A program made the position numbers and the translations under genes. The notes beneath the pieces are model-generated. The model did not search any database. It was not told where the DNA came from and saw only the letters and a list, made by a program, of their open reading frames with translations. Shown here piece by piece: positions 1 to 64,000 of a stretch of DNA of 64,000 nucleotides. The stretch comes from an uncultured Bacilli bacterium (GTDB taxonomy: Bacteria > Bacillota_I > Bacilli_A > RF39 > UBA660). The DNA lies in the NCBI GenBank assembly GCA_934167665.1, contig CAKPLN010000003.1:65137-129136 (forward strand). The letters are read 5' to 3'. Positions within the stretch are counted from its first letter, which is position 1. The number at the start of each line of letters is the position of its first letter.

Positions 1-429
1 GAACAGTTAGCAGCTATTTTTGAAGAAACAGCTAACAATGAGAAAGAACATGCTAAGTTATGGTTTAAAGAATTGCATGGCGGTCAAATACCATCAACTA
101 CAGATAACTTAAAAGATGCCGCTGCTGGTGAAAATTACGAATGGACAGAAATGTATAAAGAATTTGCTAAAACAGCTAAAGAAGAAGGTTTTGAACGTCT
201 AGCTTACTTATTTGAAAAAGTAGGAGAAATAGAAAAAGAACATGAAGAAAGATATTTAAGATTATTACAAAATATTGAAGATGATCGTATCTTCAAAAAA
301 GATGGTAATAAGATTTGGATATGCCGTAACTGTGGTTATGTTTATGAAGGAACAGAAGCTTTAGATGTTTGCCCAGTATGTGCTCATCCTCAAAGCTTTA
401 TGGAAGTAAAAGCTGATAATTATATGTAA
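1..429 (+). CDS. rbr: rubrerythrin, C-terminal part (5' end outside window)
   Basis: Frame is open from nt 1. Ferritin-like ExxH motifs ([16 protein letters not shown]) and C-terminal rubredoxin-like CRNCGY...CPVCAHP. TAA stop at 427-429. Confidence 0.8.
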
Positions 430-454
430 AATAATAAGTACATAGCAAAATAAA

Positions 455-488
455 AATAATTGCTTTAACCAAAACAATTATTTTTTTT
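455..488. terminator. bidirectional rho-independent terminator
   Basis: AATAATTG/CAATTATT 8-bp stem followed by a T8 run, between convergent genes. Confidence 0.5.
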
Positions 489-866
489 CTAACTAAAAGC
501 AAGTTCTGTACTAAGATTTTCATCATATATCGCAATAAAAAGTAAAATAGCACCTGATATTAATATAAGCGTTGAAGCTGTAAAACTAGCTTTATTAAAA
601 AATCTCTTATCATAAGAATCACTACTAGAAAGATTCTTAATATCATTATAACTATCATTAAAAAAATAAATATAAATAATCAAAGCTATTAAAAAGATTA
701 ATATATTTATTTTTCTATACTTTTCTTTAGCTTCTAAATCATTATTAATATAATATTTTCTTTCTACCGAATTACTATAAAAAGAAAGACCTATTATCAG
801 TAAGTAAATAAGCCAAATGTCTTCTTCTACTTTTAACTTTTTTAAAATCTTTCTTTTCTCATTCAT
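489..866 (-). CDS. small 3-TM membrane protein (paralog of 1259..1618)
   Basis: ORF with hydrophobic segments. Clear similarity to the 1259..1618 product: the EDIWLIYLLIIG/ENYIWVIYIGIA and IIYIYFFN/IIYIYFLN motifs. Confidence 0.5.
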   Translation of the reverse strand: MNEKRKILKKLKVEEDIWLIYLLIIGLSFYSNSVERKYYINNDLEAKEKYRKINILIFLIALIIYIYFFNDSYNDIKNLSSSDSYDKRFFNKASFTASTLILISGAILLFIAIYDENLSTELAFS

Positions 867-955
867 ATTAAATTATATGATTTTAAAAAGCTATTACTAC
901 TAGTAAACAAATAATAATAAAAATATTTGCATATATAAGAATAAGGTGACTCATT

Positions 956-1276
956 ATGAATTTTATCCCAAATGTCCCACCCAAAGTATTTTCCTTAAGT
1001 GCTATCGCTGTAGGGTATCTTTTAATTGATGATTTAACAGCTAATGAACAGAATGCTCTAGGCAATTGGTTAATGTTAACAGCTCAAGTTATATGTACTA
1101 ATGCCTTCTATAAACAAGTAGAACAAGAAAGAAATCCTAATAGTCAAAATAATAATTCAAGTAATAATCAAAGTAATAATACTACTAATGAACAAGCTGA
1201 AATAGAAATGCTTAAAAAGATGGTTAAAGCCCTAAATCAGGAAATTGAAAATTTAAAATCAAATATTAGAAACTGA
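956..1276 (+). CDS. hypothetical protein (N-terminal TM helix, N/Q-rich linker, coiled-coil tail)
   Basis: AAGGTGA RBS 7 nt upstream of the ATG. Low-complexity N/S/Q run. Confidence 0.35.
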   Translation: MNFIPNVPPKVFSLSAIAVGYLLIDDLTANEQNALGNWLMLTAQVICTNAFYKQVEQERNPNSQNNNSSNNQSNNTTNEQAEIEMLKKMVKALNQEIENLKSNIRN

Positions 1277-1618
1277 GTCCACCTCATTTTTAGTTTTTAG
1301 TTGAAAATATAAAAAACACAAAGTACCAGTAAGAACCAAAATACTACCTAATAATCTAATCTTATATTCCTCTTTATCATAATGCTTCTTCCAATCTTTA
1401 TAATTTTTATTAAGAAAATAAATATAAATAATAATCGTTATTATTAAAACTCCTAAAAATATTTTCTTAGCTTTACTTTCTTCCTCTTTAGTGTTATTCT
1501 TAATAGCTTTTTTTAAGAGTTCATCAGCATAAATATTAAAAGCGGCAATTCCTATATAAATAACCCAAATATAGTTTTCTAAAGTAAGAGTTTTAATTAG
1601 TTCATCTTTTTCCTTCAT
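1259..1618 (-). CDS. small 3-TM membrane protein (paralog of 489..866)
   Basis: ORF. Paralogy to 489..866. Confidence 0.5.
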   Translation of the reverse strand: MKEKDELIKTLTLENYIWVIYIGIAAFNIYADELLKKAIKNNTKEEESKAKKIFLGVLIITIIIYIYFLNKNYKDWKKHYDKEEYKIRLLGSILVLTGTLCFLYFQLKTKNEVDSVSNI

Positions 1619-1687
1619 ACTAAAAATATATGCATAATTTCTAATTAATTATCCCTTAAAAGTATGATATAATCTATAAGTATTGAG

Positions 1688-3241
1688 GTGAATCATATGA
1701 AAAAAGAACTACTCGCACCAGTTGGCTCTATGAAAGCCTTATATCAAGCTATCTTTAATGGTGCTGATGCGGTTTATTTAGGCTGTAAAAATTTTGGAGC
1801 TAGGAAGTTTGCGACTAACTTTACTAATTCTGAAATAGTTGCTGCTATTAAATTGTGTCATTTATATGGTGTAAAAATCTATGCTACTATGAATACTTTA
1901 ATTAGTGATGAGGAAGTTAATAGTTTTCTAGATCAAATTGCCTTTCTTCATGAAAATGGCATAGATGCTGTTATTGTCCAAGATTTTGGAATGATTTGTC
2001 TAATTCGTGAAAAATATCCCAATCTAGAAATTCATGCTTCTACACAAGCTAACACTTCAGCTCAAGAAACAGCTCAACTTTTTTATAATTTAGGAGTAAA
2101 AAGAGTTGTTTTTTCTAGGGAATTGTCATTAGAAGAAATAGAGTCAATAACTGTTCCAATTGAAAAAGAAGTTTTTGTACATGGCGCTTTATGTATTTGT
2201 TACTCTGGTTGTTGCCTTATGAGTAGTATGATAGGTAATAGAAGTGGTAATCGTGGTGAATGCACAGGTTGTTGTCGTCTACCTTATTCACTATCTCACA
2301 ATGCTAAAATAATAAGTACCAATAATTATCTTTTAAGTACTAAAGAACTAAACACTTCCTCAGTATTTAAAAAGTTATTAGAAAGTGATATTCTAAGTTT
2401 TAAAATAGAAGGACGTATGAAAAGTCCTGAATATGTGGGTTTCATTACTAACTTTTATCGTAACTTAATCGACCATAATGGTAATATTAATATTACTGAG
2501 TATAATGAAAAATTAAAAACAATATTCAATAGAGAATTTACAACAGGTCATCTTTTTGAAAATAAGCCTACTGATATTCTAAACATTAAAAGTCCTAATC
2601 ACATTGGTCTAGAAATAGGTGAAGTTATAGACATAACTAAAGATAAAATAAAATTAAAATTAACACACCCACTAAATCAACAAGACGGAATTCGTTTTTT
2701 AAAATCTCAAACAGGCTTTATTGTAAATTACTTATATGATGAAAAAGGTAAAATGACATCTTCCGCAACCGATATTTGCTACGTAGATAATAAAGTTAAC
2801 TTAAAAATAAAAGATAAAGTAGCAAAAACTCAGGACTATAAGTTATTAGAAAGCCTAAAATCATACCCTCTAAAGAAAATACCTATTACTATAACTGTCA
2901 CATCACTTATTAATAAGCCTTTTACTCTAAAGATAACTGATGGTATAGATACTGTTACAGTAGAAGGTAACTTAGTTGAAAAGGCAATTAATTCTCCAAC
3001 TACGATAGAAAGAATAAATGAACAACTTACTAAGTTAGGAGAAACTCCATTTACTTGTCAAAGTATAAATAATATATCAGATGATAATATATTTATACCT
3101 ATTAAAAGTTTAAATGACTTACGTCGTGAAGCTTCATCAAAACTAATATCTATTAGAGAAAATAAAAAAGTAAATGTCATCAGTCAAGAAGTTACCCTTG
3201 AAAAACTATTAAGTAGTAATAATACTAAAGGTATATCTTAA
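1688..3241 (+). CDS. U32 family peptidase (collagenase-like), N-terminal 517 codons ending at an in-frame TAA
   Basis: U32 signatures: YLGCKNFGARKFA, the E..HASTQ segment, and the Cys-rich CICYSGCCLMS. GAGGTG RBS. The frame continues after the TAA at 3239-3241. Confidence 0.75.
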   Translation: MNHMKKELLAPVGSMKALYQAIFNGADAVYLGCKNFGARKFATNFTNSEIVAAIKLCHLYGVKIYATMNTLISDEEVNSFLDQIAFLHENGIDAVIVQDFGMICLIREKYPNLEIHASTQANTSAQETAQLFYNLGVKRVVFSRELSLEEIESITVPIEKEVFVHGALCICYSGCCLMSSMIGNRSGNRGECTGCCRLPYSLSHNAKIISTNNYLLSTKELNTSSVFKKLLESDILSFKIEGRMKSPEYVGFITNFYRNLIDHNGNINITEYNEKLKTIFNREFTTGHLFENKPTDILNIKSPNHIGLEIGEVIDITKDKIKLKLTHPLNQQDGIRFLKSQTGFIVNYLYDEKGKMTSSATDICYVDNKVNLKIKDKVAKTQDYKLLESLKSYPLKKIPITITVTSLINKPFTLKITDGIDTVTVEGNLVEKAINSPTTIERINEQLTKLGETPFTCQSINNISDDNIFIPIKSLNDLRREASSKLISIRENKKVNVISQEVTLEKLLSSNNTKGIS

Positions 3242-3880
3242 AGTGTATATAACGAAGAACAATTAAAAGCTTGTCTTACTCTAAATTTAAATCGTATATA
3301 TACTTCTAATTTAGAACTATATAAAAAGTACCAAGATTTTCCTAACGTTTATTATAAAACTCCACGTTGTAAGAAAAATATTATCGAAAACTTAGCCTCA
3401 AAGAATTTAGTTTCTGACTACTTTGATTTTAAAAATAAAATAAATATAGGCGATTATGGTCTAAATGCCTATAATTCCTATACAGTGTATTACTTAACAA
3501 AACTAGGTCTAAAAAGTGTAACTTTATCAGTAGAATTATCATCTTTAAAAATTAATAATTTACTAACTAATTACCATAAACTATTTAACTCAACACCTAA
3601 TCTTGAAGTTTTAGTATATGGAAGAGTTGAAAATATGATCATTAAAGGTAATATTTTAAATATGAATAAAAATGATTATAAATATACTTTAATTGACAGT
3701 AAAGATCATATATTTCCAACTTATTTTGATGGAGAAAAGACCCATATTTTAAATTATACTAATACTATAATTGAACCAAATGAAATAATTAAACCTATTA
3801 CTTATCGCTTTGACTTTTATGATGAAACAGGTGCAGAAGTTAAAAGCATTATTAATAGGTACCTACAAAAAATCTATTAA
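3242..3880 (+). pseudogene. C-terminal continuation of the U32 peptidase in the same frame (DUF3656-like tail); split by a single TAA
   Basis: Same reading frame as 1688..3241 (both starts are congruent to 2 mod 3), open from 3242 to 3880. The first ATG is only at 3485. Confidence 0.5.
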
Positions 3881-3926
3881 AAGATAATAATATGTGTTAA
3901 AATAATTATATAAGAGGAGTGGTTAA

Positions 3927-4439
3927 ATGAAAGATATAGAAAAGACTCGTACTATAAGGAATTATATTTTATTACTTATAACATGTTTAATTACGGTTGC
4001 GATAACACTTTATTTTTGTAAATGTTATTATGTTTATAGTGATAGTATTAAAGAAACACCTGTTATTAGGGGAACCTTATCAGAAATAACTAGTGAAGAG
4101 TTAGACCATTATGTTAAGGAAAATGTTAATTGCGTAGTTTATGTATGTACTGCTAGTAATCCTAAATGTCGTAGTTTTGAAGAAAGTTTTATTAAACTAA
4201 TAAAAAAGAAAAATTTACAGGATTCTATAATTTACTTAAATATAAGTAATACTGATCAAGAAACATTTACTAAAACTTTTAATGAAAAGTATAATTATAA
4301 AGTAAAACTAACTACTAATTATCCAGCTATTATAATTTTTGAAGAATCAAATGTAAGTGCTCTTCTTCAAGAACAAGAAAATAATTTAACCATAACAAAA
4401 GCTAAACAATTTATTGAATTAAACAAAATAGGGGAGTAA
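3927..4439 (+). CDS. hypothetical membrane-anchored protein
   Basis: GAGGAG RBS, N-terminal TM helix, Cys residues. Confidence 0.35.
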   Translation: MKDIEKTRTIRNYILLLITCLITVAITLYFCKCYYVYSDSIKETPVIRGTLSEITSEELDHYVKENVNCVVYVCTASNPKCRSFEESFIKLIKKKNLQDSIIYLNISNTDQETFTKTFNEKYNYKVKLTTNYPAIIIFEESNVSALLQEQENNLTITKAKQFIELNKIGE

Positions 4440-4464
4440 GCTTCCCTTTAATGTAGGAGAAAAT

Positions 4465-4974
4465 ATGAATAATATCGTTTTATATGAACCAGAAATTCCT
4501 CAAAATACTGGTAATATCATGCGCACTTGTGTCGCAACAGGAACAAAATTACATTTAATAAAACCCCTAGGTTTTACTATAGATGATGCCCATTTAAAAA
4601 GATGTGGTGTTAATTATATTGATAAACTAGAATATACTATCTATGAAAATTTTTCTGATTTTAAAGAAAAAAATCCTGGAATCTATTATTATTTTACTCG
4701 TTATGGTCATAAACCTCATACGAGTTTTGATTATAGTAATCCTAAAGATGAAAATTTATATTTTATTTTTGGCAAAGAATCAACTGGTATTCCTAAAGAA
4801 ATATTACAGCAAGATTTAGATCATTGTATGCGTATTCCTATGACTAGCAATGTTCGTGCCTTGAATGTTTCCAATAGTGTCGCAATTGTAATATATGAGG
4901 CCCTTCGTCAACAAAACTACCGAGGTTTACTTTTTGAAGAACCTCATAAAGGCAAAGACTATCTAGAAAAGTAG
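4465..4974 (+). CDS. trmL: tRNA (cytidine34/U34-2'-O)-methyltransferase TrmL (SpoU/TrmH class)
   Basis: 169 aa with NTGNIMRTC...LHLI and the FGKESTGIP motif typical of TrmL/YibK. Confidence 0.75.
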   Translation: MNNIVLYEPEIPQNTGNIMRTCVATGTKLHLIKPLGFTIDDAHLKRCGVNYIDKLEYTIYENFSDFKEKNPGIYYYFTRYGHKPHTSFDYSNPKDENLYFIFGKESTGIPKEILQQDLDHCMRIPMTSNVRALNVSNSVAIVIYEALRQQNYRGLLFEEPHKGKDYLEK

Positions 4975-4984
4975 TGATGATAAT

Positions 4985-5806
4985 ATGATAACACAAGAAG
5001 AAATTGAAAGAAGTATTATAACCAAATTTCGTAAAACGATTTGGCGTCCCTTTACTAAAGCTGTTAGAGACTATGAGTTAATATCTGAAAATGATAAAAT
5101 TGCTGTTTGTATTTCTGGTGGTAAAGATTCCATGCTTCTTGCTAAATGCTTAGAAGAATTACAAAAACATGGTAAAACAAAATTTGAGTTAGTCTATCTT
5201 GTAATGGATCCTGGATACAATAAGGAAAATCGTGAAAAAATAATTTCTAATGCTAAAAAATTAGGTCTAGATATAAATATATTTAATTCAGATATCTTTA
5301 ACATAGTAAATACAAACTCCCCATCATCACCTTGTTACTTATGTGCTAGAATGCGTAGAGGCTTTCTTTATGCTAGAGCTCAAGAACTCGGCTGTAATAA
5401 AATTGCTTTAGGTCATCATTTTGATGATGCTATCGAAACAATTATGCTTTCAATATTTTATGGTGGTGAGTACAAAGGCATGATGCCTAAACTAAAAAGT
5501 ACCAACTTCGCTGGTATGGAACTAATAAGACCTCTTTATTTAGTAAGAGAAAGTTCTATAATAAATTGGGCTCAAAATAATGATCTACATTTCATTAACT
5601 GTGCTTGTCAATTTACCTCCAAAGAATCTAAAAAAGACTCTAAGCGTTTAGAAATGAAAAATCTAATTAAAAAGTTAGAAGCAACAAACAAAAATATTGC
5701 CTACAACATATTTAAATCCAGTGAAAATGTTAATATAGATACTGTTTTAGGAACAAAGATTAATAATGAAAAACACTCATTCTTAGAAAATTATAATAAA
5801 AATTAA
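4985..5806 (+). CDS. tRNA 2-thiocytidine biosynthesis TtcA-like PP-loop ATPase
   Basis: SGGKDS PP-loop and CxxC motifs (CYLCARMRR, CAC). About 270 aa. Confidence 0.7.
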   Translation: MITQEEIERSIITKFRKTIWRPFTKAVRDYELISENDKIAVCISGGKDSMLLAKCLEELQKHGKTKFELVYLVMDPGYNKENREKIISNAKKLGLDINIFNSDIFNIVNTNSPSSPCYLCARMRRGFLYARAQELGCNKIALGHHFDDAIETIMLSIFYGGEYKGMMPKLKSTNFAGMELIRPLYLVRESSIINWAQNNDLHFINCACQFTSKESKKDSKRLEMKNLIKKLEATNKNIAYNIFKSSENVNIDTVLGTKINNEKHSFLENYNKN

Positions 5807-5863
5807 TAATATTGCATAAAGAAAAGCTCCTTTCTTCATAATTAAGTTGAAAGGAGCTTTCTA

Positions 5864-6640
5864 ATGGCAAAATATAAAGTAGAAATAAGTGGTATAAATA
5901 CTAATGATATAGTAGTACTTTCTAATGAAGAAATGACAGAATTATTTAAAAGAGCACAAACAGGTGATGAGATAGCTCGTGATCTTTTAGTAAGTGGTAA
6001 TTTAAAATTAGTTTTATCAATATTAAGACAATTTACTAATAAATCTGATAATATGGATGATTTATTTCAAATTGGTTGTATTGGGCTCTTAAAAGCTATT
6101 GATAATTTTGATTTAAGTCATGAAGTAAAGTTTTCAACTTATGCTGTTCCTATGATAACAGGTGAGGTGAGACGTTATATTAGAGATAACAGTCAAGTAA
6201 GAATTAGCCGTTCAGTTAAAGATATAGCCTATAAATCATTAAAAATAAAAGAAGCCTATATTATGGAACATGGTCAAGAACCAAGCACAGAGTATATTGC
6301 CGAAAAGTTAAATATTACAGTAGGTGAAGTAATAATGGCCCTTGATTCCCTTAAAGAACCAGTAAGCATGTTTGAACCTATTTATAATGATGGTGGCGAT
6401 ACAATTTATTTAGCTGATCAAATTGAAGATAAAAAAACTAATAATGCTGAACTATCCAATAAAATAGCCATAGAAGAAGCTATTAACAATCTAGATCAAA
6501 GAGAAAAAGATATTCTTGATAAACACTACATAGTTGGTAAGACACAAATGGAAATAGCTAATGAATTAAATATTAGTCAAGCTCAAGTATCAAGATTAGA
6601 AAAAAGAGCCATTAAACAATTAAAAAAAGTATTGAAGTAG
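5864..6640 (+). CDS. sigG: sporulation sigma factor SigG
   Basis: VEISGINT N-terminus, sigma-70 regions 2-4, C-terminal HTH (QMEIANELNISQAQVSRLEKRA). Confidence 0.8.
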   Translation: MAKYKVEISGINTNDIVVLSNEEMTELFKRAQTGDEIARDLLVSGNLKLVLSILRQFTNKSDNMDDLFQIGCIGLLKAIDNFDLSHEVKFSTYAVPMITGEVRRYIRDNSQVRISRSVKDIAYKSLKIKEAYIMEHGQEPSTEYIAEKLNITVGEVIMALDSLKEPVSMFEPIYNDGGDTIYLADQIEDKKTNNAELSNKIAIEEAINNLDQREKDILDKHYIVGKTQMEIANELNISQAQVSRLEKRAIKQLKKVLK

Positions 6641-6685
6641 CATAAATAATCCCTCTAAAAATATAATTAACTAAAGGTGATAAGT

Positions 6686-6919
6686 ATGCGACTATCTGAT
6701 TTACAAACTAAAAATATTGTTAATATAAATGATGGTAAAAATATTGGTACCATTATAGATGCCAATATAACTGAAAATGGTACAGTAGAAACTTTAGTAA
6801 TTGAAGCTAATAAAAACTTTTTCTCTTTAAATAGAGAAAGTGATATTGAAGTAAAATGGCAAGATATAACCAAAATAGGTGAAGATGTAATCTTAGTAAA
6901 GCCAGGTTCCCATGAATAA
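6686..6919 (+). CDS. ymxH: YlmC/YmxH family sporulation protein (PRC-barrel)
   Basis: MRLSDLQTKNIVNINDGKNIGTI... signature. Conserved position directly after sigG. AAAGGTGA RBS. The track's GTG at 6677 is less likely the start. Confidence 0.7.
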   Translation: MRLSDLQTKNIVNINDGKNIGTIIDANITENGTVETLVIEANKNFFSLNRESDIEVKWQDITKIGEDVILVKPGSHE

Positions 6920-7628
6920 AATAAAACTTTTATTTTGGCTTATAATAGTCAATATAGTTTTTTCTTTTTTTTTGTTACAAATAATATCAAATGCTCTAAA
7001 TCCCATTCTTTCAAGTTATGTTAATATTGAAGCCAATCATTTTGCTAATAACATTGTAAGTTCAACTGTTAATGAAGTTATTGCTAAAAATAATGATTAT
7101 GACTTGTTTATTATAACTAAAAATAGTAAAGGAGAAATAGAAACTCTTGACTATAATACTCAAAAAGTAAATAAATTATTATTAGAAATAACTGATACCA
7201 TTCAAAAAGAATTAACTAACCTAGAGGAAGGTAAAATAGAAGATTTACAAATATCTAATAATTTTAAACTTAAAAACTTAACTAAAATTAAAAATGGTGT
7301 TTTATGTGAAGTGCCCATAGGGGCTTTAAATGGTGATACTCTTTTTGCTAATATGGGTCCTAACATTCCTATAAGATTATCATTTATTGGTCAAGTGCAA
7401 GCCAATCTTGAAACCAAAATATCTAGTTATGGTATTAATAATATAACTGTAGAAACTAATATATTAGTAGAAGTAGGAGAACAGATAACCATGCCAACCA
7501 CTTCTAAAAATTTTATTGTCGAAATTAAGGCACCTCTAACTATAAAGATTATTAAAGGTATAGTACCAGATTATTATTTTCAAGATATAAATAAAGAATC
7601 TGATTCAATATCTCTACCTCTGGAGTAG
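6912..7628 (+). CDS. sporulation protein YunB-like (putative)
   Basis: N-terminal TM helix, about 240 aa, position within a sporulation gene cluster. Confidence 0.4.
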   Translation: MNKIKLLFWLIIVNIVFSFFLLQIISNALNPILSSYVNIEANHFANNIVSSTVNEVIAKNNDYDLFIITKNSKGEIETLDYNTQKVNKLLLEITDTIQKELTNLEEGKIEDLQISNNFKLKNLTKIKNGVLCEVPIGALNGDTLFANMGPNIPIRLSFIGQVQANLETKISSYGINNITVETNILVEVGEQITMPTTSKNFIVEIKAPLTIKIIKGIVPDYYFQDINKESDSISLPLE

Positions 7629-7683
7629 AAAAATATGATATAATTAAACAAGAAAATATTAATAAAGTAAGGTGCAATAATAT

Positions 7684-7959
7684 ATGAAAATCATAGAACT
7701 AAATAATCAAAAATATGAAGTAGTTGAAAATGATAATTGTCTAGATATAGAATTATTAAAAGAAAAGGTAACTGATTATTTTAATAACTTTGATTATATC
7801 TTTGGAGATTATTCATACGATAAACTTAGATTGAAAGGTTTTAATAGCCCAACTAATAAAAAAGCTACTCCTATAAATAATATTAATAATTTAGAAGAGT
7901 ATAAAAAAGAATATTGTAGTTATGGTGCTAAAACATTTCTCTTGAAAAAAGTACAGTAA
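7684..7959 (+). CDS. YutD family protein (DUF1027)
   Basis: 91 aa with the DYIFGDYSYDKLRLKGF motif. Confidence 0.5.
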   Translation: MKIIELNNQKYEVVENDNCLDIELLKEKVTDYFNNFDYIFGDYSYDKLRLKGFNSPTNKKATPINNINNLEEYKKEYCSYGAKTFLLKKVQ

Positions 7960-8028
7960 AATGCTTGTAATTAAGTAAAAATATGTTAAAATGATAATAT
8001 ACGGATAATAAGGGAGGACTTAATATAT

Positions 8029-8304
8029 ATGATGGAAAATCAAACTAACAAAAAACTTATGTCAATTGTTGCTAGTGATGGCTCAATCGAAGAAGTTGAA
8101 GTTATTTTAGCTTTTGAGTTCAAAGATACTGGAAAAGAATATGTAGTTTATACAAAAAATGAAAAAGATGAAAATGAAAACATAACTGTATATGTTTCAA
8201 ATATAGAACGTTCAACTGGAGAACCTAAATTACTAGGTGTTGAAAGTGAAGAAGAATGGAATAGAATAAAAGACGTATTACGTGAATTATCCAAATCAGA
8301 ATAA
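8029..8304 (+). CDS. DUF1292 family protein
   Basis: About 90 aa, acidic, with the E..VEV.L.FEF pattern. Confidence 0.45.
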   Translation: MMENQTNKKLMSIVASDGSIEEVEVILAFEFKDTGKEYVVYTKNEKDENENITVYVSNIERSTGEPKLLGVESEEEWNRIKDVLRELSKSE

Positions 8305-8322
8305 CAGATAGGAGGTCTTAAC

Positions 8323-9399
8323 ATGACTGTATTAGAAAACACAGTATTATGTGATAACGGGTATGGGGAAGTACAAGGTATTAAATCACCCCAAAAAATA
8401 AAATTAAGAAGTGTTTCTTATGCTGGTATCATTGATAAGTATGCAAGCTTTACAAAGGAAGCAACAGCTATTAATGACAGCACAGTGTTAGTACCTTCTA
8501 CCAAAGAAGATGCTATAGTAATTGTAGACTTACCATTACTTAGAGCAATGCATGTTCAACATAAAGCTCTAAAAGTAAAGTCTACAATGTTTGATAATAT
8601 AAAAAGAAACGGCTTAAATGTTGAAAAACAACCTGAAGATACTGTTGAAGTTGTAGCAGAACAACCAGCTCCATTAGAAGATAGTGAAGAATTAGGTGCT
8701 GATTTCAAAGCTCTTCGTAATGGTGCCACAAGTGCTAAAATAGAAAAATATATGGCTTATGATCCACAAGATGAAGCTGTTGCTGTAAGTGAAGTAACAC
8801 AAGCTCCAGAAGTAGAAAATGAACCTGAAGCAATATCACCAGTTACAATAGAGCAAGAAAGTTCTAGACCAATTTCTAGAACAGTGCCACTAATTGCTCC
8901 TGAAAGAGTTGAAGTTAAAACAGAGGAATTAGGAAAAACAGAAGAAGTAGTAGCAGAAGAAGCTCCTCAAGAGGTATATCAAGAATCTGCTAAAGAGTCA
9001 GCTAGAGCAGCTTTAGCTAATCCTATGGAATTAACTGATATTCTAGATTTAAACAATATGGAATCATTAAGAGCTTATTTAGTACAAACAATGGAACTAA
9101 AGAAAGAAGCCGCAACTGCCAAACAACAAGAAGAAGCAGCTAGAGAAAGTGCAGCTCAAGCAGAAAGAGAAACAGAAGGTAGTAGAGACGCCTTAGCCAT
9201 GGCTACCGAAAGAGTAGTAGCTCTTCAAGAATCTCTAAAAGCTCAAGCAGAACAAAGCTATAATCAGACTAATATGTACATTAGTAGAAAAGCTGAACTC
9301 GAAGCTGAAAAGAGTGAAATAGATAAAACTCTTGGTGAAATGAATGATATGCTAGCCATGAGTAGTGAAGAAGAAACATCTAAAGAAAAAACAAAATAA
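8323..9399 (+). CDS. hypothetical acidic protein, Glu/Ala-rich coiled-coil C-terminus
   Basis: GGAGG RBS. Low-complexity E/A/K-rich C-terminus. Confidence 0.5.
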   Translation: MTVLENTVLCDNGYGEVQGIKSPQKIKLRSVSYAGIIDKYASFTKEATAINDSTVLVPSTKEDAIVIVDLPLLRAMHVQHKALKVKSTMFDNIKRNGLNVEKQPEDTVEVVAEQPAPLEDSEELGADFKALRNGATSAKIEKYMAYDPQDEAVAVSEVTQAPEVENEPEAISPVTIEQESSRPISRTVPLIAPERVEVKTEELGKTEEVVAEEAPQEVYQESAKESARAALANPMELTDILDLNNMESLRAYLVQTMELKKEAATAKQQEEAARESAAQAERETEGSRDALAMATERVVALQESLKAQAEQSYNQTNMYISRKAELEAEKSEIDKTLGEMNDMLAMSSEEETSKEKTK

Positions 9400-9405
9400 A
9401 TATAA

Positions 9406-9437
9406 AAAGAGAACAAAGTAATTTTCTCTTTTTTTTT
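9406..9437 (+). terminator. rho-independent terminator
   Basis: AGAGAA...TTCTCT stem followed by a T9 run. Confidence 0.55.
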
Positions 9438-9454
9438 ACATAAAATTAATTGAG

Positions 9455-10315
9455 TTGATGCTTATGCGAAATACAATTAGATATTATTACTTGTTTGATG
9501 ATATATACGTTAGTAAGATTAATTACACTAATTACATAAAATATAAAAATAAAATATATGTTTTTGTCGAAATATTAAATCAAGATATGGTCTTAGAAGC
9601 TTATCAATTAACAAAAGACTATCCAGAGTATGAAAAGATTATCGTTAATAAAGATAAAAGTATTTTTACTCCTTACAATAATAAAATATATGTCTTAATA
9701 GAAAAAAAACAAAGTAATGCCTTTCCACCATTACGAGAAGTATCTAGTACTACAAAACTCTTACTAGATAGAACTAATTGGAGTCTTCTTTGGTCTAAAA
9801 AAGTTGATTATTACGAATATCAATTTAAACATATAAAAGGTTTATATAAAAGTATTGATGAAAGCTTTGAATATTATATAGGTATGACAGAGTCTTCTAT
9901 TAGTTATATAAATTATAATATAGGAAAAACTAATTTAAAAAAATGTCTCTGTCGTAATAGAATGGTTGAAAAAGAGTATTATAATCCACTAAATATCGTA
10001 ATAGATCATCGCTCTAGAGACATAGGAGAAAGTCTTAAAACTATGTTTTGGAATAATAACTATAATACTCGTAAAATAAAAAACACTCTAAGTCAAATAG
10101 ATCTAACTCTTGAAAACTGTATGTTAATATATGCTAGACTATTATATCCAAGTTATTATTTTGATGCCTATGAAATGACAATAACTAATAGGACAGATGA
10201 GACTAATATTAAAAAAATAATTAGTAGAATCGAAGAATATGAGAAATTTGTAAGTGAAGTTTTTAGTATTTTACAGGGATTTAATAGAAATTTAGTTAAG
10301 ATAGAGTGGTTATAA
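9455..10315 (+). CDS. CotS/YutH-like spore-coat kinase-fold protein (putative)
   Basis: 286 aa, Tyr-rich. Lies upstream of a nifU (yutI-like) gene as in the Bacillus yut region. Start ambiguous (TTG 9455, ATG 9458 or 9464). Confidence 0.35.
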   Translation: MMLMRNTIRYYYLFDDIYVSKINYTNYIKYKNKIYVFVEILNQDMVLEAYQLTKDYPEYEKIIVNKDKSIFTPYNNKIYVLIEKKQSNAFPPLREVSSTTKLLLDRTNWSLLWSKKVDYYEYQFKHIKGLYKSIDESFEYYIGMTESSISYINYNIGKTNLKKCLCRNRMVEKEYYNPLNIVIDHRSRDIGESLKTMFWNNNYNTRKIKNTLSQIDLTLENCMLIYARLLYPSYYFDAYEMTITNRTDETNIKKIISRIEEYEKFVSEVFSILQGFNRNLVKIEWL

Positions 10316-10333
10316 AAAAAGATGAGTAAATTC

Positions 10334-10585
10334 TTACTCACCATCATTAATATCTATATTTCTAACTTCTTTAACTTCTGGAATTTCATTGATAATTAAT
10401 TCCTCAATTCCATCTTTTAAAGTTACATCAAGCATGGGGCAATCTTCACAAGCTCCTAATAATTTAACATAAACGATGCCATCTTCAAATTTAACAAATT
10501 CCAAATTACCACCATCATTTAATAAGAATGGTCGCACCTTATCAATAATTGCTCTTATACGTAATTCAATACTTTCGTCTTTCAT
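10334..10585 (-). CDS. nifU: NifU-like Fe-S cluster protein (YutI-like)
   Basis: Fe-S scaffold motifs ...GGNLEF...GACEDCP.... Start taken at MKDES (GGTGAT RBS); the longer track ORF starts at a poor site. Confidence 0.7.
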   Translation of the reverse strand: MKDESIELRIRAIIDKVRPFLLNDGGNLEFVKFEDGIVYVKLLGACEDCPMLDVTLKDGIEELIINEIPEVKEVRNIDINDGE

Positions 10586-10687
10586 AATAATCACCATCAA
10601 CATTATACATTGAAAATATAGGTGTGTAAAGAAAGTTTCTTGTTATCTTAAGGTAAAAATGTTATAATTAACGTGAAGGTGCATTGG

Positions 10688-11056
10688 ATGAAAAAATATA
10701 AGTACGGCGAAATTGTTACTGGATGCGTAACCGGAATAGAAAAGTATGGTGTTTTTGTAAGCCTTGATGAATATTATAGTGGCCTAATACATATTTCAGA
10801 AATATCAGAAAATTTTGTAAGAAACGTCAATGATTATGTAAAAATAGGTGAAACAATAAAAGCAAAAGTCATTGATGAAAATGAAGATGAGCATCATGTA
10901 AAACTAAGTATTAAAAATATTGATTACCGAATTACTAAACGAAAAGCTACTAAAATAGTTGAAACTCCTAATGGTTTTTCCACTTTACAGTCACAGTTAG
11001 GTAAATGGGTAACAGCTAAAATTCAGGAATCAGAGGCTAGCAAAGTAAAAAAATAA
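10688..11056 (+). CDS. S1 RNA-binding domain protein (YugI/GSP13-like)
   Basis: S1 fold (GEIVTGCVTGIEKYGVFVSL...GLIHISEIS). GAAGGTG RBS in front of MKKYKYG. Confidence 0.65.
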   Translation: MKKYKYGEIVTGCVTGIEKYGVFVSLDEYYSGLIHISEISENFVRNVNDYVKIGETIKAKVIDENEDEHHVKLSIKNIDYRITKRKATKIVETPNGFSTLQSQLGKWVTAKIQESEASKVKK

Positions 11057-11074
11057 AAAAATTATCAAAATTTA

Positions 11075-11103
11075 TTGACAAAATAAATAGAAGTTGGTAT
11101 AGT
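11075..11103 (+). promoter_or_regulatory. sigmaA-type promoter for tRNA unit 1
   Basis: TTGACA (11075-11080), 17-bp spacer, TATAGT (11098-11103). Confidence 0.55.
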
Positions 11104-11127
11104 TAATACTGTCAACTGATTTGTTTC

Positions 11128-11204
11128 GGGCGATTAGCTCAGTTGGTTAGAGCACCTGCCTTACAAGCAGGGGGTCACAGGTTCGAGTCCTGTATCGCCC
11201 ACCA
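11128..11204 (+). tRNA. tRNA-Val (anticodon TAC)
   Basis: Cloverleaf folded by hand: loop CTTACAA, T-arm GGTTCGAGTCC, CCA encoded. Confidence 0.85.
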
Positions 11205-11208
11205 TTAT

Positions 11209-11284
<76 letters not shown>

Positions 11285-11292
11285 TTTTTTTG

Positions 11293-11376
11293 GAGAGGTA
11301 GCGAAGAGGCTAAACGCGACAGACTGTAAATCTGTTCTCATTGAGTTCGATGGTTCGAATCCATCTCTCTCCACCA
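11293..11376 (+). tRNA. tRNA-Tyr (GTA)
   Basis: Loop CTGTAAA, long variable arm, CCA encoded. Confidence 0.8.
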
Positions 11377-11385
11377 CTTTAGTAT

Positions 11386-11460
11386 TGCCTCGTAGCCAAG
11401 TGGTAAGGCATCAGACTTTGACTCTGACATGCGTTAGTTCGAATCTAACCGAGGCAGCCA
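11386..11460 (+). tRNA. tRNA-Gln (TTG)
   Basis: U1-A71 pair, loop CTTTGAC, CCA encoded. Confidence 0.8.
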
Positions 11461-11474
11461 TTTTTTAAATATTT

Positions 11475-11550
11475 GATCTGTTAGCTCAGTCGGTAGAGCA
11501 TTTGACTTTTAATCAAAGGGTCATGAGTTCGAATCTCATACAGGTCACCA
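11475..11550 (+). tRNA. tRNA-Lys (TTT)
   Basis: Loop CTTTTAA, CCA encoded. Confidence 0.85.
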
Positions 11551-11551
11551 T

Positions 11552-11640
11552 GCCTGAGTGGCGGAATAGGTAGACGCACAGGACTTAAAATCCTGCGAGA
11601 TTCAACCCTCGTGCCGGTTCAAGTCCGGCCTTAGGCACCA
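11552..11640 (+). tRNA. tRNA-Leu (TAA)
   Basis: Loop CTTAAAA, long variable arm, CCA encoded. Confidence 0.8.
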
Positions 11641-11653
11641 ATTAAAATATTAA

Positions 11654-11680
11654 AGCTCAAATTTAAGGTTTGAGCTTTTA
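11654..11680 (+). terminator. rho-independent terminator of tRNA unit 1
   Basis: AGCTCAAA/TTTGAGCT 8-bp stem followed by a T-run. Confidence 0.6.
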
Positions 11681-11753
11681 TATTAAAGTTTTATGGTTTT
11701 ACACATATAATTAAATAGACACCTTAAGTTTTACAATTAATTTAATAAAAATG

Positions 11754-11783
11754 TTGACATCCGTAAAATTACTATGTTATAAT
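11754..11783 (+). promoter_or_regulatory. consensus sigmaA promoter for tRNA unit 2
   Basis: TTGACA (11754-11759), TGn-TATAAT (11778-11783), 18-bp spacer. Confidence 0.6.
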
Positions 11784-11813
11784 CAATTTGTCGTCTGAAA
11801 AGAATGACGTTAT

Positions 11814-11906
11814 GGAGGAATACCCAAGTCTGGTTGAAGGGACCGGTCTTGAAAACCGGGAGGTCGTGCAAGCGGCGCAGGGGTTCGAATCCCTTTTCCT
11901 CCGCCA
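11814..11906 (+). tRNA. tRNA-Ser (TGA)
   Basis: Loop CTTGAAA, long variable arm, CCA encoded. Confidence 0.8.
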
Positions 11907-11913
11907 TTTAAAT

Positions 11914-11990
<77 letters not shown>

Positions 11991-11996
11991 ATATTT

Positions 11997-12073
11997 GGTC
12001 TCATGGTGCAGCTGGTTAACACGTCTGCCTGTCACGCAGAAGATCGCGGGTTCGAGCCCCGTTGAGACCGCCA
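11997..12073 (+). tRNA. tRNA-Asp (GTC)
   Basis: Loop CTGTCAC, CCA encoded. Confidence 0.85.
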
Positions 12074-12078
12074 TATTT

Positions 12079-12154
12079 GGCTTCATAGCTCAGTCGGTAG
12101 AGCAAGGGACTGAAAATCCCTGTGTCGCTGGTTCGATTCCCGCTGGAGCCACCA
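12079..12154 (+). tRNA. tRNA-Phe (GAA)
   Basis: Loop CTGAAAA, CCA encoded. Confidence 0.85.
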
Positions 12155-12208
12155 TTTTTATAAATAATGTTAAGACAACTAATGTGCTGTAGCTAAACAA
12201 CATGTCTT

Positions 12209-12285
12209 GCGCTCGTAGCTCAGTTGGATAGAGTGTTTGGCTACGAACCAAAAGGTCAGGGGTTCGAATCCCTTCGGGCGCACCA
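12209..12285 (+). tRNA. tRNA-Arg (ACG)
   Basis: Loop CTACGAA, CCA encoded. Confidence 0.85.
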
Positions 12286-12290
12286 GTTAT

Positions 12291-12367
12291 CGGGAAGTGG
12301 CTCAACTTGGTAGAGCACTTGGTTTGGGACCAAGGGGTTGCAGGTTCAAATCCTGTCTTCCCGACCA
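12291..12367 (+). tRNA. tRNA-Pro (TGG); its 3' end is the prophage attachment core
   Basis: Loop TTTGGGA. The 3' 18 nt are repeated at 49008-49025. Confidence 0.85.
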
Positions 12368-12400
12368 TAAGTAATTTAACGTTGAGAAATCAACGTTTTT
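12351..12400 (+). repeat. attL: tRNA-Pro 3' end plus phage-supplied terminator hairpin; direct repeat of 49008..49057
   Basis: 18/18 identical core TCCTGTCTTCCCGACCAT, then about 84% identity over 50 bp including the AACGTTGA-n4-TCAACGTT hairpin and T-run. Confidence 0.75.
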
Positions 12401-12453
12401 ATTATGTCTTTATTAAAGTTACCTAATAATTACCTAATATTTTTTACCTTTCT

Positions 12454-13701
12454 TTATAAATTATCTGCAAAAACTAGATTGTCTAAAATATCGACAATCT
12501 CATCTTGTACAGTTGGAAATAAGTGTAAATATGTTTCTATCATGACTTGGATGGTATGACCTAATCTATCCGAAGCCATTGTGAAGAATTTTACAGTATC
12601 AATTTTTATATTTAATTTGTGACATTGCTTGATATATTCATTAATCAATAATGAAACGTGACTATGTCTAAATTCGTGCATGGTTATTCTATGTACACCA
12701 CTTAGTTTGAAGTAGTAGTCTTTATGCCTATTTATAGTAGTTTTAGGTAGGAATCTGGTATTGCCAAATACAAACCATGACTCTTTAAAATCGGTATATT
12801 TTTTTACTTCATTTTTATATATGAGTAAGGATTCAACTAAGAACTTACTCATTTTAATTTTTCTGTTTTGGTTATTTTTTGTGGAAGTTATATCAACTTT
12901 ACCAGCTGTCTCTTCATAAAGTGTTTTATTAATTGATATTTCATTTGTATTAAAGTTAATATCTTCCCATGTAATTGCTTGAATTTCACCACGTCTGCAA
13001 CCAGTGTAATATGCAAATATAAAAAATGTTCTATCTCGCAAGTCATTAATTACAGATAAGAATTTATTAAATTCATCAAAAGTAATATATCTGATTTTAT
13101 CTTCGTCTCTAACGATAGCATCTTGTTTTTGCTGGAAACATCCAAAAGCTCTTGCTGGATTATTATTTAAGTCATATTGTCTTATAGCATAATCAAAAAT
13201 TTTACAAAGAATATTATATATTTTGTTTTTATATGCTATTGAAAGGTGCTTTTTATCCATTTCCTCAGCCCATAAACGAATTACTTGAATATTTATATCA
13301 TCCACGAAATAATCTTGAAAATAGGACATAATATGATTCTTAGAATCCTTTATATATGAATTCACTGTAGAAGATTTTCTAATAGTAGATAAATATTCAA
13401 AATAGGATTTAGTAAGTGTAATAAATTTAATTCTGGCTGGATGTTCTCTTTTGCTTAAAAATACTAATTCAGCCTCTTCCGCCTCCTTTTTTGTAAAATA
13501 CATTTTTGACACTTTTTGTTTTCTTTCTCCATAAATATTTTTATAATAACAGACAAAATACCAATGTCGCCCATCCTTGGTCCATTTTGTCTTATTTTTT
13601 TCATTATATACTGCCATAAAAACATCACTCCAATCTTTACATATTTCTATAAATTTGTTAAAATTAGAGTACAGAAAAAGAGAAAAGTCTTGGTAGGACA
13701 T
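12454..13701 (-). CDS. int: tyrosine recombinase/phage integrase
   Basis: 415 aa with C-terminal catalytic residues (R...HEFRHS...Y) and a SAM-like N-terminal domain. Sits adjacent to attL. Confidence 0.85.
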   Translation of the reverse strand: MSYQDFSLFLYSNFNKFIEICKDWSDVFMAVYNEKNKTKWTKDGRHWYFVCYYKNIYGERKQKVSKMYFTKKEAEEAELVFLSKREHPARIKFITLTKSYFEYLSTIRKSSTVNSYIKDSKNHIMSYFQDYFVDDINIQVIRLWAEEMDKKHLSIAYKNKIYNILCKIFDYAIRQYDLNNNPARAFGCFQQKQDAIVRDEDKIRYITFDEFNKFLSVINDLRDRTFFIFAYYTGCRRGEIQAITWEDINFNTNEISINKTLYEETAGKVDITSTKNNQNRKIKMSKFLVESLLIYKNEVKKYTDFKESWFVFGNTRFLPKTTINRHKDYYFKLSGVHRITMHEFRHSHVSLLINEYIKQCHKLNIKIDTVKFFTMASDRLGHTIQVMIETYLHLFPTVQDEIVDILDNLVFADNL

Positions 13702-13767
13702 TTTTTTAATTTCTGTACCTAATTTATTTAGGTTTTTGACTTACTGTTCCAGCAGTAGGTCTTTTTT

Positions 13768-14025
13768 TTACGAAAATGCAATCATAAATAATATTAAAAT
13801 AATTAATATTATAGATAAAAATGCAGCAATTTTTAATAGACTTTTACTTGACTTTTTGTGACTGTCTATTGTAGATTGATCTTCGAATACTTTCCCACAA
13901 TCTTTACAAATCCAACGATGTCCTATTATCTGCCCGTGAGTCATATATAATTCTTTGTTTTCACTTCCACATGTAGGACATACAATTTTGTTTTCACTAC
14001 TCATTCTTTTGGTTCCTTTCCACAT
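13768..14025 (-). CDS. zinc-ribbon protein with C-terminal TM anchor (unknown function; possible exclusion/immunity accessory)
   Basis: Two CxxC pairs (CPTCG, CKDCG) and a hydrophobic tail. Last gene of the repressor operon. Confidence 0.4.
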   Translation of the reverse strand: MWKGTKRMSSENKIVCPTCGSENKELYMTHGQIIGHRWICKDCGKVFEDQSTIDSHKKSSKSLLKIAAFLSIILIILILFMIAFS

Positions 14026-14054
14026 TTATTTTAAAATACCTGTACTAGCATATT

Positions 14055-14366
14055 TTAATCTATTATTTCTAATAATGACTTAATATATAAATCAGCATCA
14101 TCCTCACATTTATCAATTTTAAATGCAGTAAGTGGATCCGTTTGATTCAAATGATTAAGTTCAATATGAGCCAATTCATGAAGAATTGTCTTTTTCTTTT
14201 TATAATAAGACAAATTGCTATCAATAATTATTACATTGATACCTCGATAGTTAAATACACAGCCATTAACTTTTTCTGGTAAATTATCATACACAATAGT
14301 AGCATTGTAATAATTTAATAGTTCATCTTGAGTTATTTGTTTACTTAATAAATTATATAAATTCAT
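14055..14366 (-). CDS. immA: ImmA/IrrE family metallopeptidase (anti-repressor protease)
   Basis: HELAHIELNH HExxH motif. GAGGGG RBS in front of MNLYNLL. Downstream of an XRE repressor, as in ImmR-ImmA modules. Confidence 0.65.
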   Translation of the reverse strand: MNLYNLLSKQITQDELLNYYNATIVYDNLPEKVNGCVFNYRGINVIIIDSNLSYYKKKKTILHELAHIELNHLNQTDPLTAFKIDKCEDDADLYIKSLLEIID

Positions 14367-14404
14367 ATTATACCCCTCATTAAGTACCTGTACTAGCATA
14401 CTTA

Positions 14405-14827
14405 TTATTCACCATCTAATTGCCTATCAATTTCACGAATTCGTTTATTAATTATAAACTCCATATGTTCTTTATCATCATCGGTTAAAATACCTTTATT
14501 TTGATTATATAGCAAATCAAATCTATCAAGTTTTGAGTTGTATTCATCTACTTTATTAAAATTGACGTTTGTCTCATCGCTAATATCTAATCCATCTATT
14601 TTACATTGGTTGGGGTTAAGCAAATCATCGTAAGCTAAATAATCCATTGTGCATTTCATAAAAGTAGAAAGCTTTTTTATTGTTGAAAATCGGGAATTAT
14701 CTGCACTCTCTTTTTCATAAAAATCTCTAAGCGTTGTATATGGAATATCTGATAGTATAGCTAACTGCTTCAAGTTCTTGATATTATTATCTTTCATAAA
14801 ACTATCAACTTTTTCATTAAATGTCAT
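14405..14827 (-). CDS. XRE-family HTH repressor (CI/ImmR-like)
   Basis: N-terminal HTH (NLKQLAILSDIPYTTLRDF) and C-terminal oligomerisation domain. AAAGGAG RBS in front of MTFNEK. Confidence 0.7.
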   Translation of the reverse strand: MTFNEKVDSFMKDNNIKNLKQLAILSDIPYTTLRDFYEKESADNSRFSTIKKLSTFMKCTMDYLAYDDLLNPNQCKIDGLDISDETNVNFNKVDEYNSKLDRFDLLYNQNKGILTDDDKEHMEFIINKRIREIDRQLDGE

Positions 14828-14851
14828 ATTCAAAACTCCTTTCTTGTAATC

Positions 14852-14990
14852 ATTATAATCTCCAAAAATGTAAATGTAAATACGAAAAAACGAAAATTCG
14901 TATTTTTTTATCGAAATTGTATTGACAAAAAACGAAGTTCCGTATTATACTCGATTTATCAATACGGAAGTCCGTATTAGAAAGGAGGCA
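14852..14990. promoter_or_regulatory. lysis-lysogeny switch: divergent promoters with three TACGRA-half-site operators
   Basis: Leftward promoter: -10 TATAAT (complement of 14852-57) and -35 TTTACA (complement of 14875-80). Rightward promoter: TTGACA 14922-27 and TATACT 14946-51. Operator-like inverted repeats: ACGAAaaTTCGT at 14890-14901, ACGAAGTTCCGT at 14932-43, and TACGGAagTCCGTA at 14963-76. Confidence 0.55.
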
Positions 14991-14994
14991 TCAC

Positions 14995-15225
14995 ATGTAT
15001 CCGAACTTAGATGCAGAAATGAGTAGAAAAAAAATAACTCAGTTTGATCTAATTGGACTATTGGATAAAAACAGTTCAACAATTAGTCTAAAAATTACTG
15101 GCAAAAGAGATTGGAAATTACCTGAATGTAAAAAAATTCGAAAATCATTTTTTCCAGAGTTGAGTTTAGATTATTTATTTAAGACGAAAGAAGAAATAGA
15201 ACAGGAGTCAAAATATGAAGATTAA
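14995..15225 (+). CDS. Cro-like small HTH regulator
   Basis: 76 aa with an HTH-like segment. AAAGGAGG RBS. First gene of the rightward operon. Confidence 0.45.
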   Translation: MYPNLDAEMSRKKITQFDLIGLLDKNSSTISLKITGKRDWKLPECKKIRKSFFPELSLDYLFKTKEEIEQESKYED

Positions 15226-15439
15226 AGAAAGTCCTACCAAGACAAAAGAAGAAATACTAAATCAATTATACGTATCAGCTTATGATTTACAAAAACTTAT
15301 TCCAGAAATAACGTATGTAAGAGCACTAGAGTACATTAAATTAGCTCGGAATGAAATGAAAGAAAAGAATTTATTAGTACCAGAGGGTCAAACAAAACTA
15401 GCATTAACAAAAATTATTCGAAAAAAATTTGGATTTTGA
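15215..15439 (+). CDS. hypothetical small basic protein (possible DNA-binding/excisionase-like)
   Basis: 74 aa, basic C-terminus. Confidence 0.3.
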   Translation: MKIKESPTKTKEEILNQLYVSAYDLQKLIPEITYVRALEYIKLARNEMKEKNLLVPEGQTKLALTKIIRKKFGF

Positions 15440-15654
15440 GAGGAGGTGTAAAAATGAAAAAAATAAAATGGAAGAACTTATTTAAACTAGTGATTTTGTT
15501 AATCTGTATTAGCACTATTATACATGATTTATATACTTTAACAGTTTACAGCTGGATAAATAACATAACTGCCAGCTGGACATCGTTCGGACTATTAACG
15601 TTCGTATTAAGCGGCTTATTAAGTGAATATTTGATCGAAGATTTATTTAACTAA
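15436..15654 (+). CDS. small membrane protein
   Basis: GAGGAGG RBS, two TM helices. Confidence 0.35.
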   Translation: MRGGVKMKKIKWKNLFKLVILLICISTIIHDLYTLTVYSWINNITASWTSFGLLTFVLSGLLSEYLIEDLFN

Positions 15655-15775
15655 AGGAGGCAAAATGAAAAAAAGGCAAAAAGAAAAGGACTCAATAACC
15701 ACAAAAAGTCCCTTGCTTAAAACAAGCACTTTTAAAATACTACAAATTTTTAATTTTGTCAAATTGAGGTGCTAA

Positions 15776-16480
15776 ATGAATGGAAAATGGATAAAAATAT
15801 TTACAAAATTTTTAAATTGGGAATGGTATAAGGACCAAAATACAAAGGCACTTTTTATTCATTGTTTATTAAAAGCAAATTGGAAGGATGGAAAATTTGA
15901 GGGGCATGACATACCCAGAGGGAGCTTTGTGACAGGAAGAAAAAAGTTGGCTCAAGAATTAGGTTTATCAGAACAAGAGATAAGAACAGCACTAAAACAC
16001 TTAATTTCAACCAAGGAATTAACCATCAAAAAAACCAATAAATTCTCAATAATATCAATAGTAAAATTCGAAATATATCAGCAAGTTAACCAACAAATTA
16101 ACCAACAACTAACCAACAATCAACCAACAACTAACCAACAACTAACCACAATAGAAGAATATATAGAATATAAGACTAATAATAGTGTGTGTAATAATAT
16201 GCGCACGTGCGATGAAAATTTTGAATGTCATTTGGGCAGTCTCTATAAAACAATCAACTGTAAAAATTGTATGAAAAAATGGAAATGCCCTTTACCAGAA
16301 GAGCCTACGTTTGAAAGTTTGTATGGCAAGAGCTTTTACAAGTATGTCGCCGAAATTGAACTTAGAAAATTGGAAGTTGCTAAAGAATTGAACATGCGAA
16401 AAGAAAACAATGTTTTGAATTTGGAAGTTTTGGATTTATTTGATGATGAAGAAGGCTTAACAAATGAGAAATGCCGATAA
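15776..16480 (+). CDS. phage replisome organizer / replication initiator N-terminal domain protein
   Basis: MNGKWIKIFTKFLNWEW...LAQELGLSEQEIRTALKHLI matches the phage replisome-organiser N-terminal pattern. An internal Q/N/T-rich repeat is encoded by iteron-like DNA repeats. Confidence 0.5.
   Translation: MNGKWIKIFTKFLNWEWYKDQNTKALFIHCLLKANWKDGKFEGHDIPRGSFVTGRKKLAQELGLSEQEIRTALKHLISTKELTIKKTNKFSIISIVKFEIYQQVNQQINQQLTNNQPTTNQQLTTIEEYIEYKTNNSVCNNMRTCDENFECHLGSLYKTINCKNCMKKWKCPLPEEPTFESLYGKSFYKYVAEIELRKLEVAKELNMRKENNVLNLEVLDLFDDEEGLTNEKCR
16081..16152 (+). repeat. iteron-like 9-12-bp tandem repeats (AACCAACAAnTA)n inside the replication gene; putative phage origin
   Basis: AACCAACAAATTAACCAACAACTAACCAACAATCAACCAACAACTAACCAACAACTAACCACA. 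Confidence 0.5.
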
Positions 16481-16643
16481 TTATAATGACACATGCAGAA
16501 AATGTGTATGCGGCGCAAAGAGAAGTTTTTTATACTGCAAAGGAGACGTATTAATTTGTCATATATGCGGTAGAGCAATTTATAGAAACGACAAAATAAA
16601 ATTCAAAAAAGAAATGGAGAAAATATGGAAACGAAAGATTTAG
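16464..16643 (+). CDS. small zinc-ribbon protein (59 aa; below the ORF-track cutoff)
   Basis: ATG at 16464 and TAG at 16641-16643. CxxC...CxxC (CRKCVCG...CHICG). Overlaps both neighbours, typical of phage coupling. Confidence 0.3.
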   Translation: MRNADNYNDTCRKCVCGAKRSFLYCKGDVLICHICGRAIYRNDKIKFKKEMEKIWKRKI

Positions 16644-16843
16644 ATAGTTATTATCCAGGATATGATGACTACTGTGAAAGAAATTCTACAGTACCATTTG
16701 ATGAATTTATGAAAACAGAAGAGCAAAAGGAAATGTTTAAAGCAAAACTTCAAGAAATATCTGAACTAATAGAGGATGATCAATATTCTTCGGAAGAAAA
16801 GATTAAATACATTAAAGCAATCATTGATGAGGTAAAACTATGA
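16625..16843 (+). CDS. hypothetical acidic protein
   Basis: ORF in the phage early region. Confidence 0.3.
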   Translation: METKDLDSYYPGYDDYCERNSTVPFDEFMKTEEQKEMFKAKLQEISELIEDDQYSSEEKIKYIKAIIDEVKL

Positions 16844-16999
16844 TTGAAATATTTTTAAATTTATTTAAAACATACAGAGATTTAAAATCAGAAAATTCAA
16901 TGCTTGAGAAAAGACTTAACAGAAAAACTGTTGAGTGCAATATAAAAGACAAAAAAATTAAAGAACTAAAAGAAAAAATAGAAAAGTTGGAGGAAAAAC

Positions 17000-17893
17000 A
17001 TGGAAGAAGTTAAAGAAGCAGAAATTTTTGAAGAAAAAGCATTAACGAAACCAGAATTTAAAGAAGAAATTAATGCCGAAATAATAGGAACAGCAAAAAT
17101 TGAAGACAATATCAAAAAAGTAAAAGAATATGCAATCAAAGTGAAAGAATATTATACAGGCATGGTTTTTACTGCTGCAACAAAAGAGGATGCAGAAAAG
17201 GAAAAGGCCGATATAAACAAATTTAAAAAACAAATTGAAGATTTTAGAAAACAAATTGTTGCTAAATATAACGAGCCAATAAAATTGTTTGAAGACACTG
17301 CTAAAGAAACAGAAAAACTGTTGAAAGAAACTTACGATTTGATCAACGTTCAAGTAAAAGCATTTGATGATGAACAATTGGAAAAAGTAAGAGAAAAAGT
17401 TGAATCATATTTCAACGAATATGCACAAAGCAAGGGTATTGACTTTGTTAATTTCAGTCAGATGAACATATCGGTAACAAAAGGCCTATTGACATCTACT
17501 GGAAATTTAACAAAGAAAATACAAGATCAAATGAATGAATTCATTGATAGATGTGCAAAAGATGTGGATTTGATTAACACATTGGAACACAAAGAGGAGA
17601 TTCTGATCGAATACAAAAAGACTCTTAAGTCTGCTGAATCAATAGCAATGGTAATGGACAGATATAAGCAATTGGAAGACATGAAAAAAGAAAAGGAGTC
17701 AACAAAAGAACAAGTAATCAACGATGAAGAAATGTTAAAGAGAATCAATATTCTATCTGCTCCAAAAGTAGAAGAAAAAGCCAATAGAAATCAGGAAGAA
17801 ATTTTAGAATTAACATTTAAAGTTAGAGGAACAAGAGCAAAATTAAAAGCGCTAAAAGAATTTTTAAATAATGGAGGATATGATTATGAATAA
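17000..17893 (+). CDS. DUF1351-like phage protein (RecT-associated)
   Basis: About 300 aa, K/E-rich, immediately upstream of recT as in many Firmicutes phages. Confidence 0.45.
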   Translation: MEEVKEAEIFEEKALTKPEFKEEINAEIIGTAKIEDNIKKVKEYAIKVKEYYTGMVFTAATKEDAEKEKADINKFKKQIEDFRKQIVAKYNEPIKLFEDTAKETEKLLKETYDLINVQVKAFDDEQLEKVREKVESYFNEYAQSKGIDFVNFSQMNISVTKGLLTSTGNLTKKIQDQMNEFIDRCAKDVDLINTLEHKEEILIEYKKTLKSAESIAMVMDRYKQLEDMKKEKESTKEQVINDEEMLKRINILSAPKVEEKANRNQEEILELTFKVRGTRAKLKALKEFLNNGGYDYE

Positions 17894-18596
17894 TAAACAA
17901 GAATTGCAAAACAATTTAGCAGTTGTATACGAGGTTGATGGGCAACAAATTAAATTAACACCCAAAATAGTACAAGATTACATAGTGGGTACTAGTGCAC
18001 AAATTACAATGCCAGAATTTAAAATGTTTACTGAATTGTGCAAGGTTAGAGGCCTAAATCCATTTTTACGAGAAGCATACTGTATTAAATATTCAAATAA
18101 GACACCAGCAACAATAGTTGTAGGGAAAGATGCAATTTTAAAAAGAGCAGTATTAAATCCTAAATACAATGGTATGAAATCCGGAATTATTGTAACCAAT
18201 GAAAATGGTGAAGAAAAGAAAAGAACAGGTACATTTAAACTTCCTAATGAAACTCTTGTAGGTGGTTGGGCTGAAGTTTTTAGAAAAGATTGGGAAAATT
18301 CGATTGAAGCCAGTGTTTCATTAGAAGAAGCTATCCAGAGAAAAAGTGATGGAGAGCCAAATTCTAATTGGACTAAACAACCTGCCACAATGATTGAAAA
18401 AGTAGCAAAGGTTAGAGCCCTAAGAGAGGCTTTTGTTGAGGATTTAGGTGGAATGTATGAGGCTGAGGAAATGAATGTAGATTTGCCTGAACTAAAGGAA
18501 GAAGACAGAATAATTGTACAAGATGAAGAAGATAATTTGGAAACAGAACCAACAGAAAATTCTGATATAAAACAGGTCAACATAAATGAATTATAA
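17871..18596 (+). CDS. recT: RecT family single-strand annealing recombinase
   Basis: IVGKDAILKRA, KVAKVRALREAF and other RecT signatures. Confidence 0.8.
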   Translation: MEDMIMNNKQELQNNLAVVYEVDGQQIKLTPKIVQDYIVGTSAQITMPEFKMFTELCKVRGLNPFLREAYCIKYSNKTPATIVVGKDAILKRAVLNPKYNGMKSGIIVTNENGEEKKRTGTFKLPNETLVGGWAEVFRKDWENSIEASVSLEEAIQRKSDGEPNSNWTKQPATMIEKVAKVRALREAFVEDLGGMYEAEEMNVDLPELKEEDRIIVQDEEDNLETEPTENSDIKQVNINEL

Positions 18597-19215
18597 GATT
18601 TTAAACAGTGGCTCGGATGGGAACTGCACACTAATAAATGACATTTTAGCTATTGACATGGGAGTTAGTTATAAGCTGCTAACTCCTCACGTTGAAAAAT
18701 TGAGACTAGTTCTCTTGACACACGTTCACTCAGATCACTTCAATAAAGCCACAATAAGAAGATTGGCCAAAGATAGGCCAACACTAAGATTCGGTTGCTG
18801 TGAATGGTTAGTACAGGAATTGATAAACTGCGGTGTTGATAGAAGGAATATTGATGTATATGAAATTGGCTTATTTTATGATTATGAATTATTTAAAATA
18901 ATGCCAGTAAAACTTTACCATGACGTTCCAAATTGCGGCTATAGAGTATTTTTTGGAAAAGAAAAGTTAATCTATGCAACAGACACATACACATTAGATG
19001 GAATTAAGGCCATAGAGTACGATTATTACTTGATAGAGGGTAATTATCAAGATGAAGAAGAATTAAACTCTAGAGCCACAAATAGCTATTATGAGAGCAG
19101 AGTTAAAAAGACTCATTTAAGCAAAGAATATGCAACCAACTGGCTACTTGAAAATATGGGTTTGAAGTCAGAATATCATTGGATGCATGAACATAAGGAG
19201 AAGAACAATGAATAG
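18586..19215 (+). CDS. MBL-fold metallo-hydrolase (phage exonuclease partner of RecT, putative)
   Basis: HVHSDH metal-binding motif. Paired with recT. Confidence 0.6.
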   Translation: MNYKILNSGSDGNCTLINDILAIDMGVSYKLLTPHVEKLRLVLLTHVHSDHFNKATIRRLAKDRPTLRFGCCEWLVQELINCGVDRRNIDVYEIGLFYDYELFKIMPVKLYHDVPNCGYRVFFGKEKLIYATDTYTLDGIKAIEYDYYLIEGNYQDEEELNSRATNSYYESRVKKTHLSKEYATNWLLENMGLKSEYHWMHEHKEKNNE

Positions 19216-19732
19216 TACAATAAAATGTTCTAATTGCACTAATAATAATGTCTGTTCAAGGTGCGGTGAATGCTGTACACCTTTTATACCGATCACTCAA
19301 AAAGAGTGTAAAAGAATAAAAAAATATATCAAAGAGAATAAAATTCAACCTACTGAAATTAGAGAAGGTAACAATATTTATTTGAGATGTCCATTTTATG
19401 ATAGAAAAAACAAAAAATGTAATGTATATCCAGTTAGGCCAGAAGTGTGTAGAAAATTTATTTGCTCAAATAATGAAAAAACAATAGATGATAATAGAAA
19501 ATATTATGATGCTAGAGCAGATATTAATGGAAATACAAACAAGTTAACTCCAATGGATTTGTTGTTTTACGATAGACTAGATACATTATTCTACTATATT
19601 CAATGGCAGTTTAACCCACAGTCAGAAGAACAATTAATTGAAATTTTATACAAAATTGGTAGAGCGGATGTAGCCAAGGCGATTATAAGCAAAAATATAA
19701 TTGTAACTTGGTCAGGAGATGAAAAATGTTAG
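19187..19732 (+). CDS. YkgJ-family Cys-rich (CxxCxxCC) zinc/iron-chelating domain protein
   Basis: CSNCTNNNVCSRCGECC; true start probably MNSTIK (19211). Confidence 0.4.
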   Translation: MNIRRRTMNSTIKCSNCTNNNVCSRCGECCTPFIPITQKECKRIKKYIKENKIQPTEIREGNNIYLRCPFYDRKNKKCNVYPVRPEVCRKFICSNNEKTIDDNRKYYDARADINGNTNKLTPMDLLFYDRLDTLFYYIQWQFNPQSEEQLIEILYKIGRADVAKAIISKNIIVTWSGDEKC

Positions 19733-20034
19733 AGCAGTTAAAACAGGATATAGAGCAGTATAGAGCAGCTATGGAAGATTTTTATAATCTTATTCCGGAA
19801 GATATAGAAAGTGCATATCAGTTAGCTATGGTGTTCATGCAACTAGCCAATAGATGGGCAGAAATCCAACTGAATGCTAATAAGTACTGTACTTATTTAG
19901 GAGTTTCAAGAACTTCATTTAAAGATTATGCATATCAAAAATACAGATTATCATCAAAAGCACATGAGTTTTGTAGAGTGGTATGGCGACAGGGTAAGGA
20001 AGAATACAATAATAGTTTTAATAAAGAAATTTAG
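19726..20034 (+). CDS. hypothetical phage protein
   Basis: ORF. Confidence 0.3.
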   Translation: MLEQLKQDIEQYRAAMEDFYNLIPEDIESAYQLAMVFMQLANRWAEIQLNANKYCTYLGVSRTSFKDYAYQKYRLSSKAHEFCRVVWRQGKEEYNNSFNKEI

Positions 20035-20043
20035 GAGGAAATT

Positions 20044-20304
20044 ATGTTTGAATTTATAAAGAAAGCAAAAAGAGAATATGTAGGAACAACAATATTTGTT
20101 ACAAAGAATGAAGACGTAACAGTAGAAAAGTTATTAGATATTATAGTTAGAAACATTGAGAACTATGTTAGACAAAATCATACAATGCCAGAAAAACTAA
20201 GACTAAGTTATAACAATTACTCTAGAATAATAGATTATAATCACACTTTGGTTGAAAGACGTGAGGGTAAATATTATACGTTTGGAGTACAAATTGAAGT
20301 CTAG
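20044..20304 (+). CDS. hypothetical phage protein
   Basis: GGAGG RBS; ORF. Confidence 0.3.
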   Translation: MFEFIKKAKREYVGTTIFVTKNEDVTVEKLLDIIVRNIENYVRQNHTMPEKLRLSYNNYSRIIDYNHTLVERREGKYYTFGVQIEV

Positions 20305-20521
20305 ATATGTTGTTAAAGATGTTGTAACAGGAAGATATTTGACAGACAATTATTATAGAGCATCAGGCGATAATTGCCTGTCATATTTTTTAGAAGATGC
20401 TCACGAATTCACAGCATTCGAATTGAAATTAGCTAGTGTTACACGTTTAAATGGCAAAACAGGGTATAGAGTATATAAACTAAAAAATGAAGAAGAAAGA
20501 GGTATTATTTATGTTAAATAA
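20252..20521 (+). CDS. hypothetical phage protein (start uncertain, overlaps upstream ORF)
   Basis: ORF. Confidence 0.25.
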   Translation: MKDVRVNIIRLEYKLKSRYVVKDVVTGRYLTDNYYRASGDNCLSYFLEDAHEFTAFELKLASVTRLNGKTGYRVYKLKNEEERGIIYVK

Positions 20522-20711
20522 AGGTCAAAAAGCAGCAATAGTTATTGCATTAATCGGAATTTTAATGATAGTAATGGGATTTACAATCGGATTAATAGAT
20601 AAAATCAATGAAAACAGATGTATGAACATGCCAACTAGTGAAGTATTCAGCGATAAAAGCTGCAGTAGATACATAACTGATTACATAAATCGTTGGACAG
20701 ATGAATGGTGA
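20487..20711 (+). CDS. small membrane protein
   Basis: One TM helix plus CxxxxC. Confidence 0.3.
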   Translation: MKKKEVLFMLNKGQKAAIVIALIGILMIVMGFTIGLIDKINENRCMNMPTSEVFSDKSCSRYITDYINRWTDEW

Positions 20712-21096
20712 AAAAGCGATTATGATAAATATACTAGATGAACTAAAAAAAATCAAAATGTATATAGATGAAAATTACGAAGTAGATTCTGAAATAAAAA
20801 AAGCCTATATTCACGAATATAGTTTGATTATAAAAATAAAAAAATACGATATTAAAATAAATGTTTCAAACAAGAATCCAAAGTCATACATCCCAGATAA
20901 CTTTGGTCTGTATTTAGAATATGATGCCAATAAAAAATATCAAAACGAACTTTGCTATGCTGGTGGTGGATATATGACGAAGTATTTTCCTGGCGAATAT
21001 GGTGAAATCGATAGTTATTTAAAAGATTTTGGGGTCACAAAGACAGAAAGACAAACAACAATATTTGATTTTTTCGAAGAGGACAACTATGCCTAG
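20701..21096 (+). CDS. hypothetical phage protein
   Basis: ORF. Confidence 0.3.
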   Translation: MNGEKAIMINILDELKKIKMYIDENYEVDSEIKKAYIHEYSLIIKIKKYDIKINVSNKNPKSYIPDNFGLYLEYDANKKYQNELCYAGGGYMTKYFPGEYGEIDSYLKDFGVTKTERQTTIFDFFEEDNYA

Positions 21097-21586
21097 GCAA
21101 ATTAAAACTTGTAGAAGAAAAACACTAGATGATGAATTTTTTACATTATATAAAGATGTGGTAAGAGAACTTCATAAATATAATTTAAGAGGAAAAAGGA
21201 TTATATGTCCTTGCGACAATAAAGAAAGCAACATATATAAGTATTTAAAAGATTGCTACTATGATGTTAAATGTGATGACAAAGAGTGGAGAAACGTTGA
21301 TTATTCAAAATATGATTTAGTAATAACTAATCCTCCATTTAGTCAAGTTAGAGAGTTTATTAGACACTTAGTTAATCAAAAAATAGATTTCATAATTATT
21401 GTTAGCGATGTCCTACGATACAGTATTAAAAATGGAAAAATAGATTTTGGTACTACACTGTACAAAGGTTGGGATGCACAAAAATTTTATAGACCCGATG
21501 GAAGTATTAAAGCAGTACATTGTGGCTGGATTTCAACGATCAAAGATGACTGGGGAGAAAACAAATTATTAGGAGGAGTGAAGTAA
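21089..21586 (+). CDS. small orphan DNA methyltransferase-like protein (N6-adenine/N4-cytosine class, NPPF motif)
   Basis: DLVITNPPF matches catalytic motif IV of amino-MTases. Start taken at MPRQIK (21089). Unusually short at about 165 aa. Confidence 0.45.
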   Translation: MPRQIKTCRRKTLDDEFFTLYKDVVRELHKYNLRGKRIICPCDNKESNIYKYLKDCYYDVKCDDKEWRNVDYSKYDLVITNPPFSQVREFIRHLVNQKIDFIIIVSDVLRYSIKNGKIDFGTTLYKGWDAQKFYRPDGSIKAVHCGWISTIKDDWGENKLLGGVK

Positions 21587-21592
21587 ATCGGT

Positions 21593-21892
21593 ATGGGTGA
21601 AAAAATAGAAGAGATTTTTAAAAGAATCGAGTTATATAAAGCATTTGATAGTTGTGGTTTTGAATTTGCTGATGGCTTTAATTGTACATTCGATAATATT
21701 GCAAAATGTTATGACGATAGATTAGAACTATATGAATTAGTTAGGAAACAACAAGAAACGATTGATAACATAACAAATGCTATACAAGGAGATATAGATG
21801 GTTTTCAAACTATAAACGAGCATGGTGAAAGTACTGAAATATTAGAATTACTAGAAATTTATGTAGACATATTGAAAGGAGTATCAAAATGA
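21593..21892 (+). CDS. hypothetical phage protein
   Basis: ORF. Confidence 0.3.
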   Translation: MGEKIEEIFKRIELYKAFDSCGFEFADGFNCTFDNIAKCYDDRLELYELVRKQQETIDNITNAIQGDIDGFQTINEHGESTEILELLEIYVDILKGVSK

Positions 21893-22116
21893 ATCTAGAA
21901 GATATAAGAAATATGTCAGATTTAGAATTGACGAGATATTTGAATAATGTATCTCAAAGAAACACTCAAATGTGTTGTAAATGCTTAAGAGCTACTTTTA
22001 AAGAAAATAGAATAACACTTTACACCTATAAGGGTTGTGATAATAAAAAATTATGTACATTGTGTAAGGATTGCTATAGTGATCTATTGGACTATTTGGG
22101 AATAGCAGATAATTAA
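21889..22116 (+). CDS. hypothetical Cys-rich phage protein
   Basis: CCKC...C...CTLCKDC. Confidence 0.3.
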   Translation: MNLEDIRNMSDLELTRYLNNVSQRNTQMCCKCLRATFKENRITLYTYKGCDNKKLCTLCKDCYSDLLDYLGIADN

Positions 22117-22127
22117 AGGAGAATTAA

Positions 22128-22379
22128 ATGATTAAAACATGGGTTACTAGGAACAAATATATTCGGCTAAGGGTTGTAAGAGTAGGTCGTTGTTATAGAG
22201 CGGATATATCAATAAATAAATATGCTTATGATAAAAGGGAAGAAAGGTACTATGAAATAAACTTCGATGTATTTAGTCCTTACGATTATTCTTCAGATGA
22301 AGAAACTTATGAAAAGGCAAAAGAATGGTTGTATGAAGAATTAAAATTGTTGCAAGATGCTGTAGGGGTGTTGAAATGA
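22128..22379 (+). CDS. hypothetical phage protein
   Basis: ORF. Confidence 0.3.
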   Translation: MIKTWVTRNKYIRLRVVRVGRCYRADISINKYAYDKREERYYEINFDVFSPYDYSSDEETYEKAKEWLYEELKLLQDAVGVLK

Positions 22380-22687
22380 ATAAGTATGAAGATGTAAAAG
22401 CATATCTTGACAGAAACACAAATAAACGAGCAGATGATTTTGATAGTATCTCGGAATATAATTTATATCTTAGAATAGGTCAAATGTATAGAGAATTAGA
22501 ACAATGTAAATTGTCTTATGAAAAGTTATTAAATACTGAAAAAGGTGATATGGTTAAAATCATGTTTCAAGCAAGACAAGATTTATATAACGCAAGAAGT
22601 TGTAATCCCAGAAAACAAGATTTAATAGATGGTATTAATTATGCAATAAAAGATTTGGATAAAATTTTAGTTTTAAAGGAGAAATAA
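22376..22687 (+). CDS. hypothetical phage protein
   Basis: ORF. Confidence 0.3.
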   Translation: MNKYEDVKAYLDRNTNKRADDFDSISEYNLYLRIGQMYRELEQCKLSYEKLLNTEKGDMVKIMFQARQDLYNARSCNPRKQDLIDGINYAIKDLDKILVLKEK

Positions 22688-22692
22688 GAATA

Positions 22693-22896
22693 ATGGAAAA
22701 AACATTTGCTTTATATAAGGGTGAAGAATTTATTGATATAGGAACTGCAAAAGAATTGGCAAAGAAAAGAAATGTAAAACCTGAATTTATTAGATATTTA
22801 AGTACACCAGCAAATAAAAGAAGAATAGATAATCGTAAAAACAATAATAAACCTAGCAAGGCACTAATTAGTGTAAAAATGGATAATGAATTTTAG
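22693..22896 (+). CDS. hypothetical basic phage protein
   Basis: ORF. Confidence 0.3.
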   Translation: MEKTFALYKGEEFIDIGTAKELAKKRNVKPEFIRYLSTPANKRRIDNRKNNNKPSKALISVKMDNEF

Positions 22897-22911
22897 AAAG
22901 GAATATAACAA

Positions 22912-23127
22912 ATGAATTTAGATGAAATATTACAAAAAGATTTAAGTCCTGATATATATTGCTTAGTACATAATAAAATAGTTAATTTAGAACAACAAGT
23001 CCAAAAGCAAAAAGAAGTCATTAATAGAGCAATAGAATTTACGAATAAAAATTGGGGTACTTGGTGTACTCATCACATAGAATACATGACTGAACTACAA
23101 GATATATTAAAAGAGGTGTCAGAATGA
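22912..23127 (+). CDS. hypothetical phage protein
   Basis: ORF. Confidence 0.3.
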   Translation: MNLDEILQKDLSPDIYCLVHNKIVNLEQQVQKQKEVINRAIEFTNKNWGTWCTHHIEYMTELQDILKEVSE

Positions 23128-23435
23128 AAAGAGAATGTGAAACTTGCATAAAAAGAAAAACATTATATTGCCCTACTTCAATTGAATGTATGGCTACTGA
23201 TGATATGCCTTATTATCAAAATAGAATTATGCTATTAGAAGAAAATGAACAATTACAAGAAAAAATTGAAAATTTAGAGCTTAATTGGAAAATAATCAAA
23301 CAATATTGTTTAGATGAACAAATACCAGAAGAATATGATGAATATAACTCTTGTATTGAATTTAGTAATAGTGTTTATGATAACATTTTAAATAAAATGC
23401 AAGAACTAGAACAAGGAAGTGATAGTAATGAATAA
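23124..23435 (+). CDS. hypothetical phage protein (N-terminal CxxC...C)
   Basis: ORF. Confidence 0.3.
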   Translation: MKRECETCIKRKTLYCPTSIECMATDDMPYYQNRIMLLEENEQLQEKIENLELNWKIIKQYCLDEQIPEEYDEYNSCIEFSNSVYDNILNKMQELEQGSDSNE

Positions 23436-24012
23436 AGAGAAGTTTATTGAAATGTTAGAACAAGCAAAAGAAGACGAATATGGAAGATTGTATGTTTTAG
23501 GAGAATATAATAACAAAATATATTTTGGAACAATAACAACTGTTTGTGAAGATATATTTAGAGATAATGATAGTGCTGAAATATATGACAGACATTTTTG
23601 GAATGATGATACTTTAGAGTGTTTTGTAGTATCAACTAAGCATGATGAAGCTATCGAATATAAAGAGCCTGAAAGAATAGAAGAAATAAGGCAATTAAAG
23701 AAACAACTTGAAGAACATAAAAATATATATATAAAAAAAGTAAATAATTTTTTAGCAGAAGATGTAGAACCTGATCCAGAAGACCTATATATGGCAGAGT
23801 TAGAACAAAGAGCAATGGATTGTGAGCTAATGGAAATGCAGCAAAAAAAGTTTATAAAATATTTAAAAAATAAAATAAATAAAATCAAAGAACAAATCAA
23901 AAATTATGATATATGGCATGAAGTAGGAACTGATATTAATTTTTTAATACTTAAAAAACAATTCTATATAGAAATTTTACAAAAATACAAAGAAATAGGA
24001 GATGATAAATAA
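23419..24012 (+). CDS. hypothetical phage protein
   Basis: ORF. Confidence 0.3.
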   Translation: MIVMNKEKFIEMLEQAKEDEYGRLYVLGEYNNKIYFGTITTVCEDIFRDNDSAEIYDRHFWNDDTLECFVVSTKHDEAIEYKEPERIEEIRQLKKQLEEHKNIYIKKVNNFLAEDVEPDPEDLYMAELEQRAMDCELMEMQQKKFIKYLKNKINKIKEQIKNYDIWHEVGTDINFLILKKQFYIEILQKYKEIGDDK

Positions 24013-24524
24013 TGCATTGTAAGGGACATTTGATAACAGATAAATTACCAACAGAAGATGCAATTCGTAAAATATTAGGAAAATATTCAGAAGATGAGCC
24101 AGGCATAAAAATATTTGAATATGATTGGTATGCCATTGGTGGAAGATATGGTGGGAGAATCAAAATAAAATTTAATCCAGCAGAAAATGAAGATGGATAT
24201 TTTCTATTTCAGCATAGAAACAACAAATATTTCATTTCTAATATATTAAATGAATTAGGCAATAATATATTAAAATATGACGAACTAGATTTATTAAAAT
24301 ATATGGGTTTAAATGATAAAGTATTATATGTTGATGGTGGCTATTATGAAGACATAATTAATTTTGAATTAGATAATTGCTATGTAGTCATTACTGAAGA
24401 CGAGGTAATTCCACGAGAAATTTGGAATGGCGATGATTGGATTGATAATGAGAATTTTGATAAAAAAATTTCAAAATTATCTTTAGATGGTAAATTTATT
24501 ACTGTTATAGATTTTCACTATTAG
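24012..24524 (+). CDS. hypothetical phage protein
   Basis: ORF. Confidence 0.3.
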   Translation: MHCKGHLITDKLPTEDAIRKILGKYSEDEPGIKIFEYDWYAIGGRYGGRIKIKFNPAENEDGYFLFQHRNNKYFISNILNELGNNILKYDELDLLKYMGLNDKVLYVDGGYYEDIINFELDNCYVVITEDEVIPREIWNGDDWIDNENFDKKISKLSLDGKFITVIDFHY

Positions 24525-24534
24525 GAGGCAAAAA

Positions 24535-24717
24535 ATGGAACAAGAAATAACATTAACGATGTTGGTAGTTATGGCTATAATACTATGTACAATGACAATA
24601 TTCCGCATGAAATTCAAAAGAGATATGTACATAGCACATTTAAAGAATTATGGAGAAGGCACATCACTTATTGATGACAATATAATAAAAAAATTGTTTG
24701 ATATTCAAGACGATTAA
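24535..24717 (+). CDS. small membrane protein
   Basis: ORF with one TM helix. Confidence 0.3.
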   Translation: MEQEITLTMLVVMAIILCTMTIFRMKFKRDMYIAHLKNYGEGTSLIDDNIIKKLFDIQDD

Positions 24718-24765
24718 TTTCAGTTAAGAAAAATTAAAAAAGATTCGGTTAGGAAAGGAAAAATA

Positions 24766-25194
24766 ATGACGTTAAAAGAAGTTAATTATGAAGTTGAACG
24801 ACTAGAAAATGAATTAAATAAATTATTGAGAGACAAGGAACTTTTGGAGACTTTAGTAGATCCAAAATCTACAGATTATACAAAAATTATGGTTGATGGT
24901 GGAAAACATACTAATATACTTGAAGTATATATATTAAAACAAGATTTAGCCAGGTGGCAAGATTTGGATAAGAGAATAAAACAAACTCAAGACCAAATTA
25001 AAAATGACTTAGAGTGGATAGATAATGAATTAAAAATACTAAAAAAGTATGATAAGGTTGAACAGTTGATAGTTTTTTACAAGGAGATAGATACAAAAAA
25101 TTATACTTGGTATCAAATAGCATCTAAGGTTCATTATTCTATATCGCAATGCAAAAGATTGTATAGCAAATATAAGAATAGGAGGGATATTTAA
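24766..25194 (+). CDS. putative late-gene transcriptional activator (ArpU/RinA-like, C-terminal sigma-r4-like HTH)
   Basis: 142 aa. C-terminal YTWYQIASKVHYSISQCKRL resembles an HTH. Position just upstream of the packaging module. Confidence 0.35.
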   Translation: MTLKEVNYEVERLENELNKLLRDKELLETLVDPKSTDYTKIMVDGGKHTNILEVYILKQDLARWQDLDKRIKQTQDQIKNDLEWIDNELKILKKYDKVEQLIVFYKEIDTKNYTWYQIASKVHYSISQCKRLYSKYKNRRDI

Positions 25195-25195
25195 A

Positions 25196-26077
25196 GTGAA
25201 GCGAGAACAAATATATAAACAATTAGTTGAATATAAAAAAATATTAGAAAACAAAGGATACAATGTTATTTATATAGGATTATATGGAAGTCAAAATTAT
25301 AATGTTGATGATGAACAAAGTGATATTGATTGCAAAGCAATTATACTACCAAATCTACATGATATTATTTTTAGAAAAGTAACGAGTATAACTATAGAAT
25401 TAGAAACTGGCGCAATAGATGTAAAAGATTTAATTACTTTTTATAATGTTATTAAAAAAGGAAATTTTAGTTACATTGAAGCGATAGATACACCATATTC
25501 AATTGGTGATAATTATGTTAAAGAATTGTTTAGACAGATAAGGCCAAACTTAAAAAGCATGTTAGGTGCTATGTATGAAAAAAGAAAAGCACTAACGCAT
25601 GAATATCCCAGTAAAGAATTGGAATTTCAAAAGTGGGGATTTGATCCTAAACAATACCATCATATTATAAGATTATTTGATATTTTAAGTTATATAAATA
25701 CAACTGGAAAACAAATAAGTTATTTTGAATATCAAGAAAGAGCCAGACAATTTATGATAGCTGAAAAGAGAAATAAAAATAATTATACAAAAGAACAGGT
25801 TGAACAATCCAGTAATCATATAATCGAGATAGCAAAATCATTTATTCCAAAAGATTACAAATATGAACCCACTGATTTATCAATAGATGTAAGTGAATAT
25901 ATAGAAAATAAATTAAAAATTGAAATGATGAATGATAATAAATTTACTTTTGCTAGAGAATATAGAACTTTTGATAATGGTGTACCTAAAAGAGATTTAG
26001 AAAAATTTCCAATATTGCGGGGCTCAAAAGATAAGGATATATCATATATAGTTTATGAAAGTATAGAAATATTATAA
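25196..26077 (+). CDS. Pol-beta-superfamily nucleotidyltransferase (minimal NTase/SMODS/KNTase-like N-terminus plus ~200-aa unknown C-terminal domain)
   Basis: GLYGSQNYNVDDEQSDIDCK fits hG[GS]-x9-13-[DE]h[DE]h. GTG start with an AGGAGGG RBS. Confidence 0.45.
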   Translation: MKREQIYKQLVEYKKILENKGYNVIYIGLYGSQNYNVDDEQSDIDCKAIILPNLHDIIFRKVTSITIELETGAIDVKDLITFYNVIKKGNFSYIEAIDTPYSIGDNYVKELFRQIRPNLKSMLGAMYEKRKALTHEYPSKELEFQKWGFDPKQYHHIIRLFDILSYINTTGKQISYFEYQERARQFMIAEKRNKNNYTKEQVEQSSNHIIEIAKSFIPKDYKYEPTDLSIDVSEYIENKLKIEMMNDNKFTFAREYRTFDNGVPKRDLEKFPILRGSKDKDISYIVYESIEIL

Positions 26078-26167
26078 TGAACCGATATGAGCCATTTTTT
26101 GTGAGACAATAATATTGTGAGAAAATAGAGAACCGAAAAATGTTCTCTTTTTGTTTGGAGTGATTAG

Positions 26168-26566
26168 ATGAAAGAAGTCACTAAATTGATGATAAATGAA
26201 TTTAAAATTAAGCAATTAGACTATGACTTTATGGGCTATAGCCTTCAAAGAGGAGATATATATACTTTTCATCATTTAATTATATCTAACAGAAATGGTG
26301 GACCTTGTGCGAGGTGGAATGGTGCTATCTTATGTGGAAGGACTTCTCATCCATACCTTCATCTAATAGAAGCAAAGGATTATGACATGTTCTGCTATTT
26401 AACAAGTGAAATGATAGACGAAAATGTTAAAGGTTACTTAGATTCAAACAACTTAAAAAGAATAGATGATTTATTGACCTGTTTTGAAAGAGAACATTGT
26501 TCCGACAGGAGTAAAAAAGGAAAATTGTTAATTAAAGAAGAGTATGTAATGAGAAAAAGATGGTAG
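26168..26566 (+). CDS. HNH endonuclease (terminase-associated)
   Basis: FHHLI...N...H...C..C motif. Located upstream of terS. Confidence 0.65.
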   Translation: MKEVTKLMINEFKIKQLDYDFMGYSLQRGDIYTFHHLIISNRNGGPCARWNGAILCGRTSHPYLHLIEAKDYDMFCYLTSEMIDENVKGYLDSNNLKRIDDLLTCFEREHCSDRSKKGKLLIKEEYVMRKRW

Positions 26567-26683
26567 TTGATATGAGAGAAAAGAATCATTTGGGGTTATG
26601 CATGAAATATAGTGAATCGTGTAAATTTTGTCCACGTTCAAAAAATGTGAAGAAGAGTTGAATATTGAAGAAAATGAACTTAA

Positions 26684-26757
26684 GCGGGTTAGTGTAAAGA
26701 GAAAAATGTCAGTCTCAGTAGCTGAAGATGAAGGTTCGACTCCTTCACCCGCAACCA
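26684..26757 (+). tRNA. tRNA-like element with degenerate D-arm (candidate phage tRNA, anticodon loop CTCAGTA, CAG?)
   Basis: GCGGGTT acceptor 5' strand, perfect T-arm GAAGG-TTCGACT-CCTTC, ACCCGCA-A-CCA 3' end, 74 nt. D-arm lacks canonical GG and stem. Confidence 0.3.
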
Positions 26758-26949
26758 AATAAAAAAGGAGAGGTGAATTTCTATGATAGAAGTAAAAGTG
26801 CTAATACCTAATTTTTTGGACAAAGAAAACAGAAATTTAGGTCTATTACAACCTGGATATACTTATTCAATAACAAAAGAAAGAGCTAAGGAATTAGCAA
26901 AAAAAGGAATAGTTGAAATAGTAAAATCAAAGAGTAAGGAAGATTAGCC

Positions 26950-27414
26950 ATGGCAAAAAGTAAGGTTGAGCGTTGGTTGACTAAAGAGGGCTTAACTTTA
27001 CTAGAAGGTTGGGCTCGAGATGGTTTAACTGATGAACAGATAGCGAAAAATTGTTCGGTGGTTCGTTCTACACTAAATGAGTGGAAGAAAAAATATCCGG
27101 CCATATCGGACACCTTAAAAAAAAATAAAGAAATAGCAGACTTTGAAGTTGAAAATGCTTTGTTTAAAAGAGCAAAAGGTTACACAATAACATTGATAGA
27201 ACAAAAACTAGACAAATATGGTGATGTGCATAGTTTAAAAAAGGACGTTCATGTTCCAGGAGATGTTGGGGCTATGATTTACTGGCTAAAGAATCGACAG
27301 CCTAATAAGTGGCGAGATAAGCAGCAAGGACAGAATACTACAGAAAATGAGGATGATGATAGAGTTATACTGGTTGATGATTTGAAAGATTATGAAAATA
27401 ATAAAGATAAGTGA
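26950..27414 (+). CDS. terS: terminase small subunit
   Basis: HTH-like N-terminus (LTDEQIAKNCSVVRSTLNEW). Upstream of terL. Confidence 0.7.
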   Translation: MAKSKVERWLTKEGLTLLEGWARDGLTDEQIAKNCSVVRSTLNEWKKKYPAISDTLKKNKEIADFEVENALFKRAKGYTITLIEQKLDKYGDVHSLKKDVHVPGDVGAMIYWLKNRQPNKWRDKQQGQNTTENEDDDRVILVDDLKDYENNKDK

Positions 27415-28741
27415 TTTAATAATCAAAAAATTTCATCCTATTTTTCACGATACGAAGCATACACATCACATTATTACAAGTGGACGTTCTGGAAGTAAAT
27501 CCAGTTACATGGGAATAAAAGGAATTAACACAATAACAAGTTCAAAACCAGGTTCAGTTGTTGTATTGAGAAAATTTCATAATAAGTTAAAAAAGACAGT
27601 TTTCAAAGAATGTTTAAGAGCAATTAATAGATTAGGATATAGTAAAAAGCAATTTAAAATAACTGTTAGTCCAATGCAGATAACATTTAAAAAAACAGGC
27701 AATACGATATATTTTACTGGTAATGAATCCATCGATGATACTAAAGGTATGATAGATGAAGATAGGCCTATTGTTCTTGTCTTAATAGATGAAGTAACAG
27801 AATTTTTTGACAAAGGTGATGGGGAAGATGAACTTCAAAATATTGAAGCAACATTTATTCGTGGAGATAATGAAGAGTTTGTAATGGAATATTATTATAA
27901 TCCACCCAAAAATCCAAAGGCACCAATTCAAGAATGGTGCGAGAAGATGGAAAGAAGGCCAGATGTTATACATGTTCATGTAGACTATCGTGATCTACCA
28001 ATTAACTGGGTTGGAAAAAAGTTGATTGAAGCAGCCGAAATATTAAAGAGCATCGATGAGAAAATGTACAATTGGTTGTGGCTAGGTTTGTGTACTGGAA
28101 TAGATGAACTAATTTATTATATGTTTAATGAAAAAAAGCACGTTAGAGAATGTACAGAAGAAGATTACAAAAACATGAATTATTGTTACATTTCTGTAGA
28201 CTATGGACAAATGAATGCAACAACGTATGAATGTTTTGGAATTGATTATAAAAACAAATGTGTACGAGGAATAGATGAATATTATTATTCTGGTAGAGAA
28301 GCTGGAAAACAGAAGTCACCCTCAGAGTATGCATTGGATTTCAAAAATTTTATAAACAGAATAAAAGAAGAAACAGGGCTAATAGTAAGATATGTTTTTA
28401 TTGATCCATCGGCGAAAGGACTAGCAGAGGAGATAAAAAAACAATGCCCAGAAATAATAATAAGAGATGCTAAAAACGATGTTGCATTAGGAATTAGCAG
28501 AGTGCAAAAATTATTATCGCTATGTTCATTATTTATATCACCTAGGCAAAAGAATTTAATTAAAGAAATGTATTTGTATGAATATGACAAAGATCAACTC
28601 GATAAGGGTAAAGAAATACCTATAAAGAAAAACGACCATTGCATGGATGCTTTAAGGTATTTGGTTATGGGTATATGGAAGTTAATTAGGCAAATTATAC
28701 CTATTTTACAGAACTTAGAAAAGGGTGATGATAATGATTAA
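27392..28741 (+). CDS. terL: terminase large subunit (ATPase/nuclease)
   Basis: Walker A-like GRSGSKSS. 449 aa. Acidic nuclease motifs. Confidence 0.85.
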   Translation: MKIIKISDLIIKKFHPIFHDTKHTHHIITSGRSGSKSSYMGIKGINTITSSKPGSVVVLRKFHNKLKKTVFKECLRAINRLGYSKKQFKITVSPMQITFKKTGNTIYFTGNESIDDTKGMIDEDRPIVLVLIDEVTEFFDKGDGEDELQNIEATFIRGDNEEFVMEYYYNPPKNPKAPIQEWCEKMERRPDVIHVHVDYRDLPINWVGKKLIEAAEILKSIDEKMYNWLWLGLCTGIDELIYYMFNEKKHVRECTEEDYKNMNYCYISVDYGQMNATTYECFGIDYKNKCVRGIDEYYYSGREAGKQKSPSEYALDFKNFINRIKEETGLIVRYVFIDPSAKGLAEEIKKQCPEIIIRDAKNDVALGISRVQKLLSLCSLFISPRQKNLIKEMYLYEYDKDQLDKGKEIPIKKNDHCMDALRYLVMGIWKLIRQIIPILQNLEKGDDND

Positions 28742-30143
28742 CAGTTTAATAAATAAAGTAAGAGGATGGTGGCATAAAATGTTTGATTATAACAAAATAG
28801 TTAGTGACTTTGGACTAGAAATGCAGACTAGTAAAGATATATTAGATGCTATCCAGGAATGGAACAAAATATATAATAAACAAGAAAGTTGGGTAAACAA
28901 GAATACAAAATCATTGCATGTTGCACGTACAATGTGTGAGAAAGTGGCCAAAGCAGTAACTGTTGAATTTAAAAGTGTTTGCAGTGAGCCTTACGTGGAT
29001 AAAGTTTACCAAAGAGTTCTAAAGAAAAAAAGAAAATACGTTGAGCAAATGCTTGGTAAATCATTAATATTCTTTAGACCATATTTTAATGGCAGAGATA
29101 TAAAAGTAAATATAGTTCAAGCAGATAAGTTTATACCAGTAGGCTTTGATGATGATGACAATCTTACTAGATATATATTAATAGACCAAATAACCGAAGG
29201 AAACAAAATATACACAAGGTTAGAGTACAATGAATATAAAGAAAATAAAATTTACATAAAAAACATTTGCTACAAAGGAGAAAAAGATGGTGTTATATTA
29301 TCATCAAAAATAAGTTTAGCAAATGTTAACAAATGGAAAGATTTGGAAGAAGAGCAAACAATAGAAGGTGTTGACAGATTAATCGGAGGGTTTGCTACTG
29401 TTCCAACGTCAAATGACCTTGATAACGACAGTCCAGTAGGACAGCCAATATATCAAAATGCTTTAGAAACAATCGAAGAAGTAGATCATCAATTTTCACG
29501 TATTATTCATGAATACGAAGGTACAGAATTGGCAGTTGATATTGATGAAAGCATTTTAAAACCAGACAAAAATGGAGAATTTACTATTCCGAAAGGAAAA
29601 GAGAGATATTTTAGAAAGTGGAATTTAGATGAAACTAAAGACGAAAGTCTGTCTGTATTTAGCCCAGAAATAAGAGATAATCCTTTATTCAATGGCTTAA
29701 ATGAATATTTAATTCAAATTGAAAGTGCTTGCCATTTATCACATGGAACTCTTGCTAAGCCAGAGGCCATCGAAAAAACTGCTCAAGAGATAAAAGCATC
29801 TAAACAAGATTATTATGTTACTGTATCTGATATTCAATCAGCATTACAGGATGCTTTTGATGATTTATTATATGGTATTTATGTATTATGTAAATTATAT
29901 AGAATTCCTGTAAAAAATAATTATTCAGTTGAGTATGAATGGGATGATTCAATAGTAGTAGATAAAGATACAGCACGAAATCAAGCAATGATAGAGAGAA
30001 ATAATAATATTACAAGCGATGTGCAATATATTATGGATACTCGTAATTTCAAAGAAAAAGAGGCTATAGCATTCGTGAAAAAGCAAAAAGAGTTTAGAAA
30101 ACTTTCACAAGATGATCCAGAGGAAACTCCAGAAGAAGAATAA
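28725..30143 (+). CDS. portal protein
   Basis: 472 aa, immediately downstream of terL, acidic C-terminus. Confidence 0.7.
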   Translation: MMIMINSLINKVRGWWHKMFDYNKIVSDFGLEMQTSKDILDAIQEWNKIYNKQESWVNKNTKSLHVARTMCEKVAKAVTVEFKSVCSEPYVDKVYQRVLKKKRKYVEQMLGKSLIFFRPYFNGRDIKVNIVQADKFIPVGFDDDDNLTRYILIDQITEGNKIYTRLEYNEYKENKIYIKNICYKGEKDGVILSSKISLANVNKWKDLEEEQTIEGVDRLIGGFATVPTSNDLDNDSPVGQPIYQNALETIEEVDHQFSRIIHEYEGTELAVDIDESILKPDKNGEFTIPKGKERYFRKWNLDETKDESLSVFSPEIRDNPLFNGLNEYLIQIESACHLSHGTLAKPEAIEKTAQEIKASKQDYYVTVSDIQSALQDAFDDLLYGIYVLCKLYRIPVKNNYSVEYEWDDSIVVDKDTARNQAMIERNNNITSDVQYIMDTRNFKEKEAIAFVKKQKEFRKLSQDDPEETPEEE

Positions 30144-31846
30144 TGAATAAGAATCAATTTTATAATTTGTTAAAACCATTGATAAGTATTTATGACGAGA
30201 TAGAAAAAGACATGATTCTGGATATTTTGGAGCGCATAGATAATTATGATGGAATTAAAGGAACTCTAAAATGGTATCTTGATAAGCTGAATGAACTAAG
30301 TTGTTTAAAAAAGACTAATACAACTATTATTAACAAGAAAAAAAGCGAAATAAAAAAGACTCTTAAAAATATGCTGAAATCTGCTACTGAAAATTCAGTA
30401 AATCTAGATGTGCTAGAAAAATATAATACTTTTACAAATTCAAATTTATCAATAAAAGAAATATGCGATAATACATCTATAGCGAACCTAATAACTGAAG
30501 CATTGAAAAGTGCTGTAAATATAACTGAATTAATCAATACAAAAGCGATTGAATCAGCAACAGAAGAATACAAAAACATACTAAATACCGCTTATTTAGA
30601 AACTGCTACAGGAATTTATACTTATGACCAGTCAATCAAACGAGCAGTAGATAAAATGGCAGAGAATGGCATAATGATGGCTAATTATGATAGTGGTAGA
30701 AAAATCAGTATAGAAGCTGCAGTAAGACGAGATGTTACAACCAGAGTTAATCAATTGGTTGGTGACGTTGAGCTAACTACCGCCCAAGATATTATGCAAA
30801 CAAACTTAGTTTATGTGGACCAACACTTAGGTGCAAGAACTAGGACAAAATATATGAAAAATGATTATGAGGCTCATGATGAGTGGCAAGGAAAAGTATA
30901 TATGATTTCCGGTTCTAACACTAAATATCCAAATCTGTTTGAGAAAACAGGTTATAAAAAAATGCTTGGTTTGAAAGGTCTGAATTGTTATCATGATTTA
31001 AGACCTTTTTTTGAATGGGAAGAAATTCCAGAGATAATAGATATTGAAGAAAGCAGAAAAAAACGTGAGGTTCTGGACCAACAGAGAGAATATGAACGTA
31101 ATATTAGAGAATTAAAAAGGCAAAAACTAATTGATAAAAAAATGGGGTACAATGATGATTACAAACATACAAATTCAAAATTGTCTAAGTTGAATAAAAA
31201 ATATCAAGAATTTCTTGACAATAATGGATTAAATAGAAACTATTCTAGGGAGTATGTAGTTGTTGATGATAAAAAAATAGATATTAATAAACCTAAATTT
31301 TTAATCAGCAATGATTTAGGAGTAAAAAATAGTTATAATGAAAGAATGGAAACTTTAAAAGCAATTGACTCTGTACCATCAAGTGTTAAAAATATGATAA
31401 GTGATACTAAAATTGTAGTTGGTGGAAATGGCAACAGCAGATATGATCGAAAAAATAATATCATTTATGTAAGAAAAGATTCCACGAAAGATGAAATTGT
31501 CCACGAAATAGGACATTTGGTTGAAACGAAATTAAATGTTTTAAATGATGATAAATTCAATAAAATAAGAAGTGATTTGGCGGAAAACAGTAAAGTAAAA
31601 TTGACAACAAAGTTTGAAACTACTAGAAAAACATATATTATAGTTAATGATAAGTTGATTAGTGATTATCAAGGTTTTATTTACTCAGATGATGCAAAAG
31701 AAATCCTAGATAAAAATAACACTATAAATTATGAGTTATTGGGCGAAGTGTTTAGTGAAGGTTTCAGAGAGTATATAATTAATCCAAACAACTTGAAAAA
31801 GAGGTTTCCAGAGTTATATAATTATATTGAGGAGATGGATTTATGA
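30143..31846 (+). CDS. minor head/head-morphogenesis protein (SPP1 gp7-like) with extra C-terminal HExxH-containing domain
   Basis: Position after the portal. 567 aa. C-terminal VHEIGHLVE motif. Confidence 0.55.
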   Translation: MNKNQFYNLLKPLISIYDEIEKDMILDILERIDNYDGIKGTLKWYLDKLNELSCLKKTNTTIINKKKSEIKKTLKNMLKSATENSVNLDVLEKYNTFTNSNLSIKEICDNTSIANLITEALKSAVNITELINTKAIESATEEYKNILNTAYLETATGIYTYDQSIKRAVDKMAENGIMMANYDSGRKISIEAAVRRDVTTRVNQLVGDVELTTAQDIMQTNLVYVDQHLGARTRTKYMKNDYEAHDEWQGKVYMISGSNTKYPNLFEKTGYKKMLGLKGLNCYHDLRPFFEWEEIPEIIDIEESRKKREVLDQQREYERNIRELKRQKLIDKKMGYNDDYKHTNSKLSKLNKKYQEFLDNNGLNRNYSREYVVVDDKKIDINKPKFLISNDLGVKNSYNERMETLKAIDSVPSSVKNMISDTKIVVGGNGNSRYDRKNNIIYVRKDSTKDEIVHEIGHLVETKLNVLNDDKFNKIRSDLAENSKVKLTTKFETTRKTYIIVNDKLISDYQGFIYSDDAKEILDKNNTINYELLGEVFSEGFREYIINPNNLKKRFPELYNYIEEMDL

Positions 31847-32058
31847 CTGTAAAAGAAGAAGCACTAAAGTTGAAAAATTTTGAGGAGTATGAAAAGAAAA
31901 TTGATGATTTGAATGCTAGAGGCTTAGTTTTTGATCGTGAGATTGCTGAACATTTTTCTAAAATATTGCCAAAAGCCTATAATCCATATGATAAAGAAAA
32001 TGACATAGTATATGATTTGCCAGGGTTAGGGCGAAAAAAATCAGATAGTACTCAATAA
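31843..32058 (+). CDS. hypothetical protein
   Basis: ORF. Confidence 0.3.
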   Translation: MTVKEEALKLKNFEEYEKKIDDLNARGLVFDREIAEHFSKILPKAYNPYDKENDIVYDLPGLGRKKSDSTQ

Positions 32059-32612
32059 AGAGTGTTTTTATTATGCTATCTTATAGGTAGCATGAGGTGG
32101 ATATATAGACATGGAGGAATATCATGTGGAAGTGCCAGTTTATGACTGTCAAATATATCCATCTCGTGGTACTTATAAAGAGTACCTCTAGGTATTCATC
32201 TCTGAGAGAGTGTGGAAAAATTTATTGTTGTTGCACCTAGCACTATCTCTAGTAGATAGTGTACTGATGATATATATTCAGGGATACGAGGGCTGATATA
32301 TCATTAGTACAGTATCAATTAGGATACTATTGGTTTATAAATGTAAAGTCGGTATGCCATCGGCTTTTTTTATGGAAAAAAGGTGATAAAATGAACAAAA
32401 TTGTTAGAATATGCAGAAAAATATTTATAGACTTACAAAAGTCTTTCATCGTGAGGACATAAAGAGATATATTAAGTGCAAGACTTAACCTTACGACCAT
32501 AAGTCAATAGAAATATTGGCTTTTTTCGTGTGTCATAGCAACGACAGGACTAGAAAATATATTAAATCGCACGAGGACTAGACCTCGTAAAAAAATGTAA
32601 GGAGGAAAATAT

Positions 32613-33155
32613 ATGAAACGTGAATTTTTAGAAGGATTGGAACTCGATACAGAAACCATTGATACAATAATGGCTGAACATGGTAAGGTTATTCAAGGCC
32701 TTAAAGAGGAAAGAGACAATCTAAAAACACAAATCGCAGATGCTAACAAGGAAATTCAATCTTATAAGGATATGGATATTGATAGTATCAAGAAGTCAGC
32801 TGAAGATTGGAAAACAAAATATGAGGAAATTGAGGCAAATCAAAAAGCTGAAAAAGAAAAAAGTATTAAAGATGAAAGAATTAATGCTTTTTTTAATGAC
32901 ATTAAATTTGCAAGTGAAAGTGCAAAAGCAGGAGTAATTGCTCAATTTAATGAAAAGGAATTTAAGTATGATGAAGAATCTAAAAAATTCTTAGGTGCTT
33001 CTGAATGGCTTAATGATTTAAAAGAAAAGGATAGTGGAGCTTTCCTTAGTGATGTTGCAAATCCTAAATTTACAACAACTCCAACAGCTCCAACACAAGA
33101 TGGCTCTATGGACAAAATTTTACATGCCATGGGCCTAGATGAAAATAAAAAATAG
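32613..33155 (+). CDS. capsid scaffolding protein
   Basis: GGAGG RBS. Coiled-coil protein directly upstream of the capsid gene. Confidence 0.6.
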   Translation: MKREFLEGLELDTETIDTIMAEHGKVIQGLKEERDNLKTQIADANKEIQSYKDMDIDSIKKSAEDWKTKYEEIEANQKAEKEKSIKDERINAFFNDIKFASESAKAGVIAQFNEKEFKYDEESKKFLGASEWLNDLKEKDSGAFLSDVANPKFTTTPTAPTQDGSMDKILHAMGLDENKK

Positions 33156-33170
33156 GAAAGAAGAGGTATT

Positions 33171-34184
33171 ATGAATAGTATTGAATTATTTAAAAAAAAT
33201 GCACCAGAACTTTTAGACAAAGTTTATAAGGCTGCAAGTACAACATCAGACTTTGATATTAGTGGTGATCTAGTTAAGGCAGGCAATAATGCACATGAAA
33301 TTGTTGTACCTAAATTAGAAATGGATGGTTTAGGAGATTATGATCGTAATAGTGGTTACTTAGATGGCGATGTTACACTAACTAATGAAACTGTTAAATA
33401 TAATTACGAACGTGGTAGAAAATTAAAAACCGATACCATCGATAATGAAGAAACTGGCGGAGTTATTATGGCAAATCTGTCAAGTGAATTTTTAAGAACT
33501 AAAGTAATTCCAGAAGTAGATGCTGTTAGATATGCAACTTATTCTTCTCTAGAGAATATTACAGACGTTGCTGAAGATGGTATTGAGTATAAAACAGGTG
33601 AAGCAGTGTTAAATGCTTTACAAGAGGCAATGACTAAATTAGATGATGATGAAGTTCCAGAAGAGGGAAGATATTTAAGAATTAGTCCTACATTACTTTC
33701 AATGGCAGAGTTTGTTTCTAGAACAACTAATAATGACATTTTGAAAAAATTCACACAAGTTAAGAAAGTTCCACAAAGTAGATTTTTAACAAAGATAGAA
33801 TTAAGAAGTGGTAAGGATGCCGATGGAGAAAGAATTGGTGGTTATAAAAAAGTAGCTGATAAATATGAATTAACTACTGATTCAGCAGTTGTAAGTGGAA
33901 AAACATATTACACTAAATCTGGGGATAAATATGTAAAGGTAGAAACACCAGCAGCAGGATCATTATCAACGTATTATGAATTAACAAAAAAAGGTAGTAG
34001 GGATATTAACTTTATGATTATTCATAAACCAGCAATGTTACAATACACAAAACATGCAAAAATGAAAATATTCACTCCTGATTCAGATGATAGTGGCGAT
34101 TTTTACAGAATACTATATAGACTTTATGGTTTAAATGATGCCTATGAGAATAAAAGAGCAGGTATCTTAGTATCTCATAAATAG
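33171..34184 (+). CDS. major capsid protein
   Basis: 337 aa after the scaffold gene, GAGG RBS. Confidence 0.6.
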   Translation: MNSIELFKKNAPELLDKVYKAASTTSDFDISGDLVKAGNNAHEIVVPKLEMDGLGDYDRNSGYLDGDVTLTNETVKYNYERGRKLKTDTIDNEETGGVIMANLSSEFLRTKVIPEVDAVRYATYSSLENITDVAEDGIEYKTGEAVLNALQEAMTKLDDDEVPEEGRYLRISPTLLSMAEFVSRTTNNDILKKFTQVKKVPQSRFLTKIELRSGKDADGERIGGYKKVADKYELTTDSAVVSGKTYYTKSGDKYVKVETPAAGSLSTYYELTKKGSRDINFMIIHKPAMLQYTKHAKMKIFTPDSDDSGDFYRILYRLYGLNDAYENKRAGILVSHK

Positions 34185-34198
34185 GAAGGAGTATCATA

Positions 34199-34459
34199 AT
34201 GGGAAAAATTATAGGTGAAAAAAAATTGAATGTAAAAACATTTACTCAAGAAGAAGTAAATGCTATTACTTTAGACTTAAATGCAAAAATCGTTGAATTA
34301 ACAGAAAAAGATAAAAATCTAACTATTGAAAATGTCAAATTAAATGAGGAAAATGAAAACCTTCAGGAGACAATTGAAAACTTAAATGCAAAAATCGTTG
34401 AATTAACAGAAACAAAGGATAAAAAATCAAAAAAAGAAGCTGAAAAATCAGTAGAATAG
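34199..34459 (+). CDS. coiled-coil protein with internal 11-aa duplication (head decoration?)
   Basis: LNAKIVELTE occurs twice. Encoded by a 33-bp perfect DNA direct repeat. Confidence 0.35.
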   Translation: MGKIIGEKKLNVKTFTQEEVNAITLDLNAKIVELTEKDKNLTIENVKLNEENENLQETIENLNAKIVELTETKDKKSKKEAEKSVE

Positions 34460-34462
34460 GAG

Positions 34463-34867
34463 ATGGTAGGTATGCTAACTAAATTAGTAGATTATGAATA
34501 TTATTCTAAGATTTATGGAGGTTCTAGCATACCTGAATCTTCATTTGAAAATTTATCTGTTAGAGCGAGTGCATATATAAATAAGTACACTTACAATAGA
34601 ATTAATGATGATAATACAAGTGAAAAAGTAAAGGATTGTACTTGTGAAATAGCGGAGTTTCTCCATTCACAAGACAAAAAAATAAAGAGTATAGAAAATG
34701 ACAAAATAGTGGCTAGCGAAACAGTGGGCCCACATTCAAAAACATATGTTAATAACACTAGCTTGTTAGATAAACATATTTATACTGATGAGGAAGTAGA
34801 TAAAAAAACTTACAAAATTTGTTATAAGCATTTGGTATCTACTGGACTCATGTATAGGGGATTTTAA
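34463..34867 (+). CDS. head-tail connector protein (gp6/gp15-like)
   Basis: Position and size. Confidence 0.4.
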   Translation: MVGMLTKLVDYEYYSKIYGGSSIPESSFENLSVRASAYINKYTYNRINDDNTSEKVKDCTCEIAEFLHSQDKKIKSIENDKIVASETVGPHSKTYVNNTSLLDKHIYTDEEVDKKTYKICYKHLVSTGLMYRGF

Positions 34868-35244
34868 TGTTTCCACATGTCGTGACAGTTATAAATAGTG
34901 CAAAAATAAAAGATAAATTAACTCTAAAAAGTTGTACTGTTGAAGATGTTTTTTTCTATAATCAAAAAATAATTGCACAAGAAAATTCTGGAGAAAAATA
35001 CTCGAATACGTATCATTGCATATTTTCTGAAGCATCCATTGAAAAATATTTGAAACCCAAAGAATACAATTTACAAGATGAACATTTTACATTGGAAGAA
35101 AACAAGACTATCATCATAAAAGGAATTGTTGATATATCAAATTTAGATGATTTAGAAAACGTGGATAATTGGTTTTATGTAAAAACAATTTCTGATAATT
35201 CTGATTATGGTGAGGAATTAAAAAATATAGAGGTAACAAACTGA
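34867..35244 (+). CDS. head-tail adaptor (putative)
   Basis: Position. Confidence 0.3.
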   Translation: MFPHVVTVINSAKIKDKLTLKSCTVEDVFFYNQKIIAQENSGEKYSNTYHCIFSEASIEKYLKPKEYNLQDEHFTLEENKTIIIKGIVDISNLDDLENVDNWFYVKTISDNSDYGEELKNIEVTN

Positions 35245-35264
35245 AAATAAAAGCACATTTAGTA

Positions 35265-35663
35265 TTGCAACCTGTTAATGAAATGATTAGGGAATGTGGT
35301 CTAGATAAAGGCGGCAAAGTTCAGCAATATATAGATCAATTTGTACTTTATCATAGTGAGCCATATTTACCAGGTAAACATATTCATAATGGTGGAGTTG
35401 TTAGTACTGAAATTGGTAGTGGAATGGTAATTTGGGATACACCAGATGCACAGTTTTTATTTGAAGGTAATCTCATGGTTGATCCAGAAACTTTAAGCCC
35501 ATTTGCTAGACGTGGTGTTCAAAAAATTCTTGATCCGGAAGGCAGAGAACTAGAATATCATGGTGGTGGTTTAAGAGGAAAAGACTGGGTTAATAGAATG
35601 CTAGAAGCTGAAGAGGATGACCTTATCCTTGGTTGTCAAAATATTGTTGATGGAGGTAAGTAA
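35265..35663 (+). CDS. head closure/tail-completion protein (putative)
   Basis: Position. Confidence 0.3.
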   Translation: MQPVNEMIRECGLDKGGKVQQYIDQFVLYHSEPYLPGKHIHNGGVVSTEIGSGMVIWDTPDAQFLFEGNLMVDPETLSPFARRGVQKILDPEGRELEYHGGGLRGKDWVNRMLEAEEDDLILGCQNIVDGGK

Positions 35664-36110
35664 ATGCAAGATAAAAATGTATTAGATGTTTTAAAGGAAT
35701 ATTTTTCAAAATGTGAATATATTGATAATCTAAAGATAGATTATTTAAGCGAGGGAAAGGCATGGTCTTTGGAGCAAAAAGGAACACCAGTCCAGCTTAA
35801 AAAAAGTGTTCTTGGAAACAGAAAAATGCAATTATCTTTTACACTTGCTACACGAATATTCGTTAATTCTATAACAGATGAAAACCAAAGTAAAATATTG
35901 GGTACATTCAACGATATATCAGAGTGGATGTATCAGCAAACAAGAAAACATAATTTACCATCGCTAAATGATGGTGAAATGGCCGAAAGTTTAGAAGCAA
36001 CATCAAATGCTTTTTTATTTGCGGTAAACAAGGATAGAACAGAAGCAAGGTACGAGATGCCTTGCAAATTCATTTATACAAAGGAGGGTAAAATAAATGG
36101 CCGAGAATAG
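35664..36110 (+). CDS. tail-completion protein (putative)
   Basis: Position. Confidence 0.3.
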   Translation: MQDKNVLDVLKEYFSKCEYIDNLKIDYLSEGKAWSLEQKGTPVQLKKSVLGNRKMQLSFTLATRIFVNSITDENQSKILGTFNDISEWMYQQTRKHNLPSLNDGEMAESLEATSNAFLFAVNKDRTEARYEMPCKFIYTKEGKINGRE

Positions 36111-36648
36111 TTTTAAATTTAGTGGAAGTGGAAAATTTAACAGAGAGGATTCAATTTTATTTATGAATTTGAATGTGACTTCTGCTAATGAAAATGGAAT
36201 TGTGTTTAATACAGAAACTCCAACATGGGTACCAATTGGAGAGGATAATGAAGAAATTGTTAGAGAACACAATAATGAACTAGAAGCAAAGAAAAACGTT
36301 TTAGGTAAAACAAATATAACTGCTTCAAGAGGTGCTGAAACTACAGAAATTGATCCTATCGCTATAAGAGGAAATGATGTATTATCATACATTCTTTATA
36401 TAGCACATAAATATGGCTTGGTAGGAGATAAATTTGCTATTCCATGTATGGAGGTTTCTTTATTCGACAAGCAAACAACAGAAGGTACATATGGTGCCTT
36501 TACTGAAACTGCTGTTGTAGATGAAAAATCTTTTGGCGGTGGGACTTCTGAAATTGATGCTCCAATAACACTAAATTGGAAAGGCGATAAGGTACATGGT
36601 ACATATAACCTTGCACAAAATAAATTTACAGAAACAACGGTAGCATAG
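36097..36648 (+). CDS. major tail (tube) protein
   Basis: 183 aa upstream of the chaperone pair and the tape measure gene. Confidence 0.5.
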   Translation: MAENSFKFSGSGKFNREDSILFMNLNVTSANENGIVFNTETPTWVPIGEDNEEIVREHNNELEAKKNVLGKTNITASRGAETTEIDPIAIRGNDVLSYILYIAHKYGLVGDKFAIPCMEVSLFDKQTTEGTYGAFTETAVVDEKSFGGGTSEIDAPITLNWKGDKVHGTYNLAQNKFTETTVA

Positions 36649-36708
36649 AGAAAAGGGATGATAGATTATATCTAACATCCCTTATTTTTAATAGAAAGGA
36701 AAAATTAT

Positions 36709-37176
36709 ATGCCAATAGTAATAAAAAATAAAAATGTTAGAGAGGATATACTGAATGAAAAAGGAGAAAAAATAGGAGAAATTACATTTAATCCGAATGA
36801 TTCAGCAATAATGAAAGCCTTAGCCGAAATAATAACTAATTTAACTGAAAAAATTAAGAAAATAGATAAATGTAAAAGTATAAATATTCCTAAGCTCGAA
36901 AAAACATCAACTGCAGAAGAATTCGAAGCAGCATCTGAAGAACTTGAGAAATTAAGCGAAATGTTGACAACAGAATATGATGCAATAGATAGTGCAATCT
37001 TATCACTAGAAAAGATTTTAGGTAGAGATACTGTTGAATGCTTTACAGGTGGAACACATGATATTGAATTGTTAATTCCATTAATTGAATTCATGACACC
37101 ATACATTCAAAAAAGCAGAACTGAAAAAGTAGAAAAATATATTGGACATTCTAACGATAATGATGTGATGGAATAA
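36709..37176 (+). CDS. tail assembly chaperone (gpG-like)
   Basis: Acidic protein upstream of the tape measure gene. Confidence 0.4.
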   Translation: MPIVIKNKNVREDILNEKGEKIGEITFNPNDSAIMKALAEIITNLTEKIKKIDKCKSINIPKLEKTSTAEEFEAASEELEKLSEMLTTEYDAIDSAILSLEKILGRDTVECFTGGTHDIELLIPLIEFMTPYIQKSRTEKVEKYIGHSNDNDVME

Positions 37177-37754
37177 TGAATATTTTAACAGATAGTTTAC
37201 CTAAAAAGATTAGGGTAAATAAAAATGTGTATGATATTAATTATGATTATAAGACTGCTATAAATATTCTTTTAGCATTTGAAGATACAGAACTCACGAG
37301 GAGTGAACAACTTTATATAATGTTAAAAAAATTATATAGAGACGAAATACAACCAGAGGATTTAGAAGAAGCTATCTTAAAAGGAATAAAATTTTTAGAT
37401 GGTGGAGTAGAAAACGATTCTGTTCCTAAGAGGGAGAAGAGAATATATTCATTCAAAAAAGATGGAAATTATATTTTCAGTGGAATAAACCAAACACACA
37501 AAATAAATTTGTCGGAAGTTCCAGATTTGCATTGGTGGGTATTTTTGTCTTTTTTTATGGACATGTCTTCTGAATGTATGTTCGGTGAATTAGTGTATTA
37601 TCGTAAAAGAAAAAATGAAAACAAACTAACGAAAGAAGAAAAGGAAAGATATGCAAAAATAAAAAAATTAGTTGACTTAGAAGAAAAGGATGTAGAGGCC
37701 ATTCAGGCTAGAAAAAGTTTCTTTGAAGAATATAGAAAGTTTAATGGAAGGTAG
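37176..37754 (+). CDS. tail assembly protein (gpT-like), separate ORF
   Basis: ATGA start/stop overlap; ORF. Confidence 0.35.
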   Translation: MNILTDSLPKKIRVNKNVYDINYDYKTAINILLAFEDTELTRSEQLYIMLKKLYRDEIQPEDLEEAILKGIKFLDGGVENDSVPKREKRIYSFKKDGNYIFSGINQTHKINLSEVPDLHWWVFLSFFMDMSSECMFGELVYYRKRKNENKLTKEEKERYAKIKKLVDLEEKDVEAIQARKSFFEEYRKFNGR

Positions 37755-37798
37755 GTGAACCACTGGCTAGTAAAAATGCAGTAATAATAAATACTGAA

Positions 37799-40459
37799 AT
37801 GAATTATGGTAAAATTCAAAAAGATTTCAAAACAATGAGTGATGACACACAAAAATTGATTGATAAGTATAACAAAAGTGTACAAAGCATAAGAAGTCAA
37901 GAAATCGCCATAGAAAAAGTGAAACAAAAATTAGAATCAATTAAAACTGGCGACATTGTACCTCCAAGTTTAAGAGTAATGGAAGCACAACTAAGTCAAA
38001 TTGTCAAAAGAACAAAACAAGTAAAAAACAGAATTAGTGAATTGCAAAATCAGCCATCAACAACATTGGTTGAAGATAAAGAGTTAGCAAAATTAAGACA
38101 ATCTTTACCTATTTTAGCCCAAGCAAAGCAAAACATGTATGATGAAATAGATGCTGCAAGAAGTTCTTGTAATGAAGTTCAAAGCTTAAATGCTCAACTC
38201 GATTTAATGAATGATAAGTTACAAGATTCTAAAGAATCAGCTTCAGGATTAAAAGATGAAATAGAAGATTCGATGAATGATAACTCTAGCAATACGTTTG
38301 GTGAAAAACTTAGTGAACTGGGAGATAAAGTTGATAAGTTTAAAAGTAGAATATCTAGACTAATTGTAAGTGTCGCAGTATTTAATACAATGAGAAATGC
38401 ACTTAACTCACTGAAAAACAATTTTGTGAGTTTACTGAAAACAGATGATAATTTTAATGCAAGTTTAAATCAAATAAGAGCAAATTTGATGACCGCTTTT
38501 GCACCAATTTATAATGCCTGTTTGCCAGCGATAAATGCACTTATGAACTCGTTAAGTAAAATTACCGGAACAATAGCAGTATTTGTTGCAAACCTATTTG
38601 GAACTAGTTTACAAGATGCAACTAGTGATGCAAAAAAACTATCAAGTGCATTAAATCAAACATCAAAAAGTGCGAAAAAAGCGAGTGGAAATTTGGCATC
38701 TTGGGATACATTAGAAGTTATACAAGATAATTCTGGTGATGGAGCATCAGGAAGTGGCTCAAATGATATGATTGATTATTCTGGTGAGATAACTTATAGC
38801 CAAAAATTATTAGATTTTATGAACAAAATAAAAGACGTAGTTGTTGGTATATGGGAATGGGGAACAAAGAATAAAGAGCTCGTTATAAGTATAGCAGCAT
38901 TAATAGCTACAGCTTTCGTTGCAAGCAAAATAATAGGATTTATAAGTTCCTTTAGTCCATTAACAGACTTATTGGAAAAAATATCAGGATTGTTTGTAAA
39001 AGTAGGAGAAGATGGAAGTAAAAGTTTCAATAAAGTTGGAACAGGTACAACAGTAGCAATAGCAGGATTTGCATTGATGCTAAAAGAAATTGTTGATTTA
39101 GTTGATAAATGGGATGAGTTAGATACGAAACAAAAATTAATTAGAGTTGGTATGATTGCATTAGGAACAGCAGCGATAGCACTTGGTTATGCAATAGCTG
39201 CAGGAATCAGTGCCGCTACACTAGGAATCGGTGCAATAATTGCATTAATAGCAACCTTATTAACTGCATTGGCAACTATAACTTTATCTATTTTAGATGA
39301 GAAGGATGCCATTCTGTCTACCGGTGAAGCCCAAAAACAATTAAATCAAGCACAACAAGATTATATTAATGCAAATGAGAGTTATATGAATGCTGTGGAT
39401 AGTGCCAACGAGGCTTTGAAAAGACTAGAAGAAGCAGAAAGAAACACTGGCCTATCAGGAGAAGAATTATATCGTTCAGTTCAAAATGGTACTTTAGACT
39501 ATGCCAATATGACTGCTGAACAGAAAGAAGTTTATAAGGCATATCTAAATAATCAAACAGCACAAGAACAATTGACAGAGGCAACAAATACATTATCAGA
39601 TGCAAAAAAAGCAGAAATAGATGCTTCATTTAAAAATCAGTTAGCAATAGCAGCAGAAACAGGAAATTATGATGAGTATAAAAAATCAGTAATTGCAGCA
39701 TACGAAGATGGAACTTTATCTGCTGAAGAAGCTAGGGATAAAATTGAACAGGCTATGAGTAGAATGAGCGATGCAAATCAGAAAACCTTTATGGAAGATA
39801 TACCAGGTGATGTAAAAGAAGGTATGGACCCCGACAGGTACCAAACCACTTGGCAAAAATTTAAAAATTGGTGGGGAAGTGGAATTAGTAAATTAGGTGA
39901 GATGTTTAGCACCTTTTTCACTAAAACAATACCTGAAGGCTTAGCAAAACTAGGTAATGATATAAAAACATTTTTCACAAAAACAGTGCCTAACGTTATC
40001 TTGGGTGCCTTAGAAAGTTTAATGAACTCATTTATTGCTGGATTTGAAGGATTAATAAATAAGCCTATCAAAGCTATAAATAAAATAATTAAAACTGCAA
40101 ATAAGATTCCTGGAGTAAATATAGGAACATTTACAGAAGCAAATCTTGGAAGAGTAAAATTGCCAAGATTAGCAGAGGGAACTGTAATTCCTCCTAGACA
40201 AGAGTTTGCAGCCATACTTGGAGATCAGAAGCATGGAACTAACATTGAAGCACCACTTGAAACAATAAAACAAGCTAATAGAGAAGTAATGAAAGAATTC
40301 TTAGATTCTTTATTCAGTTTAAATTCTAATGAAAGAGAAATTATTTTTAAAAATTTAACATTTGTTCTTCAGTTTGGAAAGAAAAATTTTGACAAATTGG
40401 TTTTAGAGAGTTTAAGGCTTTCAGAAAAAGAGTTGGGAAAACAACTACTTGTAAGTTAG
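37799..40459 (+). CDS. tail tape measure protein
   Basis: 886 aa. Coiled-coil N-terminal half, central hydrophobic TM-like block, repetitive FSTFFTKT-type motifs. Confidence 0.8.
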   Translation: MNYGKIQKDFKTMSDDTQKLIDKYNKSVQSIRSQEIAIEKVKQKLESIKTGDIVPPSLRVMEAQLSQIVKRTKQVKNRISELQNQPSTTLVEDKELAKLRQSLPILAQAKQNMYDEIDAARSSCNEVQSLNAQLDLMNDKLQDSKESASGLKDEIEDSMNDNSSNTFGEKLSELGDKVDKFKSRISRLIVSVAVFNTMRNALNSLKNNFVSLLKTDDNFNASLNQIRANLMTAFAPIYNACLPAINALMNSLSKITGTIAVFVANLFGTSLQDATSDAKKLSSALNQTSKSAKKASGNLASWDTLEVIQDNSGDGASGSGSNDMIDYSGEITYSQKLLDFMNKIKDVVVGIWEWGTKNKELVISIAALIATAFVASKIIGFISSFSPLTDLLEKISGLFVKVGEDGSKSFNKVGTGTTVAIAGFALMLKEIVDLVDKWDELDTKQKLIRVGMIALGTAAIALGYAIAAGISAATLGIGAIIALIATLLTALATITLSILDEKDAILSTGEAQKQLNQAQQDYINANESYMNAVDSANEALKRLEEAERNTGLSGEELYRSVQNGTLDYANMTAEQKEVYKAYLNNQTAQEQLTEATNTLSDAKKAEIDASFKNQLAIAAETGNYDEYKKSVIAAYEDGTLSAEEARDKIEQAMSRMSDANQKTFMEDIPGDVKEGMDPDRYQTTWQKFKNWWGSGISKLGEMFSTFFTKTIPEGLAKLGNDIKTFFTKTVPNVILGALESLMNSFIAGFEGLINKPIKAINKIIKTANKIPGVNIGTFTEANLGRVKLPRLAEGTVIPPRQEFAAILGDQKHGTNIEAPLETIKQANREVMKEFLDSLFSLNSNEREIIFKNLTFVLQFGKKNFDKLVLESLRLSEKELGKQLLVS

Positions 40460-40470
40460 GAGGTAATTAA

Positions 40471-40887
40471 ATGGACAAAATAAAATTTTCAGATCCTAAT
40501 AATGTTATAGCATCATTCGAATTCCCATGGGAGTGGATAGCAGAAGGTACTTATGGACCTGAGTTAAATGATTTAGAGTCAAAAGCAGATCGTGGAATAA
40601 ATACAGGTTATTTGTCCAGAATTAGAACTGCTGAAATACCAGCCGCTGTTTTGCCGATTGACAAAGAATTAACTCAAGGTGAATTATGGCCAGTTTTCCA
40701 ATTGCTAAAACTAGAAAAAATAAATGTTTATTATTTTGAAAAATATTTAAACAAATATGTTACTAGAGAATTTTATCCTAAAAAAGCAAATCCTCGTTAC
40801 AAAAGAGTTCCTGAAGATAATGACACAAATAAAATTTTATACGACAAATTTGATATTCAGTTTACAGGATATGGAGATGTTAATTGA
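40471..40887 (+). CDS. distal tail protein (Dit-like, short)
   Basis: Position after the tape measure gene. Confidence 0.4.
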   Translation: MDKIKFSDPNNVIASFEFPWEWIAEGTYGPELNDLESKADRGINTGYLSRIRTAEIPAAVLPIDKELTQGELWPVFQLLKLEKINVYYFEKYLNKYVTREFYPKKANPRYKRVPEDNDTNKILYDKFDIQFTGYGDVN

Positions 40888-43304
40888 TGATAGAAAACAT
40901 TGAAAATAGAGATATAAAATCGTTTGATTATGAGGAATATGGAATATCTGATGGAGAAATAACTGGAATTTGTGAGTTGGGAAAATGTTTTATAGAATTA
41001 TTTAATAAAAATAATAAATATAGTCATATAAAAGAAACATGGATAAAAACTAAATTTGGAGAAATGTATATATATGATAGTGAGCCAAATCAAGCGGATG
41101 AAACAATTAAATTATCTTGCTATGATGCAAGATATAAATTAGATAAAGAGTACGACAAAAGTTTGTACTCTTTTCCTATGAAGTTAAGAGCATATAGAAA
41201 TGCAGTATTTAATGATAGTGGTTTAGATTATTCTGATGAGGATGAATTTCCAAATGAAGATTTAATAATTCCTAGTGCACCATATATTGGTGAAAATCCA
41301 AAAAATAGAGATGCGATAAAAGTAATTTTACAGGCTGGTTTAAGTATTTTGTTAAAAAGTTATGAGGACGTTTTTAGTTTTGGTTGGTTTAATGATGACG
41401 ATGAATATGAACTTAAAGATTGTGTAGACTTAACAACTGATTCAAAAGAGACAAAGGCGATTAATCTAATGATTTTGGGAAGAGGTACTGTTGAAGATAA
41501 TGTGTATTGGCCTGCCAACAAGCCGACAGAAGAACACCAATTCCGCATAGATAATAATTATATATTGGATGACCAAAGCACCAATGATATAAGATATAAC
41601 ACGATACAGCCTTTATACGAAAGAATCAATGGCTTTAAATATGTTGTTTACGATTTGAGAACAACGTTTGTTGAAAATAAATTGAGCATAAAGTTAGGCT
41701 CTAAGATAAAATTTTACAACAGGAATAAAGAAACAGTAAAAAGTTATGTTATGAATAAAAAAATAACATATATTGGTGGAGATATTAACTTAGATAAGAA
41801 TTACGAAATTTCACTTAGTGCATCTGCTATATCAGAAACAAGTACAGAAGTTAAGTATGGAACAAGTCTAAAAAACGACCTCTTACGTGTAGAAAGAAAA
41901 GCAGATAAAAATGCAGGAGAAATTTCCGATCTGATACAAAAGAATTCTGAAAATAGTGAAAATATCACAAAAACCGAACAAACAGTATCAGGAATTAAGA
42001 ATACAGTTGAGTCCATGGAAAAAAGTGTAGGAAGTTTAGAAGAAATAATAGAAGAATTTAGTGTTGATTTAGAAACAAATATATTAACTATTGCAACTGG
42101 GAATGATAAAAAACCACTCGATTCCAAATCATATTCAGTTAAATATTATTCCTATTTTAAAGGAAAGCAAGTAACATCTTCTGTTGAAAATAATAATTCC
42201 AATGATGGAATAATAGTAACCACAAGTGAAACGTCATTAACTTTTTCAGTTGATTCAACAAAAAAAATAACAAATTCTAATAATGTATTTGAACTTGAAT
42301 TTAGTTATATGAACAATGGTAAAAAATATAGCACAACGAAAAAGATAACTATTTCTTTAGCCCTAAGCGGAGAAAATGGAACTGCTGGAGACTCGGCATA
42401 TGATATTTGGAAAAAAGAAGGCAATACTGGCACAGAAGCAGAGTTTATTGAGAGTTTGAAAGGCGAGGATGGTAATTCGACATATGTGTATGTTAAATAT
42501 AGTCCTAATGCTGATGGCTCTAACATGACAGACTCACCAACTGATGAAACAGAATATACTGGTATTTCTACTACAGCATCAGCGACTGCACCAACGAGTC
42601 CAAGTGCCTACACTTGGCAGAAAACAGTCGGCAAAGATGGAGTAGGCATTGATGGAACCTCTTCATATTTACATATTAAATGGTCAGAAGATGGTACTAC
42701 CTTCAGTGGCGAGAATGGAAAAACACCAGCAAGGTGGCAAGGTACTTACGTTAGTACTTCGCAAACTGATAGTTCGGAGTTTGATGATTATAACTGGGTA
42801 GATACTGCGATTCACGTTGATAAAGAACTAGCAAAAATTAAGGATGATGTATTATCCACAGAAAACAAAATAACATTAGTTGAAAACGACTTAAAACAAA
42901 ATTATCTAACCGGAGAAGAAGTAAAAAACATCACGAATGATAATAGTAATAGCATAGAGATTCTAAAAAGACAATTTGCCTCTTTGGAAACAACAGCAAA
43001 CGAGGTTTCTATCAGAGTTGGAAGTATTTTGAGTGATGGAGTGACTAAAGTAAAAACTGCCACAGGATTTACATTTGATGAAAATGGTTTAGACATTTCC
43101 AAAGATGGAGAAGAAATGCATAATTTTATTGACAACAAAGGTGTATATGTTAAACGTGATGATGTTGAAGTTTTAGGAGCTGATTCTGATGGAGTTCGTG
43201 GAGAAAATGTCTGGGCGAAAAAGTATTTAAAAATTGGAAATAATTCAAGATTTGAAGATTATAACACCAACCGCACTGGTGTTTTTTATGTTGGGAGTGA
43301 TTAG
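40884..43304 (+). CDS. tail-associated (Tal)/endopeptidase-tail family protein
   Basis: 806 aa, position. Confidence 0.55.
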   Translation: MMIENIENRDIKSFDYEEYGISDGEITGICELGKCFIELFNKNNKYSHIKETWIKTKFGEMYIYDSEPNQADETIKLSCYDARYKLDKEYDKSLYSFPMKLRAYRNAVFNDSGLDYSDEDEFPNEDLIIPSAPYIGENPKNRDAIKVILQAGLSILLKSYEDVFSFGWFNDDDEYELKDCVDLTTDSKETKAINLMILGRGTVEDNVYWPANKPTEEHQFRIDNNYILDDQSTNDIRYNTIQPLYERINGFKYVVYDLRTTFVENKLSIKLGSKIKFYNRNKETVKSYVMNKKITYIGGDINLDKNYEISLSASAISETSTEVKYGTSLKNDLLRVERKADKNAGEISDLIQKNSENSENITKTEQTVSGIKNTVESMEKSVGSLEEIIEEFSVDLETNILTIATGNDKKPLDSKSYSVKYYSYFKGKQVTSSVENNNSNDGIIVTTSETSLTFSVDSTKKITNSNNVFELEFSYMNNGKKYSTTKKITISLALSGENGTAGDSAYDIWKKEGNTGTEAEFIESLKGEDGNSTYVYVKYSPNADGSNMTDSPTDETEYTGISTTASATAPTSPSAYTWQKTVGKDGVGIDGTSSYLHIKWSEDGTTFSGENGKTPARWQGTYVSTSQTDSSEFDDYNWVDTAIHVDKELAKIKDDVLSTENKITLVENDLKQNYLTGEEVKNITNDNSNSIEILKRQFASLETTANEVSIRVGSILSDGVTKVKTATGFTFDENGLDISKDGEEMHNFIDNKGVYVKRDDVEVLGADSDGVRGENVWAKKYLKIGNNSRFEDYNTNRTGVFYVGSD

Positions 43305-44726
43305 ATGGCAAGTTTTTATTCTGAAACCGATTCTAAAGGCTACACATTAAGGTTAGATGTTAGCCAATCAAGCCAAGACGTAAATAAAAATGAAACAGTT
43401 GTTAATTGGGCTCTCTATATTGCTTGTAAAGGTAATTGTTTTGTAACAAACAATAACTATATAACAGTAAACATAAATGGTGTTGCTGTAAGGAATAATG
43501 TTGCTAAGTCATTAAGCACAGATTTTAATAGCACAGTTTACATTGATGGTGGCTCACTTACTATTCCACATAATGCTGATGGTTCAAAGACATTATCTGT
43601 TAGTGCTTCATTAACACCATCATCATCAGCAAGTTATATGCCAACTTATAAATGGTTGAGTGGTTCTATGACGTTGACAACTATTCCAAGAGCTTCAACA
43701 GTTACTGCCACAGACAGTTATGTTGAATCAGCAACCAGTATAAATATTGCACGTGCTTCATCTTCGTTCACTCACAATCTATCATATTCATTTGAAGAAT
43801 TAACTGGTAGTATTGCTACTGATGTTGCAACATCGTATGGTTGGACTATTCCAACCTCTTTTTATGAAAAATTGACAGATAAATTAAGTGCTATATGTAC
43901 TATTACTTGCGATACTTATAGCGGTACTACATTAATTGGCAGTACAACAACAACATTTAAAATTTCTGTTGATGTCGAAACAAATGCACCTTCAATCAGT
44001 GCGACTATAGTTGATACCAATTCAAGTTCAATAGCACTGACTGGCTCAAATTCTAAACTAGTAAAATATGTTTCAAATGCAAATGTTGAAATAACTTCAA
44101 CTGCAAAAAATGGAGCAACTATTGTTAGTAAGAAAGTGGTGTGTGGTGATGGTAAGTTTCTCAATGGTGATGGCACTTTAGAAAAAGTTGAGAGTGGCGA
44201 ATTTATAGTTAGTGCTACTGATAGTCGTGGAATTACAAGTTCAATAAAATATACATTAGATATAGTTAATTATGTTAAGTTGACTATTAATGCAGACTTT
44301 TATAGACCAGCACCGACAACTGGAGAGGTAGCAGTTATTTTTGTTGGTAATTATTTTGACGATAGTTTTGGTGAAGTAAGTAATACACTAAATGTCAAAT
44401 ACAGATACAGAAAAAAGGATGATTCGGCTATCTGGAGCGATTATACATCGTTAGCGGTAGTAAAATCATCAAACACGTATTCAAATGGAAATAATCCTAT
44501 CTCGTTAGGAACTAACTTTGATTATAAAGAAATATATGAATTTGAAATTATTGCAACAGACAAAATTGGCGAAGTGAAAAAAGAAAAGCCATACGTTGTT
44601 GCGGCAGGAGAAACTGTTTACGACTGGGGAAAAGATGATTTTAAACATAACACTGTCGTATATCTTAAAAGCGGCAATGAAATTCTTGATTATGATGTTG
44701 TTGCTGAATGGGAAGAGGAGGCATAA
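43305..44726 (+). CDS. tail fibre / receptor-binding protein (Ser/Thr-rich, beta-rich)
   Basis: 473 aa, S/T-rich repeats. Confidence 0.5.
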   Translation: MASFYSETDSKGYTLRLDVSQSSQDVNKNETVVNWALYIACKGNCFVTNNNYITVNINGVAVRNNVAKSLSTDFNSTVYIDGGSLTIPHNADGSKTLSVSASLTPSSSASYMPTYKWLSGSMTLTTIPRASTVTATDSYVESATSINIARASSSFTHNLSYSFEELTGSIATDVATSYGWTIPTSFYEKLTDKLSAICTITCDTYSGTTLIGSTTTTFKISVDVETNAPSISATIVDTNSSSIALTGSNSKLVKYVSNANVEITSTAKNGATIVSKKVVCGDGKFLNGDGTLEKVESGEFIVSATDSRGITSSIKYTLDIVNYVKLTINADFYRPAPTTGEVAVIFVGNYFDDSFGEVSNTLNVKYRYRKKDDSAIWSDYTSLAVVKSSNTYSNGNNPISLGTNFDYKEIYEFEIIATDKIGEVKKEKPYVVAAGETVYDWGKDDFKHNTVVYLKSGNEILDYDVVAEWEEEA

Positions 44727-44772
44727 TATGAAAAGAAATATATTGACAAGTATTTTTAATACTTGTACCCTT

Positions 44773-44836
44773 ATACATACATACATACATACATACATAC
44801 ATACATACATACATACATACATACATACATACATAC
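44773..44836. repeat. perfect tetranucleotide microsatellite (ATAC)16
   Basis: 16 uninterrupted ATAC units, 64 bp, in the 225-bp intergenic region between the fibre gene and the collar genes. Confidence 0.95.
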
Positions 44837-44950
44837 GTATGCTATGTTATACAAGAAAGGAGGTATGCTTATTATTTAAGCTACTTCCTTTTATTATCTT
44901 CTGCAAAGGAGGTAATGATTTAGAGTTATCAGTTATTAAGGTGAATCTTT

Positions 44951-45382
44951 ATGGGTAAGGCAGTAAAGATGAAGGATAAGAATGGTAATAGTATTTATCC
45001 TTGCCCTTATTATCCAATAGGTAGCCTGTATTTATCAGTTATTAATGTAAATCCAGCCAATTTCTTTGGCGGAACATGGGAACAGATTAAAGATCTGTTC
45101 TTATTAGCATGTGGTGATATATATTCAGCTGGCTCGACTGGCGGAGAAGCGACACATAAATTGACTGTAAATGAAATGCCATCTCATAAGCATGGAATTG
45201 CTGGATTTCCGGATGGCACTTCACAAGGATGGGCAGATCCAAACGTAAGAATTGTATATCATACTACAAATGATAATCCTTATCCGCATATTGATGCTTT
45301 AATTAATTCGGCTGGTGGTGATCAAGCACACAATAATATGCCACCATACTTAGCCATATATGTTTGGAAAAGAATAAAATAA
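44951..45382 (+). CDS. phage tail-collar domain protein (paralog 1)
   Basis: Collar-domain pattern YPIGSLYLSV...GG.W followed by GEATHKLTVNEMPSHKHG. AAGGTGA RBS. Confidence 0.6.
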   Translation: MGKAVKMKDKNGNSIYPCPYYPIGSLYLSVINVNPANFFGGTWEQIKDLFLLACGDIYSAGSTGGEATHKLTVNEMPSHKHGIAGFPDGTSQGWADPNVRIVYHTTNDNPYPHIDALINSAGGDQAHNNMPPYLAIYVWKRIK

Positions 45383-45402
45383 TAACTCTAAATTAAGAAA
45401 AT

Positions 45403-45834
45403 ATGAGCAAAAGTATTCAGTTAATAAATAATAATAATGAAAAAATATTTCCAAATCCACACTTTCCAGTAGGAAGCATTTACTTATCTGTATTAAATAC
45501 AAATCCGAAGGTTTGGTTTGGTGGAAAGTGGGAATTAATTGCAAAAGGAAGAACTCTAGTAGGTGTTGACACAGATGATGTAGACTTCAATGAAGCAAAA
45601 AAAATCGGTGGAGAGAAAAAACATAAACTAACAAAAGAAGAATTACCACCGATAGATATTAATACATCTTTTGCTACACCATCAACAAGTGGTGGTTATG
45701 GTAATGGTTTGCAATATGGAGATAGTAGTGGTAATTCACAAAATATCTTGGTAAAAAATGTAAATGCTGGAAACAAGGAACACAATAATTTACAACCATA
45801 TTTCACTTGTTTTATTTGGTGTCGCACTGCTTAA
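45403..45834 (+). CDS. phage tail-collar domain protein (paralog 2)
   Basis: FPVGSIYLSV...GGKW...KHKLTKEELPP. Confidence 0.6.
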   Translation: MSKSIQLINNNNEKIFPNPHFPVGSIYLSVLNTNPKVWFGGKWELIAKGRTLVGVDTDDVDFNEAKKIGGEKKHKLTKEELPPIDINTSFATPSTSGGYGNGLQYGDSSGNSQNILVKNVNAGNKEHNNLQPYFTCFIWCRTA

Positions 45835-45852
45835 GTAATAAGCCATAGAAGT

Positions 45853-46377
45853 ATGGCAAAATCATTCAAATTTAAAAACAATAATTATGTTGATAGTACA
45901 GGAATAGTTCATAATAAAACATTACTCAGTACACTACTAGATAAGTTGCTTAATGTTGTTCCAACAAAATATTTGTTAGCAACAATAAGTGATAGCTCAC
46001 ATGTAAGTAATGTAGATTGGACAAAAATGTTACTTATAAAATCAGAAGGTAATGTAAAAAATACTGAACTAACTATTGAAAACAATGTTATAAAAGTGGG
46101 AAAAAATATAAATCGTTTAAAGATTAGTGCATCTGTATTTTGTGAGGGTATAGATAATGGTGCATACATTTGGGGTGCAATTTGTGTAAACGATTCAAGA
46201 ACTTGCATGACTATTACTAGTGGAACATATTACCAATCAGCAATATTCCCTCCAAAAATCATAAATGTTCAAGAAAATGATTTAATTTCACTTCAGTTAA
46301 ATACATCGAGTTCAAATAATGTTAGTGAACGTCTTGGAGTAACAAACACATGGTTATTAGTTGAAATAATAGAATAA
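45853..46377 (+). CDS. hypothetical tail-associated protein
   Basis: ORF. Confidence 0.3.
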   Translation: MAKSFKFKNNNYVDSTGIVHNKTLLSTLLDKLLNVVPTKYLLATISDSSHVSNVDWTKMLLIKSEGNVKNTELTIENNVIKVGKNINRLKISASVFCEGIDNGAYIWGAICVNDSRTCMTITSGTYYQSAIFPPKIINVQENDLISLQLNTSSSNNVSERLGVTNTWLLVEIIE

Positions 46378-46390
46378 GAAAGGACAGAAA

Positions 46391-46723
46391 ATGAAAGATT
46401 TTTTAAAAAAAGTATTGCTTAAAGTTCCGATTTTGATTCGGGATTTTTTATTGAAAGATATTAAAGATGAAATTAAAACTGATATTAAAGATTTAAAAAA
46501 AGAAATAAAAGATATTAAGATGGATAATAAAGCTATCCATAGCGAACTTTTAAAGAACAGTCTGGACACGATGAAAATTGCTATTTGTAGTGAAGAGCTG
46601 CCATTAAGCGAAAGAGTTTCTATTGGAAAAGATTACATTGATAAAGGTGGCAATGGGGCAATAAAAATAAAGGTTCATGTACTTGAAGATGAGTATGAGA
46701 AGGAGTTGAAGAATAATGCTTAA
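46391..46723 (+). CDS. hypothetical lysis-module protein (K/D-rich repeats)
   Basis: ORF with IKDxIK repeats. Confidence 0.3.
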   Translation: MKDFLKKVLLKVPILIRDFLLKDIKDEIKTDIKDLKKEIKDIKMDNKAIHSELLKNSLDTMKIAICSEELPLSERVSIGKDYIDKGGNGAIKIKVHVLEDEYEKELKNNA

Positions 46724-47099
46724 CTTATTTATAGGATTAGTGGCCACTATGTTGGCCAATGTTTTGCTTGGCATGACACTTGCTAAATTAAAGCAGAGTT
46801 TTAACAAGAAAAAATTATTAGAAGGTTTAGTCAAGATTGTGAGTATATTGGCTGGTGTAGGACTTATGTACTTAACATCATACTTAAATCCAGACATTTT
46901 AGTAGCCAACATCAATGGTACCAATGTAAACTTGATTAATGCTATCAAATTGTTGTTCATGGCTGGGATTATTATGTATGGTAGTCAAGATTTGATAAAA
47001 TTAAAAGACATTTTAAAGTTGAAAACTGAAATAAACGACTTGCAAGAAGAGTCAACAATTAAAATACCGACAGAAAACATTATTGAAAGAGGTGATTAA
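46716..47099 (+). CDS. holin
   Basis: 127 aa, 2-3 TM helices, charged C-terminus. Immediately upstream of the endolysin. Confidence 0.55.
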   Translation: MLNLFIGLVATMLANVLLGMTLAKLKQSFNKKKLLEGLVKIVSILAGVGLMYLTSYLNPDILVANINGTNVNLINAIKLLFMAGIIMYGSQDLIKLKDILKLKTEINDLQEESTIKIPTENIIERGD

Positions 47100-47101
47100 T
47101 A

Positions 47102-48103
47102 ATGGAAAAAGCAATGTATCCGATTAAGACAATTAGAATTACACAGAGAGATCATCAAGGAACACATGCTGATTCGTGGGCAACAGATGAAGCTGGTCCT
47201 GATGGTAATATAAGTTCATTGTTTGCACCATTTACTGGAACAATAAAGAAAATCTATTCTGCTGATGCTAATGAAGTGTGGCTAGAAAGTACAGAACCAG
47301 TTGAATATCCTGATGGCACAAAAGATTACATGACCATTATGTTTGCACATTGTAACGATGTTAGTCACTTATGGGTTGGCAAAGTTATTAAGCAAGGAGA
47401 ATCATTTTATAGTGAGGGTACCAAAGGTCAAGCTACAGGTAATCATTGCCATTTTGAATGCGCTAAAGGTAAATTCACAGGAACTGGATGGCATAAAGAC
47501 AATGCTGGGTACTGGTCTATTAATAATGGCAAATTGGTTACAGACTGTTTATTTGTAGATGATAGTTATAATATTATCCAAACACTTGGACTAAATTTTA
47601 AGAATGTTAAAGACGTTGAAGTTAAAAAGTATGGAACTCCAGTTGAAAGAGATGAATACGTTAATCAAATTAAAATAAATGCTAATAATGTTCGTGCTAG
47701 AACTAGCCCTCATGGAGATATTATAGGGTATATGAATCCAGGGCTTTATAATTCTTTGGAGTTTACAACAGTAGAAGGTTATGACTGGCATAAAGTTGAA
47801 GAAGGGTTATATTGTGCAATGGGGGAATGGGCTGAATGGTTTCCTAAAAAGGAAAAAACAGTTGAACCACCAAAACAGGATGAAACAGCTACAAAGATTG
47901 ATGAACTAAATAAAACTATTGACGACTTAAACAATCAGTTGGATAGCCTAAAAGAAGAGTTAAATAAGGCAAATGATGAGATAAGTGAATACAAGAATAA
48001 ACTAGATGCGATTCCTAATGTTAAATTAATTTTTGAGAGTCCTAAACTTGATTTTTATGCAATAAAATTACTAGAAAAAGATAAATTGTACCTTGGAAAA
48101 TAA
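47102..48103 (+). CDS. endolysin: M23-like peptidase domain plus SH3b cell-wall-binding domain plus coiled-coil tail
   Basis: HxxxD...HCHFE metal-binding motifs, SH3-like segment (YGTPVERDEYVNQIKINANNVRARTSP). Confidence 0.65.
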   Translation: MEKAMYPIKTIRITQRDHQGTHADSWATDEAGPDGNISSLFAPFTGTIKKIYSADANEVWLESTEPVEYPDGTKDYMTIMFAHCNDVSHLWVGKVIKQGESFYSEGTKGQATGNHCHFECAKGKFTGTGWHKDNAGYWSINNGKLVTDCLFVDDSYNIIQTLGLNFKNVKDVEVKKYGTPVERDEYVNQIKINANNVRARTSPHGDIIGYMNPGLYNSLEFTTVEGYDWHKVEEGLYCAMGEWAEWFPKKEKTVEPPKQDETATKIDELNKTIDDLNNQLDSLKEELNKANDEISEYKNKLDAIPNVKLIFESPKLDFYAIKLLEKDKLYLGK

Positions 48104-48122
48104 AAAAATCGAAATTAAAATA

Positions 48123-48168
48123 GTGCTGAAACTACTAAATTAGTGGTTTGCAGCACTATTTTTTTTGT
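48123..48168 (+). terminator. rho-independent terminator of the late operon
   Basis: ATAGTGCTG...CAGCACTAT 9-bp stem followed by a T8 run. Confidence 0.6.
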
Positions 48169-48199
48169 GCAATAATATCGCTGAAAGCGAGGTGATATT

Positions 48200-48376
48200 G
48201 TGCAAAGAACCTATATTTTAAGTAAAGAAGAGGTAGAAAAAATTAATGAATTATATAATACTAACTTATATTCTATTATGATCCAACAAGTTGGCAATAA
48301 GTATTATGCCATTTTGGATTGTGACATTAAAAGAAAAATATATAAAAAAGAGGCTATGAAATATTTTGAATCATAG
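48200..48376 (+). CDS. small hypothetical protein (58 aa, GTG start; below track cutoff)
   Basis: GAGGTGA RBS 7 nt upstream of the GTG. Confidence 0.3.
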   Translation: MQRTYILSKEEVEKINELYNTNLYSIMIQQVGNKYYAILDCDIKRKIYKKEAMKYFES

Positions 48377-48856
48377 CCAACTCTTTCTAAAGGTTTTTAT
48401 GAATTCCTCTCTAGTACCAATATTTTTTTCAAAATAATTCTGACAAATTACATACCATTTGCGATTAAATAAGACATCATTTTGGTATTTGCTGTGGCAC
48501 TTTTCACATAAGGGTAATACAAACCCATACTTCATAGAGTTTTGACGATTACGTCCGGCAAAAATCTCATGCAAATGGTCTTTCTTATTTGAACATAGAT
48601 AACATTTATCCAAATTGTCAGTAAACACACTAAATCTATTTTTCTCTAATTTAGCCAGTTTAGCAGATTTCTTTTTCATTTTATATATTTTTTTATGCCG
48701 CAAAGTAGAATAATTTTGCATCTTATTATAATTAGAGTTGCAGTTATGCAGCTTATACTGATTGCAATTTCGACAGTCATTAGGTGTTATTTGCTTAGTT
48801 TTTATTTTACAGAATATAGTTTTATTAAATTTTTTTTTCATATATATACAGTTCAT
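48371..48856 (-). CDS. Cys/His-rich zinc-finger protein of unknown function (prophage-end moron)
   Basis: 161 aa with CxxC, C..C and HLHEIF...CEKCH motifs. Opposite strand at the prophage right end, typical of accessory/lysogenic-conversion genes. Confidence 0.4.
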   Translation of the reverse strand: MNCIYMKKKFNKTIFCKIKTKQITPNDCRNCNQYKLHNCNSNYNKMQNYSTLRHKKIYKMKKKSAKLAKLEKNRFSVFTDNLDKCYLCSNKKDHLHEIFAGRNRQNSMKYGFVLPLCEKCHSKYQNDVLFNRKWYVICQNYFEKNIGTREEFIKTFRKSWL

Positions 48857-48924
48857 TTTATTACCATTTATAAAGGTAATTAATAGTAATATTTTACCTA
48901 ATAAAAAACTTTTATTTATTCACA

Positions 48925-48994
48925 AATGATAGGAAATGATAGACAATGACTAGCAATGAAAAACAATGTATAGCAACGAATGACAATGAAATAC
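48925..48994. repeat. seven phased 10-bp direct repeats (AATGAnnnnn) beside attR; candidate integrase arm-type / IHF sites
   Basis: AATG at 48925, 935, 945, 955, 965 and 985, with AACG at 48975: an exact 10-bp period. Confidence 0.7.
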
Positions 48995-49007
48995 ATATAA
49001 TTTTGTA

Positions 49008-49057
49008 TTTCCTGTCTTCCCGACCATTATGAATTTAACGTTGATTATTCAACGTTT
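49008..49057 (+). repeat. attR: copy of tRNA-Pro 3' end plus host terminator hairpin
   Basis: TCCTGTCTTCCCGACCAT identical to 12351-12368. AACGTTGA-ttatt-TCAACGTT hairpin with a T7 run. Confidence 0.75.
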
Positions 49058-49131
49058 TTTTGTACCATAATGACTCTACCTAATTATCAAATATATTAAT
49101 ATTAAAATAAATAACTCATAGAATTAATTAG

Positions 49132-50196
49132 GTGATAAATTTGAAAACATTAAAAATTATAATAATATTGTTCCTAGCAATTATTATAATGCCCACTGCT
49201 AGAGCATTAGATTATTCATCATCTAGTATTGTTATAGATAAAAATAGTGGTCGCATACTTTATCAAAATAATTCCCATGAGAAAAGACTTATAGCATCAA
49301 CTACCAAAATATTAACCGCTATTATTGTAATAGAAAAAGGAAATTTAGATAGAGAAGTAACAGTAGGCCCAGAAGTACTTAAAATGTATGGTACCAATAT
49401 ATATATTGAAGTAGGGGAAAAATTAAAAGTAATAGATTTATTATATGGACTACTTCTTAGAAGTGGTAACGATGCCGCAGTAACATTAGCAGTCGCTACC
49501 TCAAAGACAGAAGAAAACTTTGTCGCCGAAATGAATCAAAAAGCCCAAGAAATAGGTATGAAAGATAGCATTTTCGCTAATCCCCATGGTCTCGATGAAG
49601 AAACTAAAAACTATTCAACAGCCTACGACATGGCCCTATTAATGCAGTATGCTAGTAAAAATCCTATTTTCAGTGAAATATCCGCTACCAAAAAATATAC
49701 TGTCTCAACTGGTAGTAAAACTTACCTTTGGTATAACCGCAATAAACTACTTACAAGATATAAATATTGTACAGGTGGTAAGAATGGCTATACCCCAAGT
49801 GCCGGAAAAACTTTAGTATCAACAGCCTCTAAAGATAACCTAGATTTAATTACTGTTAGTCTAAACGACAGTGATACATATACAACTCATGAAAAAATAG
49901 ATGACTATGTTTTCTCCAAATATAAAAATTATAAAATTATTGATAAAGATACCTTTAATATTGATAAAACATTTACAACAGATAAACTATATCTAAAAGA
50001 AGACTTTTGTTATCCTCTTACTGAAGAAGAAACCGAAAAAATAAAAACCATTGTTAATATTGATAATAAATCTAAGAAAGGTAATATAAATATCTATCTT
50101 GATAATAAAAAAATAGGTAGTTTAACTATATATAAAGAACAAGAAAAAAAAGAAGAGTCCTTCTTCTCTAAACTAAGATCACTCTTCCGTCGCTAA
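49132..50196 (+). CDS. D-alanyl-D-alanine carboxypeptidase (PBP5/DacB-like)
   Basis: Signal peptide, SxxK (ASTTK), SGN (RSGND) and KTG-like motifs. Likely TTG start at 49141 after an AGGTGA RBS. Confidence 0.75.
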   Translation: MINLKTLKIIIILFLAIIIMPTARALDYSSSSIVIDKNSGRILYQNNSHEKRLIASTTKILTAIIVIEKGNLDREVTVGPEVLKMYGTNIYIEVGEKLKVIDLLYGLLLRSGNDAAVTLAVATSKTEENFVAEMNQKAQEIGMKDSIFANPHGLDEETKNYSTAYDMALLMQYASKNPIFSEISATKKYTVSTGSKTYLWYNRNKLLTRYKYCTGGKNGYTPSAGKTLVSTASKDNLDLITVSLNDSDTYTTHEKIDDYVFSKYKNYKIIDKDTFNIDKTFTTDKLYLKEDFCYPLTEEETEKIKTIVNIDNKSKKGNINIYLDNKKIGSLTIYKEQEKKEESFFSKLRSLFRR

Positions 50197-51126
50197 TCTA
50201 AAAAAGTTAAAACTAGGATGACAAAATAGTCTAATACCATAACCATTAGTACCAATACCACCAGAAACATATAACTTGCTATTATCAATTTCATAATATT
50301 CTTCATTATAAGTTAATGCTCCATCTATTTTATAAGGAGACTTTAAGAAAGGAATATTAATACTATTATTATGAGAGTGTCCTGCTAAAAATAAATCAGT
50401 AGTATATTTATCTTTAATGTCATTAACTAAATCAGGCTCATGTATCAACGAAATAGTATAAATATTGCTATTATAGACTTCACTATTATAATAACTATAG
50501 GCCTTATCAATGTCACTTGCCAAACCTAATTTACTAGAGACACCAACAATTAAAATAGGTTCATTTGAATTATTATATACCAAATCATAATCATTATTTA
50601 ATATTGAAAAACCACTTTGATTAAATATAGTTAAGAATTCCTCTTTATCTTCTTCCCCAGTAATAGCGTATTTACTAATACCAGCCTCAATTTTAGTTAA
50701 CTCTTTAATTAATAATTCCTGCTCATCAGACTTTAAATCATAACCTTTATTAATTAAATCCCCAGTAAAAACAACAATATCTGGCTTTCTCTCATTAATC
50801 ATTTTAACTAATCTCTTAACATCATCTATAAAAATAGTACTTCCATAATGGAGATCAGAAAATTGTACTACTTTAACCCCATCAAAACTACTAGGAATTT
50901 TACTACTTACAATTCTATCTTCTCGAACAATAATCATTTTAGTAGAAATATATTTATTATACGAATAAAAAATAATAGCTAAAGTTGAAAATATAACTAT
51001 AAATTTGAAAATAATCATAAAGATTTTTTTTTGTTTTTTACGTCTAAGTTCATAAGATACAGCCTTCTGCCGACTCTTATTTAATTCTTCACGAGTCACA
51101 ATCATCACCTTATTATATTGTAACAC
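50179..51126 (-). CDS. membrane-anchored metallophosphoesterase (calcineurin-like)
   Basis: VVQFSDLHYG, GDLIN and GHSHN motifs. Confidence 0.7.
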   Translation of the reverse strand: MLQYNKVMIVTREELNKSRQKAVSYELRRKKQKKIFMIIFKFIVIFSTLAIIFYSYNKYISTKMIIVREDRIVSSKIPSSFDGVKVVQFSDLHYGSTIFIDDVKRLVKMINERKPDIVVFTGDLINKGYDLKSDEQELLIKELTKIEAGISKYAITGEEDKEEFLTIFNQSGFSILNNDYDLVYNNSNEPILIVGVSSKLGLASDIDKAYSYYNSEVYNSNIYTISLIHEPDLVNDIKDKYTTDLFLAGHSHNNSINIPFLKSPYKIDGALTYNEEYYEIDNSKLYVSGGIGTNGYGIRLFCHPSFNFFRLATEE

Positions 51127-51218
51127 ACGTTTATTAATAAAAAAATTAAATAATTATAAGTTTATAAAAATCTTAAATTATGTTAAAATAAATCTATATA
51201 TAAAATAAGGAGTCAATT

Positions 51219-51914
51219 ATGAAGAATAAAATATTAGTTACTACTGTAATCTTACTTTTACTATTAACACTTACTGCTTGTTCTAAAGGAAAGAAAACTA
51301 CTACTGAAGATCTTTTAAATATAGACTATAATGTTGAAGGACATGAGACAACTCTTTCTAAATATGATACTACTAATCCAGTTGTTGCCTTATACCTTGA
51401 AAATTATGGTTCTATTGTGATTGAATTATATAAAGACGTCGCTACCAACACGGTAAACAATTTTATTTATCTTGTAGAAACAGGTTTTTATGATAATAAT
51501 ACCTTTCATAGACTTGTACCAAACTTTGTTTTACAAGGAGGAGATCCTACTGGAACTGGTATGGGAGATCCTGGCTATAAAATCAAAGGGGAATTTAAAA
51601 GTAATGGTTATGAAAATAATCTAAAACATACTAAGTGGGTTGTTTCTATGGCTAGAGCTTCTTACTCTAATGACACAGCTGGTTCTCAATTCTTTATTAT
51701 GTTAGATGATGCTGATTATTTAGATGGAGAATATGCTGCTTTTGGTAAAGTGATAGATGGCTATGAAAATATTGAAAAAATAGTTAAAAATGAACGTATC
51801 GCTGATCAAGAAACAGGTAAACTACAAAAGAACATAAAAATCAAAAAAGCCCTTGTAGATTTAAAAGGACTAACATATGAAGAACCAGAAAAGATTATTA
51901 CCAATGCCAAATAG
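51219..51914 (+). CDS. peptidyl-prolyl cis-trans isomerase (cyclophilin-type) lipoprotein
   Basis: Lipobox LTAC. FHRLVPNFVLQGGDP signature. Confidence 0.8.
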   Translation: MKNKILVTTVILLLLLTLTACSKGKKTTTEDLLNIDYNVEGHETTLSKYDTTNPVVALYLENYGSIVIELYKDVATNTVNNFIYLVETGFYDNNTFHRLVPNFVLQGGDPTGTGMGDPGYKIKGEFKSNGYENNLKHTKWVVSMARASYSNDTAGSQFFIMLDDADYLDGEYAAFGKVIDGYENIEKIVKNERIADQETGKLQKNIKIKKALVDLKGLTYEEPEKIITNAK

Positions 51915-51939
51915 AAAATAAACACTAAACTATTGAAAT

Positions 51940-52190
51940 ATAATATTATTTAAGATATAATAGCAACTAGATGTGATGAGTCTGAGGAGTAAATATTTAT
52001 TCATACATAGAGAGTTAATGGTTGGTGTAAATTAACTATGATTAATATTGAAGGTAGCAGATGAACATGATTTCCGAAACTAAGTAGGTTATCCCGGATT
52101 ATTCCGTTATAAAGAAGAGGATATCATAAGATATCAAATTAAGGTGGTACCACGAAAATCTCGTCCTTTAAGGATTGAGATTTTTTTTAA
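51940..52190 (+). ncRNA. T-box riboswitch leader (tRNA-Val-responsive, for valS)
   Basis: T-box sequence AAATTAAGGTGGTACCACG (52137-52155) followed by a terminator hairpin AAAATCTCGTCC...GGATTGAGATTTT and a T-run. Confidence 0.6.
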
Positions 52191-52209
52191 TTAAAAAAGG
52201 AGTGATATT

Positions 52210-54762
52210 ATGTTAGATAAAAAATATAATCATAAAGAAGTAGAAAAAGATAAATATAATTCTTGGAAAGAAAAAGGCTATTTTAACGCAACACCAGATA
52301 GTAATAAGAAACCATTTTGTATAGTTCTTCCACCTCCTAATGTTACTGGTGTCTTACATTTAGGCCATGCTTGGGATGTAACTCTTCAAGATATCATCGT
52401 TAGATATAAGAGAATGCAAGGGTATGACACTTTATGGCTTCCTGGAATGGACCATGCCGCAATTGCAACTGAAGCTAAAGTAGTTAAAAGACTAAAAGAT
52501 CAAGGTAGTGAAAAATATGCGATAGGAAGAGAAAAATTTATTGAAGAATGCTGGAAATGGACTCATGAACATTCTGACATAATTAGAACTCAATGGGCTA
52601 AATTAGGTATATCTCTTGATTATACAAAAGAAAGATTTACTCTTGATGAAGTTATAGAAAAAGCTGTCAAAAAAGTGTTTGTTGACTACTATAACAAAGG
52701 TTTAATCTATCGTGGTGAAAAGATTATTAACTGGGACCCAGCTGCCAAAACAGCCCTATCAAATGAAGAAGTAATTTATAAAGAAGAAAAAAGTGCTTTT
52801 TATCATCTAAAATATCAACTAGAAGGAACAGACAAATTTATAGATGTCGCAACAACTAGACCAGAAACCTTATTTGGTGATACTGCTGTTGCGGTTAATG
52901 AACAAGATGAACGATATAAAGACTTTGTTGGTAAAAATGTTATTCTACCACTAGTAAATAAAAAAATACCTGTAATAACAGATGAACATGCTGATATGAC
53001 TAAAGGTACTGGTGCCGTTAAGATTACTCCAGCTCATGACCCTAATGACTTCGAAGTAGGTAATAGACACAACTTAGAAAGAATTCAAATTATGAATGAT
53101 GATGCTACTATGAATGAAAACTGTCCTACCAAGTATCAAGGTCTAACAAGAGAAGAGTGCCGAGAAGAGGTATTAAAAGATTTAAAAGAACAAGGCTTAT
53201 TACTAAAGATAGAACCACTTGTTCATGAAGTTGGCCACTCTGAAAGAACTGGTGTTATGGTTGAACCAATGCTAAAAAAACAATGGTTTGTTAAAATGCG
53301 TCCATTAGCTGATAAAGTATTAGAAAATCAAAAGAATAAAGATACTAAAGTTCATTTTGTTCCATCTCGCTATGAGAAAACAATGAATCATTGGATGGAA
53401 ATTACTTATGACTGGTGTATTTCAAGACAACTATGGTGGGGACATAGAATCCCAGCTTGGTATAAAGATGATGAAGTATACGTTGGTATTAGTGCCCCAA
53501 CTGGTGAAGGTTGGCATCAAGATGAAGATGTATTAGACACTTGGTTTTCAAGCGCTTTATGGCCATTCGCAACTCTAGGTTGGCCAGATAAAACGCCTCT
53601 TTTAGAAAGATACTATCCTAACAATGTTTTAGTAACTGGTTATGATATTATTCCATTCTGGGTAAATAGAATGACTTTCCAAGGAGAAGAATTATTAGGT
53701 AAGAGACCTTTCCAAGATTGCTTAATTCATGGTCTTATAAGAGACAAAGAAGGTCGTAAGATGTCTAAGTCGCTTGGTAACGGTGTTGATCCAATGGATG
53801 TTATTGAAGAATATGGTTGTGATGCCCTAAGATATTTCCTAACTACAAATTCAGCTCCTGGTATGGATTTACGTTATGATGAAGAAAAAGTAAAATCATC
53901 TTGGAACTTTATTAATAAACTTTGGAATGCTTCACGTTTCGTATTAATGAACATCGAAAATATTAAAACTAAAGAATTTAATCACCAAGATCTAAGTCTA
54001 GCTGATAAATGGATTCTAACTAAAAAGAATAATCTAATTAAAAGCGTTACTAAGAGTATGAATAAATATGATTTCCACAATGTTGGAAATGAACTATACA
54101 CTTTTATATGGAATGATTTCTGTGATTGGTACATTGAATTAACTAAGGCCAATATGACTGATACTACTAAAGCAGTTTTATTAACAACATTAACTGATAT
54201 CTTAAAATTATTACATCCATTTATGCCTTACGTAACAGAAGAAATATACAGTATGTTACCAATTAAGGATCAGGCGTCTATTATGATTTCCTCTTATCCA
54301 GAATATGATAAAACATTAGTATTTAAAACAGAAAGTGAACAATTAGAAAGTATATTAACAGATATAGTTTCAATTCGTAATTTAAAAGCTTCAAATAAAG
54401 TAACTAAAGATTCTTTAGTAAATATAAAATGCTCAAATGAACTATTCAATAATATCTTTATTTCTCAATTAAAAATAGCTCCAGAAAGCATTTGTATAGA
54501 GCCAAAAGAGGATATGGCAAGTTGTAATTATAAATCAGCTAATATCAATATTACCTATTATTTTGAACACGAAAAAATAGACACTAAAGCTCTTGAAGAA
54601 GAATTTGAAAAATTAACTCAGTCAATTAAAAGACGTGAAGGCTTATTAGCTAATGAAAATTATGTTAATAAAGCTCCTGCTAATATAGTTGAACTTGATC
54701 GTAAAAAACTAAAAGAAGAACAAGAAAAACTAGCATACTTAAAAGAACAACTTGGAAAATAA
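52210..54762 (+). CDS. valS: valyl-tRNA synthetase
   Basis: HIGH-type (HLGHAW) and KMSKS motifs. 850 aa. C-terminal coiled coil. Confidence 0.9.
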   Translation: MLDKKYNHKEVEKDKYNSWKEKGYFNATPDSNKKPFCIVLPPPNVTGVLHLGHAWDVTLQDIIVRYKRMQGYDTLWLPGMDHAAIATEAKVVKRLKDQGSEKYAIGREKFIEECWKWTHEHSDIIRTQWAKLGISLDYTKERFTLDEVIEKAVKKVFVDYYNKGLIYRGEKIINWDPAAKTALSNEEVIYKEEKSAFYHLKYQLEGTDKFIDVATTRPETLFGDTAVAVNEQDERYKDFVGKNVILPLVNKKIPVITDEHADMTKGTGAVKITPAHDPNDFEVGNRHNLERIQIMNDDATMNENCPTKYQGLTREECREEVLKDLKEQGLLLKIEPLVHEVGHSERTGVMVEPMLKKQWFVKMRPLADKVLENQKNKDTKVHFVPSRYEKTMNHWMEITYDWCISRQLWWGHRIPAWYKDDEVYVGISAPTGEGWHQDEDVLDTWFSSALWPFATLGWPDKTPLLERYYPNNVLVTGYDIIPFWVNRMTFQGEELLGKRPFQDCLIHGLIRDKEGRKMSKSLGNGVDPMDVIEEYGCDALRYFLTTNSAPGMDLRYDEEKVKSSWNFINKLWNASRFVLMNIENIKTKEFNHQDLSLADKWILTKKNNLIKSVTKSMNKYDFHNVGNELYTFIWNDFCDWYIELTKANMTDTTKAVLLTTLTDILKLLHPFMPYVTEEIYSMLPIKDQASIMISSYPEYDKTLVFKTESEQLESILTDIVSIRNLKASNKVTKDSLVNIKCSNELFNNIFISQLKIAPESICIEPKEDMASCNYKSANINITYYFEHEKIDTKALEEEFEKLTQSIKRREGLLANENYVNKAPANIVELDRKKLKEEQEKLAYLKEQLGK

Positions 54763-54766
54763 TGAT

Positions 54767-54792
54767 GTAGGTTTATACCTACATTTTTTTTA
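54767..54792 (+). terminator. rho-independent terminator after valS
   Basis: GTAGGTTTATACCTAC hairpin followed by a T8 run. Confidence 0.6.
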
Positions 54793-54863
54793 TAATTTTT
54801 TATTTAATATACTATTCGACAAAATACTTCCTTATAAAATGTTAAATTAATACTGGTGATTAC

Positions 54864-55316
54864 ATGAAAAAGACATTTTTACTAAGTATATTTTTTATTA
54901 CTCTTGGTACTATTCTAGGAATATTCTTAAGAAATAGTTATAAAGATAATCTCTTAGGAGCCTTTGGTGAAGGCAAAATATATTATTTTCTTCAAGAGGG
55001 AGTCTATTCTAATAAAGACATAATGACAGAAAATACTAAGGATCTTAATATAAAATTAGTTAATGAAGAAAACGGTAAATATTATGTATATTTAGGTATA
55101 ACTAGAGATGAAGAAAATGTCAAAAAAATAAAAGAAATATATAATACTAAAGGTTATCAACTATATATTAAAGAAATTAATCTTTCTAATGAAGAATTTT
55201 ATAATAATGTAACACAGTTTGATCTTTTAATAAAAAACACTACTAAAGAAGAAGAAATATTAACTATAGAGGAGGTTGTATTAGCTAATTATGAAGAAAT
55301 AATTAAAAAACAATAA
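54864..55316 (+). CDS. hypothetical membrane-anchored protein
   Basis: N-terminal TM helix. Confidence 0.35.
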   Translation: MKKTFLLSIFFITLGTILGIFLRNSYKDNLLGAFGEGKIYYFLQEGVYSNKDIMTENTKDLNIKLVNEENGKYYVYLGITRDEENVKKIKEIYNTKGYQLYIKEINLSNEEFYNNVTQFDLLIKNTTKEEEILTIEEVVLANYEEIIKKQ

Positions 55317-55349
55317 ATATTAATATTATTTGCTAATAATATAGTAGAG

Positions 55350-56045
55350 GTGATTTTTATTAACTACAAAATAAAAGATATACCTAAACTAGAACGCCCT
55401 AGAGAACGCTTAAAAGAAGTAGGAGCAAGTAATCTTACTGATAAAGAGTTATTAGCAATAATCCTAAAAACAGGTACTAAAAACTATAGTGTTAATGATT
55501 TAGCTATTGAAATATTAAGAAAATATTCTCTTCAAGAACTACCTAATATTACAATAAATGAATTAATTAAAATAAAAGGTATAGGTGAAGTAAAAGCTAT
55601 AGAGTTACTAAGTACTATTGAACTTGGCAAAAGAATTTATCTAAAACCTAAAGTGAATTTAAAGAAAATGACTAATCCTAAAGACATTTGGGAAAGTACT
55701 AAATATCTTTTTGTTAATAAAAAACAAGAATTATTCTACTGTTTATATTTTAATAATCAGCAAGAACTTATAGAAAGGAAATTATTATTTATGGGAACTA
55801 TTAATAAAAGTATAACTCATCCAAGAGAAGTATTTAAAGAAGCCTATCGTCTAAGTGCTTCCAGTATTATTTGTCTGCACAATCATCCAAGTGGTAACTT
55901 AACGCCAAGTGAGGCTGACATAAATTTTACTAAAGCTATTGTAAAAGTTGGTAATATTCAAGGCATACCTGTTCTGGATCATATTATTGTTAATGAAGAT
56001 TCATTTTATAGCTTTTATGATCATCAAAATATTTTAAATATCTAA
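55350..56045 (+). CDS. radC: RadC-family JAB-domain protein
   Basis: IKDIPKLERPRERL N-terminus and HNHPSG JAMM motif. Start uncertain (GTG 55350 abuts the RBS; ATT 55359 possible). Confidence 0.7.
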   Translation: MIFINYKIKDIPKLERPRERLKEVGASNLTDKELLAIILKTGTKNYSVNDLAIEILRKYSLQELPNITINELIKIKGIGEVKAIELLSTIELGKRIYLKPKVNLKKMTNPKDIWESTKYLFVNKKQELFYCLYFNNQQELIERKLLFMGTINKSITHPREVFKEAYRLSASSIICLHNHPSGNLTPSEADINFTKAIVKVGNIQGIPVLDHIIVNEDSFYSFYDHQNILNI

Positions 56046-56085
56046 TTGTAAGAGTTAAAAATTAAATATATAATTAAAAATAGGA

Positions 56086-56895
56086 GTGACCAATATGTAC
56101 CCAAAAAAGCCTAAATTATCAAATAAAAATAAACTCTTATATACTATTATTACATTAGTAGTTATTATAGCTTTAACAATATCATTAAATCCAAATAGAG
56201 AACCTAACTTTATTGAAAACATCTTAAAGAAAGTTCCTACTTTAGTAAATAAAACTATAACAATACCATTTACTAAAGCAGTAAGTAAAAATGAACAAAA
56301 TCAAGATGAAAATTACTTAATCCAAAAGAATTTAAATGCTGCTCTTAATCAAGAAATATCAGAACTAAAAAGCCTCTTAGAACTTAATAAAACTCTAACA
56401 GAATATGAAGTAGAAAATGCTACAACATTATCAAGAAATAAAAGTTATTGGTTTAATACTATAACTATTGATAAAGGTAAAAAAGATGGTATTAAAAAGG
56501 ATATGGCTGTAATTACAAGTAATGGTCTAATTGGCAAAATCAATAAAGTTTATAGTAACTCCAGTGAAGTAAAATTAATAACATCTAATGATGCTAATTA
56601 TAAAATAAGTGTTTCAATCAGAATAAATGGTGTTGATAACTACGCTATATTAAACGGCTATAATCAAGAAAAGAACCTTTTAAAGGTAACCGGTGTTTCT
56701 AAAACAATAAGTATAAATAAAGGTGATGCTGTTTTAACAAGTGGATTAGGAGAATTATTCCCAGCTGGTATTTTCATAGGTGAAGTTAGTGAAATAGAAA
56801 ATGATAAATACGACTTAAGTAAAAATGTTTATATAAAGACTAATCAAGATTTTAATAGTATTCATTATGTAAGCGTTTTAAAGGAGAAAAAATAA
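56086..56895 (+). CDS. mreC: rod shape-determining protein MreC
   Basis: N-terminal TM helix, coiled coil, conserved GLIGKI segment. Follows radC. Confidence 0.7.
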   Translation: MTNMYPKKPKLSNKNKLLYTIITLVVIIALTISLNPNREPNFIENILKKVPTLVNKTITIPFTKAVSKNEQNQDENYLIQKNLNAALNQEISELKSLLELNKTLTEYEVENATTLSRNKSYWFNTITIDKGKKDGIKKDMAVITSNGLIGKINKVYSNSSEVKLITSNDANYKISVSIRINGVDNYAILNGYNQEKNLLKVTGVSKTISINKGDAVLTSGLGELFPAGIFIGEVSEIENDKYDLSKNVYIKTNQDFNSIHYVSVLKEKK

Positions 56896-56896
56896 T

Positions 56897-57403
56897 ATGT
56901 TACCTATAATAATAGTTTTAATATCCCTTCTTTTAGATGGCTTTCTTACTAATATTTTGCCCTATACAGTAGAAAATCTTTCACTATTAACACCATCACT
57001 AACATTAATAAGTCTTCTTCTTATTTATCCCTTTTATAGAAAAAAAGAAATGAAATATACTATATTAATTCTTATAACCGGGGTAATATATGACTTATTA
57101 TATACAAATTTATTATTCTTTAATGCCATATTATTTTATATTGTTATAAGAATAATGCAATATATATACAAAAATTACGAAATTAACTATTTTACAATTA
57201 TCATAAATACTATAATAGCTATAACTACTTATGAAGTATTACAAGTTATTATAATATCAATATATAACCTATATCCTATAACACTATATAGTTTAGTTTA
57301 TAAAATAAAAAGTAGCTTGCTTCTAAATATTATCTATGCTGAATTAATCTATTTTATTATAAGTATTATTCCTAGAAAATATCGTAAAATAAATATCAAT
57401 TAG
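56897..57403 (+). CDS. mreD: rod shape-determining protein MreD
   Basis: Polytopic membrane protein directly after mreC. Confidence 0.55.
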   Translation: MLPIIIVLISLLLDGFLTNILPYTVENLSLLTPSLTLISLLLIYPFYRKKEMKYTILILITGVIYDLLYTNLLFFNAILFYIVIRIMQYIYKNYEINYFTIIINTIIAITTYEVLQVIIISIYNLYPITLYSLVYKIKSSLLLNIIYAELIYFIISIIPRKYRKININ

Positions 57404-57449
57404 TATATTTATTTTTTATTTTGCATATCATTTGTTAAGGAGAATCAAT

Positions 57450-58022
57450 ATGCAAAATAAAACTATAAAGAAAAAACTAGTATTAAAGAAAAACATTCGT
57501 AGAATTATAAATCAAACACTATTAGCTATAATTATAACTTTAATTAGCTTAATCGCCGTTAAAAAAGAACCTAATTTAAAAAATATATTAATTGAAAATG
57601 TTTATGAAAAAAGTTTTAAATTTACTAAGGCTAGGGAATTATATAAAAAGTATTTTGGTTCACTAATACCTATTGAAAAAATTTTAAAAGAAGAAAAACC
57701 TGTCTTTAATGAAAAATTATCTTACACCTCTAAAAATGCTTATAAAGATGGTGTGGCTTTAAAAGTAACTGATAATTATTTAGTACCAGCTTTAGAAAGT
57801 GGGGTAGTTGTTTTTATTGGTGAAAAATCAGATTACGGAACTACTCTAATTATAGAACAGACTGATGGAATAGCAGTATTCTATTCAAATATAAATTTTG
57901 TTGATATAAAGTTATACGATTATATTGAAAAAGGTGAATTATTAGGTGAGGCAATAGATAGTAAAATTTATTTAGTATTTTCTAAAGATGGAGCCTATTT
58001 AGATTATAAAAACTATCTCTAA
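57450..58022 (+). CDS. SpoIVFA-like membrane protein with degenerate M23/LytM domain
   Basis: TM helix plus C-terminal LytM-like fold. AAGGAGA RBS in front of MQNKTIKK. Upstream of an S2P protease, matching the spoIVFA-spoIVFB arrangement. Confidence 0.45.
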   Translation: MQNKTIKKKLVLKKNIRRIINQTLLAIIITLISLIAVKKEPNLKNILIENVYEKSFKFTKARELYKKYFGSLIPIEKILKEEKPVFNEKLSYTSKNAYKDGVALKVTDNYLVPALESGVVVFIGEKSDYGTTLIIEQTDGIAVFYSNINFVDIKLYDYIEKGELLGEAIDSKIYLVFSKDGAYLDYKNYL

Positions 58023-58791
58023 ATACATAAAAATAGATTTAACCGTATATATAATAGCTTTAATATCTATTTTTACAGCCTCATATAATATTTTTATAAT
58101 TATTAGTTTTCTAATATTCATCCATGAATTAGGTCATTTTCTATGTGCTAAAATACTAAACATAGAAGTAGATAAAATAATTATTTATCCCCTAGGAGGT
58201 ATATCTAAGTTTAATTTACCACTAAACTCTAGTCAATTAACGGAATTTCTAATTTTAATTTCTGGACCACTATTTCAATTTTTAGCCTATATTTTATTAA
58301 AAAAATATTATACTAGATATACTGAATTAATAGATTTATATCATTACGGTATTTTATTTTTTAATTTACTACCAGTTTATCCATTAGATGGTGGTAAATT
58401 AATAAATCTATTATTATCTTATTTCTTACCATATAAATTAAGCCTTAAAGCAACTATTTTCATTAGTTATGTTTTTATATTGTTACTAATTTTAATGAAT
58501 TGTAAACATATCTATATAAATCTAATTATTATAATTATATTCTTAGTATATAAAGTAGCCAAAGAGCAAGTTAAAATACCAGAAATTTATAATAAATTTT
58601 TATTAGAAAGATATTTAAATAAATATAAGTTTAAACACAGTAAAATAATAAATAGTAAAGAAAAATTTTATCGTAATAGGCGTCATTTAATTAAAGTAGG
58701 GGACAAGTATTACTTAGAAGATGAATATTTAGAAAAAAAATATAGAAATTATAAAAAAAGTGTTGACTACTTAAAAAGTACTATGCTATAA
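58003..58791 (+). CDS. SpoIVFB-like site-2 protease (pro-sigmaK processing metalloprotease); no canonical start codon
   Basis: IHELGHF (HExxH), LPVYPLDGGK (LDG motif) and KFLLERYLNKY (compare B. subtilis SpoIVFB RFLLERYYGK). The frame is open from 58003, but the first ATG/GTG/TTG comes only at 58480. Confidence 0.5.
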   Translation: MIKTISKYIKIDLTVYIIALISIFTASYNIFIIISFLIFIHELGHFLCAKILNIEVDKIIIYPLGGISKFNLPLNSSQLTEFLILISGPLFQFLAYILLKKYYTRYTELIDLYHYGILFFNLLPVYPLDGGKLINLLLSYFLPYKLSLKATIFISYVFILLLILMNCKHIYINLIIIIIFLVYKVAKEQVKIPEIYNKFLLERYLNKYKFKHSKIINSKEKFYRNRRHLIKVGDKYYLEDEYLEKKYRNYKKSVDYLKSTML

Positions 58792-58825
58792 TTCAATTAC
58801 TGACTGTGATTAACAGGTTAGTTAT

Positions 58826-58901
58826 GGGGCATTAGCTCAGCTGGGAGAGCGCCACGTTTGCACCGTGGAGGTCAGCGGTTCGATCCCGCTATGCTCCACC
58901 A
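58826..58901 (+). tRNA. tRNA-Ala (TGC)
   Basis: GGGGCAT acceptor with G3·U70, loop TTTGCAC, CCA encoded. Confidence 0.85.
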
Positions 58902-58907
58902 TGTTGA

Positions 58908-58940
58908 AATTAACGTTGAGAAATCAACGTTTTTATTTTG
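58908..58940 (+). terminator. rho-independent terminator after tRNA-Ala (near-identical to the prophage attL hairpin)
   Basis: AACGTTGAgaaaTCAACGTT followed by a T5 run; 31/32 identical to 12371-12402. Confidence 0.6.
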
Positions 58941-59109
58941 CCTACGTAGCTTTTACGTAATACTTTTCTTTTTTCCTTTATTTCTTTACTTTTTAAAGAT
59001 TACCTAATAACTAGATAATCTTTTTGTTTGTAAATTTTTTATTTAATTCATATACTTTATAAAATTTCATGATATAATCAAGATAATAGATTACAATGGA
59101 GAAGATATC

Positions 59110-60258
59110 ATGAACAGTACTTTATTAATGGCAATTGCCATCATACCAGTTATTTTAATACTATCATTTATTCAATCAAAAGATAAAAATAAGGAACCGA
59201 TAGGACTATTAGTCCAATTATTTATAGGTGGTGTCATTTCATGCTTCATGGTAATGATGGTAAGCTCCGTTTTATCAAATTTTTTACCATTTATGAATAC
59301 CGACATTTCATCAGGTAGTGCCAGCTTTTTAGATATATTTTTATATTCCTTTGTTGGTGTAGCCTTAATAGAGGAATTTTGTAAATTTATAATAACCTAT
59401 GCACTAAGTTATCGTCATAAAGCCTTTGATGAAGCCTATGATATTGTTGTTTATGCAATATTTGTCGCCTTAGGCTTTGCTGGCTTTGAAAATATCTTAT
59501 ATGTAGCAGGTAGTGGGAAACTAGCAACCGGAATATTTAGAGGAATTACCGCTGTACCAGGGCATGCTTGTGATGGTTTATTTATGGGATATTATTTGAG
59601 TCTTGCTAAAATATCTGCCATAAAGAAAGAAAAGTCTGATGAAACAGTTAATATCATCAAAAGTATATTTGTACCGACAATAATGCATGGAATTTATGAT
59701 TTCTGCTGCTTCTATAATGTTCAATATATAACTATAGTATTTATTATATTTGTTATATTCATGTATATAGTATCTTTAAAGAAACTAAATTATGCAGCAA
59801 AAAATAATGTTAATCTCTTTGAAAAGAAACAGGAACCAGAAAAAGAAGAAGTATTAACACCGACTGTGAGTGAGACAGAAAAAAAAGCTGACACTAGTAG
59901 CACACTACAAACCCTTACTATTGGTCAAAGAAATACCAATAATTCAGATTATTTTACTATTAGTCCAACTCAAACTATTCCAAGTTTTAATAGTAAAAGT
60001 GATAATTTTCACTTTGAAGGTAGTGGTGTTCCCTATATTCCTAATGACTTTGATAGAAGAGATTTAACTGCTCCTCCAGTAATTAGTGAAAAACAAACTG
60101 CTGAGTATGTTCCAGAAAACGAAGAGAGAATAGATTTACCAATACCAGAAGTACCAGTAGAACTATTAAATCCAACAATTGATAAAACTAAGTGTGTATA
60201 TTGTGGAGCAGAGGTAAACGGTGAATACTGCTCAAGCTGTGGCCACAAAGTAAAATGA
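59110..60258 (+). CDS. PrsW-family intramembrane protease-like protein with C-terminal zinc ribbon
   Basis: EEFCKF and FENI...H motifs in a polytopic N-terminus. C-terminal CVYCG...CSSCG. Confidence 0.55.
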   Translation: MNSTLLMAIAIIPVILILSFIQSKDKNKEPIGLLVQLFIGGVISCFMVMMVSSVLSNFLPFMNTDISSGSASFLDIFLYSFVGVALIEEFCKFIITYALSYRHKAFDEAYDIVVYAIFVALGFAGFENILYVAGSGKLATGIFRGITAVPGHACDGLFMGYYLSLAKISAIKKEKSDETVNIIKSIFVPTIMHGIYDFCCFYNVQYITIVFIIFVIFMYIVSLKKLNYAAKNNVNLFEKKQEPEKEEVLTPTVSETEKKADTSSTLQTLTIGQRNTNNSDYFTISPTQTIPSFNSKSDNFHFEGSGVPYIPNDFDRRDLTAPPVISEKQTAEYVPENEERIDLPIPEVPVELLNPTIDKTKCVYCGAEVNGEYCSSCGHKVK

Positions 60259-60281
60259 AGTTATAAAAAAGGAGTGCTTAA

Positions 60282-61283
60282 ATGAAAGTATTACTATACA
60301 CAGAAGGCGAAAAAATGTCTTCCAAAAGTGGCTTGGGTAAAGCCATAAAGCATCAAATGAAAGCCTTAGAGTATGCCAACGTAGAGTACACAAGGAATCT
60401 TAAAGATGACTACGATATAATCCATATAAATTTTTATGGACCTAAATCATATTACTTAGCTAAAAAAGCTAGAAAAAACGGCAAAAAAGTGGTTTATCAT
60501 GCTCACAGTACTGAGGAAGATTTTAGAGATGGTTTTATTTTCTGCAAACAAATATCCAAAGAATTTAAAAAATGGTTAATAAAGTGTTATAGTCTAGGAG
60601 ATGTAATAGTAACACCAACACCATATTCTAAAAGACTGTTAGAAAATTATGGGATAAAAAAGAAAATTTATGCCATTTCTAATGGAATTGAATTAGACTT
60701 ATTTAAAAAAGATAAAAAGGCTGGAAAACGTTTTAGAGAAAAATATAATTTTAAAAAAGATGATAAAGTAATAATTGGTATTGGTTTATATATAAGAAGA
60801 AAAGGAATTGTTGACTTTGTAGAGTTAGCTAAGAGATGTCCTGAGTACAAATTTATTTGGTTTGGTTATAGTCCATTAGAGGCTGCTACCAAAGATGTAA
60901 GAGAAGCTGTTAATACTAAATTAGATAATTTAATCTTTGCTGGATATGTAGAACAAGAAGTAATAAAAGAAGCCATGAACGGTTGTGATATATACCTATT
61001 CCCAACATTTGAAGAAACAGAAGGTATACCTATTATTGAAGCTTGTGCTTGTCAAACAAACGCAATAATCAGAGATATACCAATATTTGATGGTTGGTTA
61101 GAAGATGGTAAAAATGTCTATAAAGCTAAAGATGTAGATGAATTTGAAATAAAAATAAGAAAACTAATAAATAAAGAATTACCATCACTAGCTAATAAGG
61201 CCTATAAGATTGCAGAAGAAAGAGATTTAAAAATTGTAGGACAAGAATTAAAACAAGTTTATGAAGAGGTTTTAAAGAAGTAA
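60282..61283 (+). CDS. glycosyltransferase family 4
   Basis: GT4 C-terminal E-x7-E region (FPTFEETEGIPIIEA). Confidence 0.7.
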   Translation: MKVLLYTEGEKMSSKSGLGKAIKHQMKALEYANVEYTRNLKDDYDIIHINFYGPKSYYLAKKARKNGKKVVYHAHSTEEDFRDGFIFCKQISKEFKKWLIKCYSLGDVIVTPTPYSKRLLENYGIKKKIYAISNGIELDLFKKDKKAGKRFREKYNFKKDDKVIIGIGLYIRRKGIVDFVELAKRCPEYKFIWFGYSPLEAATKDVREAVNTKLDNLIFAGYVEQEVIKEAMNGCDIYLFPTFEETEGIPIIEACACQTNAIIRDIPIFDGWLEDGKNVYKAKDVDEFEIKIRKLINKELPSLANKAYKIAEERDLKIVGQELKQVYEEVLKK

Positions 61284-61446
61284 ATAAATATAAATTGAAG
61301 TTATAATATAAATCTAACTTTTTTCGTAAAAATTCGTCAAAAGGCTTGCTTAAAACAAAAAACAATAATAAAATGTAATCATAAGGATATGGATTTGGTT
61401 GAAAGTAACAAAAGTATTCTTAAAACAAAATTTATAGGAGGAAAAT

Positions 61447-61743
61447 ATGATAAGAGTATCTAAAGAAGATCTATTAAGAGCTAAGAGAGAAACTGATGCT
61501 GGAAAAAATGAATACGATAATGGTAAAAAAACAATTGATAATGTAATTACTGGTGTAAACAATGGAAAAATCGGTGGTTCTGTTTCAGCTGAACTTTTAA
61601 GTGTATATGAAACTATTAAACCAACTCTTGAAGAAGCCTATAGATTCTTCGAAGAATGTGACACATTGATGCAAAATGCTAACAGAGAATATGATAGTAC
61701 AACTGAAGAAGCTTCAGCTGCACTAAACAGAAATAGATTATAA
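61447..61743 (+). CDS. WXG100-like small helical protein (T7SS-associated, putative)
   Basis: 98 aa predicted helical hairpin. GGAGG RBS. Adjacent to an esxA-like gene. Confidence 0.35.
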   Translation: MIRVSKEDLLRAKRETDAGKNEYDNGKKTIDNVITGVNNGKIGGSVSAELLSVYETIKPTLEEAYRFFEECDTLMQNANREYDSTTEEASAALNRNRL

Positions 61744-61763
61744 TAAGAAAGGAAGAATTAAGA

Positions 61764-62042
61764 ATGGCAATTTATGAAAATGTACTTGTAAATGCGCAAG
61801 AGGCAAGAGACGCTGCAAGTCAAATTGATACAGCTTTAAACAAAATGAAAGATGGAATCGAAAAATTAAATTCTGAAATGAATTTATTACATAGTAATAC
61901 AGAAACAGCTTGGGAAGCAAGATTCAATGAAGAATGGAATAGTTTTTATAGAAACAAATTCCCAACAGTTGAAAGTGCTCTAAAAGGACAAGCTGATAAC
62001 TTAAGAACAGCTGCTGCTGCTGCTGAACATTTGGACGCATAA
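61764..62042 (+). CDS. WXG100 family (EsxA/YukE-like) protein, variant W-x-A motif
   Basis: 92 aa. Central TAWEARF where WXG normally sits. Helical hairpin. Confidence 0.5.
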   Translation: MAIYENVLVNAQEARDAASQIDTALNKMKDGIEKLNSEMNLLHSNTETAWEARFNEEWNSFYRNKFPTVESALKGQADNLRTAAAAAEHLDA

Positions 62043-62222
62043 TAACCAATAAAAAAACTAGAATATAGTTTTTTTATTATGCTCTAAATCTTAAAAAATA
62101 ATTAATAATTGCACTATATAAGCTACACAATCAAAAAAATTAATCATATTAAATAAAATACTTTATCTTTAAAAAGATATATGTTACAATAAACTAAGAA
62201 TAGATAGTAAGGAGGAATGCTT

Positions 62223-62651
62223 ATGGTAGAACTTTATAAATGTAATGCAACATATCAAGTACCTAATGGTTATAACAAAGATGGGACTGTGTCTTCTTAT
62301 AAAGATGTTAAATGTACAGTAACAGCAGAGGATGCTCATAAAGATATAGAGGTTGAAAAAATCATGGGTTACTGTGATAGCATAGCAGAAGAAGCTGAAC
62401 CATTACAAAAGCTCAATAGCAATTTAATAGGTGTTGCTAATAATTATATATCAACAACATCTTTGTGTGTAGAAGGAACAGGAATAGAAAATATACTTGA
62501 TGACTGCAATGCAGAATGTGTTGAAAAGTACCAAGCGATAAAAGATATAACAAGTGAAGTAAAAGAGGAAGCAGAAAAGGTATTTGATCAACTTCAAACA
62601 AAATATAACGATCTGGCTAAAGCCGAATGCAGCCGGATACATGGTTCTTAA
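62223..62651 (+). CDS. hypothetical Cys-rich protein
   Basis: GGAGG RBS in front of MVELYK. Confidence 0.3.
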   Translation: MVELYKCNATYQVPNGYNKDGTVSSYKDVKCTVTAEDAHKDIEVEKIMGYCDSIAEEAEPLQKLNSNLIGVANNYISTTSLCVEGTGIENILDDCNAECVEKYQAIKDITSEVKEEAEKVFDQLQTKYNDLAKAECSRIHGS

Positions 62652-62669
62652 TAAATTAGGAGGAATAAT

Positions 62670-62951
62670 ATGAAAAAAGAAATTGATAAAGTTTTACCAT
62701 TAGGTTCTGTAGTTTTATTAAAAGACGCTAAAAGATATTTAGTTGTAATTGGATATTTAATTATAGAAGATGGTTCAAATAAAGTTTGGGATTATATGGG
62801 ATGTGCATATCCAGTCGGTGCTATCTCAAGTGAAGCTACATTAGTGTTTGATACAGAACAAATAGATAAGGTAATATTTGAAGGCTATAGTGACAAAGAA
62901 GGTGAAGCCTTCAGAGAAAAAGTTTCTAAGAGTATTGGGGATGAAAAATAA
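62670..62951 (+). CDS. DUF4176-like protein (commonly adjacent to LXG toxins)
   Basis: 93 aa, VVLLKD...YLVVIGY pattern, GGAGG RBS. Confidence 0.45.
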   Translation: MKKEIDKVLPLGSVVLLKDAKRYLVVIGYLIIEDGSNKVWDYMGCAYPVGAISSEATLVFDTEQIDKVIFEGYSDKEGEAFREKVSKSIGDEK

Positions 62952-64000
62952 TGTCAGATATTGTATATAATGGAGCAGATGTAGATGCAGGAATTGAGAT
63001 AATGCGTGGTTATCTTGATACATATGATACTATACAATCCAACATTGAATCTACAGCTAGTGCTCTTTCAGGCACAACAGGCTTTGGTTTGTTAGGCAGT
63101 GGTGCAAAAGTAAAAACACTTGCTTCATCAGTTGAAGACAGTAAAAATAAATATACAGAATTAATTAGTTCAGTTCGTGCCATCCAAATGACGTTAATGA
63201 AATATGATGAAGGAAAAGAATACATGTCATCTTTCTTAAAGTCACTTAGTGACGAAGAATGGAATGCTTTAACTGGAAGCGGAAAACTAAATCGTGAAGA
63301 GTTTGAAAAATACTTATCAGGAAAGGATTATGACATAACAACAGCTTTAACCCTTCTTCAAGTAAAATCACCTGAGGATGATGCATCTTGGTGGGGAAAA
63401 CTTGTAAGAGGGACTAAAACAGCTGGACTAGGGTTTGTTGAAGGATTTTTTGATTTTGGTGAAACAGCTGTTGACTCTGTAGTTTTAGGTTGGGGATGTG
63501 TACGCGCACTATTTGCTAATAACAAAGCAGACGCAGCTGCCATAATGGAAGAAACAAGAGCCAAAGTAGAATTTCAGTGGTCAAAGTCCGTTGTTGATAA
63601 TTGGATAGACACAGCAGATTGTCTAGCTGATGTAAGACAGTTTAGAGACACTCATCCAGAAGCATACAATACTACAAGGGGAGTAGCAAAAGGTTTAGGA
63701 TACGCTACAGCTACCTTGCTAACAGCTAAAGGAATTGGAGCTGGTGTTAAATTTTTGAAAGGTAGTCAAAATTTAACAGCTGGCCTTATAGCAGCCAACT
63801 CAGGTGTATTAGGCTTTTCAAGTGGTACAGAAGAAGCCTGGGCTTCAGGAGCAGATACCTCAGCTGGACTTAAAGCTGGTCTTGCCAATGGTGCATGGGA
63901 AGCAGTTCAATGGGGTGCCGGTGCAAAAATAAATATGGCAACAGAAGGTATGGGAAAACTAGGTTCAGCGATAAGAGTTGGTACAGATGCCCTAACTGGT
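62951..64000 (+). CDS. LXG-domain polymorphic toxin (T7SS substrate), N-terminal 350 aa; continues beyond window
   Basis: ATG at 62951 overlaps the upstream stop (ATGA). N-terminal helical LXG-like domain, then a Gly/Ala-rich linker. No stop before nt 64000. Confidence 0.55.
   Translation, partial: MSDIVYNGADVDAGIEIMRGYLDTYDTIQSNIESTASALSGTTGFGLLGSGAKVKTLASSVEDSKNKYTELISSVRAIQMTLMKYDEGKEYMSSFLKSLSDEEWNALTGSGKLNREEFEKYLSGKDYDITTALTLLQVKSPEDDASWWGKLVRGTKTAGLGFVEGFFDFGETAVDSVVLGWGCVRALFANNKADAAAIMEETRAKVEFQWSKSVVDNWIDTADCLADVRQFRDTHPEAYNTTRGVAKGLGYATATLLTAKGIGAGVKFLKGSQNLTAGLIAANSGVLGFSSGTEEAWASGADTSAGLKAGLANGAWEAVQWGAGAKINMATEGMGKLGSAIRVGTDALTG

Follow-up and report, generated by a model that had tools for sequence, protein, structure and literature searches.

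A variable ATAC repeat in a conserved leader cassette: a candidate switch for tail-tip genes in phages of gut Bacilli

Overview

The window analysed here, a 64,000-nucleotide stretch of DNA from an uncultured Bacilli bacterium, contains a prophage in which a perfect array of ATAC units precedes two tail-tip genes. Because the array is kept at the same place across very diverged phages, we regard it as a selected contingency locus, and it is very probably a hypermutable switch for the tail-tip genes. As to how the switch might operate, we lean towards leader-frame coupling, in which the repeat number n modulo 3 would set the translational coupling of the tail-tip genes; this reading is drawn from the arrangement of start codons, stop codons and predicted hairpins around the array. 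The cassette behaves as a classical tetranucleotide contingency locus, but its repeat is neither in the regulated gene nor between promoter elements.

The array and its genomic setting

The features that define the setting of the array are as follows.

12454-13701, (-) strand: tyrosine integrase gene
43305-44726, (+) strand: upstream tail gene, 473 aa, DUF859/phrog_372 (Pfam PF05895, E = 4.9e-49; phrog_372, E = 1.7e-81)
44773-44836, (+) strand: (ATAC)16 array (Tandem Repeats Finder: period 4, 16.0 copies, 100% matches, score 128)
44951-45382 and 45403-45834, (+) strand: two tandem Gp10_C tail-tip genes, 143 aa each (PF21939, E = 3.6e-19 and 9.7e-28)
45853-46723, (+) strand: pair of small genes (174 aa and 110 aa) separating the tip genes from the holin gene (from the ORF list)

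The perfect 64-bp microsatellite reported by a sequence-only reading of the window is borne out by Tandem Repeats Finder. It occupies a 224-nt gap that has the DUF859/phrog_372 tail gene on one side and the two Gp10_C genes on the other, and no second array of this kind was found in the 64-kb window. The array contains neither a stop nor a start codon in any frame of the (+) strand, and (AUAC)n RNA is incapable of self-pairing. In genomes of 185,579 species, the string CTT(ATAC)5 turned up in no more than 25 stretches, of which 13 represent the leader cassette described below. Because the string is so rare and so many of its occurrences are the same cassette, a chance origin of the array is excluded.

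The prophage is 36.7 kb long and is integrated in tRNA-Pro. Its ends are an 18-nt direct repeat, TCCTGTCTTCCCGACCAT, with copies at 12351-12368 and 49010-49027, the first of which coincides with the 3' end of tRNA-Pro(TGG); this gene closes an array of 12 tRNA genes (11128-12367). After each copy there is a terminator-like hairpin, AATTTAACGTTGA...TCAACGTTTTT, similar in both places. Just inside the right prophage end, beside attR, lies a degenerate 10-nt tandem repeat (AATGATAGAC-like, ~6.5 copies, 48925-48990) whose units could be arm-type binding sites for the integrase or an excisionase. An 11-nt tandem repeat in the early region (TAACCAACAAC, ~5.5 copies, 16087-16152), in or beside a 234-aa ORF (15776-16480), could be an iteron-like or operator array. 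A tRNA-Leu(CAG) gene (26683-26757) resides within the prophage between early or replication-type genes and packaging genes.

Host genes in the window include a D-Ala-D-Ala carboxypeptidase and a valyl-tRNA synthetase with a T-box leader, and they point to a walled, low-GC Firmicute as the host. The T-box leader itself (140 bits, 51967-52171) is upstream of an 850-aa class I tRNA synthetase gene (52210-54762) whose product has the C-terminal arm of valyl-tRNA synthetases.

The upstream tail protein covers only about the N-terminal two-thirds of the phrog_372 profile (positions 1-452 of 743), and the products of the two Gp10_C genes align to the C-terminal ends, or tips, of several tail and tail-fibre PHROG families. 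These two genes are presumed to be the ones regulated. They are followed by the 174-aa and 110-aa genes and then by the holin and lysin genes. One of the two small genes has no family match, and the other matches only a PHROG of unknown function; the gene order around them is kept in other prophage copies, and they may be part of the same translationally linked unit as the tip genes. A megablast search of 43305-46377 against GenBank phages returned no match.

Repeat number in the prophage lineage

Exact-protein look-ups place this prophage in several gut metagenomes, including Hadza samples. The sequence-only reading had proposed comparing the prophage among related genomes, and the comparison confirms that the array changes length in whole 4-nt units: one contig from another sample (L007) shows no mismatch to the window along 9.4 kb and differs by one 8-nt gap alone, corresponding to 14 versus 16 units. 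The alleles found in the window's prophage lineage and its close variants have n = 6, 9, 13, 14, 16 and at least 18. The array is the fastest-changing site of this phage. Most short-read contigs of the prophage end inside the array, which is compatible with length heterogeneity and also with assembler k-mer limits. In one close variant of the window's cassette (L316, 1-44), the array reads (AGAC) at least 7 times and then (ATAC)4; a mutated unit has evidently spread within that array.

A leader cassette shared by diverged phages

We scanned viral contigs for (ATAC)6, one genome per species for CTT(ATAC)5, and metagenomes for GCTT(ATAC)5. The architecture came up repeatedly, for a total of 58 complete instances of the cassette, which form 28 clusters at ~80% leader identity. 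The array occupies the same slot of the leader in at least 28 diverged phage lineages (n = 5-24, median 12.5), and n varies within every multi-member cluster, with ranges such as 5-15, 6-14, 10-20 and 8-24. IMG/VR relatives of the collar protein that are 40-44% identical to the window's protein carry (ATAC)11-17 at the same place. Host names, where given, belong to genome bins: uncultured gut "Bacilli" of human and rabbit origin, one Mycoplasmatota, and one "Clostridium sp." of 1.5 Mb. A search of JGI metagenomes with the window-specific flank found nothing. That the repeat would be a contingency locus for host-range genes, as the sequence-only reading held, is supported by the hypervariable n, by the tail-tip genes directly downstream and by the retention of the site across diverged phages.

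The cassette begins with an SD sequence, 6-7 nt, an ATG and an A-rich stretch, followed in order by TTGACA, a hairpin of 5-8 bp, a TAnnnT-type hexamer and (ATAC)n. After the array there is often a GGC-UUAC-GCC mini-hairpin, and then a larger hairpin, HP1, whose 5' arm is fully SD-like (GAAAGGAGG). Its inner stem varies, its apex reads UAUUUAR, and its 3' arm consists of CCUCC plus a U-rich stretch. The 3' end comprises a second hairpin, HP2, with an SD-like arm and an anti-SD arm, then a weaker GGTG-type RBS and the start of a small gene.

This conservation bears on the simplest alternative, that the array is a neutral microsatellite or an assembly artefact without function. The repeat phases are evenly spread, as such an explanation would have it, and so many short-read contigs break in the array that some repeat counts could be unreliable. 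Against it, independent assemblies span the array with identical flanks, and even lineages with strongly diverged flanks retain the ATAC unit, mostly without interruption, at this position. Moreover, the array is embedded in conserved, structured sequence, and a neutral tract would decay. That the cassette-bearing phages are one recent clone is contradicted by how far the proteins encoded beside the cassette have diverged. We consider this explanation highly improbable.

Several variants and unrelated repeats were encountered in the scans. A minority of cassettes (L073, L089, L127 on the (-) strand, L164 and L177) carry the inverted repeat, (GTAT)n, in the same slot; these have a GGGACGC-TTAC-GCGTC hairpin and a T-run directly after the array, and an ATG in every frame of the array. 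In cassettes of the L027 and L087 types, TATGCTTATAC before the array nearly repeats the downstream gene start TATGCTTAAT (for example, L027, 2403-2409 and 2560-2568). To judge from these sequences, the 5' end of a tip gene may be where the array originated, and the leader may be what is left of a duplication. Kilobase-long, degenerate, satellite-like arrays of ATAC, ATGC and GTAC in L193, L201 and L212 (a Metamycoplasmataceae bin) are unrelated to the phage cassette. Unrelated IMG/VR contigs (L030, 1901-4305; L036, 2151-2414; L050, 16-24) contain several G8-G10 tracts around collar-like genes, which resemble the hypermutable polyG of receptor-binding genes in Campylobacter phages.

The leader ORF and its three stops

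Within the window, the elements of the cassette lie at the following positions.

44717-44730, (+) strand: leader ORF start, GGAGG at 44717-21, 6 nt, ATG at 44728-30 (read from the sequence)
44728-44958, (+) strand: leader ORF (uORF), 76 codons at n = 16, with the repeat read as (IHTY)n, ending at TAA 44956-58
44743-44771, (+) strand: promoter-like motif, TTGACA at 44743-48, 17 nt, TACCCT at 44766-71 (cluster comparison)
44746-44766, (+) strand: hairpin HP0, 9 bp with a UUU loop, in the leader ORF between the promoter-like hexamers (predicted fold)
44856-44891, (+) strand: hairpin HP1, 5' arm GAAAGGAGGTA (full SD-like), 3' arm TACTTCC then a U-rich tail (centroid structure)
44893-44916, (+) strand: hairpin HP2, formed by an anti-SD arm and the second AAGGAGGT, with a GCAA tetraloop between them (predicted fold)
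44938-44958, (+) strand: tip-gene start, RBS AAGGTGA at 44938-44, ATG at 44951, far uORF stop TAA at 44956-58

The leader ATG begins 1 nt past the stop codon of the upstream tail gene. A canonical SD and ATG for a leader ORF that is open through to the repeat are found in ~20 of 26 clusters, as judged by eye from the cluster sequences; a minority of cassettes (L077, L202 and L254) have no clear SD for this ORF. Because the 4-nt unit has no stop in any frame, n modulo 3 sets the frame in which the leader ORF leaves the array. The three exit frames stop at TAA 44877, in the apex of HP1 (near stop), at TAG 44921, after HP2 (mid stop), and at TAA 44956, which is 5 nt inside the tip gene (far stop). 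With n = 16 the leader ORF runs to the far stop, whereas with n = 14 it ends at the first.

In 25 of the 26 clusters, the farthest of the first stops falls between positions -2 and +8 relative to the start codon of the downstream gene, giving overlaps of the types ATGA, ATGnTAG, ATGnnTAA, ATGnnnnnTAA or TAATG. With its own start site and a stop that overlaps or abuts the downstream start, the leader ORF has the structure of a translationally coupled ORF. The other leader stops all avoid the frame that ends on the gene start (25/25 clusters). Dinucleotide shuffling gives p = 0.013-0.31 per cluster for the position of the far stop (summed log10 p = -27), and a stricter null for the stop ladder, in which every stop triplet is kept and only its frame is randomised, gives p = 0.06-0.30 each for the avoided frame (summed log10 p = -19.7); the clusters are homologous, and these combined p-values therefore overstate their independence. 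Insertions or deletions between leader elements would be expected to break such a ladder unless it is selected. In some clusters the mid stop is only 3-14 nt upstream of the start codon.

The product of the leader ORF appears to be of no consequence. The peptide has no Pfam match and its sequence shows no conservation across clusters, in which the SD-like motif is variously translated as KEV, ERR or KGG. Because the peptide is unconserved and the motif is read in different frames, it is the act of translation, or the open frame, that is kept, and the candidate that the leader peptide is a real small protein was rejected on the same observations. A fusion of the tail gene with the tip gene by frameshifting is likewise excluded, for the tail gene's stop codon precedes the array and all three frames stop before or just inside the tip gene.

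Among the complete alleles of the window's lineage, the coupled (far) frame is found in four of five (p ~0.05), and two of these four have lost 5 nt from the leader, a loss offset by n = 0 modulo 3. Across all sampled genomes, far, mid and near states are about equally frequent (20/20/16). Equal frequencies are predicted by fast switching and are equally expected if the frame is irrelevant, and so give the coupling model no positive support.

The sequence-only reading had also pointed to two mini-ORFs behind strong SD sequences. They exist (44865-79 and 44915-23) but are not conserved as ORFs: no more than 1-2 nt separate GGAGGT from their ATGs, and in the relative L026 the first ATG is replaced by ACA. 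It is their stop codons, and not the mini-ORFs as such, that matter.

Hairpins and the promoter-like motif

Other elements noted in the sequence-only reading were recovered with minor corrections. The TTGACA box is present, although one base earlier than claimed (44743-44748, not 44744-49), as is the hairpin with an SD-like arm, AAGGAGGTA...TACTTCCTT, which occupies 44857-44890 where 44858-44890 had been given. The 8-bp palindrome was found as described (CAAGTATT/AATACTTG at 44747-54 and 44758-65), and so were the second AAGGAGGT (44906-13) and the AAGGTGA RBS of the first collar-domain gene.

The leader is more stably folded than expected, with z-scores of -3.25 and -3.62 in the window. Leader z-scores across 26 clusters range from -0.6 to -7.0 (median -4.6) and are -2.9 or lower in 25 of the 26. 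The inner hairpin stems change in sequence between clusters while pairing stays. In the HP0 slot, other clusters have a 5-8 bp hairpin with different stem sequences and mostly GNNA loops (GTAA, GTGA, GCGA). The design of HP1 recurs with different inner stems; its stem is followed by UUUUAUUAU in the window and by U4-U7 in many clusters, the L173 type excepted. A consensus terminator scan did not call HP1 in the window, probably owing to its extended, bulged stem. HP2 reads CUUCU-GCAA-AGGAG in the window versus CUCCU-GUAA-AGGAG in close relatives, a change of a U-G pair to C-G that retains the GNRA loop; the mid stop (TAG 44921-23) is just 3' of this hairpin. The tip-gene start region is mostly base-paired in the predicted ensembles of partition-function folds.

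Structural conservation across clusters rests on these per-sequence folds and z-scores; MAFFT followed by RNAalifold on 24 HP1 sequences gave no consensus structure, the alignment not being structure-aware. An Rfam scan of the whole window found nothing in the array and leader region. The leader had no match at gathering score, and at a permissive E-value there were only microRNA-like low-complexity matches far below gathering scores.

TTGACA and its variants TTGACT and TTGCAA are at a fixed distance from the array in all clusters and occur in two different codon registers, which implies a constraint at the DNA level. The second hexamer matches TAnnnT in most clusters and is 16-17 nt from the first. 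The motif TTGACA-17-TAnnnT looks like a sigma-A promoter, whose transcripts would start in the array and lack the leader ATG. The array starts 1 nt after the TACCCT hexamer and is downstream of both hexamers in all clusters. It therefore lies beyond the -10-like hexamer (44766-71) and not between the promoter elements, as it would in a promoter-spacer switch. The motif could serve basal expression, could yield a short RNA terminated at HP1, or could have nothing to do with the switch.

Changes in promoter-to-hairpin spacing or helical phasing, the mechanism favoured by the sequence-only reading, are not the best fit, since they leave the SD and ATG and the three-frame stop ladder unexplained. 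A related possibility is that the motif is a real promoter and that the number of AUAC units in the 5' UTR grades expression as a rheostat, through folding, RNase processing or SD-dependent stabilisation, with the frame being irrelevant. The DNA-level retention of the -35-like hexamer, with TAnnnT kept at 16-17 nt, is in keeping with this, as are the long stems, which are plausible RNase III substrates.

Transcribed upstream repeats also offer precedent: in the (ATCTTTC)n 5' UTR of Haemophilus influenzae hmw1A, with RNase III (PMC12721329), and in the (AGAT)n of Moraxella catarrhalis uspA2 (PMC7302503), expression is adjusted by the number of repeats, post-transcriptionally or at the level of the mRNA. 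In those genes, as presumably here, the repeat is upstream of the regulated gene and is transcribed in a structured leader. However, both of these grade expression by length; the hmw repeats are themselves one side of a long hairpin whose other side is G-rich, and expression declines steadily as n rises, whereas the ATAC array does not self-pair, its hairpins are downstream, and the conserved features point to a modulo-3 effect.

A further parallel is STAB-SD, a 5' stabiliser of Firmicutes mRNAs such as cry3A, in which an SD-like sequence without a usable start stands in an untranslated leader (PMC4113751). In HP1, too, the 5' arm (GAAAGGAGG) is SD-like and has no usable start codon, and this favours the rheostat. 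STAB-SD, though, is a single-stranded 30S site near the 5' end, whereas here the SD-like arm is locked with an anti-SD arm inside a translated leader frame.

The rheostat leaves unexplained why an SD and ATG precede the promoter-like motif and why a stop-free frame reaches the gene start in 25/25 clusters. The inability of (AUAC)n to pair with itself counts against it as well, predicted pairing between the repeat and the start region is unconserved (0 to 0.65), and the occurrence of the array in both orientations argues against a sequence-specific role of the RNA. We consider graded control of this kind unlikely. Two narrower candidates fared no better: the window's folds predict that the repeat pairs with the UAUG start context, a pairing that is not kept across clusters, and a role of (AUAC)n as an RNA-protein binding array becomes less likely given that the slot can also contain the inverted (GTAT)n.

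Genes flanking the cassette in other phages

The upstream gene is phrog_372 in 4 of 5 other clusters tested, cut to the N-terminal two-thirds of the profile. The downstream genes encode diverse small proteins of 106-160 aa, several of which match the C-terminal ends of tail-fibre or receptor-binding families. The cassette thus sits exactly at the border of conserved and variable modules, with a constant leader design between a gene that is usually phrog_372 and many unrelated small families of tip proteins. This arrangement is suggestive of a recombination joint, in which the leader and microsatellite would supply shared homology for swapping tail-tip modules and changes in repeat number would be a by-product. 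Such exchange needs no stop ladder, no leader start site and no hairpins whose pairing is preserved, however, and leaders differ by more than 20% between clusters, leaving little homology beyond the array. Recombination as the main role of the cassette is, in our judgement, improbable.

A possible mechanism

Under leader-frame coupling, (ATAC)n would be the hypermutable core of a cassette that sets tail-tip output in a heritable but reversible manner. A late polycistronic mRNA would carry the leader, and ribosomes would translate the leader ORF. In the long frame, which in the window's leader corresponds to n = 1 modulo 3 (for example, 16), they would melt HP1, HP2 and the partly occluded start region, terminate atop the start codon of the tip gene and re-initiate there, giving an ON state. 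In the other two frames they would stop early, the hairpins would re-form, and the weak GGTGA RBS would be poorly accessible, so that expression would be OFF or low; partial re-initiation from the mid stop might occur in those clusters in which it closely precedes the start. The states would interconvert when the array slips as lysogen or phage DNA is replicated. A population of lysogens could then release a mix of virions with tip protein and virions without it or with less of it, a form of bet-hedging on host range.

Three features are not accounted for by the frame model, namely the ATG-less transcripts of the promoter-like motif, the presence of HP0 between the hexamers, and the conservation of the UAUUUAR apex beyond its stop. 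Further layers of control, acting on mRNA stability or transcription, may come from the SD-like hairpin arms and the promoter-like motif. More tentatively, the design of the cassette raises the possibility of a portable three-state device in many temperate phages of gut Bacilli, in which the array would pick the termination site and thereby the off, low or high expression of interchangeable tip proteins, hedging host range.

Relation to known systems

Tetranucleotide contingency loci are well known in Haemophilus influenzae, for example lic1 with CAAT and mod with AGTC or AGCC. Similar loci are listed for Moraxella, such as modM with CAAC (PMC7302503). The ATAC cassette shares with these loci a perfect 4-nt array (~6-25 units) without stops, in which 4-nt slippage shifts the frame of the traversing ORF reversibly and heritably. 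In Haemophilus and Moraxella, which are Gram-negative pathogens, the repeat is in the 5' end of the regulated gene, whereas here, in a temperate phage of low-GC Bacilli, it is in a separate, unconserved leader ORF, and control would be indirect, via the end of that ORF.

Hypermutable tracts in phages have been described as polyG in receptor-binding genes of Fletchervirus, which infects Campylobacter, and as A/T homopolymer runs in T2 and T4 (bioRxiv 10.1101/2025.10.21.683753, citing Sorensen et al. 2021). As in those phages, a phage-encoded repeat here would generate subpopulations that differ in receptor-binding or other functions, which amounts to bet-hedging; unlike the ATAC leader cassette, the earlier tracts are homopolymers inside coding genes of virulent phages. 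The same preprint reports that homopolymers of at least 6 bp are under-represented in tail-fibre genes, from a scan that covered homopolymers only, and its text on such tracts describes neither a tetranucleotide array nor a leader cassette (bioRxiv 10.1101/2025.10.21.683753). Our full-text literature searches for the ATAC repeat string, and for tetranucleotide repeats together with phage tail fibres, found no description of such a locus.

Bacterial control through leader ORFs and translational coupling includes termination and re-initiation at overlapping stop and start codons, as well as leader peptides of the ermC and cat type. As in coupled operons, the short uORF of the cassette ends at an overlap of the ATGA or ATGnnTAA type, and there is an occluded start that a translating ribosome would open. 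The known coupled and leader systems take a drug, an amino acid or operon stoichiometry as their input, whereas in the cassette a mutable repeat would be the input and would determine which of the three termination sites is used.

Implications

If the proposed function is correct, phages would gain their first described tetranucleotide contingency locus, and its mechanism would be distinct, with a repeat that controls genes outside itself through translational coupling. The array also explains why short-read assemblies break at exactly this spot. The succession of SD and ATG, TTGACA, hairpin, (ATAC)n and SD-like hairpins provides a signature for host-range genes in metagenomes, and the arrangement may be of use in engineering, as a uORF whose reading frame selects one of three hairpin-borne stops. 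The routes usually invoked for host-range change in phages are point mutation, recombination, DNA inversion and diversity-generating retroelements. A repeat switch before tail-tip genes would add a fast and reversible route to altered host range in temperate phages of poorly known gut bacteria.
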